A stretch of 64,000 nucleotides of DNA from Planctomycetota bacterium (lineage in GTDB: Bacteria > Planctomycetota > SZUA-567 > H5-PLA8), in NCBI GenBank assembly GCA_038227045.1, contig JBBRQD010000002.1, positions 88,343-152,342 on the forward strand, read 5' to 3'. Of the stretch, positions 1-64,000 are shown piece by piece (positions within the stretch are counted from its first letter, which is position 1; every line of letters begins with the position of its first letter). A program made the translations under genes and the position numbers. Under the pieces are notes generated by a model. It was not told the origin of the DNA. It saw only the letters and a program-made list of their open reading frames with translations, and ran no database searches.

Positions 1-2583
1 GGGCCCTTCGATGGGATACGACAGATGCGCTGAAATCGGCTTCACCGCTGCGCGGCCCATCCCGTAAAAATCGCCCAGGAGTTTGTTCTCCTCCACCGCC
101 CACGCTTCCCAGATGCGCGCCGACGCCGCCAGCTCCGGAGTGACTTTTCCATCGCGATAGGCGATCAAATACTTCGCCATCTCACTGCCAGCCGGAGGCT
201 GAGCGCCAAATTTGGCGACGAAGTTTTCCATCTGCTGAACGAGCCGGATCGTGCGGCCGTTGTCGCCGACTTCGGTATCGCCGGTCGGCGTGGTGTCGTC
301 CATGACCAGCGACATGCCGGCAAAGTTGTCGAACTTTTTTGCGATCTGCGCGGTCAACTGAAACTGCCGCATCTTTGAATTCAATTCGGTGACGACCGTA
401 TGGCAGAGCGAGCGCGGGCTGAAGGGGTCGATCAGACAACTCATTTCCGCCATGCCGCGACGGGCCAGCGCTTCGAACATTAATTCGTAATGATTCTGGT
501 AGTAATAAACTTCCGGCGCGGGCAGCGAGAGATTTTTTCGCAATAGCTGCTCGACTTCCGCAACTTCGCTGGACGAATCCCGCCCCTGATAAAAGGCCAG
601 CGGACTGAAACCGCCATGACCGAAATTCAGCGTGTCCATGCGCCCGAGAATCTCGGCGTTTCGCTCCAGCAGTCCGCGCTTCTCGTTCGCGTCGCCGATG
701 CTCTTCGGCACGTTGAAATACGTGGAACCGGAGTCGATGTTCGACAGGCCGCCCCAGCCATTGTTGAAATAATTGAAGGAATCGAGGTAGCGCGGCTGGG
801 CAATAAAAACAGTCCAGCGATTCGATTCGATGCCGCCCATCTTCGCGGCGAGCGTGTACTCACCGGGGGCAAGAGCTGCTGTCGCGGTTCCAGCTAATTT
901 GAAATGCAGCGGATAATTCCCCGCTTCGCGTTCCGGAACTTCCTGTTCCAGAATCGTGAATTCGCTTCCCGCGCCATCGGACTTCGCGGAACGTAATACG
1001 ACGCTCAATTTTCCCGCCGGCACTTTAACCGTGCTCTTGACGACCACACTGACCGGCATGTCCGAGCCGTTGAGAAACGCGTGGCGTCCCGACTCTGAAA
1101 AAACGGAGAGGTTCGTGCGCGCGGCCGGATTGATGATGGCTTGAATGAAGTCCGCGCGAAGCGGCGACAGCGGCGAACATTCGCCGCGGCGCCCGGCGAC
1201 GAGTCTTACGCGGTACACATTGCTCGGCAAATCCGGCATCACGACGTCGTACAAATTGGGTTCCGGCGCGCCCTCGACGCGCAACGATCGCCATTCGCTC
1301 AAAGGCGCCTCTTCAGCGGGAATTTCGGAAAGCTGGCCGTTGTCGTTCAAGACGGGCTGACGCGCGATAAACGCCGCCACTTGCAGCGGAGCGAGCGTGG
1401 GCGCATCGAGCGCGTCGAGGCAATCCAGCCTCATGCGCAACGCTTCGCCAGCGTTCGCGCTGAAGGCGGGCGAGGCCGCGACGATCATGCGCGGTTCCTG
1501 CGATTCAGGCGACGTGGCGTCGATCGCAATCCGCCGCCGCCCGTATGCGCCAAGATCGCCCGACAGATGAAGGGGCTTGTTGCTCGCACGCTTCCCAATC
1601 GTAATGTCGGCACCGTCCGGCGCGGGATACATCTCGAAAAAGCGCGGAAATTTCATGCCGGGTTCGGATGTCAGTTTGAGCTGCCCGGCCGGACCCGAAA
1701 TCAAAACCTGAACCCCGTTGCCTGAAACGGTCACGGGAACTTTTATTTTTGGCAGGACAATCGAGAATCCATCTTCAATCCCAACGCCGCCGCCGGTGGT
1801 GGGTTTCCCGTTGACATCAACAATGGCGACGCCCTTTTCAGTTACATGAAAACTCACATCCGACGGCGAGAGACGATAACCGGCACTTTCGGAATTGGCG
1901 ATCATATACAGCGTCAAGCGCTTGAACGTCGCGCCGTCGCCCAGATTTTCTTCCTTGGGAAGCAACTCTTCTTTTCCCCAATAAATGCGCGGCGCGACCG
2001 GGAGCCGGCGCGCTTCGGCGGGAAGTTCGCGGACAAAGCTTCCGTCCACGGCGATCACGCCGACGGGAAAAAGCAGGATGTCCAGCGACGCGCCATTGGC
2101 TTTCAACGTTGGATCGCCGCTCGCGATTTTGCCGGCCTGAATCGCAAACTTATGTCCGCCCGGATCGATGACATGTTCGCCATCATCCAGATTCAGCTTG
2201 ATGGTATCCGAACGGCCGAGATAGCTGCCCTGGTAGGATTTTGTGAACGGGATTTTGTGATCGACGACGATGCCGCGCATGTAGTTTGAATAGCGGTCGA
2301 ATTCCGCCTTCGCCGCGCCCGCCTGGTCTTTCGGCGCGAAGCTTTTCCCCGCGTTCTTCGCGCGCGCCGCAGCAGCTTCCGCGTCGGCCTTGGCCTTCGC
2401 ACGCTCGGCGTCGACGTCGATGTGCGCGATGGCGGTCGACACGGCTTTGTCAGGCGCGTCCGAACGCACCAGCCGCAAGGTCACTTCCGCGGCCCGCGCA
2501 TGGCCACCGGCCAGCAGCGCGAAAACCGCCGCGAGAAACATCCGCATCTTGGCGCACATGTGGCGGCGCGAATCGGCCTCCAT
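1..2583 (-). CDS. Large secreted hypothetical protein, 3'-truncated by window edge (>=861 aa); last visible gene of the MoxR operon
   Basis: Absent from the ORF track (no stop in window). Manual translation is open from ATG 2583 to base 1 (MEADSRRHMCAKMRMFLAAVFALLAGGHARAAEV... signal peptide). The ATG overlaps the TAA of the HEAT gene (TAATG). Confidence 0.85.
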   Translation of the reverse strand, partial: MEADSRRHMCAKMRMFLAAVFALLAGGHARAAEVTLRLVRSDAPDKAVSTAIAHIDVDAERAKAKADAEAAAARAKNAGKSFAPKDQAGAAKAEFDRYSNYMRGIVVDHKIPFTKSYQGSYLGRSDTIKLNLDDGEHVIDPGGHKFAIQAGKIASGDPTLKANGASLDILLFPVGVIAVDGSFVRELPAEARRLPVAPRIYWGKEELLPKEENLGDGATFKRLTLYMIANSESAGYRLSPSDVSFHVTEKGVAIVDVNGKPTTGGGVGIEDGFSIVLPKIKVPVTVSGNGVQVLISGPAGQLKLTSEPGMKFPRFFEMYPAPDGADITIGKRASNKPLHLSGDLGAYGRRRIAIDATSPESQEPRMIVAASPAFSANAGEALRMRLDCLDALDAPTLAPLQVAAFIARQPVLNDNGQLSEIPAEEAPLSEWRSLRVEGAPEPNLYDVVMPDLPSNVYRVRLVAGRRGECSPLSPLRADFIQAIINPAARTNLSVFSESGRHAFLNGSDMPVSVVVKSTVKVPAGKLSVVLRSAKSDGAGSEFTILEQEVPEREAGNYPLHFKLAGTATAALAPGEYTLAAKMGGIESNRWTVFIAQPRYLDSFNYFNNGWGGLSNIDSGSTYFNVPKSIGDANEKRGLLERNAEILGRMDTLNFGHGGFSPLAFYQGRDSSSEVAEVEQLLRKNLSLPAPEVYYYQNHYELMFEALARRGMAEMSCLIDPFSPRSLCHTVVTELNSKMRQFQLTAQIAKKFDNFAGMSLVMDDTTPTGDTEVGDNGRTIRLVQQMENFVAKFGAQPPAGSEMAKYLIAYRDGKVTPELAASARIWEAWAVEENKLLGDFYGMGRAAVKPISAHLSYPIEGP

Positions 2584-4121
2584 TATTGACTTCCTTTCTC
2601 GGCGAGCTTCGCTTTCCATTTCGCGCAACTCGCGCGCACTTCGCGATTCGAGTCGAGCGCCATCGCGTCCAGCATCGGCACGTCGTATTCGTCCAGCAGT
2701 CCTTCGGCCAGATAGAGGCCCAGCGTCTCCGTCGCTTCAAAGCGCAATTCGTCGGACTCGTGTTCGATGAACTTTAAAATCGTGTCGCGCACCGCGCGCG
2801 TTCGAAGACTGGGTTCGCGCAACATGCGAAAGAACATCGGGGCGATCTGCCAGTCGTCGGCGCTTGAATTCGTGCCGATGGCAAATGAGGCCAGCGGGCG
2901 CGACGCGGAGTGTCCGATTTCGCGAATCGATGTCTGTAACGCCACCGAGAGTTGCTTGATGCGGGTTTCCTTGAGCATCGTGACCAGTGGCCGCGCGGCG
3001 CGTTCGACTTTGTACTTGCCCAGCAATTCGACGGTCTGAATAAACAATTCGGTTAGATCCTTGTCCTTGCCCAATGTCTGGCGCGGCAGCTTCAATGTTT
3101 CCAATAAATACGGAACGCAGCGATCGTCGCCAAGGTGGCCGGCAATAATGGCCAGCGTTCCATTGTTGATGAGAATCGGCATGTATTTCTCAAACGACTG
3201 CTTGTCGTAAGGCAGCGGCACGACGCGCCCCAGACAAACACCCGTAAGACCTGGAATGTGGCCGGGATTCGCGGGATCGCCCGCGGCTTCGATGGTTTGA
3301 ACGATCGCTTTTCGATTGAAACTGGTCTCGCGCTCCAACGCCGTAATCAGCGCGGGCAGCGAATCAGGGACGCGCAGAGCGGCCAGTGTTTTGACAATTC
3401 CCAGCCGCACGCGGCTACTCGGTTCGATCCATACAACCTGTTCGACAAGGACAGGCGGCACCGATTTTTCCGAGTCCGTCGAATTCTGCGATTTGTCTTT
3501 GGATCGCGCGGGCGTTTTTGCGCTCTCCGGCGGTTTGACCCATTCGATACGGTAATCGAGCCGTGGCGCTAACACTTGCCAGAGATCTTTTCTGTCGCCG
3601 GCACGAATGGCGCTTGCAGCCGCGAGCCGCGTTTCGTCGTCGGGATCGGCGACTGCCGCCTCGATCGCTTTTTCAATCACCGCGGCGTTGGCGGAATCGG
3701 TCGCGCGCAAGCGGGCCAGCGCGAACACCGCTGCGGAGCGCACCGCCGGATAAGGGTCGATGCAGAGTTTCGCGATGGCCGCGCACGCTTCAGGCGCAGG
3801 CGCGGAACCCGCCGCGCATTCGCCCAGCGCCATCGCGACCGTGGCGCGCAGTTCGCCGTCTTTCGCTTCTATTAATGGAAGGAGAGCGGGAATCCCGCCC
3901 GGCAATTTCATTTTTCCCAATGCCGCCGCCGCCAGATCCGCACGTGGGCCTTTCAACGCAGCCTTTAGCGCGTCGAGCGCTGGCGCTCCGGTCTTGACGA
4001 CGGCTTCGAAATTCTGCGCGTCCTGCAAATTTGCAATCTGCTCGTCGAGCGTGGCGGCGCCCGCACCGGCGGCGACACACGCGGCTATAATCGTGCAAGC
4101 GCATAGAGTGAGACGATTCAT
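2583..4121 (-). CDS. Secreted HEAT/PBS-lyase repeat protein
   Basis: Signal peptide MNRLTLCACTIIAACVAAGAGA. HEAT-like repeats (ELRATVAMALGE, PAVRSAAVFALARL, ELRFEATETLG). ATGA overlap with the upstream stop. Confidence 0.85.
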   Translation of the reverse strand: MNRLTLCACTIIAACVAAGAGAATLDEQIANLQDAQNFEAVVKTGAPALDALKAALKGPRADLAAAALGKMKLPGGIPALLPLIEAKDGELRATVAMALGECAAGSAPAPEACAAIAKLCIDPYPAVRSAAVFALARLRATDSANAAVIEKAIEAAVADPDDETRLAAASAIRAGDRKDLWQVLAPRLDYRIEWVKPPESAKTPARSKDKSQNSTDSEKSVPPVLVEQVVWIEPSSRVRLGIVKTLAALRVPDSLPALITALERETSFNRKAIVQTIEAAGDPANPGHIPGLTGVCLGRVVPLPYDKQSFEKYMPILINNGTLAIIAGHLGDDRCVPYLLETLKLPRQTLGKDKDLTELFIQTVELLGKYKVERAARPLVTMLKETRIKQLSVALQTSIREIGHSASRPLASFAIGTNSSADDWQIAPMFFRMLREPSLRTRAVRDTILKFIEHESDELRFEATETLGLYLAEGLLDEYDVPMLDAMALDSNREVRASCAKWKAKLAEKGSQ

Positions 4122-7100
4122 TTGAACTCCAAACGAGCCGCCGCCCAATTCGCAATGTCGTTCTTCGTACCGTCGCCGGCATCGTCAACCCAAAGCATCA
4201 GGATAATCGCTTCAGACACGTCGATATCCACGTCCTTCGGTTCGCTGTAATAGGTCATGTCGCCGGAATCCCAAAGCATCTTTGTGCCGTCGCCAATTCT
4301 AAAACGGACGGAACCTTGGCCATTGGTCGCGGCGTCAACCCCGACTGTCGCCTTGAAGCGCTTGTACTGCTTGTTCGGGCTCAACACCATCAGGCTGTCG
4401 GCGAGCGCCGCCGCCGAATGCGTTCCGATTCCCTTTGCGAAAGGTTCGGTGGTCTTTTTGAAAAATCGGATCGGGCCGCCCAGGATATTTTTGTCGCGGT
4501 TCACTCCCGGGCCGTAGCCGCTCGTGCCGACGAGAAGCGACAAGTCGGACACGTAGATCGATCGCGTTTCGATCGGCCCAGCCCAATAACAGAAGCTAGT
4601 CGATTCGCCGTCGCCTTGCGTGACGAAGCGCAGTTGCGCGCTCGGCTTGCCTTTGAAGAACTTGTTCGGCACAACAAATTCGATGTCGCGCCAGCGGTAG
4701 CGGCGGTCGCGTTTGAACGCAAACCATTGCCCTGCGAGTTCGCCGTTGCAATACACCTTGACCAGTTGATTTTGCACCGCGTAGTCGATGCGCTTGCGCA
4801 GCAGCAGATCGGCGTTTCCAAATGACGTGACATCAACCGCGAAACTCTCGACTGCTTCGGCGTTGCCTTCATTCTTGAAATAGCGGCCGGTGTCCACGAC
4901 ATGGCGGCCGTAATCGTTGTGGTAGGAACTGTCGATTGGGGCGCTTAGACGGCTGTGCGTGGTGCTGTAGTTCGCGGTCCTTTCGTCATCCGGATTGCCA
5001 ACGTCGAGCGTGAAGGTAAAGCGCTGCTTCCAGGCGGATTCGGGCGCGTCGTCGTAACGCACCGCGCCGCGTTCGAGATTCTTTGCGAAGAGTGTCGCGT
5101 CTGCCTTGCCAAAGAGAATGTATCGCGGCGCCGGTTTCAGCGTGACTGAATTTGCCGGCGAATCGATTTTCACTGCGTTGCCGAAACTATCCGTTACGGA
5201 CTCGGGTACGGCGGGGAGCGACAGGCTGCTGCTGCCTTCGCGGCGCCAAGCGGCCAACAGAAGTTTGCCGTCGTCACGTTGAAATAAGTAGGCTCGCGCC
5301 AGAGCGTCCGAGCGATCGTTCAAGAACAATTCGCGGACGAAGGTGGTTTTGTCGAACAACGCGCGAACGACCTTCGCTGAAATTGCGGCCGGCTTGATTC
5401 CGAACATCGAGCCTTCCGGATAAATCAAATCCGCCGAATCGCGTTTGGCCAGCGCTTCGGTGTGGTCGGGTTTGAGAATGATTTGATTGACGCCCTGTGC
5501 GCGGCACATCACATACGCGCGGGGGATGAACAGTGCCTGGTCGAATTCGCTGACGTGGTACTGATCGTCGCCGCTGGGCCACGCCAAATTCAGCGCCCAC
5601 AATTCCGGCGCGATGCGTTCCTGACGGCGCACGCGTTGCGCGCGCGCCAGCGAAACGTCCATGAATCCGTCCTCCGGGGAGAGCGGCGAGGTCGACGGTA
5701 GAATTCCCACGCCGCTCAGATATCGCGTGGCACCGGAGTCGGAGAGCGCGATTAGATAACGCTCAATATTTTCGCGCGTGATCGCGCCGGAGACCAATTT
5801 CGCTTTGGAATTCGCATCGGCCGCGGCTTTGTGGGCCACGTCCAACATCTGCTCGGCATACTGTTCTGGTGTAGCGTTGAACGACGCGGCGTCCGGCCGG
5901 TCCCAGACGATCCATGTCGAGATTGTGTCGCCGAAATGCGCGACACTGCGGTGGACATATTCTTCCCAGTAGATTTCGCGCGACGGCATGACTGTCGTGC
6001 TGCCATACCACGCGCTCATCTTTCTATTGAACGTGGCCGAAGGGTCCGCCCACAACGGCGTAAATCCCAACATCCCGATCGTTTCCACGCCGGCGCTTCG
6101 CGCGTTTTTCAATTCCGGGTCAAGCCAGCCGAACGTCCAAAAACCGGGAGTGGGTTCGACCGAGGGGCTGTTGTCCGTCGAATGCCATGCGACAGTCACG
6201 ATGTCGCGTGTCAATCCCAGTTCAGCCAGAAGTGCGTTTCGGTTGCCAAGCAATTTGTGCAGTTCCGCGTCCGACAACGAGCCGCTTTGCTGCCCCACTG
6301 TGCCAAATTCATAGACCAAAAATTGAGCGCCGGACTTTGAATTCGCGGTGACTGTGTTTCCGGATTTGACCTCCGACAGCAGTTTGTACGGACCGATGGG
6401 CAAATCTTTTAGTTGCAAAGGCTGTATGTGCTCCGCGCCCGGCGCGAGTGTGGCGTGGCCTGGAGCGAAGGAAAAATTCTGTCCAGAAATATCTTCAAGC
6501 GACGCCTTGAAGGAGACTTGCGCTTCCTTCCAAAGCCACGCGTTCCCAACGACCAATTTGATGGCGTCGTTTCGATTCAAAAGACCCAATGGCTTCGTCG
6601 ATTCCGAACGCACTGAAATGCTTTGATTTTCGTTCGTCTGCGTCCAGACTTCCACGTCGTCCATCGATACGACGGTTTCAGGCGCACCGGCAATTTCGAG
6701 ATGATCTAGCGTGAGTGGATAATCGACGATACCATTGGCGTCCCCGTGCCCTTTTAGTTGCGCTTTCGGCTTTCCGTATCCGGGCATCGGCAGCGTCACA
6801 TATTGCCAGTCGCCGGGTGTCACGACGATCGGTCCGACGGTCCAATTATCCGGCCAACGCTGCTGGCGGGCATCAATTCCAGGGTCGTGCAACTTCATAC
6901 TGACGCGCACCGGCGCGGCGGTTTTGATCCAGACGCCGATTTTCGTCGGGTGGCCCGGCAATTCGGCGTTGAATGGAATGGACTGCCGAGCCAACGGGCC
7001 GATCTTTTTCTCTTCCTCCGTTGGATTTTGCAGAGGCGCCGCGGTTTTTGGGAGAGTGATCCGCAGCCCAAATTCGCCGCGGTGCATCGCGTCTGCCGTA

Positions 7101-7696
7101 TTTGTGAGGGGCCCATTGGGATCGGGATATTGAATCGTTTCAAAATCTTCGACAACAAATTTTGAATTCGCCTGGCCCAGAGCCAGCGCGAATTCGCCTT
7201 TGAGCGCGCCTTTCTTTTCGCTCCATTTTCCGGTCAAGTAAAATGGCCCGGCATGGTTCGCGGCCGGTTTAAAGGCGATTGGAGCCAACGCAGACGCGCC
7301 GACTTTGGCCGAAACATCGAGCGCAATTTTTTGAATCTCCGCCCCTTCATAGTCCGTGATAATGCCTTCGAAATGAACTGTATAGTCTTCCGCATTCGCG
7401 GTGACACTTGCATTGACCACGATCTCGTCGGCGCAACTTCCAGTGAGATACGCCTCCTCGGTGCGGCGCACGTTTTTAACATTTTGCGTGGCCGCATCTA
7501 AATCGATGCCTTCAAACAACGACGCGACGCGCGCATGGTTTTCGCCGGGCAGAACGGTGACCACAATGGGCGGCGGTGGCGGCGCTTTGGGCGCGTCCTT
7601 TGGCCCGGGCTTCTGCTCGGCCCTCAGCGGCGCAACCCAGGCGCACGCGCAGAACGCGGTGCCGATCAATGCATTTCGAATGGCGGTGCCTTCCAC
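4118..7696 (-). CDS. Secreted multidomain carbohydrate-binding protein: CBM-like and Ig-like domains, degenerate GH-A-like (GH39/GH5) barrel, C-terminal NPCBM/NEW2
   Basis: GTG start at 7696 after GAGGGA. Signal peptide ending APLRA. C-terminal NPCBM motifs (IYVSDL, KGIGTHS, FKATVGVD, GSVRFRI, DIANWAAARL). Central WTFGWLD...GMLGFTPLWA...WIVWDRPD barrel. Confidence 0.75.
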   Translation of the reverse strand: MEGTAIRNALIGTAFCACAWVAPLRAEQKPGPKDAPKAPPPPPIVVTVLPGENHARVASLFEGIDLDAATQNVKNVRRTEEAYLTGSCADEIVVNASVTANAEDYTVHFEGIITDYEGAEIQKIALDVSAKVGASALAPIAFKPAANHAGPFYLTGKWSEKKGALKGEFALALGQANSKFVVEDFETIQYPDPNGPLTNTADAMHRGEFGLRITLPKTAAPLQNPTEEEKKIGPLARQSIPFNAELPGHPTKIGVWIKTAAPVRVSMKLHDPGIDARQQRWPDNWTVGPIVVTPGDWQYVTLPMPGYGKPKAQLKGHGDANGIVDYPLTLDHLEIAGAPETVVSMDDVEVWTQTNENQSISVRSESTKPLGLLNRNDAIKLVVGNAWLWKEAQVSFKASLEDISGQNFSFAPGHATLAPGAEHIQPLQLKDLPIGPYKLLSEVKSGNTVTANSKSGAQFLVYEFGTVGQQSGSLSDAELHKLLGNRNALLAELGLTRDIVTVAWHSTDNSPSVEPTPGFWTFGWLDPELKNARSAGVETIGMLGFTPLWADPSATFNRKMSAWYGSTTVMPSREIYWEEYVHRSVAHFGDTISTWIVWDRPDAASFNATPEQYAEQMLDVAHKAAADANSKAKLVSGAITRENIERYLIALSDSGATRYLSGVGILPSTSPLSPEDGFMDVSLARAQRVRRQERIAPELWALNLAWPSGDDQYHVSEFDQALFIPRAYVMCRAQGVNQIILKPDHTEALAKRDSADLIYPEGSMFGIKPAAISAKVVRALFDKTTFVRELFLNDRSDALARAYLFQRDDGKLLLAAWRREGSSSLSLPAVPESVTDSFGNAVKIDSPANSVTLKPAPRYILFGKADATLFAKNLERGAVRYDDAPESAWKQRFTFTLDVGNPDDERTANYSTTHSRLSAPIDSSYHNDYGRHVVDTGRYFKNEGNAEAVESFAVDVTSFGNADLLLRKRIDYAVQNQLVKVYCNGELAGQWFAFKRDRRYRWRDIEFVVPNKFFKGKPSAQLRFVTQGDGESTSFCYWAGPIETRSIYVSDLSLLVGTSGYGPGVNRDKNILGGPIRFFKKTTEPFAKGIGTHSAAALADSLMVLSPNKQYKRFKATVGVDAATNGQGSVRFRIGDGTKMLWDSGDMTYYSEPKDVDIDVSEAIILMLWVDDAGDGTKNDIANWAAARLEFK

Positions 7697-7707
7697 GGTT
7701 CCCTCTA

Positions 7708-8637
7708 TTAATGAGTCATTACATAGAAGACGATGTTGATGCCGATGCGGTAGCCCGCTTCGCGCATTCCCGGAAAACGATCCATGTTGTGCATGCCCGT
7801 TCCGAGCGGATTGGTGGGTGTCGGCGGGCTCGAGATTTCCCACATGCAGCCCAAATCCGGCGGTGTGTAAAGCACGGACATGCGGTTGTCGATATCCATA
7901 TATTCAAACGCATTGGCCCGCAGCGCCGTGGACAATCCCGCTTCGTTGACTTGATCCCACTTAAAGAATTGCTTCAGCAGTGTGCCAAAGTTTGGCGTTT
8001 CCAAATTGAAGGGCGTCAGCTCTTTTTCCGGAAATACTTTTCGAAGTTCGCGGTGAAATGCCGGGCCGAATGGAAACCCGTAGAGGCAGTCGTCGGCATG
8101 GAGGAATCCGCCGTTTTGCAAATACCGTTTCAATCCGGCGGCTTCGGGATCGGAGAGCGTGAAGGCGTTGTGTGCCGTCATGAACACAAATGGCCAGTCG
8201 CACAGGTCTGGCGCGTCGAAGGTCAGCGGATTGCGCGGCTGGAGCGCCTGCGCGTCTTTGCCGGTGCGGCGTTTGTACTGCTCGATAAACGCCGGGAGCG
8301 AGGTCGGGTCGGTGTCCCAATCCGCATTGAATTTGAGTTCGCGCATCACGAACCGACGGCGATTGCGAATGAAATCGTCAGGCACTTCCGAATCGGCTTC
8401 AGCGCTGTCGCTGGACTCCGTGCTGAGCGCGGCGAGTTCATCGGAGGACATGCCCACGATGCCCGTGTCAGCCGGAGCATCGCCGGAATTCTTCGCGTCA
8501 GGTCCGGCCAGGATCGACGCCCAATTGTCATTCTTGGCGGGAGAAGTCTCCGCGGCGTGCGCGGCGAATGAATAGAGCAGCACGGCGCATGCAGCGGCGG
8601 CGCAAGTCCGGCGTGTAAATGAATCCTTTCGTTTCAT
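7708..8637 (-). CDS. DUF4159 domain protein (exported)
   Basis: DWDTDPTSL, PFVFMTAH, LKRYLQNGGFLHADDC, DLGCMWE and RIGINIVFYVMTH are typical DUF4159 motifs. N-terminal signal peptide containing RR. Confidence 0.85.
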   Translation of the reverse strand: MKRKDSFTRRTCAAAACAVLLYSFAAHAAETSPAKNDNWASILAGPDAKNSGDAPADTGIVGMSSDELAALSTESSDSAEADSEVPDDFIRNRRRFVMRELKFNADWDTDPTSLPAFIEQYKRRTGKDAQALQPRNPLTFDAPDLCDWPFVFMTAHNAFTLSDPEAAGLKRYLQNGGFLHADDCLYGFPFGPAFHRELRKVFPEKELTPFNLETPNFGTLLKQFFKWDQVNEAGLSTALRANAFEYMDIDNRMSVLYTPPDLGCMWEISSPPTPTNPLGTGMHNMDRFPGMREAGYRIGINIVFYVMTH

Positions 8638-8653
8638 CTCGTTCGTCTCCAAT

Positions 8654-10537
8654 TCACTTTCCTTTTGGGCTGGCTGGCGCAGCCTTGATTACGTGCAGGC
8701 TGTCGAAATAATCCTGCATTAATTGCTGATCGGAACCTTTGACGCCGTCACCGACCTGCGACGCTTCGAGCAATTTTGCAGCGACTTTTGCGGCCGGTTC
8801 GCTTTCGGGAGAACTGCGCGGCGGAATCTCGCGTTTGCTCAGCGACGCGACTTGCAGCGATTCATACCATTGTGTCGACCAATCGTCTTTGTAGACGGCC
8901 TCGTTGAACAATTCTTCCTGCGTGACCACGGCGATGCGGTACGCCGGAGTGGAGGCTTTGTGCGGACCTTTCGCGGGCTCCAAATTGTAAGCGTCTTCAA
9001 CCTCGGCGGAGATGATGATGCGGTCGCCAACGACGGCTCCGATGTCCGAGAGTCTCAGCATCGCGAGCTGCGGGATATCCGCGCGCGGCAGAGCGAATTG
9101 AATTTCCTTTCGATCCTTTTTTTTCTCCGTGCCATTTTCGAGTTCTTCGATGCGGTACTTCAGCGTCACTTTTGAAATGCCATAGTCGTCGCTTGCTTTG
9201 ATGGCCACTGGAATGCCGCCGAGATTCTGTTCCAGCACGTGAAGCTCATCCGCGCTGCTGCGATGCGGCAAGCCAATAAAGGAGACTTTCGGCGCTTGAT
9301 CTTTGACGATTATCAACTCGTAAGCGTGACTGACATCGGCGTTGGCGAAGCCGAATTCATCGGTCAAGCGCAGCGTGTACGATTCCTTGATTTCAAGGTC
9401 GCTGGATTCCAGCCATTTGGCGTCGTCCAGCCGAATGATCGCTTTCGCAAAAGTACCGGCGACTTTCATGGCGTCGGGTTGCTTCAGGAATGTTCCGGCC
9501 ATCGACGCGGTCTTCAACGGCTTGTTCGTTTCGATGGTCAGGACAATGGTGCTGCCAAAAAGGGATTTCAAATTTCCGTCGCTGCGCGGCTGAACGATGG
9601 TGCCACGGCGAACGTATTCGGGCATTTCGTATTCGACCGTCACGTTCGTAATGCGCGGCGTTTCAGTGACGACGACGTTGACGTCATCGCTTTCGATTTG
9701 CCCGGCGGCGAAATGGAACTGGAACGGCTTCTTCACGTCCCTGGCGACGTATTCCGCCGCACCGGCTGCGTCAACCGTGACCGGGATGGTGCGCCATTCT
9801 GTTGCGTCTTTGTCGCGAATGAGCAGAGACATCGAGTCGTTCCGAAAACCTTGCTGGCGCGCGCGAATGCTCACGTCGCTGCCCACTAAATACGCGGGCT
9901 TGTCCAGCGGATCGACGACGATTTTAGCGCCAGCGACTTTCTGCGCGACGTTGCGCAGATCGGCCCAGGCTGTGGCCATGCTCCAAAATGCGTCGCGGAT
10001 TCCGGCCGGGTTGTAGGCAATTGCGCCGATCCACAGTGCGAACGTCAGCAAGGCCAGCATGATTTGCCGTTGCGTCGCGCGCCGATCGACGACCGTGCGG
10101 AAATCTTCGGTGCGCGTGGATTCTTGCGCGTGCAAGATGAGCGCCTGGATCATGTCTGAATCGAAACGCGGCTTCGCTGAATGCAAATCGGCATAAGTCT
10201 CCAACGCGCTGACGATTTTGCTTCTGAATTCGGGCCTCTTGGCTTCCACAAGCAGCGCGGCGCGCGTCGGGCTGTAGCGCTCCATTAATGGGAGCACAAT
10301 CCAGCGCCATCCCCAGTAAACGATGCCGATACCGAGCAGCGGAATCACGAACAGGCGCAGCCAAAACGTCAGGCCAATCGCAAGCTGCACAAACAGAATC
10401 AGCAGCAACGGGACGCCGATCCGCCAGCACAGTCGCCCCGCGCCTTCCATGAACGCGCAGCGCTTATGGAGCGCGGCGACGGCGGCGACGCGCGCGTGGA
10501 TTGTTTCGTAGGACGTTTTGACATCGGCGGAGATCAT
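8654..10537 (-). CDS. Membrane-anchored DUF4175-like protein with Ig-like periplasmic domains
   Basis: Three N-terminal TM segments, AALLVE..PEFRSKIVSALE, DQAPKV and ASDDYGISKV motifs. Operon context. Confidence 0.65.
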   Translation of the reverse strand: MISADVKTSYETIHARVAAVAALHKRCAFMEGAGRLCWRIGVPLLLILFVQLAIGLTFWLRLFVIPLLGIGIVYWGWRWIVLPLMERYSPTRAALLVEAKRPEFRSKIVSALETYADLHSAKPRFDSDMIQALILHAQESTRTEDFRTVVDRRATQRQIMLALLTFALWIGAIAYNPAGIRDAFWSMATAWADLRNVAQKVAGAKIVVDPLDKPAYLVGSDVSIRARQQGFRNDSMSLLIRDKDATEWRTIPVTVDAAGAAEYVARDVKKPFQFHFAAGQIESDDVNVVVTETPRITNVTVEYEMPEYVRRGTIVQPRSDGNLKSLFGSTIVLTIETNKPLKTASMAGTFLKQPDAMKVAGTFAKAIIRLDDAKWLESSDLEIKESYTLRLTDEFGFANADVSHAYELIIVKDQAPKVSFIGLPHRSSADELHVLEQNLGGIPVAIKASDDYGISKVTLKYRIEELENGTEKKKDRKEIQFALPRADIPQLAMLRLSDIGAVVGDRIIISAEVEDAYNLEPAKGPHKASTPAYRIAVVTQEELFNEAVYKDDWSTQWYESLQVASLSKREIPPRSSPESEPAAKVAAKLLEASQVGDGVKGSDQQLMQDYFDSLHVIKAAPASPKGK

Positions 10538-12837
10538 TAGGCAAGCCCTCGCCGTTTACGGAACAACCATTCGAGTGACAGACACAGCACGAGAATAATC
10601 GGCAGACCGTACGATTGCCAGAGGTTCAGAACCAGCGGCTGCGCCACGACGGTCGCCGGGCGTTCAGGGAGTTTCAACGATTTCCAATCGCGAAGGGACG
10701 CGACGGTGCCTCCTCTTTTTTGAGCGAGCGCGGCCAGCGCTTTTGCATCCGGCCGGACACGCTTGAATTCTTCGCGCGACTCCGCGACATTCCACGTCGC
10801 TTCTCTTTTTTGCGGCTGATCCGAACGTGTCGCAATCTCGACGCTGACTTTGTGCAGGCCACTCGCGCGGGGAGCGAACGTCACGGCGTAACGTCCGGGG
10901 GTGGCGGGATCAGAAGCTGAGCGCGCGACGATGCGTTCGCCGGAGGGCGTCGCGATGGCGAAATCGGCGGTTGCGTCCAGCAGCGGATTGCCGTCCGGAT
11001 CGCGCACGAAAATGGAAAACGTCGCCGGGCGGCCGGTTTCGAGCACCGCGTCGTCGCAGACAATCGAGCCGACCGATTTCGCGCTGCGCGGATCGTTGGC
11101 GAGCCAGCGCGCGATCAGGCTCCAATAGCGGCGGTGATAGTCGATGTCCGTTTTGCGCGCGAGCCGCCAGTGCCAGGTGCCGTCTAGCGCGGTTGAAAAA
11201 ACGTGCCCGCGGCCGTACTGCCACGCGGCAGAAATTGGGCGCGAGCCATTGCGCGTGCGCTGCGTCGGATGCGCCATCAAAAGAGTCGCGCCGGCTTTGA
11301 CTCCGGCAATCGCGTTGCCGCCTTCGACCCAGGGAAGGCCCGACCATGCTTTTTCATTTTTTTCAGGATCGAATTCGATCTGCATCAGCGGATGCATCAA
11401 GCCTTGCGTGGTCACCTGGACGTTGAACCGGTTGACCAGTTGAAGCTTTTTTTCATGCGCGATTTCGAACGGCACCATGCGCGAAATGACGGTGTCTTCG
11501 TAATTTCCAGCGCCGTACACTTTGAGTCCGCCGAGCGTCGCCAGTCCTCCGCCGTGCTGCCTGACAAACGCATCGACCAGCGCGAACCGCCCGCCTTGCT
11601 CGAAGACTTTGCGTTCCAGATCGCCCAGGATCAGCACGTCGAAATAATTCAATTCGTCCTGTGAATCGGGAAATCCGTTCTTTGGGTTTTTCAACACGGG
11701 CTTGCCGTCGGGGCGCGCCGCCGGACCTTGATAGAACCATTCCTGATCGCCGAGCCGCACGATTCCGTGAAAATCTATTGCGGGGTCGGCCTCGAGAACT
11801 TCCTTCGCATAGCGATATTCCCAACTCGGCTCGCCCTCCACGAAGAGCACGCGGATCTTTTCGGGGCGCACATCGAGGTTGAACGCGATGCTGTTGTTCT
11901 TGTCCGTCAATTCGCCGGGCATGGGCGCGATGCGCAGAATGTAATGTTGAATTCCGGGTTCCGGCGCTTGAAATTCCACTCGCGCGACCGTCGGCGCGGC
12001 GCCCGGCTTCAGCGCGATTTTCGAGCTGGCGACCGGTTTTTCGACTCCATTTTGGACGAGCACCAACTGCAGCGCCGCGTCACCTTCAATTCCCAGCGAA
12101 CGAATTTGCGCGGAAATCAGTGCGCGGTCGTTTTGATAGACGTACGGCGGCACGGACACGTCTTCAACGCTCACATCGCGGATGTTCTCGCCGTCGCCGA
12201 ACGTCAATGCGCCAATGGGCACTTGAACTTCGTCGGCGACGCGCGCAAGGTCGGCCGCGCCTTCGGGCTGCACGCCGTCGGAGATCAACAAAATATCCGA
12301 GACCGGGCGGTCCGCAAATCGCGACACTTGTTGAATGATGGCCTTGCCAAGATCCTGCGGCAATGTCGGTACAGTCGAACTGGAATTCAGCCATGAGTCG
12401 TTTGCTTCAAGGCCGGACGTTCGGTCGATGCGTACGGCATAATGCTTCTGAAGCATGTCGATCAATCCATGTGAAAGCGCATCCTTCGCGAGCGCCATGC
12501 GGGTCTGGCCACCGTCCGAGTCCGGCAATTCCATGCTGGGAGAATCGTCGATGAGCACGAGCATCTCCGGGTTGCGGGTTTTCATGACGCTGACGTTCAG
12601 CACTGCGCCTGCCGCCATGATCAGCATGGCCACGAACGCCAGAAGACGCAGACCCGCGAGGGCGATGCGCGTGCGAAGCCGCAGGCCTTCCGACGTGCGG
12701 TAATAGCAGAACGCCGAGGCCATCGCGACCAAGGGCAGTCCGATCCACAGCAGCGCGCGGCCGCCCGGCGCGAAGCTCCAATGCGCCCCGCCGATCCGCG
12801 AACCGAGGGCGCTCCATTCACCGTGCAGGAGCAACAT
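10537..12837 (-). CDS. Membrane-anchored vWA + class I glutamine-amidotransferase-like domain protein
   Basis: MIDAS LIDDSPSM and LLISDG. IRVLFVEGEPSWEYRY, FDVLILGD, WQYGRGHV and C-terminal TM LEWLFRKRRGL. Start uncertain (TTG 12858 or ATG 12837). Confidence 0.8.
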   Translation of the reverse strand: MLLLHGEWSALGSRIGGAHWSFAPGGRALLWIGLPLVAMASAFCYYRTSEGLRLRTRIALAGLRLLAFVAMLIMAAGAVLNVSVMKTRNPEMLVLIDDSPSMELPDSDGGQTRMALAKDALSHGLIDMLQKHYAVRIDRTSGLEANDSWLNSSSTVPTLPQDLGKAIIQQVSRFADRPVSDILLISDGVQPEGAADLARVADEVQVPIGALTFGDGENIRDVSVEDVSVPPYVYQNDRALISAQIRSLGIEGDAALQLVLVQNGVEKPVASSKIALKPGAAPTVARVEFQAPEPGIQHYILRIAPMPGELTDKNNSIAFNLDVRPEKIRVLFVEGEPSWEYRYAKEVLEADPAIDFHGIVRLGDQEWFYQGPAARPDGKPVLKNPKNGFPDSQDELNYFDVLILGDLERKVFEQGGRFALVDAFVRQHGGGLATLGGLKVYGAGNYEDTVISRMVPFEIAHEKKLQLVNRFNVQVTTQGLMHPLMQIEFDPEKNEKAWSGLPWVEGGNAIAGVKAGATLLMAHPTQRTRNGSRPISAAWQYGRGHVFSTALDGTWHWRLARKTDIDYHRRYWSLIARWLANDPRSAKSVGSIVCDDAVLETGRPATFSIFVRDPDGNPLLDATADFAIATPSGERIVARSASDPATPGRYAVTFAPRASGLHKVSVEIATRSDQPQKREATWNVAESREEFKRVRPDAKALAALAQKRGGTVASLRDWKSLKLPERPATVVAQPLVLNLWQSYGLPIILVLCLSLEWLFRKRRGLA

Positions 12838-12895
12838 TATTCGAGCCAACACTTCCAACGTCCGTCCTCCAAGCGCGCGAGAATTCCGCGCGGTG

Positions 12896-15373
12896 TCAAT
12901 TCGCCGTCTCGCTGCGCGAGCGTGCCGCGACGACGGTTTCAAGCAGTAGAAACACAAGCGCCGCGCACAGAAGAATGCGCCACAATTCGCGTCCAGTGGT
13001 CAGTTCATCGGCGATCGCGATACCCGATTCGCCGTCCGCGTCCGTCAGATGTTTGGCTGAGACTTTTGCGCCGGAGAACAGTGCGGCGGCATCGGCCATG
13101 GGCATCGATCCCTGTGTGCTCTCACGGTCGCCGTGGTTGACCGATACGGGGGCCATACGCGCGCCCAAACCAGGTTCGCGGATCAGTCCCTCCGCCGCGC
13201 CCGGTTGAACGCTGAGCAGAAAATGTCCTGTTTCAGTGGCGCGCGGAAGAATGACGCTCGCCGCGGCGATTGACGCGCCGTCCGTTCGATTCCACGGCAG
13301 CGATACATATCCGACGCCTTTTTCTTTTTGAATCAACCGAAACAATGCCGGTGTTCCGGTTGCGAGTTCGGACGGCACCAATGCCGACGCGCCTTCACCT
13401 ACGATTCGATTCGGTTCGAGAGCCAGCGCGACGGCCGGATTGCCGAGGTATTTTACGAGCGTGCGCGTCAGGATCACGAACGCCGGGCGCAAAGGCCAAT
13501 CGCTGTCCGACACGTGGCTGCCAACCGCCGACAAAATCACCGTTCCTTTTCCGACACGTCCTTGAACGAGTGCCGGAAACGACGGCGCGGACAGACTTGC
13601 GAGCACGCGCGTGCCGGGCTGTGTGTCGGGTTCGAGCGCGATCCACGTGTTGGTGCTGAGCGCGTTGAGTCCCCCGCCGATGCGCTGCTTCACGCCGGCG
13701 ACGGCGGGCGCGTCGTCCGCGAGCGAGGTCACGTAGGCGAAGTTTCCGGTCTTCCGTTCGAGCAGTTTTGCCGGCAGGAAACCCCACGCGTTGTAATCGT
13801 CGAGGACTGCCTTTGAGCCTGGAAAAATCACTAGTCCACCGCCGTCGCTGACGAAGCGGTGCAGTTTTTCGCGCGCGTCGGGTTCCAGCGTCGTGATGCC
13901 GCACAGAACAATCACGCTGTATTGGAATAACTGCTGGTTCTTCAGATCGTTCGCATCGCAATCGCGCACATCGACGAGATTCTCACCCTGTCCCGCCGTC
14001 GCCGAATCGGATGCCGGGCGGGGCGCGAGCGCGTTCATGACGAAAAATGTTTCACGGTCGGAGAGCGCCGCGCCCGGGGCTCCGTTGACGCACAGCGTCG
14101 TCACTGGCGGCCGGACGCCGATTTGGAAATGCCAACTGTTGTCGTAGTCGAACGTGTCCGTGGAACTTTTCAAAATGGCCGAGCACAACAAATTTCGTTC
14201 GCGGGTCATCGCCGAGATTGGAAATGAAACGAGCATCGACGTGCTGGCAGCCAACGGCGGAATTTCGATCTTTGCGGCCTGAGCGCGGTCTCCAACCACG
14301 ATGCTGAGCGCGGCGGTTTCGGACGGCCGGTTTCCATAATTGCGGATCGTGGCCGTACACATGACGCTCTGGCCGAGCACGACTTCACGCGCCGCGGGCG
14401 TGACATTTTCGATGGCCAGATTCGCGCCTGCTTCAGCCGGCGGATCGATGGCGCCGAGGGTCACCGATAGTCCTTCGAGTCCTTCAAATTTTTCACCCTG
14501 CCATTTGCTTTTTTGCAGATCGCTGAGAACGACAATGCGCCGTTCGCCATCGTGCGACTCGCGCAGCACACGCGCCGCTTTCGCAACCGAGGTACGCACA
14601 TCACCGGGCACTGCGGACACGCGCGCGTTTTCCAATTGCGCACGAATTTGCCCAATCGAATAATGGAGCCGCGGTTCCGACGGTTCGAGCGGAACGAGTG
14701 CCAATGCCAGGCCAGCCGGTGCGCGGTCAATTGCGGCGAGAAGGCGCGCCGAATCAGCGTCGAACTCCGGGCGCGACCACTCCGCCCCAGTCGTTTCGGC
14801 AGTGCCCGCCGCACCCGGCTTTTCCTCGGCCAACAGCGCCAGCCGCTGCCCTGTTCTCACTGCGAGTTCGCGTTTCAATGCTTCTTTATCCGATGTATAA
14901 AGGGGCGTCGAGGCTCCGGCCGTCAGGATCAATTCCACCCGATCGCGCGCATCTCCCGCATCAGCTTGTGCGGATTCGCCCGTATTCGATTGCAATGCAT
15001 CGAGCACCGCCGTGGCCGCTGTTTTGGCGCGATCAAAGAGTGTCTTGCCATCGCGCATTCGGCCCATGCTCGGCGAATTGTCGAGGACAATCGCTACGGA
15101 ACGGCGGCGCTCCCCGATGCCGCCGGAGCCTGTCGTTTGAAAAAACGGACGCGCCAATCCAAGCATCAACGCAATCAGGGCCAGTACGCGCAGCGCCAGA
15201 AGAATGCGGTCGATCAGCTTGCGCTGAATGACGTTGTGCTTGACTGTTTTATCGAAGAAGCGAAGCGTCGTGAAGCGCCGGTCTGGATAACGCTGCCGGT
15301 GAATGAGATGAATGAGCACCGGCACTGCCACTGCGGCGAGTCCGAACAAAAATCCGACAGCGAGGAAATTCAA
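12896..15373 (-). CDS. BatA-domain/vWA membrane protein
   Basis: N-terminal BatA (PVLIHLIHR...FTTLRF...LARP), MIDAS VLDNSPSM and VVLSDLQ, GATase-like domain, C-terminal ELWRILL..ALVFLLLE anchor. Confidence 0.88.
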   Translation of the reverse strand: MNFLAVGFLFGLAAVAVPVLIHLIHRQRYPDRRFTTLRFFDKTVKHNVIQRKLIDRILLALRVLALIALMLGLARPFFQTTGSGGIGERRRSVAIVLDNSPSMGRMRDGKTLFDRAKTAATAVLDALQSNTGESAQADAGDARDRVELILTAGASTPLYTSDKEALKRELAVRTGQRLALLAEEKPGAAGTAETTGAEWSRPEFDADSARLLAAIDRAPAGLALALVPLEPSEPRLHYSIGQIRAQLENARVSAVPGDVRTSVAKAARVLRESHDGERRIVVLSDLQKSKWQGEKFEGLEGLSVTLGAIDPPAEAGANLAIENVTPAAREVVLGQSVMCTATIRNYGNRPSETAALSIVVGDRAQAAKIEIPPLAASTSMLVSFPISAMTRERNLLCSAILKSSTDTFDYDNSWHFQIGVRPPVTTLCVNGAPGAALSDRETFFVMNALAPRPASDSATAGQGENLVDVRDCDANDLKNQQLFQYSVIVLCGITTLEPDAREKLHRFVSDGGGLVIFPGSKAVLDDYNAWGFLPAKLLERKTGNFAYVTSLADDAPAVAGVKQRIGGGLNALSTNTWIALEPDTQPGTRVLASLSAPSFPALVQGRVGKGTVILSAVGSHVSDSDWPLRPAFVILTRTLVKYLGNPAVALALEPNRIVGEGASALVPSELATGTPALFRLIQKEKGVGYVSLPWNRTDGASIAAASVILPRATETGHFLLSVQPGAAEGLIREPGLGARMAPVSVNHGDRESTQGSMPMADAAALFSGAKVSAKHLTDADGESGIAIADELTTGRELWRILLCAALVFLLLETVVAARSRSETAN

Positions 15374-16273
15374 CTATCTCGTCCTCCGCGCGCGGAAGGA
15401 GAAGAAGTTCGAGATGGTCGTTTCAATGGGCTGCGATGTGCGAACGAGATTGTAGTCGATGTTTGTTTTCAACAAGCCTTCGCGCAATTCACCGCAAAAT
15501 GCCGCAACGCGGCTCGTGTAAACGGAACGGAATCCCGCGGGGTCCAACGCCAGCCGGGAGCCGGTTTCCAATTCGAGGAAATTCGCCAGTTCGTTGTACG
15601 GCAGATCGAGTTCGCTGTCGTCGAGCACGTGAAAGACGATCACGTCGTGTTTCATGTGCTGGAAATGGCGCAGCGCCGTCAGCATGCTCTGCGGATCGTC
15701 GAGCATGTCGCTGATCAGGATAATCATGCCGCGCGTTTTGATCGTATCCGCAAGATGGTGGCAGACGGCGGAAACGTTGGTGGAGCCTCCCGGCTTGATC
15801 CCGGCGAGCGCGTGCAGAATCAACCGCAAATGCTGGCGGCTGCCGCGGGGCGGAATGTACGTGCGGACTTTGCTGTCGAAATTGACCAGGCCCGCCATGT
15901 CGTTCTGATGGATCAACAAATACGAAATGGTGGCGGCCATAAAGGAGCCGTATGCCAGCTTTGTCATTCTCCCGTCGCCGAAGTCCATCGATTTCGAACT
16001 GTCGAGAATAATGGTGGCTTTGAGCTGGCTTTCCATTTCAAAGCGCTTGACGTAGTACTTGTCTTTGCGCGCCCAGACGCGCCAGTCGACAGAACGCAAA
16101 TCGTCCCCCGGCGCATATTCGCGATGATCTACGAATTCGACGCTGTAGCCAAAATCGGGACTCTTGTGATATCCGACGAACGCGCCCCGGACGAGCTTGC
16201 GCGCGACCACCTCCAAGTTCGGCAGCTTGGCGAGCAAGTCCGGATCGAGAAATTTTGAGCCTACTGTTTTCAT
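15374..16273 (-). CDS. DUF58 (vWA-like) protein
   Basis: GYHKSPDFGYSVEFVDHREYAPGDDLRSVDWRVWAR, ILDSSKSM, ILISD. Directly follows moxR. Confidence 0.93.
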   Translation of the reverse strand: MKTVGSKFLDPDLLAKLPNLEVVARKLVRGAFVGYHKSPDFGYSVEFVDHREYAPGDDLRSVDWRVWARKDKYYVKRFEMESQLKATIILDSSKSMDFGDGRMTKLAYGSFMAATISYLLIHQNDMAGLVNFDSKVRTYIPPRGSRQHLRLILHALAGIKPGGSTNVSAVCHHLADTIKTRGMIILISDMLDDPQSMLTALRHFQHMKHDVIVFHVLDDSELDLPYNELANFLELETGSRLALDPAGFRSVYTSRVAAFCGELREGLLKTNIDYNLVRTSQPIETTISNFFSFRARRTR

Positions 16274-16279
16274 AGGAAA

Positions 16280-16359
16280 GTGGCTGGGCCGTCTCGGCCC
16301 GGCAGTCGTTGATGCACAATTTTGTTTTTAATTATTTGTGGGGCCGGGACGGCCCCACC
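16280..16359. repeat. Inverted pair of REP-like hairpins (GTGGC[AT]GGGCCGTCYCGGCCC family)
   Basis: GCTGGGCCG-TCT-CGGCCCGGC and GTGGGGCCG-GGA-CGGCCCCAC. Related copies at 45896-45918 and 31064-31086. Confidence 0.6.
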
Positions 16360-16365
16360 ACTTTC

Positions 16366-17385
16366 TTATTCTTTCGGCTCGGGGACAACCTCGATCAATT
16401 GCTTGACGATCTGCACCGAATCCATGCCTTCGGCTTCGGCGGCGAAATTGGGCACGACGCGATGCCGCAGAACGCTGACGGCGCATGCCCGGATGTCCTG
16501 CGTCGAGACATAGAAATTGCCGTTCAAGATTGCGCGCGCTTTGCCGCCGAGAATTAAATTCTGCACGGCACGCGGACCCGCGCCCCATTGCAGCCACTGC
16601 TTGGCGACTTTCGAACCGTCGGGTTCGCCCGGGCGAGTTGCACGCACGAGTTTGGTCGCATAGGCTGAGACGTGGCGCGCAACCGGAACCTTGCGCACCA
16701 ACGCTTGAGCGCGGACGATGTCGGCGGCGGTCATGACCGAATTCAGCTCCGGCTTGGCGTCGATGGTGGTCTGTTCGCCGATGAGGATTTCTTCGTCCTC
16801 TTTGGGATAGCCGAGGTAAATGTTGAACATGAAGCGATCCTGCTGCGCTTCCGGCAACGGATAAGTGCCTTCCTGTTCGATCGGGTTTTGCGTGGCCAGC
16901 ACGAGAAACGGTTCGTCGAGTTTATACGTTTTGTTTCCGACGGTCACTTCGCGTTCCTGCATGGCCTGCAGCAGAGCGGCCTGCGTTTTCGGCGGCGTTC
17001 TGTTGATTTCGTCGGCCAGCACGAAATTTGAAAACAGCGGGCCGGGCAGGAATTTCAAATGGCGTTCGCCGGTCTTGACATCTTCTTCGATGATGTCGGT
17101 GCCGGTGATGTCGGACGGCATCAGATCGGGCGTGAACTGGATGCGCTTATACTTCAGATCCAGCACGCGCGAAATGGTCGCGACCAGCAGCGTCTTCGCC
17201 AGTCCAGGCACGCCCACGAGCAGCGCATGGCCGCGGCTGAAGAGGCAGGTCAACACGTCGTCGACCACGTCCTGCTGCCCAATGATTACTTTCCGCACTT
17301 CGCCGAGAATTGCTTCGCGCGACTTTTTAATGCTTGCAACCGCCTGAAGCGCGTCGCCCGTACCTTTCGAATCATCACCCGCCAT
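16366..17385 (-). CDS. moxR: MoxR-family AAA+ ATPase
   Basis: Walker A GVPGLAKT, RIQFTPDLMPSDITG, Walker B VLADEINR, ATQNPIEQEGTYPLPEAQQDRF. Confidence 0.96.
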   Translation of the reverse strand: MAGDDSKGTGDALQAVASIKKSREAILGEVRKVIIGQQDVVDDVLTCLFSRGHALLVGVPGLAKTLLVATISRVLDLKYKRIQFTPDLMPSDITGTDIIEEDVKTGERHLKFLPGPLFSNFVLADEINRTPPKTQAALLQAMQEREVTVGNKTYKLDEPFLVLATQNPIEQEGTYPLPEAQQDRFMFNIYLGYPKEDEEILIGEQTTIDAKPELNSVMTAADIVRAQALVRKVPVARHVSAYATKLVRATRPGEPDGSKVAKQWLQWGAGPRAVQNLILGGKARAILNGNFYVSTQDIRACAVSVLRHRVVPNFAAEAEGMDSVQIVKQLIEVVPEPKE

Positions 17386-17594
17386 CGATTTCTCCCGTTT
17401 GAATTTTTTGTAGTAGTCGTTACACCGCGCGCTGAATCGCAGGTCATCATTAACAATCGATTTTTTACGATTCTATTTTTTTTCGATGTATACAATAAAA
17501 GTTGAACGCCGCTCGAGTTGGGCAACCGCTCACGATGTAACAATTGCGGGTTTCAAATTGGTTTATTTTGCGCGATTAAGGGAATAATTTATCG

Positions 17595-18971
17595 ATGAAT
17601 CTCATGCAACTCGTGTTGAAACAGATGCGAGAACGCGCGCTGGGAACGTGGCTGACTTTGCTTTCCGTCGTGCTGGGCGTGAGCCTGGGAATTTCGATTC
17701 TCATTCTGCGACGCGAGGCCGGTTCGCTTTTCGGGCAGACGGACTACGGTTACGACGTGCTGATTGGCAATAAGCGTTCGCCGCTGCAACTGGTGCTGAA
17801 TACCGTGTACCACATCGATCGCAGCCCCGGAAACATTCCCTATTCGCTCTATGATAACATGATGCGCAATCCCGCTTATCGGGCCGCCGTAAAGATCGCC
17901 GTGCCGTTTGCAGTCGGCGACAGTTTCAAAAATCACCGCATCGTGGCTACGCTCCCGAAGCTTTTTGGCGTGGACGAAAACGGACAGCCGCTGCCCGCTG
18001 AAAAAATCTTGAATTATCGTCCGGGCCGCGGCTACGAACTCGCGGCGGGGCGCGTGTTTCATCCAGAGAAATTCGAAGCGGTGCTCGGTGCGGATGTGCC
18101 GCAGCGAACCGGTTTGAAACTCGGCGACACGTTTCAAGCGACACACGGTCTGCCGGAACCCGGCGCGATTCCAGATGTGCACGAGCCCAAGTGGATCGTG
18201 GTGGGGATTCTTAAACCCACTCAGACCGCCAGCGACCGCGCGCTGTTCATTTCGTTGACGAGCTTCTATACCATCGCCGAGCACGATGCCGGAATGATTG
18301 CTCAAGCCATTCTGCGAAAAGGTCAAGGCGCCGCGGATCCGCCGGATGAAAATGCCGCGGCGAATAAGAAGTCGTTCGAACTTCGCGCAGACGGATCGAT
18401 CGATCTAAAATTGCCCCGTGATGTCTGGAGTCTTTCCGGGATCATGGTGAAGTCGCGGAGCGCGCCGATGGCGATGAGCCTCCTTTATACGATCAATAAC
18501 GGCAACGAAGCCGCCGCGGTGAATCCGGCGACGGTCATGCGCGAGTTCTGCGACCAATTTCTCAAAGGCCCCACGTTGGTGCTGCTTGTCGTCTCCATGT
18601 TGGTGACAGTCGTCGCCGCAATTGGAATTCTGGTCGGCATCTACAACTCCGTCACGGCCCGCATGCGCGAGATCGCCATTTTCCGCGCGCTGGGCGCCAC
18701 GCGGCGGACGGTGTTCTGCCTGATCTGCATGGAGTCCGGGATGATTGGTCTTGCGGGCGGCGTTTTGGGGCTGGCCGCCGGACATTTTCTGGCGGCAGCC
18801 GGTTCAATCTATTTCAACGCGTTTATCGGCGAGAGCATCGATTGGTCTGGCAGCGACCGGTATGAGTGGTATTATGTGCTCGGAGTTGTGATCATTGCGT
18901 TGATCGCTGGAATACTTCCCGCGGTGAAAGCGTATCAATCGCCCGTGGCAATACTGTTGGAGAACGCATGA
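17595..18971 (+). CDS. ABC transporter permease, MacB/FtsX type (PA4065/ZrgC-like)
   Basis: SPLQLVLNTVYHID..PGNIPY, AVGDS, FEAVLGA, REIAIFRALGA. Four TM segments. Coupled to a DUF3299 gene. Confidence 0.85.
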   Translation: MNLMQLVLKQMRERALGTWLTLLSVVLGVSLGISILILRREAGSLFGQTDYGYDVLIGNKRSPLQLVLNTVYHIDRSPGNIPYSLYDNMMRNPAYRAAVKIAVPFAVGDSFKNHRIVATLPKLFGVDENGQPLPAEKILNYRPGRGYELAAGRVFHPEKFEAVLGADVPQRTGLKLGDTFQATHGLPEPGAIPDVHEPKWIVVGILKPTQTASDRALFISLTSFYTIAEHDAGMIAQAILRKGQGAADPPDENAAANKKSFELRADGSIDLKLPRDVWSLSGIMVKSRSAPMAMSLLYTINNGNEAAAVNPATVMREFCDQFLKGPTLVLLVVSMLVTVVAAIGILVGIYNSVTARMREIAIFRALGATRRTVFCLICMESGMIGLAGGVLGLAAGHFLAAAGSIYFNAFIGESIDWSGSDRYEWYYVLGVVIIALIAGILPAVKAYQSPVAILLENA

Positions 18972-19546
18972 AGCCAGGCGCACTGCTGATGCCGATGCTC
19001 TTCGTCTGCTGCCTGAATGGGCTGGCTCAAGAGGTGAAACCCGTGGCGCCGACTGAAAATCCGACGACACCAACGGTTGCGCCCGCGAAGTACGCGCCGA
19101 CAGACCCGTCGGCGCTTGCGTTGGGATTGGATAAACGCAAGCCGCACGTTCCGCCGAAGCCCGGCGAAACCGCCGAAATGACCGTCAAAGAGCTGGGAAA
19201 TTTCAATTACGACGTGGATCGCGGCGGAAACATTCCCGAGGACGTGAAAAAAATGAGCGGGTGTTCGGTGCGCCTTCGAGGGTACATGATTCCGCTCGAC
19301 CAGCGCGAGAACATCACGCAATTCGCGCTGGTGCCGAGCCTTCTGTCCTGCTGTTTTGGCAAGCCTCCCCAAGTCCATCACAGCGTGATTTCGATCTGCC
19401 CCAAGGGCAAAGCCGCCAATTATTATGCCGACGAAATCATGGTCGAAGGCACGCTGCATGTGGAGGAAAAAAAAGACGAGGGGTATATCGTCAGCATCTT
19501 CCAAGTGGACGTGACCAGCGTCAAGCCCGCGCCGCAGAAACAATAG
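18968..19546 (+). CDS. DUF3299 exported protein (PA4066-like)
   Basis: Signal peptide, VRLRGYMIPLD, FALVPSLLSCCFGKPP, VEGTLHV. ATGA overlap with the permease. Confidence 0.8.
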   Translation: MKPGALLMPMLFVCCLNGLAQEVKPVAPTENPTTPTVAPAKYAPTDPSALALGLDKRKPHVPPKPGETAEMTVKELGNFNYDVDRGGNIPEDVKKMSGCSVRLRGYMIPLDQRENITQFALVPSLLSCCFGKPPQVHHSVISICPKGKAANYYADEIMVEGTLHVEEKKDEGYIVSIFQVDVTSVKPAPQKQ

Positions 19547-19569
19547 AAGCAGCCGTTTAGTCACACTCC

Positions 19570-19632
19570 AGAGCCGCGCACGCAAGTAAACGGCTTTATC
19601 TTGCCGGGCCGCTTACTTACGTGCGCGGCTCT
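19570..19632. repeat. REP-like inverted repeat (AGAGCCGCGCACGYMAGTAAGCGG family)
   Basis: Arms 19570-19594 and 19608-19632 are near-perfect inverted repeats. The same unit is at 63660-63686. Confidence 0.75.
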
Positions 19633-19679
19633 TTTCATTCGATGTGACTTGCCTTCGTATTGAATGTGTTAAGCGGTTA

Positions 19680-22600
19680 ATGTCGAAGCGAATTCCATTC
19701 ATTTTGGCTGTAGCGCTGACCCTTTTCTGCCCAGGGCCATGGAGCAGCATCGCTGTGCGTGCGGTCGAGTCGCTTACGTTGCCGACGGATCTCCCGCCGC
19801 TCGACAAACGCGGCGCATGGCGCGAAACGCTTGAAGATCTCAACGTGCTGGGCGTTCCGCAAAACTGGACGATTCTCGGACCGCTCAACAACGAAACCGC
19901 GAAATCGTTTGAGCGCAAACTTGAGCCGGAGCTGTCCGACGACTGGACGAAGCCGCTCACCGACAATCTGGGCCGTTTGTTTCACGTCAGCCAATGGTCC
20001 AAACCCAAGGACGACGAGGGGTGTTACGTCGATCTTTTCGACGTCTTCAGCAGCCCGCCGCCCAGCCCGGTCGCGTGCGCACTCACCATCATCGATTCGA
20101 CCGTGGAAGGCCCGGCGCTTCTCTGGTTTGAAAACGCCGGGCGCGCAATCGTCTATTTCAACAATAAGGAAATTCTAAACGTTACCAGCAAGCTCGCGAA
20201 AGTCGATTCGTCTGTCCGCGCGCTTTATCCCCTTCCCATCGATCTCCGGCGCGGCCGCAATTATTTAAAAATCAAGATTCTAAAGGAGCACAAACAGGCC
20301 ATCAAAGGCTGGGGCTTTTTCGTGCGCATTGAACGCGACGATCTTGAATGGCGCAAACAATTGCTGGTAAAACTCAAGGAGCTTTATCCCGAAGAGGACG
20401 CAGCGCAATCCGGGGCGCAGGAGCGCCTGATGCTGGCGCGCCGCTACGAGAAAGCAGGCCAGCCGGAACTCGCCGCGCCATTCTATAAGGAGATCTGCGA
20501 CAAGTATGTCGCATTCGTAGACTCGTGCGAGGACGCACGCGACGCGCTCAAGCGGCTTGCCGCCGCAAAGCCCGCCGCCGCTCCAGCGAACGCCATTCGC
20601 GAGTGGACCGATGCCGAACGCCGTTTCAAAGCGGCGCTTGCAACCGGGCAGACTCTTGATGCCGACCGTGCGATGCGCGATTTCATCGCGCAATTTCCGT
20701 TCAGCGAGCAAGCCGGATTGGCGCTGTGCAATCGCGGCGGTTTGCGCCTGGATTACGCGTTCGACGAATCGGCGCGCCCATTTTACGAACGCGCGCTGCG
20801 CGAATTTTCAAGCAACGAGACCGTCCGCGCGCTCGGCGTAAAGGGAGTTGAATTTGCGCGGTTCTACATGCCTGAACGCGCGCAGCTCGAAACCAACCGC
20901 CTGGCCGAAGCCGCGCTGTCCGCGATTCATCGGCAGTTGCGCAACGGGAACGCCCACGACAACGCGTCCGGCTTGAAAGCGCTCGCCGAATTGGTTGTCA
21001 CTCAGTCCGGCTCGCTGGTTCACGCGGGCGGGGCCGAATTGTATCCGCGCTGCGCGAGCGTCAATCTGCTGGCGCGCGAATTCTTGAGCACGCTGAGCAC
21101 CGAAGAGCGCGATCTGTTCCGCGAGCCCCTCGCGCGCGCGGCGGAAATGAGCTATCGGCAGGCCGTGGCCGGCGGCAACCCGCTTGAGCTGGAGGACGTC
21201 GCGCGCAAATTCCCCGGCGCGGCTGCATCCGCCAAGGCGCTCAATCAGGCCGGCAACATGTATCTCGACCGTGGATTGTTCGCGCGCGCGGCACAGGCGT
21301 TCCGAGCGCTGCAGCACGATTTCAAGGGCAGCGGGCTGATCGCGGAACCGCTCGCTGCGGCCAAGGAAATTCGCGCGCTCGAAGGACTCGGCCAAATTCA
21401 AGCCGCGCGCGACGCGGCGCAGAAAATGGCGGCGGACCACGGCGCGGCGAAACTCATTTTTCAGGGCCGCGAAATCACCGTGACAAATTTCACACAGGAT
21501 TTGATGCGCAAATTTGGAGCGCAAACCGCCGCGCCGACGGATGCTGGCCGCGGCGATTACGACACATTCGCCGCCAACGCGCGGCGTCTCGGAGCGGCCG
21601 CTGGCCCGGCGCCAGTCCCGGACCGCCTTGAATGGACGCACCCGATTAAGCAGTCTGAATCGGCCACGCGCGCCCGGAGCGTCTGGTCGGAAGACCGGAA
21701 CTATTTTCATTTCGAACCGTTTCCGGTTGTCTCGGCGGCCCGAATTTTCTTCGCGACGCGCGAGGATGTTCGCGCCGTGGACATCGCAAGCGGAAAAGAT
21801 ATCTGGAACAAAAGCTGGGGAAATGCCGGCTATGTGCTCACGGACAAATTCTCCGGCTTTCCGCAGACCCTTCCTGTTCTAAAAGACGGCAAATTGTTTG
21901 TTCGCGGAATCAGCGGCGAAAAGAACAGCGTGATCCGCTGTTATGATGCCACCACCGGAAATATCGATTGGGACACCGAAAAAATTCCGTCGCTGAGGAA
22001 CTTCGTCTGGAGCAGCGAGCCGCTGGCCACGTACAACCTCGTCATCGCCGCGTATTTCGAACCGCTGGATCACGACACCGTCCGCTGCGGCGCCGCCGCG
22101 CTGGACGCGCGCACCGGCGCGCTGGTGTGGAAACGGCCGTTCGGCATTGGGAATTCGGGGCTGCGCATCGCCGAAAAATACAAAGATTCGCGCTTCACGC
22201 AGGTCAACTACCGCGTCACGCTGCAACTCGGCCCGCCTTCCGCTCATGAGGGCACAATCTACACATCGACGGGCCTCGGCAGCCTCGCGGCGTTGAACGC
22301 CTACACGGGCGATGTGTTCTGGATCTCCGATTACCCGCGGCTGCGAGCGGGCAATCTTTCGACGGGCAACTCCGGCATCGAAGGTTTCATGCCGCGCATT
22401 TTGAAAGTTCTCGCGCGCGGCCCGTCGTCGCCCGTCGTCGGCGACAACGTCGTCGCGCTCGCGCCGCGCGACGCGACCGGCATCGTCGGATTCGACCGCC
22501 GCTCCGGCGAATTGCGCTGGGCGCGGGAACTCATCGACGCCCGCTTCATCGCCGGCGTGTGCGACGGCAAACTGATCGCCGCCGACGACACGGTGACCGC

Positions 22601-22892
22601 GCTCGATCTCGACACCGGCAAAATCGCGTGGGAATACTCCGGCGGTGCAGCCGCCGGTGCCGGCGCTGCGGGCCAGATAAAACGCCTCGCGGGCCAGCCG
22701 GGATATTCGGGCGGAATGTTGTACTTGCCTTATGACGACGGGCTGCATCTCGTGGATGCGAAATCCGGCGAACTGAAGAACCGCCAGACGTGGGATCCCA
22801 AAACCAGCGGCCCGATCGCCAACATCGTGGTGACCGGATCGCATCTCATCGGCGTGAACAACAGCGTGCTGGCGTCGATCCACGCGAAGTAG
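19680..22892 (+). CDS. Secreted protein: N-terminal beta-sandwich, TPR-like helices, C-terminal PQQ-like beta-propeller
   Basis: Signal peptide, NWTILGPL and LRRGRNYLKIKI, TPR-like segments, repeated ALDARTGALVWK / ALNAYTGDVFW / ALDLDTGKIAW blades. Confidence 0.8.
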   Translation: MSKRIPFILAVALTLFCPGPWSSIAVRAVESLTLPTDLPPLDKRGAWRETLEDLNVLGVPQNWTILGPLNNETAKSFERKLEPELSDDWTKPLTDNLGRLFHVSQWSKPKDDEGCYVDLFDVFSSPPPSPVACALTIIDSTVEGPALLWFENAGRAIVYFNNKEILNVTSKLAKVDSSVRALYPLPIDLRRGRNYLKIKILKEHKQAIKGWGFFVRIERDDLEWRKQLLVKLKELYPEEDAAQSGAQERLMLARRYEKAGQPELAAPFYKEICDKYVAFVDSCEDARDALKRLAAAKPAAAPANAIREWTDAERRFKAALATGQTLDADRAMRDFIAQFPFSEQAGLALCNRGGLRLDYAFDESARPFYERALREFSSNETVRALGVKGVEFARFYMPERAQLETNRLAEAALSAIHRQLRNGNAHDNASGLKALAELVVTQSGSLVHAGGAELYPRCASVNLLAREFLSTLSTEERDLFREPLARAAEMSYRQAVAGGNPLELEDVARKFPGAAASAKALNQAGNMYLDRGLFARAAQAFRALQHDFKGSGLIAEPLAAAKEIRALEGLGQIQAARDAAQKMAADHGAAKLIFQGREITVTNFTQDLMRKFGAQTAAPTDAGRGDYDTFAANARRLGAAAGPAPVPDRLEWTHPIKQSESATRARSVWSEDRNYFHFEPFPVVSAARIFFATREDVRAVDIASGKDIWNKSWGNAGYVLTDKFSGFPQTLPVLKDGKLFVRGISGEKNSVIRCYDATTGNIDWDTEKIPSLRNFVWSSEPLATYNLVIAAYFEPLDHDTVRCGAAALDARTGALVWKRPFGIGNSGLRIAEKYKDSRFTQVNYRVTLQLGPPSAHEGTIYTSTGLGSLAALNAYTGDVFWISDYPRLRAGNLSTGNSGIEGFMPRILKVLARGPSSPVVGDNVVALAPRDATGIVGFDRRSGELRWARELIDARFIAGVCDGKLIAADDTVTALDLDTGKIAWEYSGGAAAGAGAAGQIKRLAGQPGYSGGMLYLPYDDGLHLVDAKSGELKNRQTWDPKTSGPIANIVVTGSHLIGVNNSVLASIHAK

Positions 22893-22908
22893 CGCAAACT
22901 CACGTAGT

Positions 22909-22986
22909 GTAGGACGGACTGCCAGTCCGTCCAAATTAAATGACAACTCTCGAATTGAAACTGGACGGACTGCCAGCCCGTCCTAC
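22909..22986. repeat. Inverted pair of GTAG-type REP elements
   Basis: GTAGGACGGACTGCCAGTCCGTCC (22909-22932) and GGACGGACTGCCAGCCCGTCCTAC (22963-22986). Confidence 0.8.
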
Positions 22987-23000
22987 TATTTTAACTCTCC

Positions 23001-23915
23001 ATGCGCATTTCCATTGTTGTGCCCACCTTCAATGCCGGTCCTCAGATCACGGCACTGCTGGACGCGATGCGCGCTCAAAAGCCCGCGCCGCCCGGCGAAA
23101 TCGTGGCCATCGATTCCGGTTCGTCCGACGACACGCGGCAGCGCGTGCTCGATGGCGGCGGACGCTTCATTGAATTGATGCAGCCCTTCAATCACGGCCT
23201 ATCGCGCGACGCCGGGATTGCAGCGGCGAGCGGCGAACTGGTTTTCGTCACGGTTCAAGACGCCGTGCCGGCAGCGGAAGATTGCCTCGCGCGTTTCGCG
23301 CGGCACTTTGACGATCCGAAAGTCGCCGGAGTCAGTTCGCGCCAGATTCCGCCGCCGAACGGACCCGCTGAATTGAAGATCAAAGCCGAACTGGATATGC
23401 GCGCCAATGAACCTGTCACGCAAATCAAACTTTCAGATCACCCCGATTACGCGACGTATTCGCCCGAAGAACGCGTGGAGCTGTATCGCTTCGACAATGT
23501 CGGCGCGATGCTGCGCCGTTCGGCATGGGAAACGATTCCGTTCGGAGCGTGCGACTATGCGGAGGATTTGCTCTGGGCTAAACGAGCGCTCGAAGCCGGC
23601 CACACACTGGTGCGCGATTTCACCGCGCCAATCGTTCACGCCCACCGGCGCAGTTTCAGCTACGAATTTCGCCGGGGGCTTCTGGACGCGCGCGTGATGG
23701 ACGAATTGTTTAGTTATCGATACCGATTCTTCAAAAAATTGAATCGAGTGGCCATGCTTGCAAAACCCGGCGGCTCAAACGGGGCGCGGATGATGGCGCT
23801 CAAGACGTACTCGGCACATGCGCTAGCGCGGACGATTTATGGCTCGTATCGAATGGTTCTGAAGCCGATGGGATTGGGAGGACAGATGATGGATTCGTGG
23901 ACAAAGGGGATTTAG
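23001..23915 (+). CDS. GT2 glycosyltransferase (rhamnosyltransferase-like)
   Basis: ISIVVPTFNAG, IDSGSSDDT, FNHGLSRD, TVQDAVP, YAEDLLWA. Confidence 0.88.
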   Translation: MRISIVVPTFNAGPQITALLDAMRAQKPAPPGEIVAIDSGSSDDTRQRVLDGGGRFIELMQPFNHGLSRDAGIAAASGELVFVTVQDAVPAAEDCLARFARHFDDPKVAGVSSRQIPPPNGPAELKIKAELDMRANEPVTQIKLSDHPDYATYSPEERVELYRFDNVGAMLRRSAWETIPFGACDYAEDLLWAKRALEAGHTLVRDFTAPIVHAHRRSFSYEFRRGLLDARVMDELFSYRYRFFKKLNRVAMLAKPGGSNGARMMALKTYSAHALARTIYGSYRMVLKPMGLGGQMMDSWTKGI

Positions 23916-23925
23916 GGGCCAGCCG

Positions 23926-25020
23926 TTAGAAGTCCGGGTTCATGACAATCCGGAATCCGTAGAGGATGTATCGGGTTTCGGGAATGAAGTAGTTCCGGAG
24001 CGCTGAGCGGCATTCCCTCGGGTGGTCGTTCCAGGAACTACCGTGCAACGCACGCACCGTGCCAGTCGCCGGTCCTTGCGGATCGCGTGTGAGCGAACCT
24101 CTATCGTCGTCGCTGCTATACCAGTCCTGACACCATTGACACACGTTGCCATGCATATCGTAAAGCCCGAACGCATTTGCTTTCTTCTCACCGACCGGAT
24201 GCGTTTGGCCTCCACTATTTGCCGAATACCACGCCACAGCATCTAAATCGCTCTCAAGATTACCCGAATAATAGTGCGTCTGAGTACCTGCACGGCATGC
24301 ATACTCCCATTGCGCTTCTGTCGGCAATCGTACTTCCATTCCTTTAGGTATTTTTGCCGACGAGCCCGTGTTGAGCTTATTGCAGAACTCCGTTGCATCG
24401 TTCCATGAGACGGTTTCAACCGGTAATTTTGCACCTTTGACGTAGCTGGGTTTTTTTCCTATCACCGCTTCATACTGAGCCTGTGTCACCGTGTACTTAC
24501 CCATGTAGAAGGGCTGCGTCAACGTCACCGAATGGGTGCGCTTCTCATTCCAAGACAGGCTATCGTAATTTCTTATTTCATGCTCATACTTGAGTTGTTG
24601 TCCCTTAACCCAATATCCCCGCGCGATCCCGCCAACGAAAATCCCTATTGCACCAGAGAGCAGCAATAGCCACCCCAGCGAAAAGATGCGCTTTCGCACT
24701 TTTAGATAATTTCGCCGCAATACAATAAATAAAATCACCGTCAAAATGCCGCCAATCGCGATCATTGCAATGGCCTCTTCGATCGTGGTGGTCGGCTTCG
24801 CCGGTTCGGGCGTACCCATGATGAATTGCCCTGCCGGAATCAGCACAAGATCGAGCGTAACGCCATTGCCGAGATCGAGGGATTTTGTTGGAGGGAGATT
24901 GACTTTCTTCGCGTACACTTCAACCGTCTCATGGCCGTCCCACAACGGCCATTCGCGTGCGGACGCGGCTCCTAAAGGAGTAAGCCAGAGCGCCAATTGA
25001 AATAGGAAGAACGTTCGCAT
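23926..25020 (-). CDS. FGE/SUMF1-family (CLec-fold) protein with an internal TM hairpin
   Basis: LIPAGQFIMG, FYMGKYTVTQAQY, RLPTEAQWEYACRAG, NAFGLYDMHGNV, YGFRIV. Signal peptide. Visibly more AT-rich than its neighbours. Confidence 0.9.
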   Translation of the reverse strand: MRTFFLFQLALWLTPLGAASAREWPLWDGHETVEVYAKKVNLPPTKSLDLGNGVTLDLVLIPAGQFIMGTPEPAKPTTTIEEAIAMIAIGGILTVILFIVLRRNYLKVRKRIFSLGWLLLLSGAIGIFVGGIARGYWVKGQQLKYEHEIRNYDSLSWNEKRTHSVTLTQPFYMGKYTVTQAQYEAVIGKKPSYVKGAKLPVETVSWNDATEFCNKLNTGSSAKIPKGMEVRLPTEAQWEYACRAGTQTHYYSGNLESDLDAVAWYSANSGGQTHPVGEKKANAFGLYDMHGNVCQWCQDWYSSDDDRGSLTRDPQGPATGTVRALHGSSWNDHPRECRSALRNYFIPETRYILYGFRIVMNPDF

Positions 25021-25101
25021 TGATAACTCATGGTTGGGTTTGCGACGGTATCGGTGCCCACAGATTAAACGCATTCGCACGCTTCGCCCGCATTTTTTCA
25101 T

Positions 25102-25129
25102 TTGCATTTCCGCAATTACCGTTTAGATT
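25102..25129 (+). promoter_or_regulatory. Putative sigma70 promoter of the aro leader
   Basis: TTGCAT-N16-TAGATT. The predicted +1 falls at about the leader ATG (25137). Confidence 0.45.
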
Positions 25130-25136
25130 AGTACGT

Positions 25137-25208
25137 ATGAGTACTATTTCGGTCGGCAACTACTTCTTCGGCACCTTTACTTCTCCCTGGCGAACGTCAG
25201 GGTTTTAG
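25137..25208 (+). CDS. Aromatic-rich leader peptide (23 aa, MSTISVGNYFFGTFTSPWRTSGF)
   Basis: Tyr-Phe-Phe, Phe, Trp and Phe codons just upstream of DAHP synthase, overlapping the attenuator hairpins. Confidence 0.75.
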   Translation: MSTISVGNYFFGTFTSPWRTSGF

Positions 25209-25285
25209 GGTGGCTGCGTAAACGAAGAATTTAATCCAACGTTTAATGTGCCCCTTGAAACCCTGAGTCTGCTCAGGTTTTTTTT
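25185..25285 (+). promoter_or_regulatory. Transcriptional attenuator (1:2, 2:3, 3:4 hairpins)
   Basis: 1:2 CCCTGGC/GTCAGGG. 2:3 TCAGGGTTT/AAACCCTGA. 3:4 CCTGAG-TCTG-CTCAGG followed by T8. Confidence 0.8.
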
Positions 25286-25318
25286 GTTTTCGGGGGCATT
25301 TGGGAAGGAACCATCTCG

Positions 25319-26380
25319 ATGCCAGATAAAATTGAAAATTCGAACGTACTGGAGGCAACGCCGTTGATTGCGCCGCGACAGCTCAAAGCCAGCCTGCCCA
25401 TCAGCGACAATGTCACCCGCGTCGTGTTGAACACGCGCCAGGCGATCCGCGACATCATTCACGGACGCGACACGCAGCGCCTGCTGATGGTCGTCGGGCC
25501 GTGCTCCATTCACGACATCGAAGCCGGGTACGATTACGCTCAGAAACTCGCGGCCGTCGCAAAGGCCGTTGAGAACGAATTGGTGATCGTGATGCGCACC
25601 TATTTCGAAAAACCGCGCACGACGGTCGGCTGGAAGGGCTTGATCAACGATCCGCATCTCGACGGCCGGTGCGACATTGAAACGGGACTGGGCATCGCGC
25701 GCACACTGATGCTGCGCATCAACGAACTTGGCCTGCCCTGCGCCAGCGAATTGCTCGATCCCGTCACGCCGCAATACACCGCCGATCTGATCAGTTGGGC
25801 GGCGATCGGCGCGCGCACAACGGAGAGCCAGACGCACCGCGAAATGGCCAGCGGCCTTTCCATGCCCGTGGGCTTCAAGAACGGCACCGACGGCGGCCTT
25901 GACGTCGCGCTGAACGCGATGATCTCCGCAAGCCATCCGCACAGTTTTCTGGGCATAAATCCCGACGGCATCACGTCGGTGATCAAGACCGCCGGCAACC
26001 CGGATCGGCATATCGTTCTTCGCGGCGGTGGCGGCAAGACCAATTACAGCCCGGAGGACATCGCGCGCGCGGCGGACAAAGTGCTGGCGATGGGCATCAA
26101 GCGCCCGGTGATGGTCGACTGTTCTCATGGGAATACGAACAAGGATTACACGCTCCAAGCCACCGTCTGCCGCGAAGTGGTCAAGCAGGTGAAGGCCGGC
26201 CAGAAAGCCGTCATGGGCGTGATGATGGAAAGCAATCTCAAGCCCGGCAAACAGAGTTGGAAGGAAGACGGATCGCTGAAGCTCGAATATGGCATTTCAA
26301 TCACCGACGCCTGCATCGGTTGGGAGGAGACGAAGAGTTTGCTGCTCGACGCGGCGGATGCGGTGAGAATCGCGCGGTGA
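25319..26380 (+). CDS. aroF: DAHP synthase, class I-alpha (AroF/G/H type)
   Basis: VVGPCSIHD, RTYFEKPRTTVGWKGLINDP, AIGARTTESQTHREMASG, VDCSHGN, GISITDACIGWE. Isozyme identity is uncertain. Confidence 0.95.
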   Translation: MPDKIENSNVLEATPLIAPRQLKASLPISDNVTRVVLNTRQAIRDIIHGRDTQRLLMVVGPCSIHDIEAGYDYAQKLAAVAKAVENELVIVMRTYFEKPRTTVGWKGLINDPHLDGRCDIETGLGIARTLMLRINELGLPCASELLDPVTPQYTADLISWAAIGARTTESQTHREMASGLSMPVGFKNGTDGGLDVALNAMISASHPHSFLGINPDGITSVIKTAGNPDRHIVLRGGGGKTNYSPEDIARAADKVLAMGIKRPVMVDCSHGNTNKDYTLQATVCREVVKQVKAGQKAVMGVMMESNLKPGKQSWKEDGSLKLEYGISITDACIGWEETKSLLLDAADAVRIAR

Positions 26381-26454
26381 CTCTGAGAATGGAAAGTCCG
26401 GGCATAATTATCCGAACGCACAAGCCTCAAAAAGGCTCTCAATTTCCACACATC

Positions 26455-26576
26455 AATCGCCGTGCGGTTCCGAATCATGATCGTCAATGCGCCCTCGATA
26501 GGGCGGTAGTGCGGGGTGGTGTTGTGGCGGTGAGGACGAATTGGCCAATCGCGTCCGAAACCGCACGACGAATTGT
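26455..26576 (-). ncRNA. Candidate structured ncRNA (long stem, C/A-rich loop)
   Basis: 18-bp continuous stem with three G:U pairs on the minus strand only, a further imperfect helix, an inner CGCCCU/AGGGCG hairpin, and a TATATT -10-like box just upstream. Confidence 0.45.
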
Positions 26577-26687
26577 CTTGCTAATATACAACGGATGAAT
26601 TTTCGACTTTTGACACAGGGGTTTCCAAAAGACTCGAAAAGCACCCAAGGCAACGCATCGTCTCAAAATGAAACACTCTCATCTTCT

Positions 26688-27443
26688 TTATTCGAAGTGA
26701 ATATCCCGAATAGCGCGCCAGGCGTCGGTCAGCGCTTTGGCGGCGATGTCTGAACGTTTTTTAAGTTCCATCAGGCGCTTGATATTGCTCGGATTTTTCA
26801 AGACGAAGCGCGTTATTTTTCCCAATCTCACGTTGCCTTGTTCGTTCAGGAACTCTCCGACTTCGGCGGGCAATTCGTCGCTCACGGCGTCGCTGACGGC
26901 GCGCATGAAAATGACGCGCGTGCGTGTGGAATCGACGTTTGAAACGAATGCGTGGGATTCCATATCGACGGCTTGAGCGCAAAATTTTTTTCCGAGTTCG
27001 CGCTTTTGCGCCGCGGTTGTAACCGCATTCTCCGCGCAAATCATGCGTGCAAGGTAGGGTTTGATTCCCCGGCAATGGAGCACTTCGCAAACGAATTGTT
27101 CGAGGCCCCCACCGGCATTCCGCCGGGTGGTGAATGAATCGATCTCCGAAACAGCGGGATGCGGTTCGTGCGTGCCCATGATTTCACTGCCGACGACCAC
27201 GTCGCCAACTTTCAAATCGTCCGCCAACCCCCCGCAAAATCCCGTCGACACAATCAACTCCGGGGGATGCTTGCGCGAGGCCAATTCTTTTGCGGCGCGC
27301 GCGGCGGAAACGGGCCCGACGCCCGCGCGAATTAATTCAAAGCGATGGCGAAAATCCGAGCTCAATCCCGCTTCGACGGCGGCGCATTCTTCTTTGAGCG
27401 CGCACACGATAACGGTTTTTGACGCGTCGGTTCGTAGTCTCAT
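26688..27443 (-). CDS. Nucleoside phosphorylase-fold protein (HpnG/MTA-SAH nucleosidase-like)
   Basis: CALKEE, AGVG, STGFCGGL..DLKVGDVV, AVDMES, MRAVSD. Close to hpnA. Confidence 0.8.
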   Translation of the reverse strand: MRLRTDASKTVIVCALKEECAAVEAGLSSDFRHRFELIRAGVGPVSAARAAKELASRKHPPELIVSTGFCGGLADDLKVGDVVVGSEIMGTHEPHPAVSEIDSFTTRRNAGGGLEQFVCEVLHCRGIKPYLARMICAENAVTTAAQKRELGKKFCAQAVDMESHAFVSNVDSTRTRVIFMRAVSDAVSDELPAEVGEFLNEQGNVRLGKITRFVLKNPSNIKRLMELKKRSDIAAKALTDAWRAIRDIHFE

Positions 27444-27682
27444 GGTCTGATTTTACCCGAAAAATTGAGTGCGCGCAAATCGCCTTGGACTGCGCGAATA
27501 TGTTGCTCTAGGCATCCGTTATTTGACGCGATGTTCAAAATTCAACATGGAGGGCAACGCCAAATCCTTCCCCACAAATGCCAATAAAAAATATCTTCAT
27601 AGGAGATTCGCGGCTTTCACGCGCGCTTGATCGTTTTGGCATTCACTTTGTTTAAGTGACACCCGTAATACGGGAGACAACG

Positions 27683-28084
27683 ATGCCAGCCACAAACAAA
27701 ACGGTTCGCAGTCCACGGTTAATGGTGGTGGACGACGATCCGGGAGTCGGCTACGCGGTAACGCGCTGGCTCCAGGAGCAGAATATTCGCTCCGTGCTGG
27801 CGGTCACGACTGAAGAAGCATTGCAAATGCTGCGCGACATGGTGTTCATTGAATCGGAGTTCGACGGACTGCTGGTGGATTACAATTTACCGGGCGCGAC
27901 GGGATGCAGAGTCATCGAAGAATTTCAAATGGATTTTCCCAAGATGCCGGTCGCATTGATGACCGGTTCAAACGACATCAGCCTCGAGGTATGGGTTCGA
28001 TCAAGACATATTCCGCTCTTTCGCAAGCCGCTCGATTTGCGCGAATTGAAGAACTGGGTCGATCAGCTTGGCAAGACGGCGTGA
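27683..28084 (+). CDS. Single-domain response regulator (receiver)
   Basis: MVVDDD, LLVDYNLPG, ALMTG, FRKPLD. GGGAGA RBS. Confidence 0.9.
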   Translation: MPATNKTVRSPRLMVVDDDPGVGYAVTRWLQEQNIRSVLAVTTEEALQMLRDMVFIESEFDGLLVDYNLPGATGCRVIEEFQMDFPKMPVALMTGSNDISLEVWVRSRHIPLFRKPLDLRELKNWVDQLGKTA

Positions 28085-28215
28085 TGGATGCGCCCGACAA
28101 CATTCACCCGATTAATTTCGGGGGCCCGAAGCCTGTGTGGGCTTCCGGTATTGGAGGGGATCGGTTGAAAGGAGGTGGGATGTAAAACTCGGCGAAACTC
28201 GTGTCTGTACGCATC

Positions 28216-28260
28216 GAAAATCCGGTTGATGATGATGAGCATCAACCGGATTTTCTTTTT
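28216..28260 (+). terminator. Intrinsic terminator between convergent genes
   Basis: 16-bp stem GAAAATCCGGTTGATG/CATCAACCGGATTTTC followed by a T tract. Confidence 0.85.
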
Positions 28261-28262
28261 TA

Positions 28263-29243
28263 TCACACGTACTTATTCTCGCGATACCAAGCCACCGCGC
28301 GCCCCAACGCTTCTTCCGGCGGCGTCTGCGGCAGCCCCAATTCCTTGATCGCTTTGTCGCACTTCACCCACATTTTCTTTTTCGCCATCTTCACGCTTTC
28401 CAACGAAATCGACGGCGTCTTTCCGCGCATCAGCGACAATTTCGTGTCGAACCACCCCGCCATGAACGCGACAAAATAAGGCAGATGCATTTTGGGGCCG
28501 GGCAGTCCGGAAACCTTGCCGAGCATCTGGCCGATCTCCATCAGCGTCATATTTTTACAGCCCAAAATGTAGCGCTCCCCCACCCTGCCCTTTTCCGCGG
28601 CCAGCACATGCCCTTCGGCGCAATCGCGGACATCGATCAGATTTAGGCCCGTGTCGATTACCGCGGGCATTTTGCGTCTCAAGAAACGCACCGTCATGTC
28701 GCCCGTCGGGGTCGGCTTCGAATCGAATTCTCCCACTGGTGCCGTGGGATTGACGATCACCACCGGCAGGCCGTTGCGCGCGAGTTCCAGCGCTTTCAAT
28801 TCGGCCTGAAATTTAGTCCGCTTGTAGGTGCCGATCATCATCTCGAGCGAAACCGGCGTGCTTTCATCGGCCAGCGCATCTTTGAGAAAACCGATGCAGC
28901 CGACCGTCGAAGTGTAAACAATCCGCTTCACGCCTGCGCTGCCGGCGGCATCGAGCAGATTGGCGGTGCCTTCGACATTCGATTTATACGTGTCCACGGG
29001 ATCGGCGACATCGAAGCGATAATCGGCCGCGACATGAAAAAGCATCTCGCAGCCCTTCACGGCGCGCTCCAGCGACGCCCGGTCGCGCAGATCGCCTTCG
29101 GCCGTTTCGAATGGTTCGAGATCTTTCAGAAAACTCAAATTGCTGGTTTTGCGCACGAGCAAACGCACGCCCTGCCCGCGTTTTTTCAACGCGCGCGCAA
29201 CGTGATTGCCGACGAATCCAGTAGCTCCGGTGACTAAAATCAT
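28263..29243 (-). CDS. hpnA: Hopanoid-associated sugar epimerase / dihydroflavonol reductase-like
   Basis: VTGATGFVG, FHVAADYR, YKRTK, VNPTAPVGEFDSKPTPTG, GRVGERYILG. Confidence 0.85.
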   Translation of the reverse strand: MILVTGATGFVGNHVARALKKRGQGVRLLVRKTSNLSFLKDLEPFETAEGDLRDRASLERAVKGCEMLFHVAADYRFDVADPVDTYKSNVEGTANLLDAAGSAGVKRIVYTSTVGCIGFLKDALADESTPVSLEMMIGTYKRTKFQAELKALELARNGLPVVIVNPTAPVGEFDSKPTPTGDMTVRFLRRKMPAVIDTGLNLIDVRDCAEGHVLAAEKGRVGERYILGCKNMTLMEIGQMLGKVSGLPGPKMHLPYFVAFMAGWFDTKLSLMRGKTPSISLESVKMAKKKMWVKCDKAIKELGLPQTPPEEALGRAVAWYRENKYV

Positions 29244-29333
29244 TATGCGCGGCATTTTAAGGAGATCGCCGAAAGGCGAAAGTAAAAAGCAAATGCGGTT
29301 GCAATTTGAGCGCCGAGTTCCTAATGTTCAGTT

Positions 29334-29390
29334 CCCCTCTCCCCCCGGGAGAGGGCCGACGAGCAGCAGTATCGCTCGCGGGGTGAGGGG
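29334..29390. repeat. CCCTCTCCC/GGGAGAGGG-GGGGTGAGGGG palindromic repeat with an internal extra hairpin
   Basis: CCCTCTCCC-CCC-GGGAGAGGG...GAGC/GCTC...GGGGTGAGGGG in the divergent hpnA/DUF885 intergenic region. Confidence 0.6.
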
Positions 29391-29437
29391 TTCACGCGGC
29401 ATTGAATGTGCACGCCAAATTAACGAGGTTTTAATTT

Positions 29438-31060
29438 ATGACCGCCAGCGAATCCAGCGTCACCGTGTTCCGCGCGCTTTCCGAAAAATATGTCGAAGAC
29501 ACCTTTCAACGCTTTCCGACGCGCGGCTCGGCCGAAGGGCGGAAGGAGTTCAACGCCGATCTCGAAAAGCCCAACGCAAAGACGTACGCGGCGCACGAAA
29601 ATTTATTGCGCAAGACCATCGCCGCGGTCGAAAATCTCCCCGAGCACGATTTCACCGGCGACGATTGGCTTGACCGCCGCGCGTTCCTGAGCCAGCTCCG
29701 CACGGAGCTTGGGGCCATCGAAATCGACGTCCATCGCCGCAACCCGGACGCGTGGGCCTCTGGCGCGATGGACTGCGTTTACCGGCTTGTGATTCGGCAT
29801 GCCGACGATTTGACACCCGTCGCCGATGCGATTCTGTCGCGCTTGAAAAAGATTCCGGATTACCTCGAGCATGCCGAATCGATGCTGAAATCGCCCGTGC
29901 CGCTGTGGAAAAAGCTCGCGCAGAAATCCTGCGAAGGCGCACCGTCGCTCTTCGACGCGCTCGCCGAGCCGCTGAAAAAGACCGGCAAAGCCGAGCCGGA
30001 AAAGATCGACAAACTAATCAAGAAAGCGAAGAACGCTTTTGAATCTTACGCAAAATATGTAGGCAAACTTAAGCCCGGAAAACCCGGCTCGTTCGCCATC
30101 GGGAAGACGCGTTTCGAAGCGCTCATCCGCGAGCGGTTGGGCTGGGATTTGACCGCGGCGGAAGCCGAGGCGGCGGGTCACGCGCTCGCCAGCCGCATCA
30201 AGGAAGAAATGGAGACGGAAGCCCGGAAGCTGAGCCCCACGAAATCCGCGACTGAACTTTTGGACGAAGCCGCCGCGCAATGGAAACCGGCCGGGGCGCT
30301 GATCGACGAATACACGGCGCAGACGCAACGCGTCGCGGACGCCTGCCGCGCCGCCGATCTCGTCAGTTTCCCGCCCGGCGAACGGCTGCTCGTGAAGCCC
30401 GTCCCGGAATTCATGAAGCACCATTTTCCGACCGCGGCGTACAGTCAGCCGGGCGCGTACGACGACGATCAGACGGGCATATTCTGGGTGAACGATTTGA
30501 GCCTCGGGAAGAAAACCGAAGCCGATAAGCTCGCTGAAATTCGCCAGCATTTCGGGCTTGAATTGACCTGCGCGCACGAAGCGTATCCCGGCCACCACCT
30601 GCAATTCTGCACCGCCAACCGGCACCCCAGCAAACTGCGCCGGCTCTTTCAGCATGCGATTTTCTACGAGGGCTGGACGCTCTTCTGCGAAAAGATGATG
30701 GTCGATTTCAAGATCGTTGAATCCCCAACCGCACGTCTCGGGCAGCTCCACGACGCCCTTTGGCGCGCCAATCGCATCATCATCGATGTGGGGCTGCAAA
30801 CCGGAAAAATGAGTTACGAGGACGCGGTCAAACATTTGATGACGCACGTCGGATTCACCCGCGCGCGCGCCGAAGGCGACGTGAATTGGTACACAAGTTC
30901 GCCGACAGTGCCGATGAGCTATTTACTTGGCCGCACTGAAATGCTGCGCGTTAAACAAAAGAAGGTCGATCAAGGCGGCTGGTCGATCAAGAAGTTCAAC
31001 GACTGGAGTTTGTCGTTCGGAACTCTGCCGTGGCGCTGGATGGAATTGAGCGGGCTGTAG
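29438..31060 (+). CDS. DUF885 family protein (putative metallopeptidase-like, no signal peptide)
   Basis: AHEAYPGHHLQ, FYEGWTLFCE, LWRANRIIIDVGLQ, SYLLG. Confidence 0.9.
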   Translation: MTASESSVTVFRALSEKYVEDTFQRFPTRGSAEGRKEFNADLEKPNAKTYAAHENLLRKTIAAVENLPEHDFTGDDWLDRRAFLSQLRTELGAIEIDVHRRNPDAWASGAMDCVYRLVIRHADDLTPVADAILSRLKKIPDYLEHAESMLKSPVPLWKKLAQKSCEGAPSLFDALAEPLKKTGKAEPEKIDKLIKKAKNAFESYAKYVGKLKPGKPGSFAIGKTRFEALIRERLGWDLTAAEAEAAGHALASRIKEEMETEARKLSPTKSATELLDEAAAQWKPAGALIDEYTAQTQRVADACRAADLVSFPPGERLLVKPVPEFMKHHFPTAAYSQPGAYDDDQTGIFWVNDLSLGKKTEADKLAEIRQHFGLELTCAHEAYPGHHLQFCTANRHPSKLRRLFQHAIFYEGWTLFCEKMMVDFKIVESPTARLGQLHDALWRANRIIIDVGLQTGKMSYEDAVKHLMTHVGFTRARAEGDVNWYTSSPTVPMSYLLGRTEMLRVKQKKVDQGGWSIKKFNDWSLSFGTLPWRWMELSGL

Positions 31061-31098
31061 AAAGTGGTTGGGCGTCTCGCCCCAACAGATTTTCATTT

Positions 31099-31899
31099 TC
31101 ACTTTCTTGCAATCAACGCCGCCATTCGCCCGGTGAGGCCCTTCTCACGGCGATGCGAAAAAAATTCGTCTGCATCGCGATGTGTGCAGCGATCGGTCGT
31201 ATCGATGTTCCGTTCTGGAATTCCCGCGCGCAGCAATTCAAGCCGGATGCTTTCGCGAATGTTTGCGTATCCCTTTCCATCGGCGCGTTTGCGGATCTGT
31301 GCGCCGGTCCCGAAAGCGCGCTCGAATTCAATTAAGACTTCCGAACCGACTTCGAACGCATCAAAACCAATGCACGGCCCGATGGCTGCCAGAAAATTTT
31401 TTGGCGACAATCCGGACATCGAAACCAGGTCATTTAAAGCGACCGTCGTCGCGCAGCCCACCGTGCCGCGCCAGCCGGAATGAATCGCCGCCACGTTCCG
31501 GCCGTCATCCGACGCAAGCAACACGGGGCAGCAATCGCCCACTCGCACAGACAGGGAAAAAGATGTCGCGCAAGTTGTCAACGCGTCGCCCTTGGCATTG
31601 TTGTCGTGCGAGAATTCGACACTCACACGCGCCGAAACTGTGCTATGGATTTGGTGCAGCCAGCAGCGCTGCCGGCCTTCCAATCCGGCGGCTTTTTCGA
31701 GCAGCCGATAGTTATTAAGAATTCGCAGGCGATCGTCAATCACCTCGCCACTCGGATTGCCCAGGTTCAGCGAATCGAACGGGCCAGAACTGCCGCCGCC
31801 GAGTCGCGTGCTGAACGCATGGGGTACGCCGGCTTCGCGCATCTGCGGCGAAATATAGAAAACCGGCCCACTCGAATGGTTGATTTTTTCAAGACGCAT
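31099..31899 (-). CDS. pgeF: PgeF/YfiH-family purine nucleoside phosphorylase
   Basis: FSTRLGG, SLNLG, HQIHS, GDCCPVLL, AAIHSGWRG, IGPCI, FFSHRR. Confidence 0.92.
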   Translation of the reverse strand: MRLEKINHSSGPVFYISPQMREAGVPHAFSTRLGGGSSGPFDSLNLGNPSGEVIDDRLRILNNYRLLEKAAGLEGRQRCWLHQIHSTVSARVSVEFSHDNNAKGDALTTCATSFSLSVRVGDCCPVLLASDDGRNVAAIHSGWRGTVGCATTVALNDLVSMSGLSPKNFLAAIGPCIGFDAFEVGSEVLIEFERAFGTGAQIRKRADGKGYANIRESIRLELLRAGIPERNIDTTDRCTHRDADEFFSHRREKGLTGRMAALIARK

Positions 31900-31938
31900 G
31901 AAACCTGTATCGTCAAATCGAAGCGCCGGCTTGCGCGA

Positions 31939-32913
31939 TTACCATCCGAGAACGTACGCAAAAAGCAGCGGCGCGACGATTGATGCATCGGATTCAATGA
32001 TGAACTTAGGCGTCTCCGCAGCCAATTTACCCCAGGTAATCTTTTCGTTGGGCACCGCGCCGGAGTACGATCCGTACGATGTTGTCGAATCGCTGATCTG
32101 GCAGAAATAGCTCCAGACCGGCACGCTGGTGCGCTTCAAATCCTGGTGCAGCATCGGCACGACGCAGATGGTGAAATCGCCCGCGATGCCCCCGCCGATT
32201 TGAAAAAAACCAATGGGACGTTCGCTTTCGCGCGTGTACCAATCCGCCAGTTCGGTCATGTATTCGATGCCGGTCCGGACCGTGTGAATGTTTTTCACAT
32301 CGCCGGCAATGCAGTGCCCCGCGAACATATTTCCGAGCGTCGAATCTTCCCAGCCCGGCACAAAAATCGGCAGATTGCATTCCATTGCTGCATGCAGCCA
32401 ACTATTCTTTGGATCGATTTGAAAGCAGGACTGAAGCGCGGGATTCTTCAATATTCTGTAAAAAAACTCATGCGGAAACAGTCGGCGCCCTTCGCGGTCG
32501 GCGGCCTGCCATTCGGCGAGCATGAAACTTTCGATGCGCCGCAAGGCTTCGGCTTCGGGAATGCATGTGTCGGTGACGCGGTTCATGTGGCGGTCCAGAA
32601 GCGCCTGTTCGTCGGCGGGAGTCAAGTCGCGGTAGTTCGGCACGCGATGATAATGATCGTGCGCGACAAGATTGAACACATCCTCTTCAAGATTCGCTCC
32701 CGTGCAGGCAATCGCGTGAACCTTGCCGGAGCGGATCATCTCGGCCAGCGACAAGCCTATCTCCGCCGTGCTCATCGCGCCCGCCATGGTCAGCATCATT
32801 GCGCCGCCGGATTCGACGTGCGCGCGGTAACCTTCCGCCGCGTCGACAAGAGCGGCGGCGTTGAAGTGCCGGAAGTGATGACGGATGAACGTGGTAACTG
32901 GGCCGTAATTCAT
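31939..32913 (-). CDS. Deoxyhypusine synthase-like protein (probably polyamine/homospermidine synthesis)
   Basis: AGAMSTAEIG, TGANLEED, PGWEDSTLG, GSYSGAVPNEKITWGK with the catalytic Lys. Confidence 0.9.
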   Translation of the reverse strand: MNYGPVTTFIRHHFRHFNAAALVDAAEGYRAHVESGGAMMLTMAGAMSTAEIGLSLAEMIRSGKVHAIACTGANLEEDVFNLVAHDHYHRVPNYRDLTPADEQALLDRHMNRVTDTCIPEAEALRRIESFMLAEWQAADREGRRLFPHEFFYRILKNPALQSCFQIDPKNSWLHAAMECNLPIFVPGWEDSTLGNMFAGHCIAGDVKNIHTVRTGIEYMTELADWYTRESERPIGFFQIGGGIAGDFTICVVPMLHQDLKRTSVPVWSYFCQISDSTTSYGSYSGAVPNEKITWGKLAAETPKFIIESDASIVAPLLFAYVLGW

Positions 32914-32928
32914 GGTAAAAAACTCCTG

Positions 32929-34644
32929 CTATGGTTTCAATATCTCGATTGGAACCGTTGTGGACGGCGTCGGCGCATCCGAGTCTTTGCCTTCCGGCGG
33001 AATCAATTTTCCCGGATTCATGATGCCGTCGGGATCGAGCGCTTTTTTCAATCCGCGCAATAGCGTCAGACCGGGCCGCGTGACTTCGCGCTCCATCCAG
33101 GGGCGATGCTCGTAGCCGACCGCGTGATGATGCGACAGCGTGCCGCCGTTCTGCATGAACGTCTCCGTGATCAAGCGCTTGAAACGATAATACTGCTCCA
33201 GTTCCTTGCCTTCCGTCTGACGCGCGGCGAAGGTGAAATAGAGCGACGCGCCGTCAACATACGAATGGGAAATGTGGCAGCCGATGTAGCCGGGATAACC
33301 TTCCTTTTTGAATTGCGCCTGAATCGCGTCGCGCGCCGCGCGGTACAGCGGCATCAATTTGGACCACACCGCGGCGGTCTCCGCCACATCGACCATGCAG
33401 CCGTGATTCATCAAAATGTCGCGCAGATACGGCACCGCGAATTTATTTTTCTGGAATGTTTTTCCGACGCTGTTGCCGAGATGAAAGCCGCGATTCTTTT
33501 TCATGATCGGCAGGACTTTTCGGCGCATGTCTGACGCATGATCCGGTTCGCCTTCGAAACCGACCATCATCAGGCACGGTGTGCCGTAGCCTTTTGCTTT
33601 GAGGTATTTTTTGAGCTGGGCCTGAACGAAACCCGAAATGCCCTCCGACGGCTTTTTCATGCTGAACGCAAGCCCGGTTTCGGCGACATCCTGAAGGCGA
33701 AACATGGTCGGCGATGCGTTGCGGCTGATCGCTTCGTGAATCGCCGAGGAACCCGATTCGAAATCCGGGAAGAGCACGCCATGGTAATCCTTGATCTTCG
33801 GGATGGGATGAACTTTCATCACCGCTTCGGTGATGACGCCGAGCGTGCCTTCGGAGCCGCAGATGATCTGATCGATGTCGGGCCCGGCGGCGGATTTCGG
33901 CGTCAATTTTGTTTCGATCGTGCCGGCCGGGCTGACGAGTTTCATGGCGACGACCATGTCCTCGATTTTTCCGTACGCATCGGATTGCATTCCCGCGGAG
34001 CGCGTCGCAAGCCAGCCTCCCAGCGTGGCGAATTCGAACGAGTCCGGCATGTGCCCCAATGAGAAGCCCAGCGCCTGCAAATCGTCTTCGAGTTTCGGAC
34101 CGGGAACGCCGGCCTCGATTGTCGCAGTCCACGATTCACGATCGATGCTCAGCACGCGGCTCATGCGGCGCATATCGAGCGTGATGCGCATCGCGGAATG
34201 ATCGAGGTGCTCAACGCCGCCAACGATGTTGGTGCCGCCACCAAAGGGAATCAAGCGCACGCCAAATTGTTTCGCAGCGATGACAATTTTTTCGACTTCC
34301 GCGTGGCTTTCGGCGAAGAGCACCATGTCGGGCGCGTTGTCGACGATCCCCTGCCGGACTCGAAACAGATCGGGGAAACTTTTTCCATAGGTGTGGATCA
34401 AGCGCTGTTCGTCATCGGCGGCGATTTGATCGGGCTTTAAAAATGCGCCGATTGCTTTGACGAATTCAGCGTTCAGATTTTGTGCGGGGAGCCGGACTTT
34501 CGCGCGGTCGATTGGCGCGGTTTTGCGGCACGCATCGGTCAACCCCAGCGCTTTCTGAATGAACGGCCACAGCAGCGGCTTCTCGTCCATCGGAAACGTA
34601 AACGCGGGATCGCCCCAACCCCACCACTTCATGTCTTTGATCAT
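32929..34644 (-). CDS. FAD-linked oxidase, alkylglycerone-phosphate synthase (AgpS)-like
   Basis: MKWWGWG, PFGGGTNIVGG, HMPDSFEFATLGGWLATRSAG, CHISHSY..GASLYFTF, SHHHAVG, MNPGKL. Confidence 0.85.
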   Translation of the reverse strand: MIKDMKWWGWGDPAFTFPMDEKPLLWPFIQKALGLTDACRKTAPIDRAKVRLPAQNLNAEFVKAIGAFLKPDQIAADDEQRLIHTYGKSFPDLFRVRQGIVDNAPDMVLFAESHAEVEKIVIAAKQFGVRLIPFGGGTNIVGGVEHLDHSAMRITLDMRRMSRVLSIDRESWTATIEAGVPGPKLEDDLQALGFSLGHMPDSFEFATLGGWLATRSAGMQSDAYGKIEDMVVAMKLVSPAGTIETKLTPKSAAGPDIDQIICGSEGTLGVITEAVMKVHPIPKIKDYHGVLFPDFESGSSAIHEAISRNASPTMFRLQDVAETGLAFSMKKPSEGISGFVQAQLKKYLKAKGYGTPCLMMVGFEGEPDHASDMRRKVLPIMKKNRGFHLGNSVGKTFQKNKFAVPYLRDILMNHGCMVDVAETAAVWSKLMPLYRAARDAIQAQFKKEGYPGYIGCHISHSYVDGASLYFTFAARQTEGKELEQYYRFKRLITETFMQNGGTLSHHHAVGYEHRPWMEREVTRPGLTLLRGLKKALDPDGIMNPGKLIPPEGKDSDAPTPSTTVPIEILKP

Positions 34645-34662
34645 TCGTGCTCCGTTGAACTG

Positions 34663-34911
34663 CTATTTGTCGTTCGCAGAATTATCCGAATCTTTTGGTT
34701 GGTCAACGCTACGGGAAATTCTCTTCAGGCCGTAAAGAATCAACAATATGCTGAGTGCAAGAAACGGCATCGCGAGAATGTGCTGATTTCTACTTATTCC
34801 TGAACATGCTGCAAACATTCCCAACAGAATCATGAAACTTACTGTGCAGGAGTTTCCGCAACCCATGCTACTCGTAGAGTCTTTCGGCGAAGGAGCATCA
34901 ATATCTGCCAT
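34663..34911 (-). CDS. Small two-TM hypothetical protein (82 aa)
   Basis: MADIDAPSPKD... two hydrophobic segments. Fills the gap between SDR and agpS. GGAG upstream. Confidence 0.5.
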   Translation of the reverse strand: MADIDAPSPKDSTSSMGCGNSCTVSFMILLGMFAACSGISRNQHILAMPFLALSILLILYGLKRISRSVDQPKDSDNSANDK

Positions 34912-34945
34912 TTTCGACTCCGTTAGGAATTGGATGTAAAACCAA

Positions 34946-35779
34946 CTACCGCTCCGCCAGCCCCCGCCTTCTGTTAAACCAGCGCGTAAAACTTCCCAAC
35001 ACACCGGCCGGTACGCAGCGCGCCATCAGCGTGTACAGCGTGTTGTGCCAACCGGGCACAATGGTCGATTTGCCGCGCAACATTCCGCTCACGCCGATCT
35101 TTGCGACCGCTTCGGCGCTCATCGAGAACGTCGATTTTTTTTCTTTCATGCCGGCGGCCGCGCGAAAACGGGTGAGCGTGATGCCGGGGCATAATACCGA
35201 AATCGTCACGCCGGTTCCATGCAGTTCCAGCGCGAGCGTGCGCGAAAACGAGAGCATGAAGGCTTTGCACGCCGCGTAGACGGCTTGATTCGGAACCGGG
35301 CTGAACGCATAGACAGAGGCGACATTTAAGATTCGCCCGGATTTATTTTCGATCATGCCGGGGAGAAAAGCCTTCGTGAGCTCGATCATCGTTTTGAGCT
35401 GCAAATCGATCATGCGCGCTTCGTCGGCGGCGCTTGATTCTGTAAAGGGGCTGTGCAGGCCGAAGCCGGCGTTATTGATGAGCGCGCCGATGCAGATATT
35501 TTTTTCGGCGACAGTTTTTTTGACGCATTCGATTCCAGTTTGAGTCGAGAGATCTGCGACGAGCGTCAACGTTTCAACGGCGCAGTTTTTGCGAATTGTG
35601 GCGGCATGGGCGTCGAGCGTCTGTGGATCGCGTCCGACGAGGATCACGTTCCATTTCAATTCGGCAAGGCGCTGAACGATGGCCGCGCCGATTCCCGACG
35701 ATGCACCCGTGACGACGGCCCAGGAGTTTTTGGTCACCCTCTCCGCGATGGGTCCCGCCAAGTCGCCGGCTTGGTTCAC
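34946..35779 (-). CDS. Short-chain dehydrogenase/reductase (DltE-like)
   Basis: TGASSGIG, NNAGFG, VAS, YAACK. Confidence 0.92.
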   Translation of the reverse strand: MNQAGDLAGPIAERVTKNSWAVVTGASSGIGAAIVQRLAELKWNVILVGRDPQTLDAHAATIRKNCAVETLTLVADLSTQTGIECVKKTVAEKNICIGALINNAGFGLHSPFTESSAADEARMIDLQLKTMIELTKAFLPGMIENKSGRILNVASVYAFSPVPNQAVYAACKAFMLSFSRTLALELHGTGVTISVLCPGITLTRFRAAAGMKEKKSTFSMSAEAVAKIGVSGMLRGKSTIVPGWHNTLYTLMARCVPAGVLGSFTRWFNRRRGLAER

Positions 35780-35782
35780 GTT

Positions 35783-36007
35783 TTACCCCGCACATTCCCC
35801 GGATGGCTTCGTCATGCCATGCCCAAAGACTTCGAGCGCCAGCGGAATTGTCGTCGCCACTCCCACGCCTAGCAGCGCCCAGCCGACGGCCTTGCGCTGT
35901 TTATCATCCAGCTTGTCCGCCAGCAACAATCCGATCCCCACACCCAACATACCGCGCGTCGCAGCAACCAACGCAAGTTCCGGCAACGTGACACTGTAAT
36001 GCTTCAT
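35783..36007 (-). CDS. Small conserved-looking membrane protein (74 aa)
   Basis: GGAGG RBS. MKHYSVTLPELALVAATRGMLGVGIGLLLA...RKAVGWALLGVGVATTIP, two TM segments. Confidence 0.7.
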   Translation of the reverse strand: MKHYSVTLPELALVAATRGMLGVGIGLLLADKLDDKQRKAVGWALLGVGVATTIPLALEVFGHGMTKPSGECAG

Positions 36008-36106
36008 GATTTGAGCCTCCGGATTTGTCACTCCAAGCATATCGCAACACAACGATCAATTGGAGGTTGAAACGCGGATTTCGTGCGTTCGACTATCATG
36101 CGCTCC

Positions 36107-36817
36107 CTATTCTTCTACCAGCACGACGGTCAGTTGTTTCGGACCGTGCGCGCCGAGAACCAGGATGCGTTCGATGTCTCCGGTGCGGCTCGGCCCGGTG
36201 ATCAGAGTCACGAAACTCGGCAACGCTGAGCCATATTTTCGCGCGAGGATTTCGTACGCCGATGAAAGATCCGGCAATAATTGATCGCCCGTCGCCAGGA
36301 CGACATGGTGCGGTGGCAACACAGAGAGCGTGCGTCCCCCGGCGCTGGTTGCCGTCAGCAGAATCGTGCCCGTCTGCGCGATCAACGCATCGCACGCGGT
36401 GATGCCGGCGTCGCATCGTTCGAGCGTGTGAACGTCATATCCAAATTTCGTTTCGAGCGCCGGCAGCCCGAGCGCGGCGACTGCATCGTCGATCAGCGGC
36501 GATTGATGAAACGCGACGCGTGCCCACTTTTCTTCAGCGGCCAATTTTTGCAATGCTTCATGCGCCGCTGCGCGTGTGGGGCAGCGCAGAAATGCGGTCT
36601 TTAAATCCTCCGAATTGCGCGCGAAAATCGCGGCGTTTTCTTCGTAATTCGCGCCGACGGGCGGCAGCCACGCGCGAATTTCGGCCGGCGCGCCTGGTGC
36701 GGGGTGCGCGTGATCCGAATCGCTTTCAGCGATTGGGCCGTGATCTCCGGGCATCGGCGCTGAAAGTTTTAGCGCTTCGCGGATGCGGCCGAGAATGGCT
36801 TCGCGTCCGGTGCTCAT
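36107..36817 (-). CDS. lutC: Lactate utilization protein C (LUD domain)
   Basis: REAILGRIR, LIAQTGT, SVLPPHH, ITGPSRTGDIE..LVLGAHGP. Confidence 0.9.
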   Translation of the reverse strand: MSTGREAILGRIREALKLSAPMPGDHGPIAESDSDHAHPAPGAPAEIRAWLPPVGANYEENAAIFARNSEDLKTAFLRCPTRAAAHEALQKLAAEEKWARVAFHQSPLIDDAVAALGLPALETKFGYDVHTLERCDAGITACDALIAQTGTILLTATSAGGRTLSVLPPHHVVLATGDQLLPDLSSAYEILARKYGSALPSFVTLITGPSRTGDIERILVLGAHGPKQLTVVLVEE

Positions 36818-38229
36818 GGCTTCGCCTCCACTTTTGTGCCGCGCTCACGCCACATTTCTTTGAAATTCTTTGGTGCCGAATTTGGGAATGAGCGGGTGCG
36901 CGTCCAGGCACCGAGCGGATCGAGACGCGTACCACGCACCAGCCCGATTAGTTTTTCGCCGAAGCGCGCCCAGCCGGAGAGAATTTCGAAGAGCTTCGGC
37001 TTCGTGGCCACTTGAGCGAAGATTTTCATGGCGATCTTTTCGAAGAACGGCGCGTGTTCACCGACGGCGTTGCGGCGGTTGTGAAGCAGATGATGATGCA
37101 AATTAATTTTGACGGGACAGGCTTCGCTGCATGCGCCGCAGAGGCTGCTGGCCTGCGACAAGTGCTTCCACTGTTGCAGCCCGCGCAGATGCGGTGTGAT
37201 AACCGAGCCGATCGGACCTTGGTACGTCGTGCCATACGTATGGCCGCCGACGTTTTTGAAAATCGGGCAGACGTTCAGGCATGCGCCGCAGCGGATGCAA
37301 TGCAACGCGTCGCGCTGTTCGGGATCGGCGAGCAGTTGCGTGCGGCCGTTGTCGAGCAGGACGATGTGGAATTCGCCGGGTCCGTCCGCCTCATCCGCCT
37401 TTCGCGGGCCGCCGATCAAACTGTTGTAACACGTCAGCGCCTGGCCGGCTCCGGCGGTCGCGAGCATGGGCAGAAAGAGCGCAAGGTGTTCCATGCGGGG
37501 GATGATTTTTTCGATGCCGACGATGGCCACGTGCACGCGCGGCAACGCGGTCGACAAACGCGCGTTGCCTTCGTTTTCGGTGATCGAGATCATCCCCGTT
37601 TCGGCGACGGCGAAATTTGCGCCGCTGATGCCCATGTCGGCTTTGATGTACTCGCCGCGAATCGCGCGCCGCGCGATCATGGTCAATTCTTCAGGCTGGT
37701 CGGTCGGTTCCGAGCCGAGTTTTTTTTGGAACAGATCGCTGATCTCGTGGCGCGTGAGATGCATCGATGGAAACACAATATGGTAGGGCGGTTCTTCGCG
37801 AAGCTGAACGATCAATTCGCCGAGATCGGATTCGACTACGCGGATGCCGGCTTTTTCGAGCGCCTGCCCGAGGTGAATTTCCTCGCCGGTCATCGTCTTG
37901 GATTTGACGATCGATTTGACGCTGTGCTGCTTGGCGACATCGAGAATGTAATTGCGCGCTTCGTCAGCCGAACTCGCCCAAAATACTTTCGCGCCGTTGG
38001 CTTCGGCTTTGTCGGCGAACTCGGCAAGGTAGCGATCAAGGTGATTGATCGCGTCCCATTTGATTTCGGCGGCGGTCTGTCGCGCGTGCTGCCAATCCTT
38101 GAACTGCGCTTTTTTCTCGTCGCGTTTGACGAGATAGCCCTTCAACGCGTTTTGAATCAGCGACCGGTGGCGCAAGTCCGCTGTAACGCGTTTCGCATTG
38201 TCGAGAAAAGAGGAGGCGGTTGAGTTCAT
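36814..38229 (-). CDS. lutB: Lactate utilization Fe-S protein B
   Basis: True start MNSTASS at 38229 (ATGA overlap with lutA). KSKTMTGEE, ESDLGE, CIRCGACLNVCP, SLCGACSEACP. Confidence 0.92.
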   Translation of the reverse strand: MNSTASSFLDNAKRVTADLRHRSLIQNALKGYLVKRDEKKAQFKDWQHARQTAAEIKWDAINHLDRYLAEFADKAEANGAKVFWASSADEARNYILDVAKQHSVKSIVKSKTMTGEEIHLGQALEKAGIRVVESDLGELIVQLREEPPYHIVFPSMHLTRHEISDLFQKKLGSEPTDQPEELTMIARRAIRGEYIKADMGISGANFAVAETGMISITENEGNARLSTALPRVHVAIVGIEKIIPRMEHLALFLPMLATAGAGQALTCYNSLIGGPRKADEADGPGEFHIVLLDNGRTQLLADPEQRDALHCIRCGACLNVCPIFKNVGGHTYGTTYQGPIGSVITPHLRGLQQWKHLSQASSLCGACSEACPVKINLHHHLLHNRRNAVGEHAPFFEKIAMKIFAQVATKPKLFEILSGWARFGEKLIGLVRGTRLDPLGAWTRTRSFPNSAPKNFKEMWRERGTKVEAKP

Positions 38230-38942
38230 TGTTTTGCCAAAACCTCGGCGAGATGAAGGCTTTTTATCGGCTTGCCTTGTTTGTCGAGTATGCCTTGAAT
38301 CTGCATCAGGCAGCTTGAATCGTTTGAGACGACATAGTCGGCTCCGGTCGCGCAGATCGATGCGCTTTTGACTTCGCCCATCGACGTCGAAATCATTGGA
38401 AACTTGACCGCGAATGTGCCGCCGAAACCGCAGCATGTTTCCGCTTCGGTCATCTCGATCAGCGTTAGACCGCGCACATTCTTGAGCAGTTCGCGCGCCG
38501 GCCGCTTGATGCCCAATTCGCGCAGACCGTGGCAGCCGTCGTGAAACGTCACGGTCGCAGGAAAACTTGCGCCGACGTCGGTGACGCCGCATTTGTCGAC
38601 CAGAAACTCGGAGAATTCGAACGTCTTCGCCGCCACTTCGCGGGCGAGCTGTTCTTCCTTCCGGCCGCGAAAAAGTTCCGGCGAAAAGACGCGCATCATC
38701 GAGACGCACGAACCGGAACCTCCGACGACGACTTCGGCGTCGCTGAAGTTTTGCAGCGCCTGGCAGGCGACGGGGCGGGCTTCGTCCCAAAATCCCGAAT
38801 TGAACGGAGGCTGGCCGCAGCAGGTGAATTCTTCGGGAAACTCCACCGTGTGACCCAATCGTTCCAGCACTTCCACCATGGCCATCGCGGCCCGGGGGTA
38901 GAACTGGTTGACGAAACACGGGACCATCAGCGAAACACGCAT
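38226..38942 (-). CDS. lutA: Lactate utilization protein A (CCG domains)
   Basis: TCCGQPPFNSG, FHDGCH, CCGFGGTF, SCLMQI. Confidence 0.92.
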   Translation of the reverse strand: MRVSLMVPCFVNQFYPRAAMAMVEVLERLGHTVEFPEEFTCCGQPPFNSGFWDEARPVACQALQNFSDAEVVVGGSGSCVSMMRVFSPELFRGRKEEQLAREVAAKTFEFSEFLVDKCGVTDVGASFPATVTFHDGCHGLRELGIKRPARELLKNVRGLTLIEMTEAETCCGFGGTFAVKFPMISTSMGEVKSASICATGADYVVSNDSSCLMQIQGILDKQGKPIKSLHLAEVLAKQ

Positions 38943-39165
38943 TGCAGAGCGACACCTCGATGCTTAGAGCTACCGGATTTCAATTCACGGCGCACAAGTA
39001 TCTGCGTCGGGCTTCGAATCGCAATCGCAAATGGGCCGAAGCGATCGCTGAAATTGCGAAACGATTATTTTGGGAGCAGCGTTTTTGCGTCATTTCGCCG
39101 GGTCTATCGCCGATAAAGAGCATGGAGAATTCGTCCTTAACCGCGACCCTTGGCCATTCACGCCG

Positions 39166-40377
39166 ATGCTGAAAACATTCGAACGTTTCACCCGCAAAGA
39201 TCGCCATATCGTCGTGGGGCTGATGTCTGGAACCAGCGTTGACGGCATCGACGCGGCCGTGTGCGAGATTGAGGGGCATGGGCGGGGAAAGCTGAAACTG
39301 CGCATTTTGGGAGGGCACGGCGAGGCGTTCGATGCGGCGCTTCGCGAACGCATTTTGAATCTCTGCAAGACCGGCGGCGGCAGCACCGCGGAGGTCTGCG
39401 AGTTGAATTTCATTCTGGGCGAAGTGTTCGCTCATGCGGCGAAGAATGCCGCGCAGGCCGCGAACCTGTCCATGGCGGACATTGATTTGATCGGCAGCCA
39501 CGGCCAAACCGTGGCGCATTTTCCGCCGGGCGGCGCGCACGCCGGAATTCGCAAAGGCTCGACGCTTCAGATCGGCGAAGCGGCCATCATCGCGGAGCGC
39601 ACGGGCGTGCCGGTCGTTTCGAATTTTCGTCCGCGCGACATGGCCGCCGGTGGGCAGGGTGCGCCGCTGGTGCCGTACGCGGACTGGCTGCTTTTTTCGA
39701 GCGACTTGGAGCACCGCGTGGCGCTGAACATCGGCGGCATTGCAAACGTCACATGGATACCCGCAGGCTGTTCGCCCGATCAGGTCGTGGCGTTCGATAC
39801 CGGTCCCGGCAACATGGTTCTCGACGCTCTTGCCGAGAAAATCAGCGGCGGCAAACTTGCTTATGACAACGACGGCAATATTGCACGGCAGGGTCGCGTG
39901 GATGCCGCGTTTCTCGACGAACTGATGGCGCACGACTATTTTCAGCGATTGCCACCGAAGAGCACCGGGCGCGAAGAATTCGGAAGCGATCTTGCTTTGT
40001 CTGTGTTTGAAAAAGGTGCCGCACGTGGACTGAATTCGAACGACATCCTAGCCACCGCGACGATACTGACGGCGCGGAGCATTGCGGTGAGCATCAAGCG
40101 ATTGCTGTCTTACGAGCCAAGCGCACAAGCGCCGAAATTCAGCGTTCTTGCGGCAGGCGGCGGAGTGCGAAATGGGTTCTTGATGAGCATGCTGAAAAAC
40201 GAACTGGATGGAATCGATTTGTGCCTCAGCGATGGTTTTGGCATGCCGATGCAATACCGCGAATGCGCCGCGTTCGCCGTTTTGGCGCGCGAAACAATGT
40301 TGGGGCACCCGTCGAATCTTCCTCATGCCACCGGCGCGCGCGGCGCGCGCGTCCTCGGCGACATCACGCCGGCTTAA
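39166..40377 (+). CDS. anmK: Anhydro-N-acetylmuramic acid kinase
   Basis: GLMSGTSVDGID, GSHGQT, TLQIGE, DMAAGGQGAPLVP, NIGGIAN, FDTGPGN, PKSTGRE. Confidence 0.96.
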   Translation: MLKTFERFTRKDRHIVVGLMSGTSVDGIDAAVCEIEGHGRGKLKLRILGGHGEAFDAALRERILNLCKTGGGSTAEVCELNFILGEVFAHAAKNAAQAANLSMADIDLIGSHGQTVAHFPPGGAHAGIRKGSTLQIGEAAIIAERTGVPVVSNFRPRDMAAGGQGAPLVPYADWLLFSSDLEHRVALNIGGIANVTWIPAGCSPDQVVAFDTGPGNMVLDALAEKISGGKLAYDNDGNIARQGRVDAAFLDELMAHDYFQRLPPKSTGREEFGSDLALSVFEKGAARGLNSNDILATATILTARSIAVSIKRLLSYEPSAQAPKFSVLAAGGGVRNGFLMSMLKNELDGIDLCLSDGFGMPMQYRECAAFAVLARETMLGHPSNLPHATGARGARVLGDITPA

Positions 40378-40486
40378 CTACGGTTTCAGGTTTTCGGGGC
40401 GCGATCCACACTTTGAATCGCTTGTTCCATCGGTTAAAAATACATGTCGAATCGATTCGTATTATTCTTAAATTCTGGGACCGGCA

Positions 40487-41140
40487 ATGAAATTCAAAGC
40501 TGCTGTTTTTGATCTCGATGGAACGTTGCTGGATTCGCTTCACGACATCGCCCATTCGATGAATGCGGCGCTGCGGCGCAAGGGTTTTCCGGAGCATCCG
40601 GTGGTCGATTATAAAATTCACGTGGGCGACGGCATGTCGATCCTGGCTCGGCGCGTGTTGCCGGACGGGGCGCGCGACGACGCTGGAATTGCGGAACTTG
40701 TCGGACTGATGCGCGAGGAATACGGCGCTCGCTGGGCGGATTCGACGCGGCCCTATCAAGGCATTCCGGAGTTGCTCGACGAACTCGCGCGGCGCGGCGT
40801 GAAATTCGCCGTGGTGTCGAACAAGCCTCACGATTTTACTCAGCAGGTCACCGCGCGTTTGCTGCCTAAATGGCGTTTCGATCCGGTGATCGGTTCGCGT
40901 CAGGGCATCCCGCACAAGCCTGATCCAACGGGCGCTCTGGAAGCCGCTGCGCATTTGAAGATTCCAGTCGCAGAATGCGTCTTTATCGGCGATACCGCCG
41001 CGGATATGCGCACGGCTGTTGGCGCGGGCATGTTCCCGGCCGGCGCGCTATGGGGTTTTCGCGATGCGCCTGAATTGCTTGGCAGCGGCGCGAAAATACT
41101 TTTGAAGCATCCGGCGGATTTGTTGAGCACCTTCGATTAG
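40487..41140 (+). CDS. HAD-family phosphatase (Gph-like)
   Basis: FDLDGTLLDS, VSNK, KPDP, IGD. Confidence 0.92.
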   Translation: MKFKAAVFDLDGTLLDSLHDIAHSMNAALRRKGFPEHPVVDYKIHVGDGMSILARRVLPDGARDDAGIAELVGLMREEYGARWADSTRPYQGIPELLDELARRGVKFAVVSNKPHDFTQQVTARLLPKWRFDPVIGSRQGIPHKPDPTGALEAAAHLKIPVAECVFIGDTAADMRTAVGAGMFPAGALWGFRDAPELLGSGAKILLKHPADLLSTFD

Positions 41141-41158
41141 ACGTTCCTCGAAAGCACT

Positions 41159-41725
41159 ATGCTGAACCCCGCGATTCTCGAACATGCTTACCGCAACGCC
41201 TGCTTTCCGATGCCCAATTGGCGCGGACAAATTGGCTGGTATCGCCCCGATCCTCGCGCAGTTTTGCCGCTGGATGCGTTTCATGCGTCGCGTTCGTTGA
41301 TGAAAACTTTGAAGAGCGGCTATTTCGAAACGACCTACGATGCCGATTTTCTCGGTGTGATGACGGGCTGTTCGAAGCGCAACGAAACGTGGATCACCGA
41401 TGAGTTTTTTGCGTCGTATTCGGCGCTGCACAAACTGGGAAAAGCGCATTCCGTCGAAGTGTGGCGCGAAGGCAAACTGGTGGGCGGGACGTATGGCGTT
41501 CACCTGGGCGGCGCGTTTTTTGCGGAATCGAAATTCCATACTGAAACGGACGCGTCGAAAGTCGCGCTGGCGAAACTGGTCGCGCGGCTGAACGCTCGCG
41601 GTTTCGGCCTGCTTGAGGTACAGTATCTCACGGAACATTTGTCTCAGTTCGGCGTCATTGAGATTCCGGATGCGGAATACGTCAGGCGTTTGGAAAAGGC
41701 GCTGGCATTGAACTGCGAATTTTAA
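41159..41725 (+). CDS. aat: Leucyl/phenylalanyl-tRNA--protein transferase
   Basis: AYRNACFPM, PDPRAVL, TWIT, AHSVEVW, FFAESKF, DASKVAL. Confidence 0.93.
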   Translation: MLNPAILEHAYRNACFPMPNWRGQIGWYRPDPRAVLPLDAFHASRSLMKTLKSGYFETTYDADFLGVMTGCSKRNETWITDEFFASYSALHKLGKAHSVEVWREGKLVGGTYGVHLGGAFFAESKFHTETDASKVALAKLVARLNARGFGLLEVQYLTEHLSQFGVIEIPDAEYVRRLEKALALNCEF

Positions 41726-41758
41726 TGCGCGTTAAAACTCGTCCATAAAGGATCGCCC

Positions 41759-43495
41759 ATGAATCGAATTTCGAAGACCGCCATCGCCACCGTGATTGTT
41801 GCGCTATCGTTCGCCGTCCGGGCCGAGACGACACCCGGCGAAAACACCATGCCGCCGTTCGCGCTCGCGAAATTGTCGATTGCGAAGATGGGCATTTTTA
41901 TCGACCAAAACGGCGCTTATGCCAATCAAATTGTTCCCAATGTTGGACCACTTGCAAAGGTCGCTCTGGCGAACATTCTCTTCAAATTGCCTGTCGATGA
42001 ATCGCTGAATTTCGAAGGTCCGGCCCGGATTTATTTCCTCGCTCCGCTCTCTTTCAACGCGACGCAGGACACCGCGATGGTGTTGCCCGTCAGCGATGCG
42101 GACAAGCTGAAAAAAAACATCATTTCCGTCTATGGCGAGCCGACCGATCAAAATGGCGCGATGGTCTTTGTGGTGCCGCAACCCCTTCCGGATCCGGACA
42201 AGACTCTGCTGGTGAAGATTGCCAACGGCAAAGCGTTGCTGGCCCCGAGCGCCGCTGTGCTTGCTCAATTGGAAACTGCCGCCGCCGCTCCGGTCGTTCA
42301 AGCGGCGGGCGGCGCGGATGCAGAATTTATTTTAAGTCTGCCCGCGATAAAAAAGGTCTATGGAAGCAAAATCGAAGGCGCAATGCAGGCAGGCGCGTTT
42401 CTGGCTGCGGAAAACGTCGATGGCTTGAAAAAGGTCGCCGAACAACTGGACGGAATTATCAAGACGCTCTGGCAGATTGATGCGATTGAGCTGCGCGTGA
42501 GTTTCGACAAGGATTCGAAAAACGCGAGCGCCGAGCTGGCGATCACTCCTTTAAAGGAGACGAAGCTGGCGGAAATTTTCGATAATCCGCCTCCGGGACT
42601 GGACGGCAATAATTCGACGCTGCTCGCGACCGGCGGGCCCGTCAACGCGGCGATGCGCCTGAACGGCGATGCAGCGAACAATTTTTACAAAAAATATGCG
42701 CCTCCGAATCAAGCCGCGCTGGACGGCCTGATTCGCTCGCTGTTGAGTATTTTCGACGGTGAGACAGTGCTGTCATTCAATCCGGCGCGGATGGTGCTGC
42801 TGCATTCGCAGCGGGTGGCGGACGATGCCGCCGCGGCAAGAAAAGCAGACGCCCTTCAGCAAACTCTCAACGGTATTTCGATGCTTGCCGTGGCCGACAT
42901 CGAGGCTCTGCCGAAGGACACTGTTTATTCGACGGTCTCCGAAACGATTCAACACCGAAACACGCAAATTACGCTTCGAAAATTCGCAGTGGCGAAAGGC
43001 GCCGCGAAGCCGGTCGTCCAGGATTCAACCGGTTATTTTGCCGATGCGTCCAAGCCTGGCTTGTGGCTTGCCGCCGCCGGCTTGAAACCGGAAGAGGCGA
43101 TCAAGGGCCTGCTCGACAATTCGGCCGGCAATGCGCCGATTTCCGCCGAACTGAAAGCCACTTTCGATTCGCCGCTTCCCGGAACGCTCGCCTTTGTTTC
43201 CATCAAATTGCTCGACATTTTACGCACCGCGGCAGGCGAGTTCCTGCCGGAGAACGTCGCGCCGGAGCAGCTTGTCGGCGGATTGAGCGACGCGCCGGTT
43301 TCGATTTCGATTTCGATGCATGGCGGAAAAGCGGCATTGCGCGCGACGCTTCCGGGCGCAACGGCCGGTTCGCTGTATGCCATGTCCGGGCGCTTGAAAC
43401 GACAGGGCATCAATGTAGGCGACATGCTGGGTTTGAACGGCCGGAAGGAAGCCAAAGTACAGGGGAATATTCCGCCGCCACCACCGGAAAAATAA
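41759..43495 (+). CDS. Secreted hypothetical protein
   Basis: 578-aa ORF with signal peptide (AVRA) and AAGGA RBS. No family confidently recognised. Confidence 0.75.
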   Translation: MNRISKTAIATVIVALSFAVRAETTPGENTMPPFALAKLSIAKMGIFIDQNGAYANQIVPNVGPLAKVALANILFKLPVDESLNFEGPARIYFLAPLSFNATQDTAMVLPVSDADKLKKNIISVYGEPTDQNGAMVFVVPQPLPDPDKTLLVKIANGKALLAPSAAVLAQLETAAAAPVVQAAGGADAEFILSLPAIKKVYGSKIEGAMQAGAFLAAENVDGLKKVAEQLDGIIKTLWQIDAIELRVSFDKDSKNASAELAITPLKETKLAEIFDNPPPGLDGNNSTLLATGGPVNAAMRLNGDAANNFYKKYAPPNQAALDGLIRSLLSIFDGETVLSFNPARMVLLHSQRVADDAAAARKADALQQTLNGISMLAVADIEALPKDTVYSTVSETIQHRNTQITLRKFAVAKGAAKPVVQDSTGYFADASKPGLWLAAAGLKPEEAIKGLLDNSAGNAPISAELKATFDSPLPGTLAFVSIKLLDILRTAAGEFLPENVAPEQLVGGLSDAPVSISISMHGGKAALRATLPGATAGSLYAMSGRLKRQGINVGDMLGLNGRKEAKVQGNIPPPPPEK

Positions 43496-43575
43496 GCTGT
43501 TAGCTTTTAGCGATTAGTTTTTAGCCATTCACTGATATTCGATGGCTAACTGCTTAAAGCTAATCGCTGACAGCT
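43495..43575. repeat. Inverted arrays of 7-bp tandem repeats (GCNNTTA) between convergent genes
   Basis: gctgtta gctttta gcgatta gttttta gccat, then an inverted array at 43542-43575. Confidence 0.7.
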
Positions 43576-45751
43576 ACGCCCGGACGATTTGATCGTAGCT
43601 TGTGAGGTCGCTGGGGACTAACGATCCGGGGCGGATCGCGGCGATGACTTCGGGAAGTTCCGTTGTTTTCAACATCAGCATTCCCGGCTCCAGATGCCCC
43701 GCAATAATGGCGGTGCGCCCGCGCCCGATGGTGGATTGCGTCGGGTTGAAATGATCGTGATCGCCCAGGGGATAGCTGGCTTCCACGTCTGCCGCGAAAC
43801 CGGGCAGGCTGGGCTTTTCGGGAAGATCCCACTGTAGTTTTACCGCAGTGTTTTGAACGATGTAGCGATCGACATGCAGTTCCAGTTTTGCATGCGAAGG
43901 CGACTCGCCCGAGATGACAATGCTCACCACCACCGCTTTGACTTTTTCCCCCGCGGGCGTGGTCAGAATGCACGGCAGACACAGAGTCATATTGGCGGAA
44001 GTCCACTCGGCCGGATTTTCGGGCATATCCTTTTCCGGCGGCGGCACTATCCCGCGCACCGAATAAACCTGCAGGAGGCTGGCCACGTTTTTGGCCGGGC
44101 AATCGGGCATGCGAAAGCCGAACGCGCGCGATTCGATTTCCCGCCACGTCGGCTCGCCGATGAACGTTTGCTCGCGGCCGGCCATCGCTTCGATGCGGGC
44201 GCTCAAGTTCACCGCGTCGCCGATGACCGTGAATTCGATTTTGCGCTCGGAGCCAATGTTTCCGGCGCAGACCATGCCGGTGTTGAGGCCGATGCCGTGA
44301 CCCAGCGCGACAGGCGTGAAATCCTCCTCGCGCTTCCTCAGCATCTCGCCGCGGTTAAACGTAAAGATCGCGATCTGCATTTCGACGGCGGCCGTAACGC
44401 CATTCTCCGCGCAATAGGGAAGATTTCCAAACATGCCCCAATGGGCCATGATGTTGTCGCCGGCACACTTGTCGATCGCTCCACCGCGCTTGAAGATGAT
44501 GTTCTGCATGACCGTGAAATAGCGGTTTAACACCGCCACCACGTGCTGAGGTTTCATCTTGCTGGCGATCTTGGTGAAACCGACGATGTCGGAAAAGAAT
44601 ATCGTGCCCATCTTTTCGACGCCGCCCAATTCGATGCTCTGCTTTTCGTTGAGCACTTCTTCGACGAGCTGCGGCGACAGGAAGCGCGAGAGATTTTCAC
44701 GCTGCGCCGCCGCCGCGGCCGCGCTCAGCGCCAGTTCGGCGTTGCGGATCACCACGGCGATCTGCCCGGCGACGGCCGAAAGAATGTCGAGGTCCGCCGG
44801 CCGGAAAGGATTCATCAGGTTCTTCGATTCCACCTGAATGAAACCGATATCGTCCTTCTCCGTGATCAGCGGCGCGCACATCAGCGATTTGATCTCGAAT
44901 TTGGCGATGGACATGCCGGCTCCGCCGCCCGCGCAATCGTCGAAGACGAACGCTTTGCGCTCGGCCCGCACTTTTTTCATCACGGTGCGCGACAACTTGA
45001 TTTCGTTGTCCTGGGCGCCGCCGACGTTGCGCAACCGGACTTTGGTGATCGCGCCTTTGCGGCGGTCGAGCGCCCCGCCCTGCTCCTTCTCGGACGTAAG
45101 CTTGGACGGTTCCGCGCCGTCCGGGCCGTACAAAACGATGATGCCTCTGTCGGCCTGAGGGAAAACTTCGAACAATTTTTCGAGACTTTTATCCAGCAAT
45201 TTGTGCGGATCGAGCGACGCGCCCATCGCCTGGCCGACGGCGATCAGCAATTCCAGGCGCTTGGTGACTTGCTGTAGCTGGCTGACGTCGCGCGTGTTGC
45301 GCTCTTCTTCGGAGACGAGATTCGCATCGACTTTTTTACTGAAGTTAACGGCGGGCGAGCCATTTTCCTCCTGCTCGTCGATGAGGCTGACGATGGTCGC
45401 CTCGGCTTTTGTTTGCATCATCCTGTCGGAATGTCCCTCCATCACCGGGACGTCCACGCGCAACACCAGCAGCGTGGAGCCGATCTGGATGGTGTCGCCG
45501 TTGTTAATTGGGGCGCGGTCTTTCAGGGGCACGCTGTTCAGCAGCGTTCCATTGGCCGAACCGTTGTCGACGACAAAGAATTTTCCATCGGGCGCGCGTT
45601 CCACGCGGCAATGCCGGCGCGAGGACATCGGGTCGGTCAGCACGACCTGGCATTCCGGATGCCGGCCGACAACGGCCGCTTCAACCAGCGGGTAATGCGA
45701 GGTGTGACCATCGGGGCTGGTCACAATCAATTCGGCAATGGGTTGTGTCAT
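43574..45751 (-). CDS. FHA-GAF-class III adenylate cyclase with an extra C-terminal domain
   Basis: FHA (VGR, SRRH, GSANGT), GAF (SLMCAPL, DLDILSAVA), cyclase (FSDIVGFT, DKCAGD, FTVIGDAVNLSARIE). Confidence 0.9.
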   Translation of the reverse strand: MTQPIAELIVTSPDGHTSHYPLVEAAVVGRHPECQVVLTDPMSSRRHCRVERAPDGKFFVVDNGSANGTLLNSVPLKDRAPINNGDTIQIGSTLLVLRVDVPVMEGHSDRMMQTKAEATIVSLIDEQEENGSPAVNFSKKVDANLVSEEERNTRDVSQLQQVTKRLELLIAVGQAMGASLDPHKLLDKSLEKLFEVFPQADRGIIVLYGPDGAEPSKLTSEKEQGGALDRRKGAITKVRLRNVGGAQDNEIKLSRTVMKKVRAERKAFVFDDCAGGGAGMSIAKFEIKSLMCAPLITEKDDIGFIQVESKNLMNPFRPADLDILSAVAGQIAVVIRNAELALSAAAAAAQRENLSRFLSPQLVEEVLNEKQSIELGGVEKMGTIFFSDIVGFTKIASKMKPQHVVAVLNRYFTVMQNIIFKRGGAIDKCAGDNIMAHWGMFGNLPYCAENGVTAAVEMQIAIFTFNRGEMLRKREEDFTPVALGHGIGLNTGMVCAGNIGSERKIEFTVIGDAVNLSARIEAMAGREQTFIGEPTWREIESRAFGFRMPDCPAKNVASLLQVYSVRGIVPPPEKDMPENPAEWTSANMTLCLPCILTTPAGEKVKAVVVSIVISGESPSHAKLELHVDRYIVQNTAVKLQWDLPEKPSLPGFAADVEASYPLGDHDHFNPTQSTIGRGRTAIIAGHLEPGMLMLKTTELPEVIAAIRPGSLVPSDLTSYDQIVRA

Positions 45752-45843
45752 CAATAGTGGGCCTCTGAGCATGGGCGCGCACAACTTTAACCCTTGCCGG
45801 GGCGATGTCAATTGTAGGGATTCTGAACGCCTCGATTTATTGG

Positions 45844-45887
45844 CGGCACAAGAACGCGCCGCTTTTCAGCGGCGCGTTCTTGTGCCG
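45844..45887 (-). terminator. Perfect 20-bp hairpin downstream of rplU
   Basis: CGGCACAAGAACGCGCCGCT-TTTC-AGCGGCGCGTTCTTGTGCCG. GAAA loop on the minus strand. No clear U tract. Confidence 0.6.
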
Positions 45888-45922
45888 TGTTTCTTCAGGG
45901 CCGGGACGACCCTGCCACTTTC

Positions 45923-46234
45923 TTACGCAATTCCCGTGATCTTGACCACGGTGTATTGCGTGCGGTGTCCGCGGCGGCGGCCGAGGCTGTTCGTTCGCAC
46001 GCGGTGATGCGCGATCGTCTTTTCGCCTTTGGTGTGCTCCACCACTTCGCCGGTCACTTTCGCGCCGGCCACGTTGGGGCTGCCCACTTTGATCGAGCCG
46101 CCATCGCCGCCGACCAGCAAAACGTTGTCAAAGGTTACCGTCGCGCCGACATCTTCGATGCGCTTGTCCAATTGGATCAAATCGCCCGTCGATACCTTGT
46201 GCTGCCTGCCACGGTCGTTAAGAATTGCGTACAT
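45923..46234 (-). CDS. rplU: 50S ribosomal protein L21
   Basis: MYAIL..GRQHKV..GD, VLLVG, GAKV, RRRGHRTQYTVVKI. Confidence 0.93.
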   Translation of the reverse strand: MYAILNDRGRQHKVSTGDLIQLDKRIEDVGATVTFDNVLLVGGDGGSIKVGSPNVAGAKVTGEVVEHTKGEKTIAHHRVRTNSLGRRRGHRTQYTVVKITGIA

Positions 46235-49200
46235 AGTCATCTACCTCGCTTACTTTCTTGAGAACCCAGTCGCCGCCTTCTTTGGCGATCGACACCTGCA
46301 TCTGGCTCAACGCGACACCCGGGTCCCCACAGACCTCAATCGTGATTCCGTTGGCTTCTTCCATGCGAACCAATTCTTTGCGGAACTGGTTCAGTATCCC
46401 ATAAGCCACGTGCGAATTCAAGAGCACCTTGACTTTGCGCAGCGTTTTGTCGCGCACCTGCGCCTTGATTTCACGCAACATTTCCAGCCCGATCGATTCG
46501 GGCGATTTGATATGCCCCGATCCCGAACAGTGCGGACAGCGGTCGAACAGCGTCTTTTTCAGGCTGTGGCGGATGCGCTGGCGCGTCATCTCCACCACGC
46601 CCAGCGAACTGACCGGCAGCACGTTGATCTTCGCCTTGTCGCGCGCCAGGAACGATTTCAATTCGCGCTCGACCTTGCGTTTGTGCTCGGAGATTTCCAT
46701 GTCGATGAAGTCGATCATCACCAACCCGCCGATGTCTCTCAGCCGCAGTTGCCGCGCGATTTCGCGCGCCGCTTCCAGATTGGTCTGAAGAATCGTATCG
46801 TCCTGGTTGCGCTTTTCGCGGAACCGGCCGGTGTTGACGTCGATGGCCACCAGCGCTTCGGTCTGCTCGATGACGATCGAACCGCCGTTCTTCAAATTCA
46901 CTTTGCGGTTGAACAGCCGCTGCATCTGCTGTTCGACGTTGTAGCGGTGGAAGAGCGGTTCCGATTCGGAATAGAGCTTGAGTTTCTTCTCCGAACCGGG
47001 CGAGGTTTCGCGCAAAAACTCGCGCGCGCGCTCCATGACAATCGGGTCGTCGATGACGATCTCGGTGACGTCTTCGGTGAGGACATCGCGGAACACGCGT
47101 GTCACCACGTCGCCTTCCTGATAAATCAGGTTCGGTGCCTTGCTCGTTTTGGTCTTGTCCTTGAGCGCGTTCCAAGCGCGCATGAGGTATTCCATGTCGC
47201 GCTGCAATTCGTCCTTGGTGCGGCCCATGCCGGCGGTGCGCACGATCACGCCCATGTCGTCGGGCGGGTTGAGCTGGCTGAGCGCTTCCTTCAACGCGCG
47301 GCGCTGCTCTTCGCTGTCGATGCGCTTGGAGACGCCCAGGCGGCTGACGGCGGGCATCAGCACCAGGTAGCGGCCGGGCAGGCTGATGTACGTCGTCAGC
47401 GCCGGACCTTTCTGGCCAATGCCTTCCTTGGCAACCTGTACGAGCACTTCCTGGCCTTCGCGCAACATTTCTTGAATCGTGTAGCGGCGATCGTAGACGC
47501 GATCCTTGCGGCCGTTGTTCTTGCGCACGTGCGGCGCCGCGGGGCTCGGACGCGGTGGCTCGGTTCCAGCAACGGCCGGCGCAATGGCTGCGACGGGTTC
47601 GAACGACTTTGTGATGATTTCGGAGATCGACGCGGTCACGGACTCATCGGAATCCAAATGCGGCGCACCTTCATCTTCTTCCGCTCCTTCCGGGGTCTGG
47701 ACGGCAGCGTGCGAACGCGTCTGCGCCGCTTGTCCGTCTTCATTCACATTCTGCCCGGCATCGGTGCCTTCTTGCTCAGACGCGGCTTCTCCGGACGCGG
47801 GAACGGGCTGGTGTTCTTCGTCCTCTTCGAGCTGATCGGCCAATTCGTCCGCGCGATCCATGCGGTCGGTCATATCGTCTTGCGACGCTGGAGCACTTCG
47901 CGACGTTTCAGTTTCGGCGCCATTGGATGCACGCGCCGCTTCGTCTGCTGCGTTTGCAATCTGGCGAGCTTCTTCCGGTGTGTGCGGAGCGGCGGCGGAC
48001 TCGTCTTCTTGCTCTTCGTCCTCGTCGTCGTAGGAGTCGTCTTCATCGTCTTTGTCCGAATCGTCTACATCGTCCGGTTCGGTGTCATCTACGCTGCGGG
48101 AAGCCGTTTCATCCTGCGCCCGATCCGGCTGACCGGTTTTCGCGTCGAAAGCTTCTGGCGCATCTTTCGAAGCATTTTCAGAATCACCGTCGGGCTGATC
48201 GATTTCGGGTGTCTGCAAGTTTGATTCAACGACGTGCGCCGGAATATCGCTTGGAGCGCTGTCCGGTAATTCGTTCGAGGCGGCGTGACATTCGGATGCA
48301 ATATCGTGAATCTGCGCGGCAGCCTCTTGCGGTGCTTGAGTGGGTTGAGGCTGATCCGAATGCGACACTTCGCCTTGCTCCGGATTCTGTTGATAACCCT
48401 TGGACTGCGGCGCGAGCATCGGCACCGGTCCGCCCCCTTGCAGGCCTGGGCTTGGGCGTGCACGGCCGGAACGTCCCCGGCCTCCACGGCGTCGGCGGCG
48501 GCGCTTGCTGTCGCGATTCTGATTTTTGGCGTCAAATCCAGGCTGCCCCGGAAGGATCGGCATGGGCGCATCGAGTTCCGCAGACGCCGGTGCATTCGCC
48601 GAGTGTGCTGCGTCCTGCACAGGCAGTTCCGCTTGCGACCCGGCCAAAGCGCTTCCCGCCGGCGCGTTTAATTCCAAAGGCATGTCTGGAGCAGGCGGCG
48701 GGGAGAATGCGGGAGATTGCGGCCGCCCCGGTCCTGAATGTCCTGAATAAGGTGCCGACTGGCGAGGCGATGGGCGTGCGGGCCGATTCAAGAGCAAAGG
48801 GCCGTCCGCTACGCTGCCGGAAACTCCCGGTGTTTGAATGAAATCGTCGGACAGGGCCGGAGACGGGTTTCGGGCGGCGAGCACCGAGGGTGGTGTCGCG
48901 CCTTTTTCGCGGCCCTCTCTGTATTGATCGCGAGAATCGCGCGATTCGCGGTGTTCGCGTTGCGGACGCGGGTTCGAATCGCCGGGCTTGTCGAACTGAC
49001 GCTGGCGGCCCTTTTCGTGTGCCTTTTTATCGAGCACGTCGGCGTAGCCGCCGTTGGGCGGAATCACGTCGGAGGCATGCAAAAATCCGTTGCGTTCCGC
49101 GCCGAGGTCGATGAATGCCGCCTGCAACGACGGCTCGACATTCACCACTCGCCCCTTATAGATGTTGCCGGCTTGCTGATGATGACTCTTGCGCTCCATG

Positions 49201-50606
49201 AAAATCTCGGCCAGTTCGCCGTTTTCAAGAATCGCGACGCGGATTTCGCCCGGTTCGGTCGAATTTAGCAGCACCACTTTGCGCACGGTGGACGGTGCAG
49301 ACTGCGGCGCCACCGTCGAGCTTTCATAGGTCGATTCGCGCCAGTTGCGCGAGGTCTTTTGGCGCGGATGCGACGGCGCACCCGCTCTTCCGATGGGCGC
49401 TTGATTTCCGTCCCCTTTGGGGACAAGAAAAGGCGTCGCGAACGCAGGGGCCGCTTCACTTTCCGGCATGTCCGTCGTCAAGGTGGCTGGCGTGTGCGCG
49501 CCCATGTCGGGTGCAGCCGGACCGCCGCTCTCGACCACTACCACGGCATCGTGCCCCACATCGATGGCGTCCATGCAAGCCACGGTCGGTGAATCGTGCT
49601 CGTAAACGCCGGCTGATTCATCGGCCATCGACTCGGCATAATTGCCCCGCTGGTCGGGGCCTTCCTCAACGCCGACTGGGGACGGATGCGCCAAAGTTTC
49701 GAGCGCCGACGCGGAGGGAAGCATCTCTTCGATAACTTGTTCGTTGGGAATGGGCACGCTAGACTCAGAGCCGAAACTCGACAACTCGATGGCTGTCGCG
49801 GCAGCTTCGTGAATTTCCGGTGCTGAAACGGACACTTCAGAAGCGTCCAAAGTATTGGCAACGCGCGCTGGAATGAATGCTTTGGGATGCTGGCCTGGAC
49901 GCCCCTGAGCAAATGGGAAAGCGGGTGCTTCCGACCGTGCCAAGCCCGACACAGGGACATCTGGCGGAACGGCCGCGCCGGCCACATGCGGCCCCGGCGA
50001 AGCGCTAGACTGCGCCGGATGAACGCTCGGCGGTACGGAATGAACGGTGGCTGGTTTCATGGGTTGATGGTTGTGCCGCTGCATTGCGCGCGAGCTGTCA
50101 CGGTCCTGGCGAGGCTGCGCAGAATTCGGTTTGGATTGAAAATGACCCGGGGGCGTGTGCGGGCCTGATTGTGGAAGGCCGCCGCGATTACGATCTCTGT
50201 CCTTGCCACCTTGCCCCTGTCCCTGTTGCCCTGGAAGGGGGCGGTCCCGATCGCGGCCACGCCGCCGGCGGCCGCGGTTCCGATCGCCTCTGTCAGTCCG
50301 GTCGCCTTTGCCACCGCCCTGATTTGTATAGGGCGGCTTGCCTTGAGTTGGAATGAAACCGCCGCGATGGCCCTGCTGGCTCTGGATAATGTTTTCAACA
50401 ATCTGTCCGGCGCGCCGCGCGGCAATTTCATCGGCTTCGCGATCGTCGGGGGAAAGCTGCGGCAGCGCAGACGGCGCGACAGGAGCGACGGGGTGTTCAG
50501 CGCCCTGCGCGCGTTGCGGAAGTTGCACATGTGCAGCCGCATTGTGCCTCTCATGCGCCGAACCTGCTGCGGATTCGTTTTTGGGGTCGTTATTCGTAGC
50601 ATTCAT
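46218..50606 (-). CDS. rne: Ribonuclease E/G with very long N-terminal and intra-S1 low-complexity regions (~1460 aa)
   Basis: GNIYKGRVVNVEPSLQAAFID, GFLHASD, VLVQVAKE, TEALVAIDVNTG, LRDIGGLVMIDFIDM, CPHCSGSG. Start uncertain: first ATG after the TIGR03936 stop chosen, although the frame is open to 51182. Confidence 0.9.
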   Translation of the reverse strand: MNATNNDPKNESAAGSAHERHNAAAHVQLPQRAQGAEHPVAPVAPSALPQLSPDDREADEIAARRAGQIVENIIQSQQGHRGGFIPTQGKPPYTNQGGGKGDRTDRGDRNRGRRRRGRDRDRPLPGQQGQGQGGKDRDRNRGGLPQSGPHTPPGHFQSKPNSAQPRQDRDSSRAMQRHNHQPMKPATVHSVPPSVHPAQSSASPGPHVAGAAVPPDVPVSGLARSEAPAFPFAQGRPGQHPKAFIPARVANTLDASEVSVSAPEIHEAAATAIELSSFGSESSVPIPNEQVIEEMLPSASALETLAHPSPVGVEEGPDQRGNYAESMADESAGVYEHDSPTVACMDAIDVGHDAVVVVESGGPAAPDMGAHTPATLTTDMPESEAAPAFATPFLVPKGDGNQAPIGRAGAPSHPRQKTSRNWRESTYESSTVAPQSAPSTVRKVVLLNSTEPGEIRVAILENGELAEIFMERKSHHQQAGNIYKGRVVNVEPSLQAAFIDLGAERNGFLHASDVIPPNGGYADVLDKKAHEKGRQRQFDKPGDSNPRPQREHRESRDSRDQYREGREKGATPPSVLAARNPSPALSDDFIQTPGVSGSVADGPLLLNRPARPSPRQSAPYSGHSGPGRPQSPAFSPPPAPDMPLELNAPAGSALAGSQAELPVQDAAHSANAPASAELDAPMPILPGQPGFDAKNQNRDSKRRRRRRGGRGRSGRARPSPGLQGGGPVPMLAPQSKGYQQNPEQGEVSHSDQPQPTQAPQEAAAQIHDIASECHAASNELPDSAPSDIPAHVVESNLQTPEIDQPDGDSENASKDAPEAFDAKTGQPDRAQDETASRSVDDTEPDDVDDSDKDDEDDSYDDEDEEQEDESAAAPHTPEEARQIANAADEAARASNGAETETSRSAPASQDDMTDRMDRADELADQLEEDEEHQPVPASGEAASEQEGTDAGQNVNEDGQAAQTRSHAAVQTPEGAEEDEGAPHLDSDESVTASISEIITKSFEPVAAIAPAVAGTEPPRPSPAAPHVRKNNGRKDRVYDRRYTIQEMLREGQEVLVQVAKEGIGQKGPALTTYISLPGRYLVLMPAVSRLGVSKRIDSEEQRRALKEALSQLNPPDDMGVIVRTAGMGRTKDELQRDMEYLMRAWNALKDKTKTSKAPNLIYQEGDVVTRVFRDVLTEDVTEIVIDDPIVMERAREFLRETSPGSEKKLKLYSESEPLFHRYNVEQQMQRLFNRKVNLKNGGSIVIEQTEALVAIDVNTGRFREKRNQDDTILQTNLEAAREIARQLRLRDIGGLVMIDFIDMEISEHKRKVERELKSFLARDKAKINVLPVSSLGVVEMTRQRIRHSLKKTLFDRCPHCSGSGHIKSPESIGLEMLREIKAQVRDKTLRKVKVLLNSHVAYGILNQFRKELVRMEEANGITIEVCGDPGVALSQMQVSIAKEGGDWVLKKVSEVDDYVRNS

Positions 50607-50650
50607 AGAGGGGCCAGACGTGCCATACGTGCTGGATGTGGATGCCGCCG

Positions 50651-51403
50651 CTAGTCGCGCGTCGTCGTTTCGGGATACGACATTGTCTCGAGCAGGCTCG
50701 CCGCTGTCGCGCGCGGATTCGGATCCGGAGGCGTCGTCGCTTCCGCCGTCGCCGTCGGCGGAAAACAGAGATCCATCCGCGTCTTCGTCACCCGCACCTT
50801 CCTCAAATCCTCCAGCGGAATCCCCATCAGCAGGCTTAACACCTCGAGGGGTCTTGCCGAGCCGCTTTGGCTTGGCCGCACCTCGATTTCCAGGTCGCCC
50901 GGCGGCACCGGGTTTAGCGCCAGCAATGCGGGTCGTAGATCGACGCTTTGCACCCGTTTTTCCCTCTGCCTTTTGAAGGGCAGCGTCGTCGCCTGCAGCA
51001 GCGCCTGAATCATCTCCGTCGTCGGAATCGGAATCTCCGCCTCCTGAAGATGAAGCAGGTAATGAATCCGTTCCGGAATCCTCCCCGCTCTGTTCGGAGG
51101 CATCTCCCGAACCGCCGTCAATTCCAAACCCGGGGGTAAAACGAACGCCAGACGGCGTAAAACTTCCTCTGTGTTCAACCATTGATTGAATTCGATTTCC
51201 GCCACTTCATCCAGCGAGGCCACACCCACTTCAAGCGCAACTGGAAATACGATACGGGGCCGGGGATTGAAGCCCTCGGTCAACCGTACCGGCAGACCAG
51301 CCCGGCGCACTGCGCGCATCATCGCGCGCATCAAATCGTGATGGGATATGAAGCGTACAGCCTCACCTTTTTGGAAGCGGATTTCTACCTTTTGCTGGAT
51401 CAT
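50651..51403 (-). CDS. TIGR03936/DUF2344 radical SAM-associated protein
   Basis: RFQKGEAVRFISHHDLMR..RRAGLP..TEGFNPRP...ALEVGVAS..E, VDLRP. Usual position upstream of rne. Confidence 0.9.
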   Translation of the reverse strand: MIQQKVEIRFQKGEAVRFISHHDLMRAMMRAVRRAGLPVRLTEGFNPRPRIVFPVALEVGVASLDEVAEIEFNQWLNTEEVLRRLAFVLPPGLELTAVREMPPNRAGRIPERIHYLLHLQEAEIPIPTTEMIQALLQATTLPFKRQREKRVQSVDLRPALLALNPVPPGDLEIEVRPSQSGSARPLEVLSLLMGIPLEDLRKVRVTKTRMDLCFPPTATAEATTPPDPNPRATAASLLETMSYPETTTRD

Positions 51404-51825
51404 CGCGCCGCCCCGCCTTGCTTGAACCCAAATAAGGGCGGGCCTCGATCAAAATTCGTTTTTGAGAGGCGTAAAGCGCAAGAGACCTGATTTTTATGTA
51501 CCCACCGCCAGCCAGCTCGGGACAATCCCGAGTCTCACAAATGCCATTGCGGGCCGAATTTCGCTAAAAAACTTTTTTCTTCACCGCGGATAGTATTCAC
51601 GGGAATTACACTCATTATAACTTCGAGCCGTGGAGAACGCAACACAATTACCGCAACCACAAGGGGTAAAAATCCAGGAACTTCAATCGGTCAAAAGCCG
51701 TTATTGGCATGAACTTGGAAAAATCGCGCCAAAACACTGCGTGGCATGTATTATCCCGGGGCAGCAATGGTTAGGAGAGCAAACTGAGAAAATCAGAACA
51801 GCATGAAGTTCAATTTAAAATATTT

Positions 51826-51856
51826 AATTCAATATATAATATTTATATATTGAATT
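51826..51856. promoter_or_regulatory. Perfect 14-bp inverted repeat in an AT-rich divergent intergenic region (operator-like)
   Basis: AATTCAATATATAA-TAT-TTATATATTGAATT. Confidence 0.5.
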
Positions 51857-52249
51857 TCTATCTAATATTTTTAAACTACACATGATATTTTTAGTGGAGT
51901 GACAAAAAAACTAAATCTAATCAATCCACATTGCCAATTGTGCCGCAAATAGTCAGTCCATGGCAATGCCCGAACTTTCGCTTTAATCTCATGTGCAGCA
52001 ATTTTACGTGCCGCTTAAATCGTACAAAGTCAATCAAAATAATATATTGCGATTCATGTTTTGACCATAATATAGAGCGGTCACACAATTTTTTGTAAAA
52101 TTACCGCAAACAAATTATTATATGGCACGCCATCCCGCTCAGCGACTAACAGCCTGACGAAGGTTTAGAGCATTTAAAAGTAAATAGAGCGCGTTTGAAG
52201 CAAGCAATGCCATTTTATGACAGCATACCCTTTTTTGAGAGCATAGTTT

Positions 52250-52828
52250 ATGAGAAACAAGGGATTTACGCTGATTGAATTGATGATTGTCGTGGCAATT
52301 ATTGCGATAATCGCGGCCATTGCAATTCCGAATTTGCTGCGCGCGCGCTTGGCGGCGAACGAAACGTCGGCAATCGCCTCATGCAAATCGTTTGCGACCG
52401 CTGAAAACGTTTATCGCCGAACGGATTACAATCACGATGGCATCCTCGAATATTCAAGAGCCCTCTCGGGTGCCAACAGCCTCTTCGAAAACACCTCCGG
52501 AGCCGGCGATGTCGTGCTGATCGATCGCAGCTTCGCATTGGCCGAAGGCTCTCCGCTCTCGACTGCCATTCCTAAAGCCGGATATGTCTTTAACGTCATG
52601 ACGTCACAGGGTCCAGCCGCGCCGGGCGGCGCTCATTCATACATCGATAACAAAGGCCGCATGACTCTCGGATACGCCATGGGGGCGACGGCCAATCAAT
52701 ACGATGGTTCCGGCCGCAACACCTTCGTCATCAACGAAGCCGGAACGACGTATCAGACCGATCAGGGTGTGTCTGGCACGCCGCCAACTGTCTTCAAACC
52801 CAATACTCTCTGGCTCATCGCGGAATAA
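52250..52828 (+). CDS. Type IV prepilin-like protein (DUF2950-like C-terminus)
   Basis: KG|FTLIELMIVVAIIAIIAAIAIP cleavage/methylation motif. PKAGYVF, YDGSGRNTFVINEAG. Confidence 0.9.
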   Translation: MRNKGFTLIELMIVVAIIAIIAAIAIPNLLRARLAANETSAIASCKSFATAENVYRRTDYNHDGILEYSRALSGANSLFENTSGAGDVVLIDRSFALAEGSPLSTAIPKAGYVFNVMTSQGPAAPGGAHSYIDNKGRMTLGYAMGATANQYDGSGRNTFVINEAGTTYQTDQGVSGTPPTVFKPNTLWLIAE

Positions 52829-52857
52829 GTCAGCAGGAGGTGCCCCCTCCTTTGAAT

Positions 52858-52882
52858 GGCCGCCATTATGGCGGCCTTTTTT
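52858..52882 (+). terminator. Intrinsic terminator of the prepilin gene
   Basis: GGCCGCCA-TTA-TGGCGGCC followed by T6. Confidence 0.8.
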
Positions 52883-52909
52883 CAACCATTAAGCTCTTCA
52901 GGAAACCTT

Positions 52910-53046
52910 CACCACGGAGTCACAGAAAGCACAGAGATGGAATTAAATCAATTGACGGAGCACCTTATTGGCGCGGCAATTGAACTTTATACCATCGGCG
53001 GATGATCCAATAGACCATTTTCCATTCCGTTCTCTGTGCCTCTGTG
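52910..53046 (+). pseudogene. GxxExxY-family gene remnant flanked by inverted CACAGAG repeats
   Basis: CACGGAGTCACAGAAAGCACAGAG, then ATG MELNQLTEHLIGAAIELY (52937-53005), then CTCTGTGCCTCTGTG. Confidence 0.6.
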
Positions 53047-53055
53047 ATGCAACAA

Positions 53056-54867
53056 TCACCACGCCTTAAATTCGTCGCGCTCCGCCATCGATTTATAGAC
53101 CGGCTTGCTTTCAAAAACAATCGATTTGAGCAATTCCTCCGCCTTCTTCCGCTGTTCGGTAGACAGAGGTCCATACGCCGGCCGCGCCATTTCCATTCCG
53201 CTCGATTCACACCAGTGCAGATAATTGACCAACGCCTCAGCCGTTTTGAGATTCTTGAAATAAGAGACGTCTTGGTGCACAAGCAAATACGTGGTTCCTC
53301 GGATCGGATAAGGATCCTCAGCCGCAAGCACGCGGGCAACTGCAAACCGGGCCGCTTTGACGCTTTTGTCGTTGGACGGTGCCTGAACCGAAGGTTGCTC
53401 TTTTTCGGCAAACGCAAGCTCAACGTACCCAATCGCTCCATCGACATTCGCAACGATCCAGGCAACACCCTCGTTGCGCTCGCCGGGCGCCCCGATAGGC
53501 CATTTAGTCGCCACCGCGCCGACATTTTTTCGCCACTCTTCGCTGACACCCGCCAAATAATTTGTAAAGTTTCTCGAAGTGCTCGTGTCATCGGACCGGT
53601 GCACCACCACGATATGTGACCTCGGAAGTGTCATGCCGGGGTTTAGCGCCGCAATTTTGGCATCGTTCCACGACTTGATCTTGCCCAGGTAAATTCCCGC
53701 GAGCGTCGGGCCGTCGAGCTTTAAATTCTGCACCGATGGCAAATTGTAGATGGGCACCACCGCCGTCGAAACGGTCGGTATCTGCAAGATTTCCGGAGCC
53801 GTCTTTAACTCGCTGTCCGTCAGAGGCACATCGGACACGGCGAAGTGCGCGGTGCGCGCCTTCAGTGCCTTGATCCCGCTCACATTTCCAGATCTGAAAT
53901 TGGCATGGATATCAGCGTGCGCTTTGTTGTAAGCGGTTGCCCATTCGACATGCAGCGGCGCGGCTAAAGTTGCGCCCGCGCCTTGAACCGCAATGACTTC
54001 AGGCGCGGCATTCGGCGGATTGGATGCGACTTTTTGAATTGGCGATTCCGCTCGGCTCAGCACCAACGCCTCGCGCAGCGTGCTGCGAAATTCCGGAATC
54101 TGCAGCGTCTTTCGATACCGTTCATTCGTCGCCGGCACCTCGCGCGCGAGATAATCCTCCAGCGACGGAACCGTGATCTCCCCAGCCACATCCCGCGCCG
54201 CGCCGCCAAGCCCCTGAATAACCACATGATAAAAAACGCTGTTCCACAACAATCCGGTCTCGAACGAACCCTGCCCTCTCGAGCACCCCAAGAAAACCGC
54301 GCAGCCGCTCGGAAGTTCGGGCTCGGCGGGGTTCACCGCGCTCAGCGGGCGCGCGTCGGTGGGATCGTTGCGGCACGCGTCGATCAAAATCAGTTTGGTC
54401 TTCGCTTTGCAATTCGTCTTCAGAATCCGAAAGAGTTCTTCCAGCGAAAACAGCGACGCGGTGTTATCGAGCGTGGAATCGATGGGGCAGAAGAAAATTC
54501 GGCCGTCGCGTTTAAATTGCACGCCATGTCCGGAGTAAGCGATCAAAACCGTATCCGCGGGCGTGGCATCGGTGCAAAGCTTTAACATCGCCGCGCGAAT
54601 GTTCGCCAAGTTGGATTGAAATTCGTCCGATTTCTTTTCACGCGCGGTCTGCCCGCACAGAATCGCGATATTCTCCGGCGCGAAGTCGAGCGTTTTCAAT
54701 GCCGCGGCAAGCCCGTGAATATCGTCTTCGCAGAACCACAATTGATGCAGCCGGGGATCGCGGCATTCGCGCGCCCCGATGAGCAACGCCAACCGCCGCC
54801 CATCCTCACTCCGCGCACATACCCCGGCCAACACAAGCACGCAGGTCACGCATGCACGGCGAAACAT
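53056..54867 (-). CDS. Exported caspase-like peptidase (C14) fused to a degenerate PstS-like domain
   Basis: Signal peptide MFRRACVTCVLVLAGVCARS. RLALLIG, YSGHG and IDACR dyad. Then GAGAT, AVSD, IYLGKIKSWND, VVHRSD, GAIGYVE, YPI. Start could be 54894. Confidence 0.85.
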   Translation of the reverse strand: MFRRACVTCVLVLAGVCARSEDGRRLALLIGARECRDPRLHQLWFCEDDIHGLAAALKTLDFAPENIAILCGQTAREKKSDEFQSNLANIRAAMLKLCTDATPADTVLIAYSGHGVQFKRDGRIFFCPIDSTLDNTASLFSLEELFRILKTNCKAKTKLILIDACRNDPTDARPLSAVNPAEPELPSGCAVFLGCSRGQGSFETGLLWNSVFYHVVIQGLGGAARDVAGEITVPSLEDYLAREVPATNERYRKTLQIPEFRSTLREALVLSRAESPIQKVASNPPNAAPEVIAVQGAGATLAAPLHVEWATAYNKAHADIHANFRSGNVSGIKALKARTAHFAVSDVPLTDSELKTAPEILQIPTVSTAVVPIYNLPSVQNLKLDGPTLAGIYLGKIKSWNDAKIAALNPGMTLPRSHIVVVHRSDDTSTSRNFTNYLAGVSEEWRKNVGAVATKWPIGAPGERNEGVAWIVANVDGAIGYVELAFAEKEQPSVQAPSNDKSVKAARFAVARVLAAEDPYPIRGTTYLLVHQDVSYFKNLKTAEALVNYLHWCESSGMEMARPAYGPLSTEQRKKAEELLKSIVFESKPVYKSMAERDEFKAW

Positions 54868-54959
54868 CGAAAAGCCTCCTGACTTCGAACTCATTGCGAA
54901 CAAGACTATCGAAATGAATGCGGATAGGAAAGCATGTTTTCGTACCGTATTTCGAATCT

Positions 54960-55847
54960 TTACCCGCGCACGCGCGGCGTCGGCTGCATTAAAATCGGCG
55001 GCGCATTCGTATCTTCCGCGGTCAGGCCGTTGAACATGCGCAGTTCGCCGATGGCCTGCTCGGTGGTCTCCACGCTGCGGGCGGCGTCGTCCACTTCGCT
55101 GGTGATCATGGACGGGTCGTGGCGCGCGACCATCATCTCCGAGAGCGCCGCCACTTTCGACGCGATCCGCGCGAGTTCGAGCTGCACGTAATCCAGATTT
55201 TCTTTCGCGTGATGAAGATTCTCTTTCCGCGCCAGCGCCGACTTGAGCGTATCTTCGACGCTCTTGCGCTTCTTGATCGTGAGATCGTCCTCGGCGGTTT
55301 CGGGGAGTTCAAGCAACTTGCTCTTGGCGGCTTCTTCCAACGCGATGATTTCGCGCTCATCGGTCGATTTTAGAAATTGCAGCAGCGCGCCGTGAGTATG
55401 CAGCAATTTTAAAAACACCCAGAGCATTCGATTGACACCCTGCAACTGGCTTGCGGCGATCTTGTCGATGCCGCCTGAATCGGCGATGTCCGATTCGGAA
55501 ACGCCGGCAGAGCGCATCGATTCGCAGCGGTGTTTTAAAGCATCGAATCGGTCTTTCGATTCCTTGCTCAACCCCATGTACAGCGTATTGAAACGCCGCG
55601 TCAATTCCTCCGACGAGCGCGAGTTCTCTTCGTTGCCGGCTTGTGAATTGACCAGGCGGCGAAAGCGGTCGTTGCCGACCATGGCGGCCAGCAGCGTCAA
55701 CTCGCCGGCGGCAGCCAGCACGAAAACGACCTCGCGGATGCCCGGCGAAAGAATCGTCGCGCCCGCGGCGCCGAACAGATATAGCAAGTTCCAATGCTGC
55801 AAGAACGCCGCCTTCAAATAGTCGCCAAAACCCCTCGGTTCCGACAT
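54960..55847 (-). CDS. Two-TM coiled-coil hypothetical protein
   Basis: MSEPRGFGDYLKAAFLQHWNLLY..., two TM segments, then a long helical region. Confidence 0.75.
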   Translation of the reverse strand: MSEPRGFGDYLKAAFLQHWNLLYLFGAAGATILSPGIREVVFVLAAAGELTLLAAMVGNDRFRRLVNSQAGNEENSRSSEELTRRFNTLYMGLSKESKDRFDALKHRCESMRSAGVSESDIADSGGIDKIAASQLQGVNRMLWVFLKLLHTHGALLQFLKSTDEREIIALEEAAKSKLLELPETAEDDLTIKKRKSVEDTLKSALARKENLHHAKENLDYVQLELARIASKVAALSEMMVARHDPSMITSEVDDAARSVETTEQAIGELRMFNGLTAEDTNAPPILMQPTPRVRG

Positions 55848-55870
55848 TGATTGCTCCGCAATGTTTGTTC

Positions 55871-55920
55871 GGAGTTCAGGCTTTAGCCTGCACGCGAAAA
55901 CAGCCTGAAGGCTGAACTCC
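55871..55920. repeat. REP-like inverted pair
   Basis: GGAGTTCAGGCTTTAGCCTG...CAGCCTGAAGGCTGAACTCC. Confidence 0.75.
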
Positions 55921-55952
55921 AAACTTTTTAATCCACCATGCTGAAATACGCT

Positions 55953-56822
55953 TCAAATCACCCCTGCCTCGGCTTCCATCCGCTGAATTTTCGCGCGAAT
56001 ATATTTGACCCGCTCCGCGAATTCCGGCAGTGCTTGCGATTCCACCGCCGGCAGGGTCGGTCTCGGCGCAAACGACTCTTCAATGATCGTGCCCGGCGCA
56101 TTTGAAAACAAATAGATCCTATCGCCGAGGAAGACCGCCTCCTCAATCGAATGCGTCACAAAAAAAACAGTCGCCTCCGTCTTCGCCCACAGCCCGATTA
56201 ACAAATCCTGCATGCGCAGCCGGGTCATCGGGTCCAGCGCGCCGAACGGCTCATCCATCAGCACGATGCGCGGATTCAAGATCAGCGAGCGCGCGATGGC
56301 TACGCGCTGGCGCATTCCACCCGAAAGCTGATGCGGGTATTTTAACGCGTCGCGCGCGGGATTCAATCCGACGCGCGCGATCCACTCCGCGGCCTGTTCA
56401 TGGCGTTCGCCGCGCGGAACTCCCCGGCACTCCAGCCCGAAGGCGACATTGTCGAGAACCGTGCGGTTGTCGAACGCGGTATACTCCTGAAAAATCATCC
56501 CGCGGTCGGCGGTCGGGCCGGTGACGCGTTCGTTGAACACGAGCACCTCTCCGGATGTCGGCGGATGCTGTGGTTCAAGTCCCGCGATCAGCTTCAATAA
56601 CGTGCTCTTGCCGCAGCCCGATGGCCCAATGATCGCGACCAGCTCGCCCACGCCGACAAGATCCTCGACCTTAAAGGTGACGTTCTGGATCGCGGTAAAT
56701 TCGCGCGCCGTGCCCGCGTTATATTTCTTGGTGACATTTCGAAATTCAACGACATGCGGGCGCGCAAGCGCGGTCGTGACAGGAGTCGCGGAGGCGGCAT
56801 CAGTGGGCGGAGAATTTTCCAT
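55953..56822 (-). CDS. ABC transporter ATPase (NitT/TauT family)
   Basis: GPSGCGKST, LSGGMRQR, VLMDEPFGALD, VTH. Confidence 0.93.
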   Translation of the reverse strand: MENSPPTDAASATPVTTALARPHVVEFRNVTKKYNAGTAREFTAIQNVTFKVEDLVGVGELVAIIGPSGCGKSTLLKLIAGLEPQHPPTSGEVLVFNERVTGPTADRGMIFQEYTAFDNRTVLDNVAFGLECRGVPRGERHEQAAEWIARVGLNPARDALKYPHQLSGGMRQRVAIARSLILNPRIVLMDEPFGALDPMTRLRMQDLLIGLWAKTEATVFFVTHSIEEAVFLGDRIYLFSNAPGTIIEESFAPRPTLPAVESQALPEFAERVKYIRAKIQRMEAEAGVI

Positions 56823-56846
56823 GGTGTCCGAGACGCAGCCTCTCGA

Positions 56847-57644
56847 TCAAGATTCGGTATACGGAAACAGCCAGCGTTGCACAGCGAAAAAGATACGGTC
56901 AATGGTGTACGCCGCGAGCGTAATGGCGACAAGAATTAGATAAATGTGTGCCCGTGGGCCGATGCGTTGCGAGATGTTGATCAATTTGCCGACGCCGTAT
57001 TCCGCGTTGATCAATTCGGCGAGAATAATGTAGCCGAATGCCAGGCCGCAGAGCAGGCGTAGCGACGCTACGATATCCGGCAAAGCCAGAGGTATCAGCA
57101 CCTTGAAAAACGTCTGCATCTTCGACGCGCCAAGTGTAAGCGCGGTTTGAACATACTGTTCCTGAACTTTGGCCACGGCATGTGCAGCGTCGTAGACAAT
57201 GAACATGACACAGGCGATGAAGATAAACATGATCTTCTGCAATTCATCTGTGCCGAACCACAACAGCGTGAGTGGCGCCAGCGCGGAGATTGGCACATTT
57301 CTACCGAAGACCGACACCGGCATGAAGAACGAATGAATGCGCGGCCAGGCGCCGCAGACCACGCCCAGCGGCACGCCGATTAATGCGGCAAGACCAAAGC
57401 CTTCGACCACTCGAACAAGCGACGCAACGAGATTGCGCGAGAGTTCGCGTTCGAACCAAAGCTCTTTGAACGACGCGAGCGTCTCGACGGGGCTCGGCAG
57501 AATCACCTTCGAAATAAAACGATCTTCAGACTCCTTGCCCAGCGTCAACAGCGTCCAGATAGCCAGCAGCGCAAACAGCGACGCGGCCCCGGCCCCGATG
57601 CGCCATTTGACTGTCGGTTCTTCCCGTAATTTAAAGAGATTCAT
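56847..57644 (-). CDS. ABC transporter permease (NitT/TauT family)
   Basis: True start MNLFKLRE at 57644. LPSP, ALTLGAS (EAA loop), IILAELI, GVG. Confidence 0.9.
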   Translation of the reverse strand: MNLFKLREEPTVKWRIGAGAASLFALLAIWTLLTLGKESEDRFISKVILPSPVETLASFKELWFERELSRNLVASLVRVVEGFGLAALIGVPLGVVCGAWPRIHSFFMPVSVFGRNVPISALAPLTLLWFGTDELQKIMFIFIACVMFIVYDAAHAVAKVQEQYVQTALTLGASKMQTFFKVLIPLALPDIVASLRLLCGLAFGYIILAELINAEYGVGKLINISQRIGPRAHIYLILVAITLAAYTIDRIFFAVQRWLFPYTES

Positions 57645-57682
57645 TGACAGGACTCGTTTGTTGACTTGTGTCCAACTTGCAT

Positions 57683-57917
57683 TTGACCCCAGCAGGGGTC
57701 GAAGATGGTAGCCGGGGGTTGAGACCGACAGGTCGATACCCCCGGACAAATCGAAAAAAGACCCTTCACCCCGGCAGGGGTGACAGAGGGATTCTCGCGA
57801 TCCCCGCGAATTTCTCTGCGACCCCTGCCGGGGTCGAATCAATCTACGCACTTTTTCCGGGGGTGTCGCGCTTCGCGCTAACCCCCGGCTACCTTCTTTG
57901 ACCCCTGCCGGGGTCAA
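57683..57917. mobile_element. 235-bp MITE/REPIN-like element with 37-bp terminal inverted repeats and four ACCCC-N4-GGGGT palindromes
   Basis: Left end TTGACCCCAGCAGGGGTCGAAGATGGTAGCCGGGGGT matches the reverse complement of the right end with 3 mismatches. No transposase. Confidence 0.7.
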
Positions 57918-57926
57918 CAAATCCAA

Positions 57927-59657
57927 CTACTGCTGCTGTTCCAACGGATAAATCTTAATCTCCACACGCCGGTTCTTGGCGTGGTCCATCGGATTGGCGG
58001 GGTCGGCGGGCTTATCCCAGCCCATGCCGATCGTGCTGATCTGATTCGGCGGAATCGACGGATATTTGGCCAGCAGCGACTGCCGAACCGAATTCGCCCG
58101 GCGCTGCGACAGATCTTTCACGGCGCTGTCAGGCACCTGTCCGCGCATCGATCCGTCGGTGTGTCCTTCGATGATGATGCGGCAGGCGCCGAATTGTCCG
58201 GACATCTTCGAAATCTCGTCGATCGTAAAATCGGCTTGCGGATCATACAGTTCATCCAGCGTCTTGCCGTCGGCATCCTTGCGCGCAATCCTGTATTTGA
58301 GATCGGCGCTATTCGGGAAAAAGCGGATCACGACGGTCTTCGTCAGGATCTCGCTCGACTCGGCTTTGATCGACGACACCGTCTTCGGCACGAAATTGAC
58401 GATGTACTTGTTCTGGCTCTTGGCGTACTTCGGCTCCTTGCCAAGTCTTTCGATAATTGAAAAATCGGCGACTTGATCGAAATCGACTTTGCTGCCGACT
58501 TTCAGCACCGTCTTATAAAGATAGTAGGCGTTGTCCCAGGTACGTTGAAAATTAGTCGGGTTGTTCGAATTCATAAGAAATTCGGCGTTCTCCGCATAGT
58601 TGGTCCAGTGCGCGTCGCCCAGCATGCCTTGTGCGTCGGCGGGCGGCAGCGAGTAACCGTCGGCCATGTGCTTCGCCGCTATGGCCTGTTTGTCCTGCGC
58701 CTCCAGCTCATCGACGGAGTCGAGAATTCCGCGCACGATGCCTTCAACAATTCCCGGATTTTCCTTGGCAAAATCAGCGCGCGCAAACCAGACGTCGGCA
58801 ATCAAATGATTGGCATCGTGAGACGTGACGAGCATCTTGTTGCCTTTGATTTTTTCAAGATTGTAAATATCCGGCGACCACGACACGCATGCTGAAATCG
58901 ATTTGTCCGCAGCAAAGGCCGCCGCCGCCTGAAAAGCATCGCCAGTAAACTTGAATTTTACTTCGGACGGCTGAATGCCACCGTTAATGAGTGCGTTGAG
59001 AATGAAATATTGCGACGGCGAGTTCTGGGCCAGAGCGATGGTCTTGCCGCGCAGGTCGCTGATGCTCTTGATTGTATCGCGCACGACAATGCCGTCGCCG
59101 CCGTTCGACCAATCGATCTGCTGATAAACGCGCGGCATGGTGCGCGAATCATTTTTCAATTCGTCGATCAACAGCGGCAGCATGTCAACGGTCGCCCAGC
59201 CGATGTGCACGTCACCTGACGCGTACGCGTCGCGCATCGCCACGGGATCGTCGATGAGCACGAGCTCTACTTTGAATTTCGAACCATCCGGCGCGGTCCA
59301 TTCTTTCTTGGGCTTGAACCCCTCATTGGCATAAATAATCGGCGCCCAGCCTGCCCACACATTCAAGGCGAAACGGACGGTGTTGTTCTGCATCTTTTTG
59401 TACGCGGCCACGCCCTTGACCGGCGGCAGTTTCTCAGCCGGGACATAATCGTATTTTTTCGCAGTCAATCCGGTATTGGAATCCGCCGCTTCGACTGCGG
59501 ATTTACCGTCGGCGTTCGGCGTCACGATCGCCGGCGCGTTCTTTGGAAACAGAATATCCGAGCGATAGACTGCATAGCCCACCAACGCCAATACCACTAT
59601 CACAACCGTGAAGTAAAAAAGCGGCTTGGGTTTCCCCGGTTCCACGTAGTCGGACAT
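57927..59657 (-). CDS. Membrane-anchored NMT1/SsuA-like solute-binding protein fused to an OmpA-like peptidoglycan-binding domain
   Basis: CAGGAG RBS and one N-terminal TM. WAGWAP, DWSNGGDGIV, VSWSPD. C-terminal EGHTD, LSQRRA, NRRVEI. Confidence 0.88.
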   Translation of the reverse strand: MSDYVEPGKPKPLFYFTVVIVVLALVGYAVYRSDILFPKNAPAIVTPNADGKSAVEAADSNTGLTAKKYDYVPAEKLPPVKGVAAYKKMQNNTVRFALNVWAGWAPIIYANEGFKPKKEWTAPDGSKFKVELVLIDDPVAMRDAYASGDVHIGWATVDMLPLLIDELKNDSRTMPRVYQQIDWSNGGDGIVVRDTIKSISDLRGKTIALAQNSPSQYFILNALINGGIQPSEVKFKFTGDAFQAAAAFAADKSISACVSWSPDIYNLEKIKGNKMLVTSHDANHLIADVWFARADFAKENPGIVEGIVRGILDSVDELEAQDKQAIAAKHMADGYSLPPADAQGMLGDAHWTNYAENAEFLMNSNNPTNFQRTWDNAYYLYKTVLKVGSKVDFDQVADFSIIERLGKEPKYAKSQNKYIVNFVPKTVSSIKAESSEILTKTVVIRFFPNSADLKYRIARKDADGKTLDELYDPQADFTIDEISKMSGQFGACRIIIEGHTDGSMRGQVPDSAVKDLSQRRANSVRQSLLAKYPSIPPNQISTIGMGWDKPADPANPMDHAKNRRVEIKIYPLEQQQ

Positions 59658-60283
59658 TATGTATTTCTCCTGAGTGTTTGCCTGGCACGGCCAATCGAAT
59701 GATAAGTTCGCTAAATCTGTCGTTATATCTCGCATAGACGCAAGGGCGCGAAGAAAAGCAAGAAGGTGGCGGGTTCCAGTTCGGACCAGAGCAGGAAGCA
59801 TACATTTTTTCGCGAATCTCGCCATTGCATTTCGTTTGTCGCGATTGATTTCGATTCCAACGCCCCATTTTACCATAACCCTATAAATGCCGATGCAACG
59901 GCCACAATCGGACGAGATATCAGCCTGAATAGTTGCAGAATCTCGTCAATGCACTCTTGCCTAATTTATTGCCAATCCGCGCTTTACACCTGCTGTGCCG
60001 ACAAAACGATGGTCCATTCTGCATGGTCCGTTCTTTGCTGTTTACAGATTGTTCTTAAGGCGCGGTTTTCGCAGCCAAGATGGGGGCCGAGTGTAAATAA
60101 CGCACAATTCTTCATCCTGCGTAATTGATTTATAGCATCGATCATTTTGACGAAGTAGGCGGTCTGCGGATGCGGATCGTAACGGGCTGCTTCTGCGGCC
60201 CATTTTAATTTTGATCCCCGGTCCATTGTGGAACGGGATTAAAAAGCCACAAATGACGCATACCTGTTTTAGGAGCAACCAAG

Positions 60284-60841
60284 ATGAGTCCCAAAATCAA
60301 CAGCCTCACCGACGTCTTTCACGAATCGCTGCGGGACATTTATCACGCTGAAAACCAATTGCTGAAGGCCCTGCCGAAGATGGCCAAGGCGGCGAGTTGC
60401 GAAGAACTCCAGGAAGGCTTCGAAAAGCATCTCGACGAAACGGAGATTCATTGCGCACGGCTCGAAACGATCTTCCAACTGCTCGGCAAAGAAGCCAAAG
60501 GCAAAAAATGTTTGGCGATGGAGGGCTTGATCGAGGAGGGCAAGGAAGCCATCGACGCCAAAGTGTCCAACGGGGAACTGCGCGACGAACTGCTGATCAA
60601 CGCGGCGCGCAAAGTCGAGCACTACGAGATGGCGGCGTATTGCACGCTCGCGGCGTGGGCGGATAAGTTGGACATGAAGGAGGCACTGAAGCTTCTCAAG
60701 CAAACTTTCAATGAGGAGAAGGCGTGCGACGACAATCTCAAAGCACACGCTGTTCAGGACGCGGAAAGATTGGAACACCCGATGGACGAAGTGGTGGCTG
60801 GCGAGAGGCAGACAAAAGAACTTGCCGAAGCCAACGCATAG
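60284..60841 (+). CDS. yciF: Ferritin-like DUF892/YciF stress protein
   Basis: LRDIYHAENQLLKALPKM, HLDET, CLAMEGLIEEG, KVEHYEMAAY, EEKACD. Confidence 0.9.
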   Translation: MSPKINSLTDVFHESLRDIYHAENQLLKALPKMAKAASCEELQEGFEKHLDETEIHCARLETIFQLLGKEAKGKKCLAMEGLIEEGKEAIDAKVSNGELRDELLINAARKVEHYEMAAYCTLAAWADKLDMKEALKLLKQTFNEEKACDDNLKAHAVQDAERLEHPMDEVVAGERQTKELAEANA

Positions 60842-60855
60842 ACCTTGCCAACATT

Positions 60856-60941
60856 TTGTGGTGCGGACGTTCTGCCGAACTGTACAGGCAGAACGCCCAT
60901 ACCACAACAACGCACGAGCCTGCCCGGCTCGTGCGTTTTTT
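60856..60941 (+). terminator. Long hairpin followed by an intrinsic terminator
   Basis: TTGTGGTGCGGACGTTCTGCC/GGCAGAACGCCCATACCACAA, then AACGCACGAGCC/GGCTCGTGCGTT with a T tract. Confidence 0.8.
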
Positions 60942-61043
60942 ATTGCCGACATCTCGGCACAACTCAAATTCTAAAGATTGGATTCGGGCACAAATAGGTT
61001 CCAGTAACCCACTTTGCCTATGTGAAAGTGAGATCCCAAATAT

Positions 61044-61058
61044 CGGCATGGCGCTTGC
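61044..61058 (+). promoter_or_regulatory. Possible sigma54 -24/-12 promoter for the ndvB-like gene
   Basis: CGGCATGGCGCTTGC with exact GG-N10-GC spacing, ~155 nt upstream of the ATG. Confidence 0.45.
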
Positions 61059-61212
61059 CTTTGTTCTTAACACGCATCGCGTTGTTCGAAATTGACACTT
61101 CAAGGGATAAGGATCTTGCAATGATTGCGATGCACGCCACATTCACCGCGATTGAGTTCGCGCGCCATGGCGCTCAAAACGCGGGCACGCATCAAACCAG
61201 CGAGGTGTTGGC

Positions 61213-63660
61213 ATGAAATCTGTCTTGAATTTTCGCAAAAAAGTGTCCGCGCTGTTTGGCGGTACCACCTTTGAGCGCCGACGCGTCTCCAGGGGGTCCA
61301 ACGTCACGGGCGATGATCTCGAAAACCCGTTGCGGGCGGAGTTGTTCAGCCCCGAACAACTCGAACGCCACGCGCAAAGTCTCTCTGCCCAGCACACAAT
61401 TTCAACATCCCGCCGCGCGGAACTACTGCTGCCGCGTTTGAAACAAAACGAGCGGATCATCGACCAGACTTATGAGTTGGTCACGCAGATGGTGCGGGAC
61501 GGCGAGCGCATGCCGCCCGCGGCCGAATGGCTGCTGGACAATTATTACGTCATTAAAGAACACGTGGGATTGGCGCATGAGCATTTGCCTCGGCGGTTCA
61601 GCCGCGAACTGCCGGCACTGAGCGGCGGGGCAGCCGATGGATTGCCCCGCATCTACCAATTGGCCACCGAACTGATCTCGCACGTCGATGGCCGCGTGGA
61701 TACCGGAAACTTGAGCAGCTTTATCGCCGGCTATCAGCGTCAGACGAGTCTGACCGTGGGCGAATTGTGGGCGGTGCCCATCATGCTGCGGCTAGCGCTG
61801 ATCGAGAATCTGCGCCGCGTGGCTCAGCGCATTCGCCTCGGCCATGCGGATTGCGCGCATGCCGCGTTTTGGTCTGGGCGGTTGGTGGCCATGGCCGCAA
61901 GCGATCCGAAGAATCTGGTCCTCGTGCTGGCCGACATGGTCAACGCGGACCTGCCTTCGAGCAGTTCGTTCATCGCCGAATTGTGCCGCAGCCTGCAAGG
62001 ACAAAATGCGGCGCTGGCGCTGGCGTTGAGCTGGTTCGACCAGCACCTCGCCGAACAGGGGCTTTCCGTCGAGCAGGTGATTCTGACCGAGAGCCAGGGA
62101 CAGGCCGCCGATCAGGTCTCCATCGGAAATACGATCACCAGCCTGCGTTCGTTGAGCGCCGCGGATTGGCCTGAGTTCGTCGAACAGCACAGTGCGATGC
62201 AGGTTATTTTGAACGAAGACCCCGCCGGCATCTTCCCGCTCATGAATTTTGAAACCCGCGATTCGTACCGGCACGTGATCGAAAAAATTGCCAAGCGCAG
62301 CCGCCAGCCTGAATGCGACGTGGCACGCTATGTCGTTGGCATGGCTCAACGCGCGGCCCGGAAAGATTCGCGCGAGGGCCACATCGGTTACTACGTTATT
62401 GATCGCGGACTTGCGGAATTGGAAGCTCATTTTCGCTGCCATATTCGTTCCCCGCGAGCCTCCGTGCGGAGCAGCCAGGGCGGACGCTTGTTCGCCTATC
62501 TCACCGGACTGGCCGTGTTGACGGCGCTTTTCACAGCGCCTTTCGTATATGCGCTGGTGAGCGGCCCACTTGCGGAACGGGCACCGCTCTGGCTGACGGT
62601 GGTGCTGGGCGTACTCTTTGCAAGCTGCGCATCGCAAGCCGCGCTGCCGCTGTGCAATGCAGCCGCCACCAAGATCGTGGTGCCGCAGCGGCTCCCGCAA
62701 ATGGATTTTTCCGAGGGCCTTCCGGAATCCTGCCGCGCGATCATTACGGTGGCCACGATGCTGGGCAGCCGCGGCGTGGCCGATGCCTTGATCGACGGCC
62801 TTGAAAGCCGCTACCTGGCAAACCTCGATCCCAATCTGTATTTCGCGCTGCTCACCGACTTTCCCGACGCGGACAAAGAACAGTTGCCTGGCGACGGCGA
62901 ACTGCTTGAGTATGCCCGGCAAGGCGTGCGCGCGTTGAACGCCAAATACGCCGCGGATCGCCCCGGCATTTTCTACCTGCTTCATCGGCCAAGGCTTTGG
63001 AACGAGCGCGAAAAAGCATGGATGGGTTATGAGCGCAAGCGCGGCAAGCTGGGACAATTGAACCGCCTGCTGCGAGGCGCAGGGCAGGAGCGTTTCATGG
63101 CGTGCGAAGGCGATCTTTCGACGCTGCCGTCGATCAAATACGTAATCCCGCTCGACACGGATACGCAATTGCCGCAGGACGCCGCCCGAAAACTGGTCAG
63201 CGCGATGGCGCATGTTCTGAATCGGCCGGTGTTCGATCCAAAACTCGGCCGCGTCGTTGCGGGATACGGCATTTTGCAACCGCGCGTCACCGTGAACCTG
63301 AGCCACTCGCGGCGCTCGTGGTTCGTGCGCATCTTCGCGCGCGATGCTGGGGTCGATCCCTATACGCGCGCCGTCTCCGACGTGTATCAGGATCTCTTCG
63401 GCGAAGGCTCGTTTGTGGGCAAGGGCATTTACGATGTGGACGCGTTCGAACAGGCATGTTCGCATTTTCCGGAAAATCGCATCCTCAGCCACGACCTGAT
63501 TGAAGGCTGTTACGCACGCGCGGGATTGCTCAGCGACGTGGAGTTGTTCGAGGACTACCCATCGCGTTTCAACGCGGATGCCAAACGCCGCCATCGGTGG
63601 ATGCGCGGGGATTGGCAGATTGCACGCTGGCTTTTGCCCATTCCGCCGTGCGTGAGTTAA
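61213..63660 (+). CDS. Cyclic beta-1,2-glucan synthase (NdvB/Cgs-like), N-terminal part; ends prematurely
   Basis: PAAEWLLDNYY, GELWAVPIMLR, WMGYERKRGKL, LDTDT, GKGIYDVDAFE, LSHDLIEG, RRHRWMRGDWQ. Confidence 0.88.
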   Translation: MKSVLNFRKKVSALFGGTTFERRRVSRGSNVTGDDLENPLRAELFSPEQLERHAQSLSAQHTISTSRRAELLLPRLKQNERIIDQTYELVTQMVRDGERMPPAAEWLLDNYYVIKEHVGLAHEHLPRRFSRELPALSGGAADGLPRIYQLATELISHVDGRVDTGNLSSFIAGYQRQTSLTVGELWAVPIMLRLALIENLRRVAQRIRLGHADCAHAAFWSGRLVAMAASDPKNLVLVLADMVNADLPSSSSFIAELCRSLQGQNAALALALSWFDQHLAEQGLSVEQVILTESQGQAADQVSIGNTITSLRSLSAADWPEFVEQHSAMQVILNEDPAGIFPLMNFETRDSYRHVIEKIAKRSRQPECDVARYVVGMAQRAARKDSREGHIGYYVIDRGLAELEAHFRCHIRSPRASVRSSQGGRLFAYLTGLAVLTALFTAPFVYALVSGPLAERAPLWLTVVLGVLFASCASQAALPLCNAAATKIVVPQRLPQMDFSEGLPESCRAIITVATMLGSRGVADALIDGLESRYLANLDPNLYFALLTDFPDADKEQLPGDGELLEYARQGVRALNAKYAADRPGIFYLLHRPRLWNEREKAWMGYERKRGKLGQLNRLLRGAGQERFMACEGDLSTLPSIKYVIPLDTDTQLPQDAARKLVSAMAHVLNRPVFDPKLGRVVAGYGILQPRVTVNLSHSRRSWFVRIFARDAGVDPYTRAVSDVYQDLFGEGSFVGKGIYDVDAFEQACSHFPENRILSHDLIEGCYARAGLLSDVELFEDYPSRFNADAKRRHRWMRGDWQIARWLLPIPPCVS

Positions 63661-63704
63661 GAGCCGCGCACGTCAGTAAGCGGCCCAAGAAAGGAAGTAA
63701 AACG

Positions 63705-64000
63705 ATGACAACACCTGAACCGGGCAACGTGAACGATAATAAGTCGTGCCACGCGATCTCGGCCCTTTCCAAATGGAAGGTCTTCGACAATCTCCGCCGC
63801 TGCATGGCACCCGTTAGCATGACGGTGATGCTGGTGACGGTCTGGTTGGCCGTTCCCGCGCTTGCTTGGATTGCGACGCTGGCCGCAATTGTGCTTTTGT
63901 TCATTCCGACTCTGTTTAGTGCTTTCGTCGGCCTTTTAAGCAAAGGAAAGAAAGTTCCGCTCGGGCTGCATCTGAATACAGCCGTCACCGATTTTGTCTG
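63705..64000 (+). CDS. Continuation of the NdvB/Cgs-like gene in the -1 frame (runs off window)
   Basis: ...ISALSKWKVFDNLRR, the motif that normally follows RGDWQ, then TM segments. AAAGGAAG precedes ATG 63705. Confidence 0.8.
   Translation, partial: MTTPEPGNVNDNKSCHAISALSKWKVFDNLRRCMAPVSMTVMLVTVWLAVPALAWIATLAAIVLLFIPTLFSAFVGLLSKGKKVPLGLHLNTAVTDFV

Follow-up and report, generated by a model that had tools for sequence, protein, structure and literature searches.

The window analysed here is a stretch of 64,000 nucleotides, which comes from a sediment planctomycete. On its minus strand it carries an intact gene for a protein that combines a caspase-like protease with a domain of the PstS phosphate-binding fold. 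The features of the locus, from the ribosome-binding site to the end of the protein, are the following.

54875..54880, minus strand: Shine-Dalgarno sequence AGGAGG, with a spacer of 7 nt to the ATG at 54867, read directly from the sequence
53056..54867, minus strand: complete coding sequence of the caspase-PstS fusion, 603 amino acids plus stop, from the open frame and the start common to homologues
54811..54867, minus strand: signal-peptide-like N-terminus, residues 1-19, MFRRACVTCVLVLAGVCA followed by RSEDG, read directly from the sequence
54064..54798, minus strand: Peptidase_C14 (caspase/metacaspase-like) domain, residues 24-268, from Pfam, profile matches and Foldseek
54526..54528, minus strand: codon of the putative catalytic His114 (SGHG), invariant in alignments A1 and A3
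54373..54375, minus strand: codon of the putative catalytic Cys165 (DACRND), invariant in alignments A1 and A3
53992..54063, minus strand: inter-domain linker, residues 269-292, where pLDDT dips to 58-61 and which an 859-nt contig spans
53059..53991, minus strand: PstS-derived Venus-flytrap domain, residues 293-603, from PBP_like_2, TIGR00975, the 1IXH alignment and Foldseek
53875..53895, minus strand: remodelled first ligand loop, residues 325-331, R-S-G-N-V-S-G for Q-x-I-G-S-G-G-G, one residue shorter, from alignments
53575..53601, minus strand: remodelled second ligand loop, residues 423-431, HRSDDTSTS for HRSDGSGTS, from alignments

Translation of the frame showed no interruption. A longer reading frame could begin upstream at a TTG (54903); the ATG at 54867 agrees with the N-termini of the homologues P0002 and P0003 in the alignment. 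Judged by eye, the N-terminus reads as a Sec-type signal peptide. Its residues 2-17 form a low-pLDDT helix in the AlphaFold2 model, and 6/6 aligned homologues begin with a hydrophobic stretch of like kind, in keeping with the export signal that a preliminary description of this DNA had claimed.

The same description had allowed that the fusion might be a singleton or an assembly chimera. The host genome is indeed a metagenome-assembled genome in 285 contigs, so that an artificial junction, or a frameshifted pair of genes, had to be considered. The unbroken frame speaks against both, and the architecture was found in seven independently assembled proteins, the seventh being a truncated copy in G003. 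Beyond the window protein, five fusion clusters were present among the 5.8 billion clusters searched, and three of the four genomes of the genus carry the fusion. Moreover, the domain junction is bridged, with about 94% identity, by a contig of 859 nt that comes from an independent run of a different study. A metagenome scan gave only two further loci (L028 and L029), both of the already known P0005 type; this same scan missed P0006. Chimerism and frameshift are thus refuted, and we give them practically no weight.

The N-terminal half matched Peptidase_C14 (PF00656) over residues 24-268 with an E value of 5.2e-17 (62.7 bits, against a gathering cutoff of 21.4). Profile matches to metacaspases and MALT1 ranged from E 3e-11 to 9e-6, and Foldseek aligned the AlphaFold2 model of this half to the caspase domain of MALT1 (E 4e-12), which places it in the caspase-hemoglobinase fold. 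The His-Cys dyad, described beforehand as intact, was indeed found in the motifs SGHG (residues 112-115) and DACRND (163-168); H114 and C165 are conserved in all six full-length fusions (alignment A1) and in 17/17 sequences of the caspase alignment A3. Three acidic residues are also invariant in A3: D49, whose counterpart in the profile comparison is the 'nD' of S1 motifs in metacaspases, D163, two residues before C165, and E203. We tentatively assigned them to an acidic pocket on the basis of the roles that we take the S1-pocket residues of TbMCA2 and MALT1 to have. Since such a pocket is acidic, cleavage after Arg or Lys is proposed, and the protease is probably a C14 enzyme of the bacterial metacaspase/orthocaspase type with Arg/Lys specificity; both its proteolytic activity and its P1 preference are inferred. 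The model of EACC1-associated caspases (NF047832) scored below its cutoff (52 against 140 bits), and no EACC1-type neighbour was present among the Pfam-scanned neighbouring genes. Arg173, next to the disordered stretch 174-178, was considered as an autoprocessing site and dropped, because it is followed by an invariant proline.

The C-terminal half is of PstS descent, as had been proposed. PBP_like_2 matched residues 286-540 (E 3.6e-31, Pfam), TIGR00975, the NCBIfam model of PstS, scored 224.3 bits against an equivalog cutoff of 205, and Foldseek retrieved E. coli PstS (E 4e-26). The second PstS model, NF008171, gave 189 and is below its cutoff of 339. Structure prediction, which had been recommended as a check, returned two confidently folded halves (mean pLDDT 87.3 for the model, pTM 0.75), so that the PstS half does fold. 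When the two halves were submitted to complex prediction, the score was 0.24, against a mark of 0.32, which is uninformative on the interface between the domains.

Residue equivalences follow the alignment made with HMMER against 1IXH, the PstS of E. coli, on which all the ligand assignments made earlier from the letters could be verified. The equivalents of T10, D56, R135, D137 and T141 are kept, as T300, D346, R424, D426 and T430. F11 is replaced by L301, the GSSGG loop by G327-N328-V329-S330-G331, with one residue deleted immediately upstream in the protein, and G138-S139-G140 by D427-T428-S429. The C-lobe is shortened, about 18 residues being absent opposite positions ~206-250 of E. coli PstS. 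The conserved PstS ligand set is incomplete in the window protein: F11, S38, S139 and G140, all altered here, are present in 116/116 stand-alone PstS.

The pocket was then compared between the 7 fusions and the 116 stand-alone PstS proteins. F11, S38 and G140 occur in 116/116 stand-alone proteins and in 0/7 fusions, and the glycine at the position of E. coli S39 in 115/116 and 0/7. Bulkier residues take the place of three cleft glycines (the E. coli S39 position, G138 and G140) in every fusion, position 138 being acidic in 5/7. D56 is retained in 7/7 fusions, R135 in 4/7 and S139 in 1/7. Two new states are family-wide, namely R or H for Q34 (7/7) and Ser or Thr at position 40 (6/7). In the subclade of the window protein (P0001-P0003), T10, D56, R135, D137 and T141 are all kept and position 139 bears a hydroxyl.

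These data bear on whether the module might still be a genuine sensor of phosphate or of a close oxyanion such as arsenate, flytrap closure switching the exported protease on or off and coupling periplasmic phosphate status to proteolysis. The five kept ligands, the hydroxyl of T428 and the score above the TIGR00975 cutoff fit this reading. So does a second kind of C14-PstS protein, of Pseudomonadota type, whose phosphate site is canonical or nearly so: 9/9 ligand positions are canonical in P0299, and S38, D56, R135, D137, S139 and G140 are found in 4/4 members. Its existence shows that the combination of a caspase with a phosphate-binding PstS has been selected elsewhere, and hints that phosphate itself can be a signal for this architecture. 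Nevertheless, positions that are invariant or nearly so among stand-alone proteins (F11, S38, the S39-position glycine and G140) are changed in all seven planctomycete fusions, the first ligand loop has lost one residue, an extra acidic residue is frequent at 138, the NF008171 score falls short and R135 is gone from 3/7 members. We consider a phosphate sensor unlikely for this family. Because of the lost arginine, the bulkier residues in the glycine positions and the acidic 138, anion binding at the old site is not a conserved property of the family, and a larger phosphorylated ligand for the family as a whole is not favoured on the alignments. Residual binding of phosphate or an oxyanion is possible for the subclade P0001-P0003, judging from its retained ligands.

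In a quick IQ-TREE search, the seven PstS halves formed one group (SH-aLRT 100) with long branches (0.39-1.25), as compared to 0.13-0.4 for the canonical PstS proteins of the same genus. The latter are 70-77% identical within the genus, whereas identity between the fusion halves and the canonical PstS of the window genome is 39-51%. The PstS half thus has a single origin and has evolved fast. Its deletions differ between members, from 18 to about 42 residues. Such variability, together with the long branches, the filled cleft and the ligand arginine missing from three members, is what would be expected of a ligand-free structural appendage (e.g. a pro-domain or intramolecular chaperone, a scaffold that anchors the protein, or a plain spacer) attached to a constitutive protease. 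Conservation points the other way. With respect to a ~94% identical relative, 22 codons of the PstS half differ, 15 synonymously and 7 non-synonymously, counted among the 40 listed of 79 differences to this one relative; 18 of 64 strictly conserved PstS columns are retained in 7/7 fusions, D56 included; and the new residues at positions 34 and 40 are themselves conserved. These comparisons indicate that the half is under purifying selection, its fold kept and its phosphate pocket rebuilt. The kept columns and the new conserved positions look more like re-specification than decay, and we regard a mere appendage as quite improbable.

The transport role is covered by other genes. A canonical pstS-pstC pair with an intact site lies on another contig of the same genome (C23), away from the fusion. 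None of pstC, pstA and pstB is encoded beside the fusion, which has next to it an unrelated ABC system of the NMT1/SsuA type and a gene whose function is unknown. A scan for promoters and terminators around the locus gave counts at shuffle expectation, and comparison of neighbourhoods across genomes revealed no conserved gene partner that would point to a substrate. The fusion could in principle be an accessory of the ABC transporter operon next to it (55953..59876), such as a processing protease or a second binding protein, considering that the genes share a strand, that the gaps are short (56-92 nt before the 320-aa gene is reached, and 30 and 24 nt further on) and that no terminator-like site above chance expectation separates them. 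Yet the ABC genes and the 295/320-aa gene are kept in G001, G002, G004 and G005 without an adjoining fusion, being followed in G001 by a convergent TonB_C gene and in G002 by a TatD gene, and the fusion of the G001 type (L004) has other, unrelated surroundings, with opposite-strand genes on either side. We rejected a role in this operon, largely refuted by the non-conserved context, as very improbable.

Overall, we lean, by a modest preference, towards an exported C14 protease in which the PstS-derived module is a recognition or regulatory domain for something other than transported orthophosphate. According to this model, Sec export would deliver the cysteine protease to the periplasm or the outside. 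A duplicated planctomycete pstS would have been fused once to a caspase lineage, giving the C-terminal half, which would thereby have been freed from its duty as receptor of the Pst phosphate transporter. This half would now bind another ligand or target, and the binding would direct or gate the cleavage of extracytoplasmic substrates, a role parallel to the one plausibly played by the FGE-sulfatase/lectin-like, TPR, Sel1 or PDZ modules of sister caspases. Binding by the module, and its control or targeting of the protease, are inferred. The preliminary description had put forward a ligand-gated protease sensing an anionic ligand other than phosphate, which is plausible but calls for qualification; the modules of the sister caspases (TPR, Sel1, PDZ, FGE-sulfatase) mean that a target-recognition module fits as well as a gate. 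More speculatively, fusions of caspases with solute-binding domains may represent a convergent, uncharacterised class of extracytoplasmic ligand-gated proteases, the planctomycete version being re-tuned and fast-diversifying and sensing a variable external cue (e.g. derived from competitors, phages or the envelope) and not a nutrient. We hold this broader reading to be rather doubtful.

To our knowledge, bacterial caspase homologues are plentiful while the trigger or the substrate is known for almost none. A protease joined to a binding domain of a well-understood fold offers a concrete handle on such triggers. Ligand screens comparing the PstS-derived half with that of the family retaining a phosphate site may reveal small-molecule gating outside the cytoplasm, and the comparison could throw light on the conversion of a transport receptor into a sensing or targeting module. 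A practical consequence follows as well: the score of the PstS half exceeds the TIGR00975 cutoff and the source annotations call its relatives phosphate-binding or substrate-binding proteins, so counts of phosphate-uptake genes in metagenomes can be inflated.

With respect to known systems, the closest caspase domains (35-44% identity) belong to secreted planctomycete caspases (P0140, P0148, P0142), which, like the fusion, have a hydrophobic N-terminal leader and a C-terminal add-on module. In these proteins the module is FGE-sulfatase, TPR, Sel1 or PDZ, whereas in the fusion it is PstS-derived. Among the 73 best caspase relatives, FGE-sulfatase was found in 17 and TPR in 9, and Sel1, PDZ, S41, beta-helix, EF-hand, LGFP and DUF6807 also occurred; PBP_like_2 was present in one of the 73 and in only one of the best 150. 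A metacaspase-FGE-sulfatase architecture is described in PMC3501461.

E. coli PstS (1IXH, 2ABH, 9K3S) has the same Venus-flytrap fold as the C-terminal half (TM 0.70 on target) and matches it in sequence with E 2e-52. Unlike E. coli PstS, the fusion half follows a protease, is not encoded beside pstCAB and has F11, S38, S39, G138, S139 and G140 changed. The Pseudomonadota-type proteins (P0299, P0352, P0357, P0359) present the same order of signal peptide, Peptidase_C14 and PBP_like_2, with SGHG and DACR intact. They belong to an Atlas cluster of 77 members, from which alone the Pseudomonadota label derives, the phylum being known for 12 members. Their caspase halves are only 21% identical to that of the planctomycete fusion (E 3e-4), their PstS half resembles that of E. 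coli (385 bits against 1IXH) and they contain an extra linker of ~100 aa. C14-PstS proteins therefore arose twice, independently. The Atlas also holds C14-SBP_bac_11, C14-SBP_bac_8 and CHAT-PBP_like_2 clusters.

The view that the architecture is uncharacterised stands. Literature searches pairing metacaspases or CHAT domains with PstS returned no fusion by title or abstract, and nothing pertinent came up among the papers listed for periplasmic phosphate-binding orthocaspases. It is not unrecorded: C14-PstS is tabulated once (PMC4933709), and the 77-member cluster holds the independent fusion.

The metacaspases and paracaspase TbMCA2 (4AFR), Yca1 (4F6O) and MALT1 (3V4O), and MaOC1 of Microcystis, have the His-Cys dyad in common with the fusion. 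The Asp two residues before the Cys and the other invariant acidic residues resemble those which we take to confer Arg/Lys specificity in metacaspases and orthocaspases. These four proteins are cytosolic, with other or no accessory domains, whereas the fusion would be exported and bears a PstS module. A parallel in layout is offered by the DGR-diversified cyanobacterial proteins of PMC7517822, which have an orthocaspase at the N-terminus and, at the C-terminus, a binding domain of the C-type-lectin kind. Like the fusion, they join a caspase-type protease to a fast-changing C-terminal binding module, the fold of which differs from that of the PstS-derived module.

The fusion gene (window 53056..54867, minus strand) is an uninterrupted open reading frame of 603 codons. 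A perfect AGGAGG lies 7 nt upstream of its ATG at 54867, a start that agrees with those of the close fusion homologues; a possible longer start, TTG, is found 36 nt upstream of this ATG. The N-terminus, MFRRACVTCVLVLAGVCA followed by RSEDG, reads on direct inspection as a putative Sec signal peptide, and all aligned fusion homologues carry a leader of like kind. Pfam assigned Peptidase_C14 to residues 24-268 (62.7 bits, with respect to a cutoff of 21.4) and PBP_like_2 to residues 286-540 (109.4 bits). The NCBIfam PstS equivalog TIGR00975 was matched above its cutoff (224.3 vs. 205), the enterobacterial PstS model NF008171 below it (189 vs. 339), and the NCBIfam model "caspase, EACC1-associated" far under it (52 vs. 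140). The AlphaFold2 model, built on a 51-row alignment, has a mean pLDDT of 87.3 and a pTM of 0.75, and is weak only in the leader, at residues 174-178 and in the linker (about 278-280). When compared by Foldseek, the predicted C-terminal half resembles E. coli PstS (E 4e-26) and the predicted N-terminal half MALT1 caspase domains (E about 4e-12). Between them, Pfam, TIGR00975, AlphaFold2 and Foldseek agree with the C14 and PstS-fold domains of the preliminary description.

When 5.8 billion protein clusters were searched through a word index, five further fusion clusters were retrieved, with 94% (P0002), 85% (P0003) and 46-48% (P0004, P0005 and P0006) identity to the window's fusion; beyond these, only stand-alone PstS proteins were found, none of them more than 47% identical to the C-terminal half. 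The full fusion is present in one more GTDB representative genome (locus L004, a Planctomycetota MAG), and two more loci of the same type were found in JGI metagenomes. Within the window's genus, three of the four genomes contain it: the window's own (G000), G001 (contig C567, caspase and PstS matches contiguous within one 617-aa frame) and G003 (contig C457, the copy being cut off by the contig end). It was not found in the fourth (G002, 86% complete), nor was the caspase half found at E ≤ 1e-20 in 57 genomes outside the genus. The gene is covered by contigs from two sediment runs, whose study is not the one from which the window's genome probably came, and an 859-nt contig from one such independent run (53598-54456, 55 differences) crosses the domain junction. 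The possibility of a singleton or an assembly chimera, named beforehand as what would undo the fusion, is therefore excluded by this contig and by the other fusion copies.

The fusion gene is the last of five genes on the same strand.

Genes of the same-strand run containing the fusion
Gene 1, window 57927..59876, minus strand: NMT1/SsuA-like binding protein joined to OmpA
Gene 2: permease
Gene 3: ATPase
Gene 4, window 54960..55922, minus strand: 320-aa membrane/coiled-coil protein without Pfam or NCBIfam family
Gene 5, window 53056..54867, minus strand: caspase-PstS fusion

It is convergent with a pseudopilin-like gene (N_methyl and DUF2950, window 52250..52828). The ABC genes and the 295/320-aa gene recur in four compared genomes (G001, G002, G004 and G005), where a TonB_C or TatD gene, and never the fusion, lies downstream. 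The G001-type fusion has unrelated surroundings, with opposite-strand genes on both sides. Since no conserved partner gene was found across the compared fusion and ABC loci, the fusion can be regarded as a unit complete in itself.

Some features of this region were also observed. The 57927..59876 product has an N-terminal hydrophobic segment, then an NMT1/SsuA-like domain that weakly matches TIGR03427 (putative urea-transporter binding protein), and at the C-terminus a peptidoglycan-binding domain of the OmpA type; such a binding protein would be anchored to the wall. Proteins of the 54960..55922 type (295-320 aa) are predicted to contain membrane segments and end in a coiled coil, and their genes lie directly 3' of the ABC ATPase gene in G001 and G002 and, by sequence, in G004 and G005; they may be uncharacterised accessories of the neighbouring ABC transporter. 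A strong hairpin with a T-run (52858-52876) separates the convergent fusion and pseudopilin-like genes. Upstream of the latter, the intergenic stretch 51400..52250 has a G+C content of 0.42-0.47, as compared to about 0.57 around it. An RNase E/G homologue of 1654 aa (46218..51182, minus strand) has its catalytic domain at the C-terminus (residues 1267-1630), preceded by about 1250 low-complexity residues rich in Pro, Gly, Ser and Asp.

The window's genome encodes a separate, canonical Pst receptor: on contig C23, pstS (motifs GAGATFPAP, IGSGGG, SD and HRSDGSGTS) is followed by pstC. This PstS is the nearest stand-alone relative of the fusion's PstS half (51% identity). In a quick IQ-TREE analysis of 66 rows (seven fusion halves, six canonical PstS of the genus, and P0007-P0059, a subset of 115 stand-alone PstS hits), the fusion halves formed one group (SH-aLRT 100), with branch lengths of 0.39-1.25 vs. 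0.13-0.4 for the canonical PstS of the genus. The latter share 70-77% identity with the window's canonical PstS, the G001 and G003 fusion halves only 39-40%. Grouping, long branches and lower identities together indicate, at the level of sequence, a single fusion event in this family and a PstS half evolving much faster than the transporter's receptor.

Codon changes with respect to a relative of about 94% identity from sediment run X2 were classified for 40 of the 79 differences; synonymous and non-synonymous changes were 15 and 7 in the PstS half, 5 and 4 in the caspase half, and 1 and 3 in the linker. For the PstS half, this partial list fits continuing purifying selection. Along window 53056..54903, divergence from the same relative is uneven (9 differences in 538 nt of the caspase 5' part, 55 in 859 nt and 18 in 257 nt of the linker and PstS part), which suggests that the PstS half changes more quickly or has recombined.

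The HMMER alignment of the fusion to E. coli PstS (1IXH) reproduced the residue assignments made earlier from the sequence. Ligands T10, D56, R135, D137 and T141 are kept (T300, D346, R424, D426 and T430 of the fusion); F11 is replaced by L, the GSSGG loop by G-N-V-S-G, with one residue lost immediately ahead of it, and G138-S139-G140 by D-T-S. The C-lobe, which had already looked shortened in the preliminary description, lacks about 18 residues opposite E. coli residues ~206-250. In the 116 stand-alone PstS proteins (115 database hits and the genome's own PstS), F11, S38, G41, D56, R135, D137, S139, G140 and T141 are invariant, and Gly occupies the E. coli S39 position in 115.

Phosphate-site positions (E. 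coli numbering) in the seven fusions
F11: L, Q or P; canonical kept in 0/7
S38: N, G or A; 0/7
S39 position (Gly): V, L, F or Q; 0/7
G138: D, E, P or A, acidic in 5/7; 0/7
S139: T in five, H in one, S in one; 1/7
G140: S, N, Q, L or A; 0/7
R135: replaced by P, P and L; 4/7
T141: P in one; 6/7
D56: no change; 7/7

Stand-alone PstS has 64 columns with a conservation of ≥95%; all seven fusions retain 18 of these, and 12 are retained by no fusion. All seven have R or H in place of Q34 and F or H in place of Y33, and six have Ser or Thr at position 40. Because these new residues are common to the whole family, the site looks like the product of re-specification, not of random decay. They count, together with the selection signal, against a PstS half retained as a purely structural relic, which we regard as improbable. 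A larger phosphorylated ligand, one reading of the ligand first proposed, is not favoured, since bulkier residues replace the cleft glycines; an altered anion site built round the new R/H at position 34 is possible.

Five residues of the protease half, namely H114, C165, D49, D163 (two residues ahead of the Cys) and E203, do not vary among the six full-length fusions, nor within an alignment of caspase relatives comprising 17 sequences. The profile of this alignment matched metacaspases (Candida/yeast Mca1, TbMCA2, AtMC4 and AtMC9) with E values of 3e-11 to 3e-7, and MALT1 with 9e-6; D49 falls opposite the metacaspase "xND" motif. We take the acidic positions among these five to be the ones that, in the TbMCA2 and MALT1 structures, line the S1 pocket of enzymes specific for Arg/Lys, and for this reason we infer, by analogy, a probable basic P1 preference.

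With the caspase half as query, phmmer was run exhaustively against 1.84 billion representatives and gave 8776 hits. Among the best 73, which were scanned with Pfam at E ≤ 1e-6, FGE-sulfatase occurs in 17 and TPR in 9; other modules are Sel1 with or without PDZ, PDZ alone, S41/TSP, beta-helix, EF-hand, LGFP, DUF4189, DUF6807, PQQ_2, HEAT, Tudor-like and a second C14 domain, and many have no second Pfam domain. PBP_like_2 was found only in P0005, and a custom-built PstS HMM detected PstS in one of the best 150. The genus is rich in caspases of this type. On contig C572 of G001 (about 10.6-27 kb), six caspase matches in frames of 239-654 aa fall within about 16 kb, partly contained in locus L102, and look like an array of paralogous, putatively secreted caspases. 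In the window's genome, a second leader-bearing caspase gene (locus L003, 783..2657) is directly followed by a separate gene whose FGE-sulfatase domain was assigned by reading; the pair would be a split form of the common fusion. Prokaryotic metacaspases are described as modular, with FGE-sulfatase fusions and leader-like N-terminal helices (PMC3501461), and DGR-diversified binding proteins as having orthocaspase N-termini (PMC7517822).

Taken together, the sequences describe a two-domain protein, exported as judged from its leader, with an intact caspase dyad and a PstS-derived flytrap of single origin, fast-evolving yet constrained, whose phosphate site has been rebuilt; the canonical Pst receptor is encoded separately in the same genome. 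On balance we lean towards an active protease that would cleave after Arg or Lys, with the PstS-derived half as its recognition or regulatory module, binding a ligand or target other than transported Pi. The main alternative, that Pi or an oxyanion like it is still what the window's subclade senses, is credible in that R135, D137, T141 and D56 are kept there, and that the same combination exists with a canonical site in another family; we nevertheless consider it rather unlikely.

This other family emerged when the PstS half was used as query against longer proteins: P0299, P0352, P0357 and P0359 (686-727 aa) also join Peptidase_C14 to PBP_like_2. They arose separately from the window family, because the caspase halves share only 21% identity with the window's (E 3e-4), the PstS half is E. 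coli-like (for P0299, 385 bits, end-to-end with 1IXH) and the two domains are joined through some 100 aa of linker. P0299 has a canonical Pi site and the other three a near-canonical one; S38, D56, R135, D137, S139 and G140 are kept in all four and T141 in two.

Among ESM Atlas clusters, one of 77 members has both C14 and PBP_like_2 in all of them, Pseudomonadota being the commonest of the phyla known for 12; further leads are clusters joining C14 to SBP_bac_11 or SBP_bac_8, and a CHAT and PBP_like_2 cluster of 303 members, mostly Cyanobacteriota. The search of longer proteins also returned metagenomic PstS-type domains joined to histidine kinases, Ser/Thr kinases, Cache modules and a 7tm_3 receptor, and, in Thermoproteota, to the PstC permease.

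PstS-type fusions to other modules
Proteins P0353, P0360, P0365, P0368, P0371, P0363 and P0377

PstS appears to have been redeployed as a sensor module. Our literature search for caspase or metacaspase fusions to PstS-type domains found no functional study, the sole mention in print that it turned up being a table row, "Metacaspase|PBP_like_2", in PMC4933709; the architecture, which the preliminary description did not recognise as characterised, is, as far as these sources go, catalogued yet uncharacterised. Modular prokaryotic metacaspases and the existence of a caspase-PstS architecture are already known; what is new here is a rare planctomycete caspase-PstS fusion of independent origin, with a pocket that seems to have been re-specified.
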